DNA from: Arcobacter sp.
GTDB taxonomy: Bacteria > Campylobacterota > Campylobacteria > Campylobacterales > Arcobacteraceae
Assembly (NCBI GenBank): GCA_965662175.1
Contig: CBFIGT010000062.1
Coordinates: 1-13,883, forward strand
Length of the DNA: 13,883 nucleotides
Direction: 5' to 3'
Position numbers and translations under genes: made by a program. Below, piece after piece: positions 1-13,883 of this stretch (position 1 is its first letter; the number at the start of each line of letters is the position of its first letter). The notes beneath the pieces were generated by a model. It made no database searches. It saw only the letters and a program-made list of their open reading frames with translations, and was not told where the DNA came from.

Positions 1-1171
1 TATATTTTAAAGCAGATGAGATGATTGTCATTACTGATTCTACAGCTTCGCACACAAAAAACTCTTGTTTATCTTTTTTTGGCATAAAAAAGTTTCTAAA
101 ATCATCAATAGTATGGGACATATAATTAATAACAACTTCAGCCTCTTTTGATTTTTTTTCCATTGAATCAATATCTAGTTTTCCCATTTTATGTCTAAAT
201 TTAATAGCCATTAAAATAGATGATAGTTCAGACAAAGGCTGCCTCCATTGGTGAGCAATATTTGATATCATTTCACCTAAAGCAATAAATTTAGATTTTT
301 GGACTAATAACTGCTCTTGTTCTCTATTTTTTTCTAATTCATCTAAAACTCTTTTTTCTAAGGTTTCATTTAATTCAATTAAAGCATCAGATTTTGCTTT
401 TACTTTTTCTCGATAATCTTTAAAAAAGTCATCTATTCTTTCACTTAAAAGTATTGATAAAACTATTCCAATAGATAAAAATAGTAAAAATAAAAATACA
501 GTTTGAATTATTTGTGTTCTTAGTTTTCTTTTTAAACCATCTTTTTTTATATTTATATCTTTTTCAATATCATCAATATAAACTCCAACACAAATAACCC
601 AATTCCAGTTTGGATATAACTTAAAATAAGAGAGTTTTTGATTTGTTTCATTTGAAGAAAATTTATTATATGCATATTTTGTAAAAGATTCACCCTTTTC
701 TCTTATATCTTTTAAAAACTCTTCCCTAAATTTTTTTCCATTTGCATCTGTATAGTTTGTAGAAATAATTTTTCCAACCAAATCAAGTCTATTTGGATTT
801 ACTAATAACTTAGCAAAATTATCTCCACCTTGAAAATCCAATATCTCATACACAAATATATAATTACTTCTACTTCTTTCAAAAGAGATATTATTTAAAA
901 GTCTTATGGCTTCTGACTTTAACTCTTCCTCACTAATACCCTCTTTTGTGGCATTATATTTGATTATATCTGTTACAACATCTATTTGCTTTTTTAGTAA
1001 AGCTTTTTGATGTGAATAATAATCATTCACAAACTTATTTAGTTCTAAATCAAAATCTGAATAAGTATTTTTTACATAAAAATATGATATAAACGAAATC
1101 ATTGTTGTCATAATAACAATAAAAATAAATATGATTATTCGGGATATGTTTTTTTCGGTTACTAACTGCAA
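1..1171 (-). CDS. Membrane sensor histidine kinase with periplasmic Cache (sCache_2-like) domain; 3' end runs off the window
   Basis: Not in the ORF track; translated by hand. TTG start at 1171 with GGAG (1180-1177) 5 nt upstream. Reads MQLVTEKNISRIIIFIFIVIMTTMISFISYFY (TM1), Cache-like YIFVY...DANGKKF...KLSYFKLYPNWNWVICVGVYIDDI, TM2 (TVFLFLLFLSIGIVLSILLS), H-box KFIALGEMISNIAHQWRQPL, and MSHTIDDFRNFF. Confidence 0.92.
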   Translation of the reverse strand, partial: MQLVTEKNISRIIIFIFIVIMTTMISFISYFYVKNTYSDFDLELNKFVNDYYSHQKALLKKQIDVVTDIIKYNATKEGISEEELKSEAIRLLNNISFERSRSNYIFVYEILDFQGGDNFAKLLVNPNRLDLVGKIISTNYTDANGKKFREEFLKDIREKGESFTKYAYNKFSSNETNQKLSYFKLYPNWNWVICVGVYIDDIEKDINIKKDGLKRKLRTQIIQTVFLFLLFLSIGIVLSILLSERIDDFFKDYREKVKAKSDALIELNETLEKRVLDELEKNREQEQLLVQKSKFIALGEMISNIAHQWRQPLSELSSILMAIKFRHKMGKLDIDSMEKKSKEAEVVINYMSHTIDDFRNFFMPKKDKQEFFVCEAVESVMTIISSALKY

Positions 1172-1232
1172 ATCAACTCCAAGGGCTTGAAAATTATATT
1201 ATTTTATCATATCTTTTATTACAAGGTAGAGT
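1172..1232. promoter_or_regulatory. Compact divergent promoter region between kinase and response regulator
   Basis: 61-bp gap. Minus strand has TGATAAAAT (1209-1201, extended -10) and TATAAT (1198-1193). Plus strand has TATCAT (1205-1210) and an AAGGT RBS (1223-1227). Confidence 0.5.
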
Positions 1233-1916
1233 ATGAACCATAATTTAATAAACCAACTAAGAGGCTTTACTCTTTTATATGCAGAAGATGAAGCGGGTAT
1301 TCAAAATAATATACATGAAATACTTGATTGTATGTTCAAAGAGATATATTTAGCAAAAGATGGTGAAGAGGCATATAAAATATATTGTGAAAAAAAACCT
1401 GATTTAATAATCACTGATATTAAAATGCCTAAAATGACAGGCTTAGAGTTGGTTAAAAAAATTAGAGAAACTAATCCAAAAGTTAGAGTTATAATAACCT
1501 CAGCACATACTGACTTAGACTACTTACTTGATGCAACAGAGCTTCATTTAGTAAAATATATTGTAAAACCAATTACAGAAGAGAAACTAACAACTGCATT
1601 AACAGCATTTATTGATAGTTATGAAAATAGTACCGTTTTTAACTTAGTTCCATCATGGATTTATGATGAGAGTAAAGCTTTAGTAAAAGGTCCTGGTCTT
1701 GAGTTTGTTTTAACAAAAAAAGAGAATATGTTTTTAAAAATGTTAATCATAAAAGGAAGAATCATAAGTTATTCTGAAATAGAGAATATATTATGGGAAG
1801 AGACTTCAATTATGACTCAAAATGCCCTAAGACTTTTTATTAAAAACCTAAGAAAAAAACTACCAAAAGATATTTTAAAAAATGTCCAAGGAACAGGTTA
1901 TAGATTAAATATCTAA
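1233..1916 (+). CDS. OmpR/PhoB-type response regulator (REC + winged helix)
   Basis: LLYAEDE acidic pocket, DLIITDIKMPKMTGLE phosphoacceptor Asp, TSAH, YIVKP; C-terminal LTKKE...LRLFIKNLRKKL...NVQGTGY winged helix. Confidence 0.95.
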   Translation: MNHNLINQLRGFTLLYAEDEAGIQNNIHEILDCMFKEIYLAKDGEEAYKIYCEKKPDLIITDIKMPKMTGLELVKKIRETNPKVRVIITSAHTDLDYLLDATELHLVKYIVKPITEEKLTTALTAFIDSYENSTVFNLVPSWIYDESKALVKGPGLEFVLTKKENMFLKMLIIKGRIISYSEIENILWEETSIMTQNALRLFIKNLRKKLPKDILKNVQGTGYRLNI

Positions 1917-1917
1917 A

Positions 1918-2721
1918 TCAACGACCAGCTAATATATTTGTTGGTCTAGATTTTCTACCCATAAACTTTCTCTCTTCAAAATACCCATTTGCTAAATAGA
2001 TTATATAAAATACTGATGAAAAGAGTGTTATAAAAGGTATCATTGATATAAAATATAAAATCAAAGTTCTTAATCTTACTCTTCCTTTTTTTCTTCCATA
2101 AATATCTTTATATTCTCTATTATTTAGCATTGTTGAGGAAACATCAAAATTCAACATTTTATGAAAAAAGTAATAAATAGGAAAATTTAAAGCAAATATA
2201 TTTACTATTGGAATAAAATATAAAGGAATAAATAAAACAAAAAGTAAACACATTATAAATAGACTTTTTATGGCAATATATATGGGTGAAAACCATGAAG
2301 AGTTTCCATGCAAATGGACATTTGGATAATTTCTTTTATTAAGAATTTTTATAATATTTGGTGTTAAAAAACCTATTACAATAATAGTTGTAAAAATTGA
2401 AAACATCATAATAAAATAGAGTCCAACTGTATAAAGTAAAAAACCGGCTAACCATGCTGTTATTGAATACTGTAATAAAAAAGTTAATATATTTGCAGCC
2501 CAAGCATAATAAAATGGTGCATTTGGGTCAATAGAAAACTCTTGCCCATTTTGTGTTTGGATTATCACTTGGTCAAGATTAGCCAAACTATAATCAGCTA
2601 TTCCCATAAATAACCAAAACATCACTAAAAAAGTAATAATCAAAGGTATAAGCGCTAGCTTTAACATTTGCGGAGTAAAAAAATCCTTTAGACTTTGCCT
2701 AAAAAGTTCTATTTCATTCAA
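1918..2721 (-). CDS. EI24-domain (CysZ-like) integral membrane protein
   Basis: 267 aa with several hydrophobic helices and LFIPLYFIPIVN...YYFFHKMLNFDV, resembling Campylobacterota EI24 proteins. TTG start with AAGGA upstream (2732-2728). Confidence 0.7.
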   Translation of the reverse strand: MNEIELFRQSLKDFFTPQMLKLALIPLIITFLVMFWLFMGIADYSLANLDQVIIQTQNGQEFSIDPNAPFYYAWAANILTFLLQYSITAWLAGFLLYTVGLYFIMMFSIFTTIIVIGFLTPNIIKILNKRNYPNVHLHGNSSWFSPIYIAIKSLFIMCLLFVLFIPLYFIPIVNIFALNFPIYYFFHKMLNFDVSSTMLNNREYKDIYGRKKGRVRLRTLILYFISMIPFITLFSSVFYIIYLANGYFEERKFMGRKSRPTNILAGR

Positions 2722-2745
2722 ATCAAATCCTTATAAAAAATAATA

Positions 2746-3624
2746 TTATACCTTATTAAACCTTGTTCTATATGAACATTTTTGGCAAAGTTCTTCAATT
2801 AGTTCATCATTTTTAAATCCCTTTTGAATATCTTTTACTCTTTTAGAAGATAAAATCTCTTTTAAACCACTATCAAAACTATTTCCCAAATTTATACAAG
2901 CATCTTTATCTAAACAACAAGGAACAACATCTCCTGAAGCTAAAATCCCAAAATGTGAATCTAATCCATAACAAAAACCACTTTTTGATACAAACTCATT
3001 ATCTAAACTTGGCCATTCAAAATAATCATCAAAATTAAAAAAAGTTTTTTTAGCAATTCTAATATTTTTTGGCTTTGCAACATAAAACTTTTCAATATCT
3101 AAATCAATATCAAAATACTCTTTTGCCTTTGCAAAAACTGCTTTATTAAACTCTTTTGCACTTTTAGCTTCATCAAAATTCCAAACTCTTAAATTAATAA
3201 ATAAGTCTAATTCATTTTCTATTGCATATTTACAAAAATCAAAAATAGGATTTAAATAATCATCTAAACTCTTTTTATGGGAGTTTCCATTATAAGAGTT
3301 TATAGAAAAATTTATTTGTTTAATAGCTTCATTACTAAGGGCTAAATAATGGCTTTTATTCAAATTATTTGCAGTTGTTGTAATATTTACTTTTAAAGCA
3401 TGTTTTAAACTAATATTTAAATACTCCTCTAAATTTGATAAAATCAAAGGGTCACCAACTATATGGTAAGCTAGCTCCCTTGTTATCTCTTTTAATTGAC
3501 TATTTAGTAAATCAAATTTTTCTAAACTCATGGTTTGATTGGGTAGATTTTTTGGTGGACAAAATGAGCATTTTAAATTGCAGATATTTGTTATTTCAAC
3601 ATGTACTTTTTTAAACTTTTTTAT
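2746..3624 (-). CDS. Radical SAM / SPASM(twitch)-domain protein, about 292 aa, probable ATA start
   Basis: The frame extends 31 codons upstream of the track's ATG (3531): IKKFKKVHVEITNICNLKCSFCPPK, which contains the CxxxCxxC motif. C-terminal CYG...GDVVPCC...LGN...CQKC is a SPASM/twitch signature. In-frame TAA at 3636-3634; AAGGT RBS 6 nt before ATA 3624. Confidence 0.88.
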   Translation of the reverse strand: MKKFKKVHVEITNICNLKCSFCPPKNLPNQTMSLEKFDLLNSQLKEITRELAYHIVGDPLILSNLEEYLNISLKHALKVNITTTANNLNKSHYLALSNEAIKQINFSINSYNGNSHKKSLDDYLNPIFDFCKYAIENELDLFINLRVWNFDEAKSAKEFNKAVFAKAKEYFDIDLDIEKFYVAKPKNIRIAKKTFFNFDDYFEWPSLDNEFVSKSGFCYGLDSHFGILASGDVVPCCLDKDACINLGNSFDSGLKEILSSKRVKDIQKGFKNDELIEELCQKCSYRTRFNKV

Positions 3625-3659
3625 TTTTTTACCTTATTATTTATATTTAAATTTGAGAT

Positions 3660-3681
3660 ATTATAGCGAATTAGATATAAT
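3660..3681. promoter_or_regulatory. Back-to-back sigma70 -10 boxes for the radical SAM and helicase genes
   Basis: Perfect TATAAT on the minus strand (3665-3660) and on the plus strand (3676-3681), 10 bp apart. Confidence 0.6.
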
Positions 3682-3716
3682 CTCTTTTTAAAATAATAAA
3701 CTAAAAGGATATTGTT

Positions 3717-5027
3717 ATCAAAACTTTCAATACATCAAAATTATGCCCTGAGATTTTAAAAGCTTTAGAAGATGAAGGTTATGAAACTCCTACAGAAGTA
3801 CAAAAAAAAGCAATACCAATTTTACTAAAAAACAAAGATGTAATAGGAACTGCACAAAGTGGTACAGGTAAAACAGCAGCTTTTGTTTTACCTATTTTAC
3901 AAAAATTATTTGAGACAAAAAATAGTGATTCTAGTAAAAAAAGAGTATTAAGAAGTCTTATTTTAGCACCAACTAGAGAGTTAGCAAAGCAAATTGAAAA
4001 ATCAATTTCATATTATGGAAGATATTTAGATATAAAACAAACACTTGTTGTGGGTGGATTAAGCCATAAAGAACAAATTAGAAAAATTGAAGCTGGGATT
4101 GATGTACTTGTTGCAACTCCTGGAAGATTAATTGACCATTTAAACACTAAAGCAGTTGATTTATCAAGTATTAATACAATCGTTTTAGATGAAGCTGATA
4201 CTATGCTTGATATGGGATTTTTAAAAGATATTGAACTTATACTAGCTGAATGTGCAAAAACAAGACAAATATCTATGTTCTCAGCAACTATGAATCAAAA
4301 TGTAAAAAAACTAGGAAAAGAGTTTTTAAATAATCCTGTAGTAATTGAAGTTTCACCTCAGCGTTCAACTGTTGATATAATTGAGCAGCAAATATATTTA
4401 GTTGATGAAGATAAAAAAATAGAGTTTTTATCATATTTAATAGGCTCAGAAAATTGGGAACATGTTTTAGTTTTTGTAAATACAAAAGCAAAAGCAGATG
4501 AAATAACAGAGCAGTTTAATCTTGATGGTTTAAAAACAGCTTGTATCCATGGGGATGTAAAACAACCAGTACGGGCAAGGGTATTAGCAAATTTCAAAGA
4601 AAAAAATCTTAGAGTTTTAGTGGCAACTGATATTGCAGCACGTGGTATTGATATTGAGATGCTTCCCCATGTTGTAAATTTTGAGCTACCTGAAACAACA
4701 GCTGATTTTACACATAGAGTTGGAAGAACAGGACGAGCTGGAAATCCAGGAATTTCTACAACCTTACTTAGTGTAAAAGATTATAAACAAATGATTGAAA
4801 TAGAAAAAGAGTTGATAATTGATATTCCAAGACTTACCCATGATGATTATGAACCAAGTGAAAAAAAACCAAGACAAGCACGTCCAAAACAAAAATCACT
4901 TAGTGAAAAAAAAGGCTTAAGCAAATTTAAAAAAGAGGCTAAAGATAAACATCAATTACCAAGAAAAAGTCCTAAAAAAAAGAAAACAACAAAAAGAGAT
5001 GCAAATAGAAGCTTTGGGAGAAAGTAA
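3717..5027 (+). CDS. DEAD-box ATP-dependent RNA helicase (RhlE-like), about 436 aa, probable ATC start
   Basis: The frame is open from 3705. Upstream of the track's GTG (4050) lie the Q motif GYETPTEVQ, Walker A AQSGTGKT and motif Ia LAPTRELA. Downstream are ATPGRL, LDEAD, FSAT, TDIAARGID, HRVGRTGRAG and a basic C-terminal tail. AAGGA RBS at 3705-3709, 7 nt before ATC 3717. Confidence 0.93.
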   Translation: MKTFNTSKLCPEILKALEDEGYETPTEVQKKAIPILLKNKDVIGTAQSGTGKTAAFVLPILQKLFETKNSDSSKKRVLRSLILAPTRELAKQIEKSISYYGRYLDIKQTLVVGGLSHKEQIRKIEAGIDVLVATPGRLIDHLNTKAVDLSSINTIVLDEADTMLDMGFLKDIELILAECAKTRQISMFSATMNQNVKKLGKEFLNNPVVIEVSPQRSTVDIIEQQIYLVDEDKKIEFLSYLIGSENWEHVLVFVNTKAKADEITEQFNLDGLKTACIHGDVKQPVRARVLANFKEKNLRVLVATDIAARGIDIEMLPHVVNFELPETTADFTHRVGRTGRAGNPGISTTLLSVKDYKQMIEIEKELIIDIPRLTHDDYEPSEKKPRQARPKQKSLSEKKGLSKFKKEAKDKHQLPRKSPKKKKTTKRDANRSFGRK

Positions 5028-5030
5028 ATA

Positions 5031-5348
5031 ATGGAAATGATTTTAAATGAGAATGATTTAGTAATAGGTGCAAGTTTTGAAAATGGTACAATTCAAGACT
5101 ATGTTGATGATGCCAAAACATATGGATTAATTAGATTTGAAGATACAAAAGCCAATTGGTTTTTATTTAACAATGATGATTCAGATGATTTAGTTAGAGA
5201 ACTTTATGAAAAAATCTCTAAAGATAACAACTATTATACTCACAATGAGTATGGTGAAGAGATTGTAGTTTTCAACAAAGAGGGAGATGCACCTTTTGAA
5301 AAGCTTGTTGAAAAAATTGATGACTACTTAAATGATGGTATATTTTAA
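5031..5348 (+). CDS. Hypothetical acidic protein (105 aa)
   Basis: ATG 3 nt after the helicase stop; fills the gap to the convergent gene; Asp/Glu-rich; no motif recognised. Confidence 0.75.
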   Translation: MEMILNENDLVIGASFENGTIQDYVDDAKTYGLIRFEDTKANWFLFNNDDSDDLVRELYEKISKDNNYYTHNEYGEEIVVFNKEGDAPFEKLVEKIDDYLNDGIF

Positions 5349-5361
5349 TTAAAATATACCA

Positions 5362-8300
5362 TTAACTATTAAAAATTATTTTAAAACAAGCTCCTGTATA
5401 ACTCTTATTTTCATGATTAAAATTCTCATTAGATACATATAATTTTGCATTATGTCTTTCTACAAGTATTTTATGGCTTATTGTTAGACCTAATCCTGTA
5501 CCTAAAGATTTATGTTTTGTAGAGAAATATGGGTCAAAAACTTTTTCAATATTAGTATTAGAAATACCTCCACCACTATCTAAAATTTTTAACTCTAGTT
5601 TATCGTTTTTGATAATTTTTGTAGAAATAATAATAAATCTATCTTCATCATTTATTACATTAGTTTTTAAAATATCTTTACTATTATTTATAATATTAAT
5701 CAAGGCTTCAATTAGCTCGTTTTTATTCCCACTAATTTGAATATCACCATCAATATTTAAAATTAATTTTATAAAGTTATTATTTAAAGAAGCACTTATT
5801 AAAGATATTGTTTCATCTAAAACCTCTTTTATATGTAATTTAGAAATAATTTTTTCACCTTTTAAAAAATTTCTAAAATTATCAATTGTATTTGATAAAT
5901 AATTACACTGTTTTATAATATCTTCATCACACCGGTTTATATCCTCTTTTTCAATACCTGAAATATCTGATTTAATTTTTAACCCTGAAATACTTGTAGA
6001 AATAATACTTAAAGGTTGTCTCCATTGATGGGCTATATTACCAAGCATTTCACCCATAGATGCTAATTTTGCTTGTTGTTCCATTACTTTTAGATTAGAT
6101 ATATCTTTTAAGGTCAATAATACTTTCTTTTTATCAGGAAGCATTGAAGCACTCATATTTACAGTAATAAGTTTATCATCATTTACTTTACAGTTTTTTT
6201 CAACATTACATAAATCCCCATGATTAATAATCTCATCAATATAAGAGATATTTTTTTCTAAATCCTCATCCTCTATTATAAAATCATTAAATTTTTTTGT
6301 AAGTAAATATTCACTTGAATAAGCAGTCATATTTATAAAAGCATTATTAAATCTTAATAAGTTTGTATCTAAATCAACTATAGCAATACTATCATGGCTA
6401 TAATCAAAAATTGTCTCAAACTCCTCTTTTTGTAGTTTTAGCCTTTCTTGATATATTTTTTGAAGTGAAATATCTTCAACAACTGAAATAAAATAATCAG
6501 GTTCATTTGTCTCTATAACTCTTACTAAAGATACAGTTAAATTCACCCAGATAGTTGATTTATCTTTTTTATAATACCTTTTATTCATAGAGTAATTATC
6601 TATTTTCCCATCAATTAACTCTTTAATATAAGCTAAATCTTCTTTTAAGTCATTTGGATGAGTTATATCATGAAAAGTTAGCTCTATTAACTCCTCTTTT
6701 GAATATCCTATAATATCACATAGTTTTTGATTAACTCTTAGCCATTTTCCATCTAAAGATACATGAGAAATTCCAACTGCTGCTTGTTCAAAAGTTTCCT
6801 CAAATAGTTTTAAAGTATGTGTTAATTTTCTATTTTTCTCTTCCAAATCTTTATTTATATTTTTTATCTCTAAGGTTTTTTTATCAATGATATTTTCAAG
6901 ATTATTATTAATATCTTCTAATTCGGCACTAGCTGATTTTAGCTCAACTGATTTTATTCCTAATTCTTGATTTACATGGGAGAGCTCTTCATTTGTACTT
7001 TGTAGCTCTTCGTTTGAGGTTTCAAGCTCTTCTATTGTTGATTGTAAAGTCTCTTTGGTTTCTATTAACTCTTGTTTTAACTCTTGAATATTTAACATTT
7101 CATATTTAATCTCATTATTACTAGAAATATCACTATTCTCAATAAGATTTATCTTTTTAAATACAATACAAATACCCTTTGTAGCTATATCATTTTCAAC
7201 AATTGGAATAATATCTATTTCTACTTTTTTTCCTTTTTCAAAGTTGACTAATAGTTTTACAATCTCCTCTTCCCGTCTAGCTTTTAATATCCCTGTTCTT
7301 ATATCTATTCTAATACTATCTTTTAAAAAGGCAAAAAGTTCTTGAGTAAATCCACCTTTTGGAAATTTTAAATAATTATCAAGATTCCCTTTTGTATAAA
7401 CTATATTATTTTCTCTATTTATTATTAAATAGCTATCAAAATATTTATCCAAAATAGTTTGAGCTAAAGAGTCATGTAAAAGAGTATTCTTTTTTGCTTT
7501 TTGTATTCTACTCTCTTTAAATGGGTTATTTCTTGTGTTAAATTTTTTCATATTATAAGCTATATTATCTATTGTAGGTGAAATTGCTGTTAAATCTTTT
7601 TTAAATATTTTATACTTATTATCAATTATTAAAAATAGATTTGTAAGATTAGTTGTACTTTCACTTTTTCCTAAAAAGAGTAAACCATTTTTATTTAATA
7701 CATTGTAAAAAATTGAAAAAATTCTTTTTTGTAAATTTGAATTAAAATAAATAAGTAAATTTCTACATGTAACTAAATCCATATTTGAAAAAGGAGAATC
7801 TTTTACTATATCATGTTTTGAAAAAATTATTAAATCTCTAATCTCTTTCGAAACTTTATAATAATCTCCATTTTTTATAAAATATTTATTTAAAAGAGTT
7901 AAATCAAAGTTAGTAAATCTTTCAGCTAAATAAACACCACTTCTAGCTACATTTATAGCCTCAGCAGAAATATCTGTTGCAAAAATCTGAATTTTGTTTT
8001 CCATACTATTTCTTTTTAAAAGTTCAAGTAAAATAATAGCAATAGAGCAAGCCTCTTCTCCTGTAGCGCAACCACAAACCCAAATCCTTATTGGTTTTTC
8101 TTTCTCTTTATTTATTAAACTATTTTCAATTACATTTCTTAATTCATCAAAAGCCTGTTTATCTCGGAAAAAAGATGTAACTATAACGAATAACTCTTTT
8201 TGTAAAAGAACTGCTTCTTTTTCAGATGATTTTAATAAATCAATATACTCTTTAATACTATCAATTTTATTAAAAGTCATTCTTTTTCTAACTCGTCTTT

Positions 8301-8982
8301 GTATTGTACTAATCTTATAATCACCAAAATCAGTACCTGTTTTTTCTAATAATATATCAAAAAGCATATTTAAATAACTAAATCTTTCCTCTTTTTTTAA
8401 CTCTAAAGGGTATGTTGAGATATTTATTAATTCTGTAGCAATTTCAATAGGTGAGAGTATTAAATCAATATAGCTAGTATTTATTGAAGCATTTGGCATA
8501 TTAGGGTATTTTGCACTATCCTCGCTTTGAGAAATAGTAATACCACCATGTTTTTTTATTTTTATTATTCCATCAGAACCATCATTTCCAGCTCCTGATA
8601 AAATCACACCAACGCATCTATCCTCTTTCTCTTTTGCAAGTGATTCAAAAAATTCATTTATTGATGGTGTAGAAAACTGTTTTTCATTGGGCAAAACTAA
8701 ATGAAACATTTCATCTTTAAATATTAAATTATATTTAGGAGGACAAACATAGATCGTATTTATTTTTGGTATCTCTTTATTTTCTACTGATTTTACACAA
8801 AGAGGTGAAAGAGGTGAAAGAATTTCTACTAGTTTTGATCCTTGATTAGGGTTTAAATGAGAGGTAAGCACAAAACATAAATTAGAAGTTTCACTTAAAT
8901 TAGATATTATTGTTTTAAGAGGTTCTAAACCTCCAGCACTAGAACCAATGCCCACAATAATTAAATCTTCATTTATTTTCAT
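5362..8982 (-). CDS. CheB methylesterase-CheR methyltransferase-coiled coil-PAS-PAS-histidine kinase fusion
   Basis: CheB motifs GIGSSAGG, SHL, LSGAGNDG; CheR motifs VTSFFRD, IWVCGCATGEE, FATDIS, CRNLLIYF, LFLGKSE; heptad EELETSNEELQSTNEEL; PAS (FEQAAVGI...VNQKLCDIIGYS...ITHPND); H-box GEMLGNIAHQWRQPL; HATPase NIINNSKD, DSGGGI, FDPYFSTK, GTGLGL. AGGAG RBS at 8996-8992. Confidence 0.95.
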   Translation of the reverse strand: MKINEDLIIVGIGSSAGGLEPLKTIISNLSETSNLCFVLTSHLNPNQGSKLVEILSPLSPLCVKSVENKEIPKINTIYVCPPKYNLIFKDEMFHLVLPNEKQFSTPSINEFFESLAKEKEDRCVGVILSGAGNDGSDGIIKIKKHGGITISQSEDSAKYPNMPNASINTSYIDLILSPIEIATELINISTYPLELKKEERFSYLNMLFDILLEKTGTDFGDYKISTIQRRVRKRMTFNKIDSIKEYIDLLKSSEKEAVLLQKELFVIVTSFFRDKQAFDELRNVIENSLINKEKEKPIRIWVCGCATGEEACSIAIILLELLKRNSMENKIQIFATDISAEAINVARSGVYLAERFTNFDLTLLNKYFIKNGDYYKVSKEIRDLIIFSKHDIVKDSPFSNMDLVTCRNLLIYFNSNLQKRIFSIFYNVLNKNGLLFLGKSESTTNLTNLFLIIDNKYKIFKKDLTAISPTIDNIAYNMKKFNTRNNPFKESRIQKAKKNTLLHDSLAQTILDKYFDSYLIINRENNIVYTKGNLDNYLKFPKGGFTQELFAFLKDSIRIDIRTGILKARREEEIVKLLVNFEKGKKVEIDIIPIVENDIATKGICIVFKKINLIENSDISSNNEIKYEMLNIQELKQELIETKETLQSTIEELETSNEELQSTNEELSHVNQELGIKSVELKSASAELEDINNNLENIIDKKTLEIKNINKDLEEKNRKLTHTLKLFEETFEQAAVGISHVSLDGKWLRVNQKLCDIIGYSKEELIELTFHDITHPNDLKEDLAYIKELIDGKIDNYSMNKRYYKKDKSTIWVNLTVSLVRVIETNEPDYFISVVEDISLQKIYQERLKLQKEEFETIFDYSHDSIAIVDLDTNLLRFNNAFINMTAYSSEYLLTKKFNDFIIEDEDLEKNISYIDEIINHGDLCNVEKNCKVNDDKLITVNMSASMLPDKKKVLLTLKDISNLKVMEQQAKLASMGEMLGNIAHQWRQPLSIISTSISGLKIKSDISGIEKEDINRCDEDIIKQCNYLSNTIDNFRNFLKGEKIISKLHIKEVLDETISLISASLNNNFIKLILNIDGDIQISGNKNELIEALINIINNSKDILKTNVINDEDRFIIISTKIIKNDKLELKILDSGGGISNTNIEKVFDPYFSTKHKSLGTGLGLTISHKILVERHNAKLYVSNENFNHENKSYTGACFKIIFNS

Positions 8983-9026
8983 TGTATAAAACTCCTAAAA
9001 TATTATTTAATACTATTTAATAAGAA

Positions 9027-9035
9027 ATAATAGCA
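9027..9035 (-). promoter_or_regulatory. Putative extended -10 promoter for the CheBR kinase gene
   Basis: TGCTATTAT on the minus strand, 44 nt upstream of the ATG. Confidence 0.4.
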
Positions 9036-9047
9036 TAAATTAGTAGT

Positions 9048-9581
9048 TTATTTTATAAAACCGTTATTTCTCATACACTTTAATATTTCATAAGTTTTAC
9101 TAACATCATAAGTTGCACTATGATAAGAATCAGGGTCAAACTCTATTCCATAAAAAATGCAAGTTTCATCCAACTTTGGGTTTTTGATATTTCCATTTTT
9201 ATTGAGTGCTTTTACAATATGTTTATTCTCTTTCATAGTACAAAAATGATTTTCAAAATGTGCTAATTTTCCTATATGTTTAAGTTCAAAACTTATATTA
9301 TGGGCAATCAAAGTTGAAGCCCCCTCACAAAACAAAGAAAAATCTAAATCCTCAGAAAAATAAGAGCTATATGATTTATCTTTTCTATAATCTAAAATCA
9401 ACTCAGGGGTTAATCTATGAACAGTAAATGAGTAGTAGTTTACAGGATATCTTGATAAATAATACCTATGAAATTTATCAACTACTTTATACTCACCATT
9501 TACAAGTTCAACTCTAACAGCAGCTGCTTCTATCACATCTTGGGCATTCATGCTATTTGTTTCAAAATCTAATATAATCAC
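9048..9581 (-). CDS. DEDDh (DnaQ-like) 3'-5' exonuclease
   Basis: ExoI ILDFET, ExoII IAHNISFE, FCTM...PKLDE, ExoIII HSATYDV. GTG start 6 nt after the dGTPase stop. Confidence 0.88.
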   Translation of the reverse strand: MIILDFETNSMNAQDVIEAAAVRVELVNGEYKVVDKFHRYYLSRYPVNYYSFTVHRLTPELILDYRKDKSYSSYFSEDLDFSLFCEGASTLIAHNISFELKHIGKLAHFENHFCTMKENKHIVKALNKNGNIKNPKLDETCIFYGIEFDPDSYHSATYDVSKTYEILKCMRNNGFIK

Positions 9582-9587
9582 CCTAGC

Positions 9588-11024
9588 CTACTTTAATGCA
9601 CTTAAAACTTTATACTCATCATAAGCAAAATCATCAGTCATACCTGAAATATAATCAATTATAAGTCTTGTTCTATAATACCACTCTTCTAATTTAAATC
9701 TTTCAGTATCATCTTTTGATAAGTTTGAGACAGAGTTTTTATAAGCAACTATATGTTTTGCTGATAATCTACGAATTAGTCTTTGGGATATAAAACAATC
9801 AATTCTTTTATCATTTACAAGCTTTTCAAAATCTTCACTTGATATTTTTAAAAGTGTGCTATAAGAGTCTAATAGTGTTGTCAAAATCTTATAACCTTTT
9901 AACTCCAAGGTTTGAATATCTTTGTTATTGTAAATATGTTTTATTGATATTTTTTGTAAAACTTCAACAGCTTTTGTATATTTACTATTTTTATCAAACT
10001 CCAAAAGAGCACTATTAAAGCTTCCACTAAATATCTCTTCATGGTTTTGAATATAAATATCTGAAACATGTTCAACCAAAGCGTGGGTTAATTTAGCCCT
10101 TGTTAGTGTTAAAAAAAGATTGAATTGATAGGGTTCATCCTCTTTCTCTTTTGCTTTTTTATAAAACTCATCAACAAGCTCAAATAGATAAGTTTCACCA
10201 ACTTTTTCACACTCTAGCTTTATCAAGGTATAAACCTCATCAAATTTTAAAATACCCTTATCAACAGCATCTTCCAAATCAGCATTTAAATAAGAGATAT
10301 CATCCGCAGCTTCCATTATATAAGTAAGAGGAAACCTACACCCTTTTTTCATATGCAAAGTTTCACAAATATTTTTTACAATATCCCTTTCACTATAATA
10401 AAATCCAGGCTTTTTCTTTAAATATGAGAACTCTTCTTCTTTTTTAGGTCTATTTTCAAATGCACCCCTTGTATATTTTAAAACAGAGGCTATTTGAGAA
10501 AAACTAAGATTTAATCTTTGAAGTTTTGTAATAACTCTAATAGCTTGTGCATTTCCATCAAAGTTGCAAATATCATTTACAAGCATACTCTTAAACTCTT
10601 GATTATGATTTGAACATTTGATTAAATCATCAAAAATCTTTATTCCACTTGTTTTCATCCAATCATTAATAGCAACCTCAGCAAAGTGACCAAAGGGAGG
10701 GTTTCCTATATCATGTAACAAACTTGTCATCTCAGATGTTGAGATAAATACATCTCTTAGTTTTTCTAAACCATACTTTCCATCACATTTTTTCAGTATA
10801 GTTTTAGCAATAAATCTAGCCGTTTGAGCAACTTCTAAAGAGTGAGTAAGTCTACTTCGTACAGCTGCATTAAGTTCTAGTGGAAAAACCTGTGTTTTCT
10901 TTTGTAATCTTCTTAAAGCAGGTGCTGATAATATTCTACCCCTATCACTTTCACTTGAAACATCAATATCTTTCATAGGGTAAAGTTCCCTATGTAAAGT
11001 TAATTTTTCACTATAATCTATCAT
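9588..11024 (-). CDS. dgt: dGTP triphosphohydrolase (HD-domain dGTPase)
   Basis: SDRGRI...RRLQKKTQVFPL...RSRLTHSLEV, LLHDIGNPPFGH, FDGNAQ, LKY, MEAADDISY, DLEDA, DYISGMTD. ATG at 11024; TTG at 11027 is an alternative start. Confidence 0.95.
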   Translation of the reverse strand: MIDYSEKLTLHRELYPMKDIDVSSESDRGRILSAPALRRLQKKTQVFPLELNAAVRSRLTHSLEVAQTARFIAKTILKKCDGKYGLEKLRDVFISTSEMTSLLHDIGNPPFGHFAEVAINDWMKTSGIKIFDDLIKCSNHNQEFKSMLVNDICNFDGNAQAIRVITKLQRLNLSFSQIASVLKYTRGAFENRPKKEEEFSYLKKKPGFYYSERDIVKNICETLHMKKGCRFPLTYIMEAADDISYLNADLEDAVDKGILKFDEVYTLIKLECEKVGETYLFELVDEFYKKAKEKEDEPYQFNLFLTLTRAKLTHALVEHVSDIYIQNHEEIFSGSFNSALLEFDKNSKYTKAVEVLQKISIKHIYNNKDIQTLELKGYKILTTLLDSYSTLLKISSEDFEKLVNDKRIDCFISQRLIRRLSAKHIVAYKNSVSNLSKDDTERFKLEEWYYRTRLIIDYISGMTDDFAYDEYKVLSALK

Positions 11025-11036
11025 CAATTTTCTTTC

Positions 11037-11462
11037 TTACTCTTCTATTATATAAAAAGTTGTTTTCCCAAATTGTTTATCATAAGAGTCACTTTTTTTA
11101 TTTGTAAAACTAGAAATAATCTCTCTAGCTTTTATAAAAGAAGAAGCAGTTGCTATTATCTCTTTTTTATCATCATTTGTAATAAGAGCTTTATTATTTC
11201 CTTTGCTATACTGTTTAGCTCTATTTATATCTTTGAAAGTACATTTGATAATATCAATATCTCTTTTTACATCAATTCTAGCTTTTTTATTTTCATCCTC
11301 AAATCTTAGTATTCTATTTCCATTTGAAGAGATTTTCATTGTAGTTGCTGTTTCGATATTTTCTACACCCTCTAATATAATATACTCTTTTCCATTTATT
11401 AATATCTCATCACTTTCTAATAGTTTTATCTCTTTAATAAGAGTTTTTTTTCCCTTTGCCAT
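11037..11462 (-). CDS. Hypothetical Lys/Ile-rich protein (141 aa), first gene of the dgt operon
   Basis: AAGGA RBS (11472-11468) before the ATG; TATAAT at 11490-11485; stop 9-12 nt before the dgt start. Confidence 0.8.
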   Translation of the reverse strand: MAKGKKTLIKEIKLLESDEILINGKEYIILEGVENIETATTMKISSNGNRILRFEDENKKARIDVKRDIDIIKCTFKDINRAKQYSKGNNKALITNDDKKEIIATASSFIKAREIISSFTNKKSDSYDKQFGKTTFYIIEE

Positions 11463-11484
11463 TTTAGTCCTTATAATTTATCGT

Positions 11485-11490
11485 ATTATA
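11485..11490 (-). promoter_or_regulatory. -10 box for the hypothetical-dgt-exonuclease operon
   Basis: Perfect TATAAT 22 nt upstream of ATG 11462, leaving room for the AAGGA RBS. Confidence 0.55.
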
Positions 11491-11522
11491 GCTTTTTTAT
11501 TATTTTTTACAAAATATTAACA

Positions 11523-11541
11523 AGTTGCATATGGTGAAACT
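11523..11541. promoter_or_regulatory. Palindromic candidate IclR operator AGTTGCA-tatgg-TGAAACT
   Basis: 7-bp arms with one mismatch, relatively GC-rich within a very AT-rich spacer; an IclR gene lies about 0.7 kb downstream. Confidence 0.55.
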
Positions 11542-11621
11542 GTAAAAAATTAATCATAAAATAAATATTAAATTAAAACTTTATCTTATAGAATTAATTA
11601 ATTTAAATAAGGGAGAATATT

Positions 11622-12185
11622 ATGTCAAAAAAAATACTTATAATTGCCGGAGATTTTGTTGAGGATTATGAGATGATGGTACCTTTTCAATGTTTACTAA
11701 TGCTAGGTCATAGTGTTGATGCCGTTTGTCCTGATAAAAAAGCAGGTGAGCAAATTAAAACAGCGATTCATGATTTTGAGGGTGATCAAACATATACTGA
11801 AAAACCAGGTCACAACTTCACTTTAAACGCAACATTTGATGAAATAGATGAAAATAGTTATGATGCACTTCTTATTCCAGGTGGAAGAGCTCCTGAATAT
11901 ATTAGATTAAATCAAAGAGTTTTAGAAATAGTTAGAAACTTCAATGATAAAAATAAACCAATTGCATCTGTTTGCCATGGTATTCAAGTATTAGTTGCTG
12001 CTGGTATTGTAAAAGACAAAACTTGTTCATGTTATCCTGCATGTTCTCCTGATTTAGCTATAAATGGTGCTAAATGGGCTGATATAGGATTTGAAGATGC
12101 TTATGTTGATGGTAACTTAGTAACAGCTGCTGCTTGGCCTGCTCATCCAAAATGGCTTGCAAAATTCAACGAACTTCTAGTTTAA
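11622..12185 (+). CDS. DJ-1/PfpI family protein (class I glutamine amidotransferase-like; glyoxalase III/deglycase-like)
   Basis: GDFVEDYE (catalytic Glu), [27 protein letters not shown], nucleophile elbow [13 protein letters not shown]. Strong AAGGGAG RBS. Confidence 0.93.
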
Positions 12186-12193
12186 TCAACTTT

Positions 12194-12225
12194 ATAACAG
12201 AACTACCATTGTAGTTCTGTTATTT
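12194..12225 (+). terminator. Hairpin after the DJ-1/PfpI gene, probable intrinsic terminator
   Basis: Perfect 13-bp stem ATAACAGAACTAC / GTAGTTCTGTTAT with 4-nt loop CATT, 8 nt after the stop; the 3' arm ends in TTATTT. Confidence 0.75.
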
Positions 12226-12233
12226 GATATAAT
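12225..12233 (+). promoter_or_regulatory. Extended -10 promoter for the IclR gene
   Basis: TGATATAAT (TGn-TATAAT), 18 nt upstream of ATG 12252. Confidence 0.65.
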
Positions 12234-12251
12234 AAATCAAAAAGAGTTTTT

Positions 12252-12983
12252 ATGTCAACTATCAAATCTTTTTCAAAGGGTTTACACGTATATAAAACAA
12301 TTGTAAACTATGATAAACCAATATTAGCCAAACAGTTATGTGAAAAATTAAATATAGAAAAAAGCACTATGTCCAGAATTTTAAAAACTCTTTTTGAAGA
12401 GGGTTTTATAAGTTACTTAGATAAATCAAATGAGATTATTGCAACAGATATAAATAATAGAACTAAAGATAAAACAAGAATAGAATTAATAGTAAAAAAA
12501 ACAAAAATATTATTAGAAGAGATACATCAAAAAACAAATGAATGTGCCTATTTAGGTATTTTTGATAACTACAAAGTTTTATATTTAAACCAAATTGATA
12601 AATCAAATAGAAAATTAAAAACTAGAAATAATATAGGACTTGAAGCCCCACTTCATACAAATGCCTTAGGTAAATCTATTTTGGCATTTGGAAACTATGA
12701 TTTAGAAAAAATCAAACTAAACTCATATACCCACAACACAATAACAAATCTTGAAAATCTTCAAAAAACCCTAGATGAAGTTAGAGAAAATGGTTACTCA
12801 ATAGATAACACTGAATATCAAGATACTATGTGCTGTGTTGCTGTGCCATTATTCAACAAACAAAATATATTAATTGGGGCTGTTGGTATTTCAGGTACAA
12901 AAGATAGACTTAACTTAGAAAAATCAAAAGAGTTTGGGAAAGCTCTTTTAGATATTGTTAATAATCATTCAATAGTTTTATAA
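12252..12983 (+). CDS. IclR family transcriptional regulator
   Basis: N-terminal HTH (LCEKLNIEKSTMSRILKTL..EGFI); effector domain G..APLHTNALGKSILAF, YTHNTI, VRENGYSID..E...CCVAVPLF...GAVGISG. Confidence 0.95.
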   Translation: MSTIKSFSKGLHVYKTIVNYDKPILAKQLCEKLNIEKSTMSRILKTLFEEGFISYLDKSNEIIATDINNRTKDKTRIELIVKKTKILLEEIHQKTNECAYLGIFDNYKVLYLNQIDKSNRKLKTRNNIGLEAPLHTNALGKSILAFGNYDLEKIKLNSYTHNTITNLENLQKTLDEVRENGYSIDNTEYQDTMCCVAVPLFNKQNILIGAVGISGTKDRLNLEKSKEFGKALLDIVNNHSIVL

Positions 12984-12993
12984 AAGGAGTAAG

Positions 12994-13170
12994 ATGTTTG
13001 AAACTATAAAAAATATATTTAAAAAAGAGGAACGTTTTCCTTGTATTGTTTGGGATGGAAAAAAGATGAGTTATCCACTTTTGAGTAAAAAAGAGATGGA
13101 TGAGATAAACAATTCCTCTAAATATGAGGGTTGGTTTGCAAAACTAAAAGATGATAAGGAAGAAATATAA
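12994..13170 (+). CDS. Small hypothetical protein (58 aa), not in the ORF track
   Basis: AAGGAG RBS (12984-12989) and ATG 12994; MFETIKNIFKKEERFPCIVWDGKKMSYPLLSKKEMDEINNSSKYEGWFAKLKDDKEEI; its TAA overlaps the NUDIX ATG (TAATG). Confidence 0.8.
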   Translation: MFETIKNIFKKEERFPCIVWDGKKMSYPLLSKKEMDEINNSSKYEGWFAKLKDDKEEI

Positions 13171-13583
13171 TGATAAAAACACCATTTTTAACAGTTGATG
13201 GAATAATAAAACTTTATGATAAAGATGAAAATTTCAAAGGAATAGTTTTAATAGATAGATTAAATAAACCTCTAGGCTATGCAATTCCAGGTGGTTTTGT
13301 AGATATTGGAGAAACTGTTGAAGAAGCAGTTATTAGAGAGATGAAAGAGGAAACATCTTTAGATATAGAGATTGAATCCCTACTTGGAGTTTATTCAGAC
13401 CCAAAAAGAGATGAAAGATTTCATACGGTTTCTATTGTATATGTTTGTAAAGCATATGGTGAAGCTATTGCCCAAGATGATGCAAAAGAGGTGTTTGTAT
13501 ATGAAAAAGATAAAATACCCTTAGATAAGTTAGTGTTTGACCATAAAAAAATAGTTTGTGATTTTTTGGAAAGTGATAAATAA
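13170..13583 (+). CDS. NUDIX hydrolase (ADP-ribose pyrophosphatase-like)
   Basis: Nudix box GGFVDIGETVEEAVIREMKEETSL; YSDPKRDERFH and FDH motifs. Confidence 0.93.
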   Translation: MIKTPFLTVDGIIKLYDKDENFKGIVLIDRLNKPLGYAIPGGFVDIGETVEEAVIREMKEETSLDIEIESLLGVYSDPKRDERFHTVSIVYVCKAYGEAIAQDDAKEVFVYEKDKIPLDKLVFDHKKIVCDFLESDK

Positions 13584-13585
13584 GC

Positions 13586-13667
13586 AAAAAAGGTTTAGAG
13601 TCAAAACGGAGGGGAGAATGAAAAAACTCTAAACCTAAATTTAACGAGATACGTTCAAAAATTGCTT
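13586..13667 (-). ncRNA. Candidate ~80-nt small regulatory RNA with C/U-rich anti-SD terminator loop
   Basis: Extended -10 TGTTATAAT (13681-13673); weak 5' hairpin (AACG-tatct-CGTT core); 11-bp stem AGGTTTAGAGT/ACTCTAAACCT (13636-13626, 13601-13591) with 24-nt loop UUUUUCAUUCUCCCCUCCGUUUUG and a U tail. Confidence 0.65.
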
Positions 13668-13806
13668 ACCAAATTATAACATTCTGATAAAAATTTGGAA
13701 TAGGATAACTGTATAAAAAATATACAATCGGTTTTTCTCTAAGTTTTATAGGTGAATTTTATAATTAAATAGTAATTAGTTAGATTAAAAAATATAAGAG
13801 TTAAAG

Positions 13807-13883
13807 TGGAGCGGGAGACGAGACTCGAACTCGCGACAATCTGCTTGGAAGGCAGAAGCTCTAGCCAACTGAGCTACTCCCGC
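13807..13883 (-). tRNA. tRNA-Gly (anticodon TCC)
   Basis: Reverse complement GCGGGAGTAGCTCAGTTGGCTAGAGCTTCTGCCTTCCAAGCAGATTGTCGCGAGTTCGAGTCTCGTCTCCCGCTCCA: 7-bp acceptor stem, anticodon loop CT-TCC-AA, GTTCGAG T loop, U73 discriminator, encoded CCA. Confidence 0.98.

Follow-up and report, generated by a model that had tools for sequence, protein, structure and literature searches.

The window analysed here, meaning the whole stretch of DNA under study, is the entire 13,883-nt contig C62 of an Arcobacter-like genome of 2.6 Mb with 28% G+C. Close to its end, a NUDIX gene on the plus strand stops at 13583, and tRNA-Gly(UCC) on the minus strand (13807-13883) terminates the contig. A candidate RNA gene sits on the minus strand between these two genes, and its parts are collected in Table 1. 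The transcript start was placed 6-7 nt past the -10 element (A at 13667/13666) and its end at the U tail. The unit of about 82 nt delimited in this way contains no open reading frame of at least 20 amino acids.

Table 1. Parts of the candidate RNA gene and its upstream region, in window coordinates
Feature	Position	Strand	Remarks
Operator TGTATA-N5-TATACA, 17-bp palindrome, TGTATAAAAAATATACA	13710-13726		centre about -52 from the predicted start
Operator DNA including the site, TGTATATTTTTTATACA			
Extended -10 element, TGTTATAAT	13681-13673	minus	read directly; 31 nt from the operator
Predicted transcript, about 82 nt, non-coding	13586-13667	minus	start and end as predicted
Small 5' hairpin AACG-UAUCU-CGUU, 4 bp	13655-13643	minus	MFE fold
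Terminator stem, 5' arm, AGGUUUAGAGU	13626-13636	minus	MFE fold, pair lists
Terminator stem, 3' arm, ACUCUAAACCU	13591-13601	minus	MFE fold, pair lists
Loop UUUUUCAUUCUCCCCUCCGUUUUG, C/U-rich, with anti-SD-like core AUUCUCC	13625-13602	minus	24 nt
U tail of intrinsic terminator, five free U	13590-13586	minus	read directly

The hairpin at the 3' end of the RNA dominates its structure. The stem consists of 11 Watson-Crick pairs, with a further U-G pair closing it in the MFE fold for a total of 12, and the loop is 24 nt long, or 22 nt once the U-G pair is counted. The loop is single-stranded in both the MFE and the centroid folds. An 89-nt RNA covering the unit folds at -20.9 kcal/mol, compared with -8.3 +/- 2.5 kcal/mol for 200 dinucleotide shuffles (z -5.0), and none of the shuffles is as low. 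The size of the loop is unusual but not unique: a whole-genome scan of perfect-stem, terminator-like hairpins found loops of 3-9 nt in 66 of 80 and loops of at least 15 nt in 9 of 80. The hairpin has the arms and the U run of an intrinsic terminator and lacks the short loop of 3-8 nt. As a result, a terminator scan limited to loops of 3-8 nt did not call it. A loop of 22-24 nt is poor for an intrinsic terminator, and the hairpin may terminate transcription in spite of it. An earlier, sequence-only reading of the region had described the perfect extended -10 element on the minus strand, the unit of about 80 nt without a plausible reading frame, the 11-bp terminator stem with its U tail and the unusually large 24-nt loop, and each of these descriptions stands. 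That reading had also taken the RNA for a candidate novel sRNA, and no Rfam family matches it: an Rfam 15 cmscan of 13300-13883 on both strands, with E up to 10, returned only tRNA-Gly above threshold. On the minus strand no match overlapped the RNA, and a weak plus-strand match to Spd-sr07 scored 19.4 bits, compared with a gathering score of 55.

The candidate gene is conserved in a small group of species. A BLAST search of the locus against 60 relatives of this genome (G000) produced long matches in two of them, G005 and G006, genomes of the same genus that carry the RNA. A covariance model made from the three sequences was run on 151 family genomes and on all 8 genus genomes; it scores 80.9 bits here and 81.7 and 93.2 bits in the two relatives. 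The complete module (operator, extended -10 element, short non-coding stretch, and hairpin ending in a U tail) is kept in three of the eight genus species genomes searched (G000, G005 and G006), and it was found nowhere else in the 151-genome family sample. The remaining covariance matches score 31-43 bits, and the 20 of them that were read (18 + 2) are ordinary terminators with 4-8-nt loops. A search for the loop pattern in a species-representative genome collection gave 73 matches, two of them real, namely the Arcobacter MAG records of G005 and G006; five of the 73 loci were screened (2 Arcobacter, 3 other Campylobacterota), and for the remaining 68 the taxon name alone decided. A similar loop pattern gave 35 matches over JGI metagenome contigs, all of whose loci were screened, and none is real. 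The element is real but narrow-range.

Conservation within the module is uneven. The extended -10 element is kept as TGATATAAT in both relatives, following the pattern TGnTATAAT. The operator is also present upstream of the RNA in G005 and G006, where one half-site is TGTTTA. It is the strongest conserved block outside the RNA, and many short BLAST matches in other genomes fall exactly there. Little conservation is seen across the 5' third of the RNA. The small 5' hairpin noticed earlier does exist in the window, as a 4-bp structure, but it is missing from G005 and G006 and is therefore probably dispensable. The loop core UUUUUU-S-AUUCUCC...UUUUG is the same in all three species, whereas the stem around it differs at several positions but always pairs. 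Counting from the loop, the fourth pair in the MFE pair lists is G-C here and A-U in both relatives, the fifth is A-U here, U-A in G005 and G-C in G006, and two outer pairs are swapped between G-C and A-U when G005 and G006 are compared. The RNAs of G005 and G006 fold alike (z -3.9 and -4.2), with tails of U6-U7. In these two species, a 4-bp inner helix, in which a G-to-A change turns the U-G pair into U-A, displays UCUCC as a pentaloop.

A compensated stem around a loop that is conserved in sequence is what would be expected of a pairing loop and exceeds the needs of a plain terminator, an argument that is suggestive, not statistical. It is based on three sequences, whose species are close relatives (median protein identity 81%), and given so few close species and a partly syntenic place, part of the conservation reflects shared ancestry. 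Within these three species, the family comparison agrees with the sequence-only reading: the loop core is kept, the stem is compensated, and the promoter, stem and loop recur in two other species as expected of an independent minus-strand sRNA gene.

The operator connects the RNA to a large set of nitrogen genes. The strict pattern TGTATA-N5-TATACA occurs 14 times in this genome, compared with 0.11 occurrences expected under a first-order Markov model, and the relaxed, one-mismatch pattern occurs 16 times, compared with 0.83 expected. All 16 relaxed sites are intergenic. The site upstream of the RNA is intergenic, has at most one mismatch per half-site and is counted among the 14 strict sites; it was absent from the description given in the earlier reading. 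Genes beside operators in this genome include glnA (glutamine synthetase), two copies of amtB (ammonium transporters) and one nitrate/nitrite locus with an MFS nitrate/nitrite-type transporter, a Mo-nitrate-reductase-like gene (molybdopterin reductase), a DmsBC-like gene, an FNT channel and nirB. Other operators lie beside a urtA-like gene (Peripla_BP_5, urea-type binding protein), a nifA-like gene (GAF-sigma54 activator), cowN, a Gcw_chp porin and a double-Cache-CheW protein. G005 and G006 have 14 operator sites each, and a reversed control pattern gives 2 and 0. In G006, operators precede three amtB genes (two of them followed by PII genes), glnA, a nifA-like gene, an FNT channel, nitrate reductase, an NrtA-like gene, cowN, a urtA-like gene and the RNA.

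The distance between the operator and the promoter is also shared. In this genome, the best -10 element lies 30-32 nt from the operator edge in 11 of the 20 promoter directions that were read, those of glnA, amtB1, a divergent 210-aa gene, the MFS transporter, the DmsBC-like gene, a histidine kinase, the nifA-like gene, the porin, a HAD gene, the double-Cache protein and the RNA. When this genome and G006 are taken together, 26 of 60 directions have, at a gap of 29-33 nt, a hexamer that departs from TATAAT at no more than one of its six positions, with a peak at 31-32 nt, compared with 4-17 in five control windows of equal width. The gap at the RNA is 31 nt here, in G006 and, counted by hand, in G005. 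Hexamers resembling a -10 element are frequent by chance in this AT-rich genome, as the 4-17 of the control windows illustrate. In five other genomes of the genus, all 11 strict operator-promoters (perfect TATAAT, gap 29-33) precede open reading frames, and no analogous sRNA was found among them.

An operator and a -10 spacing held in common with nitrogen genes place the RNA among the predicted members of a nitrogen regulon, and its promoter is typical of that regulon. In known bacteria, the genes that make up the regulon are induced by a shortage of fixed nitrogen, which suggests that the RNA, too, would be made when nitrogen is limiting. The operator, centred near -52, would sit a full helical turn further upstream than the classical class II activator site, and the choice between activation and repression by the operator-binding protein would be read from operator position only. 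An OmpR-type two-component pair in the nitrate locus lies behind an operator itself. The neighbours of nitrogen genes in G006 include PII, OmpR-type pairs and an AraC-type protein, with no clear regulator candidate among them. A GntR/FCD regulator, whose gene lies behind an operator in the genomes G002 and G007, was rejected, as the query is unmatched in G000, G005 and G006. A 287-aa protein encoded divergently from amtB was also set aside; it has no Pfam or NCBIfam match and looks membrane-protein-like by eye.

The genomic surroundings of the RNA allow simpler explanations, the simplest being that the hairpin is a terminator only. Its function would be to stop read-through from the gene upstream and perhaps to serve the NUDIX gene, with the promoter-like and loop features being functionless. 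Here the gene upstream is tRNA-Gly, and G005 and G006 have a PAS histidine kinase in that place; in all three genomes the hairpin is located directly 3' of a same-strand gene with no other terminator between them, as this explanation would have it. Covariation of the stem is likewise expected of a plain terminator, and -10-like hexamers are common in a genome of 28% G+C. However, a terminator does not need a conserved loop sequence of 22-24 nt, in a genome where 66 of 80 such hairpins have loops of 3-9 nt, and a perfect extended -10 element kept in three species is left unexplained, as is a regulon operator placed exactly 31 nt upstream of it. The differing upstream neighbours mean that the promoter and loop are not part of any conserved neighbouring gene. 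The stem has no U run behind it on the plus strand and would therefore terminate the NUDIX gene poorly. We regard a terminator without further function as quite unlikely.

A second explanation accepts the nitrogen promoter as real and places its effect in cis, through read-through antisense or polymerase collision against the convergent gene, or treats the unit as a leader left behind by a nitrogen gene since lost. The convergent arrangement is indeed kept, with 3-22 nt between the stop codon and the U tail, and a loop of 22-24 nt should weaken termination and so permit read-through; in G005 a same-strand gene follows the RNA. That gene, however, has its own TGATATAAT promoter, and the convergent gene is not constant, being NUDIX here and an HD-domain gene (HD_5) in G006. 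NUDIX lies downstream of the RNA locus in this genome and in G006, in a partly syntenic place. Sequence conservation centres on the loop, which read-through does not require. An effect in cis is unlikely, if less so than a bare terminator.

The opposite strand of the hairpin deserves separate consideration. Read on the plus strand, the loop is GGAGGGGAGA-AUG-AAA-AAA, a four-codon frame encoding MKKL-stop, and GGAGGGGAGAAUGAAAAAACUCUAA within it could act as a strong Shine-Dalgarno sequence displayed, together with the mini-ORF, in the 3' region of the NUDIX mRNA. The sequence-only reading had noted that the complement of the loop is a Shine-Dalgarno sequence followed by AUG and two lysine codons. 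This holds for the window, but the loops of both relatives have G for C, so that the complement reads AUC (ATC) and the start codon is not conserved. Moreover, the promoter, the operator spacing and the U tail all belong to the minus strand, and no gene follows the hairpin on the plus strand. A function of the plus-strand element is scarcely credible.

Among four sequencing runs examined, the only ones with this DNA are wastewater libraries, at the level of contigs. Contigs of X1 (13520-13836) and X3 cover the locus at a depth of 3-6, the same as its neighbours, a contig-level observation that carries no information on strand, ends or level. The one clear metatranscriptome among the runs (X5) does not cover the locus.

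The preferred reading, a small RNA acting through its open loop, raises the question of its targets. The sequence-only reading had proposed a trans-acting repressor, possibly of many mRNAs for exported or outer-membrane proteins, recognized through their idealised translation starts. The computational searches do not bear this out. The perfect complement of the loop has no other copy in this genome. Paired with 2660 predicted start regions, the loop gives a mean of -8.4 kcal/mol, and five shuffled loops give -8.6 to -9.6 kcal/mol, which makes pairing with starts no better than that of the shuffles. Any C/U-rich 25-mer passes as an ideal anti-start sequence in this A/G-rich context. Starts with ATGAAAAAA (74 genes) do pair better (-10.6 vs -8.35), a difference that arises by construction from the U run of the loop.

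Joint scoring of two genomes leads to the same result. The orthologue test covered 2.4 of the 2.66 Mb of G006 and yielded 1585 reciprocal-best orthologues; scoring was possible for the 1193 pairs whose N-termini match. In this CopraRNA-like analysis, strong joint pairings number 45 at or below -12 and 12 at or below -14, and eight column-shuffled loop pairs gave 25-82 and 4-17, so that the target enrichment check reveals no excess over shuffles. The top joint matches have unrelated functions, and several look like mis-called internal starts. The start regions of regulon mRNAs fall between the 15th and 98th percentiles and are not favoured. All of these tests are weakened by start errors of the crude, home-made gene finder (longest ORFs plus an SD score), and the hybrid energies were computed without accessibility. 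Among the ten orthologue pairs that keep GGAGAAU at the ribosome-binding site are urtA-like and nirD-like genes, S6, L9 and two TRAP/TAXI binding proteins; the set is functionally mixed and supplies leads only. The ribosome-binding site of a TRAP permease in G006 matches the loop of that genome perfectly over a 12-mer; it was rejected as a target, as neither here nor in G005 does the orthologue co-vary with the loop of its genome.

The absence of specific targets from the statistics leaves room for an RNA that acts on proteins or ribosomes. The loop, with its CCUCC or CUCC sequence, could act as a decoy by imitating the 3' terminus of 16S rRNA, or could sequester an RNA-binding protein as a sponge. 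The core AUUCUCC (CCUCC here) resembles the anti-Shine-Dalgarno sequence, and this likeness, together with the lack of any statistical sign of specific targets, is what speaks for such a role. However, pairing with start regions is just as good for any C/U-rich 25-mer, so the likeness may mean little. Neither an Hfq gene nor a CsrA gene was found in the three RNA-bearing genomes, which leaves neither protein to be sponged; a CsrA sponge on the plus strand was set aside for the same reason. A single-copy sRNA would also need to reach very high levels against ribosomes. We consider a decoy or sponge very unlikely. A more ambitious version, in which a nitrogen-starvation RNA mimics the anti-SD end of 16S rRNA, occupies strong ribosome-binding sites and acts as a global, nitrogen-sparing brake on translation under a new TGTATA-N5-TATACA regulator, is less probable again.

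Base pairing with mRNAs remains the preferred reading. The conserved unpaired core AUUCUCC (plus CCUCC here) is complementary to Shine-Dalgarno-type sequences. Taken with the failure to find Hfq and CsrA genes and with the precedents of RepG and CJnc190, this complementarity points to occlusion of the ribosome-binding site by the loop as the most likely mechanism, by analogy with those two RNAs. The proposed sequence of events is that a nitrogen-responsive DNA-binding protein would bind the operator near -52 and control transcription, that the RNA would accumulate under nitrogen limitation, and that the open loop would serve as a seed, blocking translation initiation at Shine-Dalgarno sequences without Hfq. 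Judged from its sequence features, the element is likely a new, narrow-range, nitrogen-controlled sRNA in the style of RepG and CJnc190. As an explanation of the locus as a whole, a nitrogen-regulon sRNA acting through its open loop is the best available, and we give it slightly better than an even chance.

If this explanation is correct, the RNA would be the first nitrogen-regulated sRNA candidate in its phylum and the third case, after RepG and CJnc190, of Hfq-independent regulation by a C/U-rich loop. To our knowledge, nitrogen control in Campylobacterota is essentially undescribed. The operator with its fixed -10 spacing marks the nitrogen regulon of environmental, nitrogen-fixing Arcobacter, comprising glnA, amtB-glnK, nitrate, nitrite and urea uptake, nifA and cowN. 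This by-product of the analysis may matter more than the RNA, and the operator is so sharply defined that the regulator and the regulon are directly testable. The words 'Campylobacter' and 'Epsilonproteobacteria' are both absent from the text of a review of sRNAs connected with nitrogen (PMC9170634), and our literature search, which covered partial texts, turned up no work on Arcobacter sRNAs or on a nitrogen regulator of that genus.

Comparison with known systems places the RNA between several of them. It shares with an ordinary intrinsic terminator a stem of 11-12 bp that contains G+C and leads into a U run; it differs in having a conserved loop of 22-24 nt instead of 3-8 nt and a predicted regulated promoter of its own before the hairpin. 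RepG of Helicobacter pylori is closer. Like the RNA described here, it comes from a free-standing sRNA gene in a member of the Campylobacterota that lacks Hfq. The C/U-rich loop of its terminator hairpin binds a G-repeat in an mRNA leader, so that purine-rich leaders are the partners in both cases, the pairing here being predicted only (PMC8295292). The targets differ, with a G-repeat for RepG and an SD-like GGAGAAU as the loop complement here. The Rfam scan, with no match for the RNA at E up to 10, bears on a relationship to RepG only if Rfam models RepG. We know of no report of nitrogen control of RepG.

CJnc190 of Campylobacter jejuni is reported to use the very mechanism that is predicted here, and the C/U-rich loops of both RepG and CJnc190 are documented (PMC8295292, PMC8687705). 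The earlier reading had invoked these two RNAs as models, and the C/U-rich loop fits them, as does the failure to find an Hfq gene. One promoter and one terminator define the RNA of the window. CJnc190, by contrast, arises from longer precursors through cleavage by RNase III, and it is opposed by an antisense antagonist, CJnc180, for which no counterpart is evident here. No homology to CJnc190 was detected in the Rfam scan of the locus.

Nitrogen-response sRNAs acting on translation or mRNA stability are described in the review for cyanobacteria (NsiR4), Methanosarcina (sRNA154 and sRNA41) and Pseudomonas stutzeri (NfiS and NfiR) (PMC9170634). These resemble the candidate in being small RNAs of a nitrogen response; they differ in belonging to unrelated lineages, in their operators and in the absence of sequence similarity. 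NsiR4 is driven by the nitrogen regulator NtcA, which recognizes GTA-N8-TAC, and the sites of NrpR and NtrC also differ from TGTATA-N5-TATACA. The title of the sRNA41 study reportedly states that this RNA affects ribosome-binding sites. By analogy with these systems, the RNA described here would be a base-pairing sRNA of the C/U-rich-loop type that is wired into a nitrogen regulon, as NsiR4 and sRNA154 are in other phyla.

A nitrogen regulon, apparently undescribed so far, is marked by the operator TGTATA-N5-TATACA, a 17-bp palindrome. The palindrome occurs at 16 sites in the genome of this Arcobacter, with one copy upstream of the predicted small RNA, and two relatives that also carry the RNA (G005 and G006) have 14 copies each. 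Genes behind the operator include glnA, amtB-glnK, a nifA-like gene and cowN, as well as genes for the uptake and reduction of nitrate, nitrite and urea. The distance from the operator to the -10 element is fixed at 30-32 nt. BLAST also found short identical matches to the operator in many other genera of the family.

The gene divergent from amtB encodes a 287-aa protein and has the same operator as amtB, followed by a perfect extended -10. This protein is a member of the regulon. Searches of the protein against Pfam and NCBIfam gave no match; by eye, its N-terminal part looks soluble and is followed by several hydrophobic segments. Two other genomes of the genus (G002 and G007) carry a gene for a GntR/FCD-family regulator downstream of this operator, with the spacing unchanged, and a third (G001) has a gene 71% identical to it. 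With that query, the gene was not found in the genome under study, G004, G005 or G006.

In the genome under study, a nucleotidyltransferase/HepT-like pair of the MNT-HepT toxin-antitoxin type is divergent from a urtA-like gene, and the operator region is common to both. Two tandem operator copies upstream of an MFS transporter gene have as neighbour an IS200-like (Y1 transposase) gene, which lies on the border of the nitrate-assimilation locus.

Directly downstream of the RNA in G005 is a same-strand gene with its own TGATATAAT promoter, encoding a DUF2780 protein that begins MKKLL. At this place, G006 and the genome under study have no same-strand gene.

Coordinates of the features (C, contigs of the genome under study; L, loci from genomes of relatives)
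Feature	Location	Remark
Operator sites	C12:2609; C16:8936; C18:7676; C32:2333/2494/5500/7619/13931/16659; C54:702/2489; C56:8210; window 13710; C104:5272; C140:5151; C157:3280	palindrome match
287-aa protein gene	C54:1-633 (-); G006 1039626-1040489 (L186:1583-2446)	divergent from amtB
GntR/FCD-family regulator gene	L320:1580-2275 (G002); L327 (G007); L331 (G001)	
MNT-HepT-type pair	C56:8285-8942 (+)	
IS200-like gene	C32:1697-2143 (-)	
DUF2780 protein gene	L003:987-1448 (-)	G005
TATAAT and weak HPnc0260 match	window 13727-13800 (+) and 13710-13839	
Large-loop hairpins	C2 near 50339 (+); C29 near 17250 (+); C30 (-); C148	C148, four copies

Further perfect-stem hairpins with T runs and unusually large loops (18-27 nt) are present in the genome, among them a repeated element with an identical 38-nt hairpin. 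These could be further sRNAs or repeats.

The plus strand also carries a TATAAT that is separated by 33 nt from the RNA's operator palindrome and directed into the antisense of tRNA-Gly. Over this stretch, HPnc0260, an antisense RNA of H. pylori, gave a weak, sub-threshold Rfam match (27 bits vs a gathering score of 59). This is probably due to chance in AT-rich DNA.
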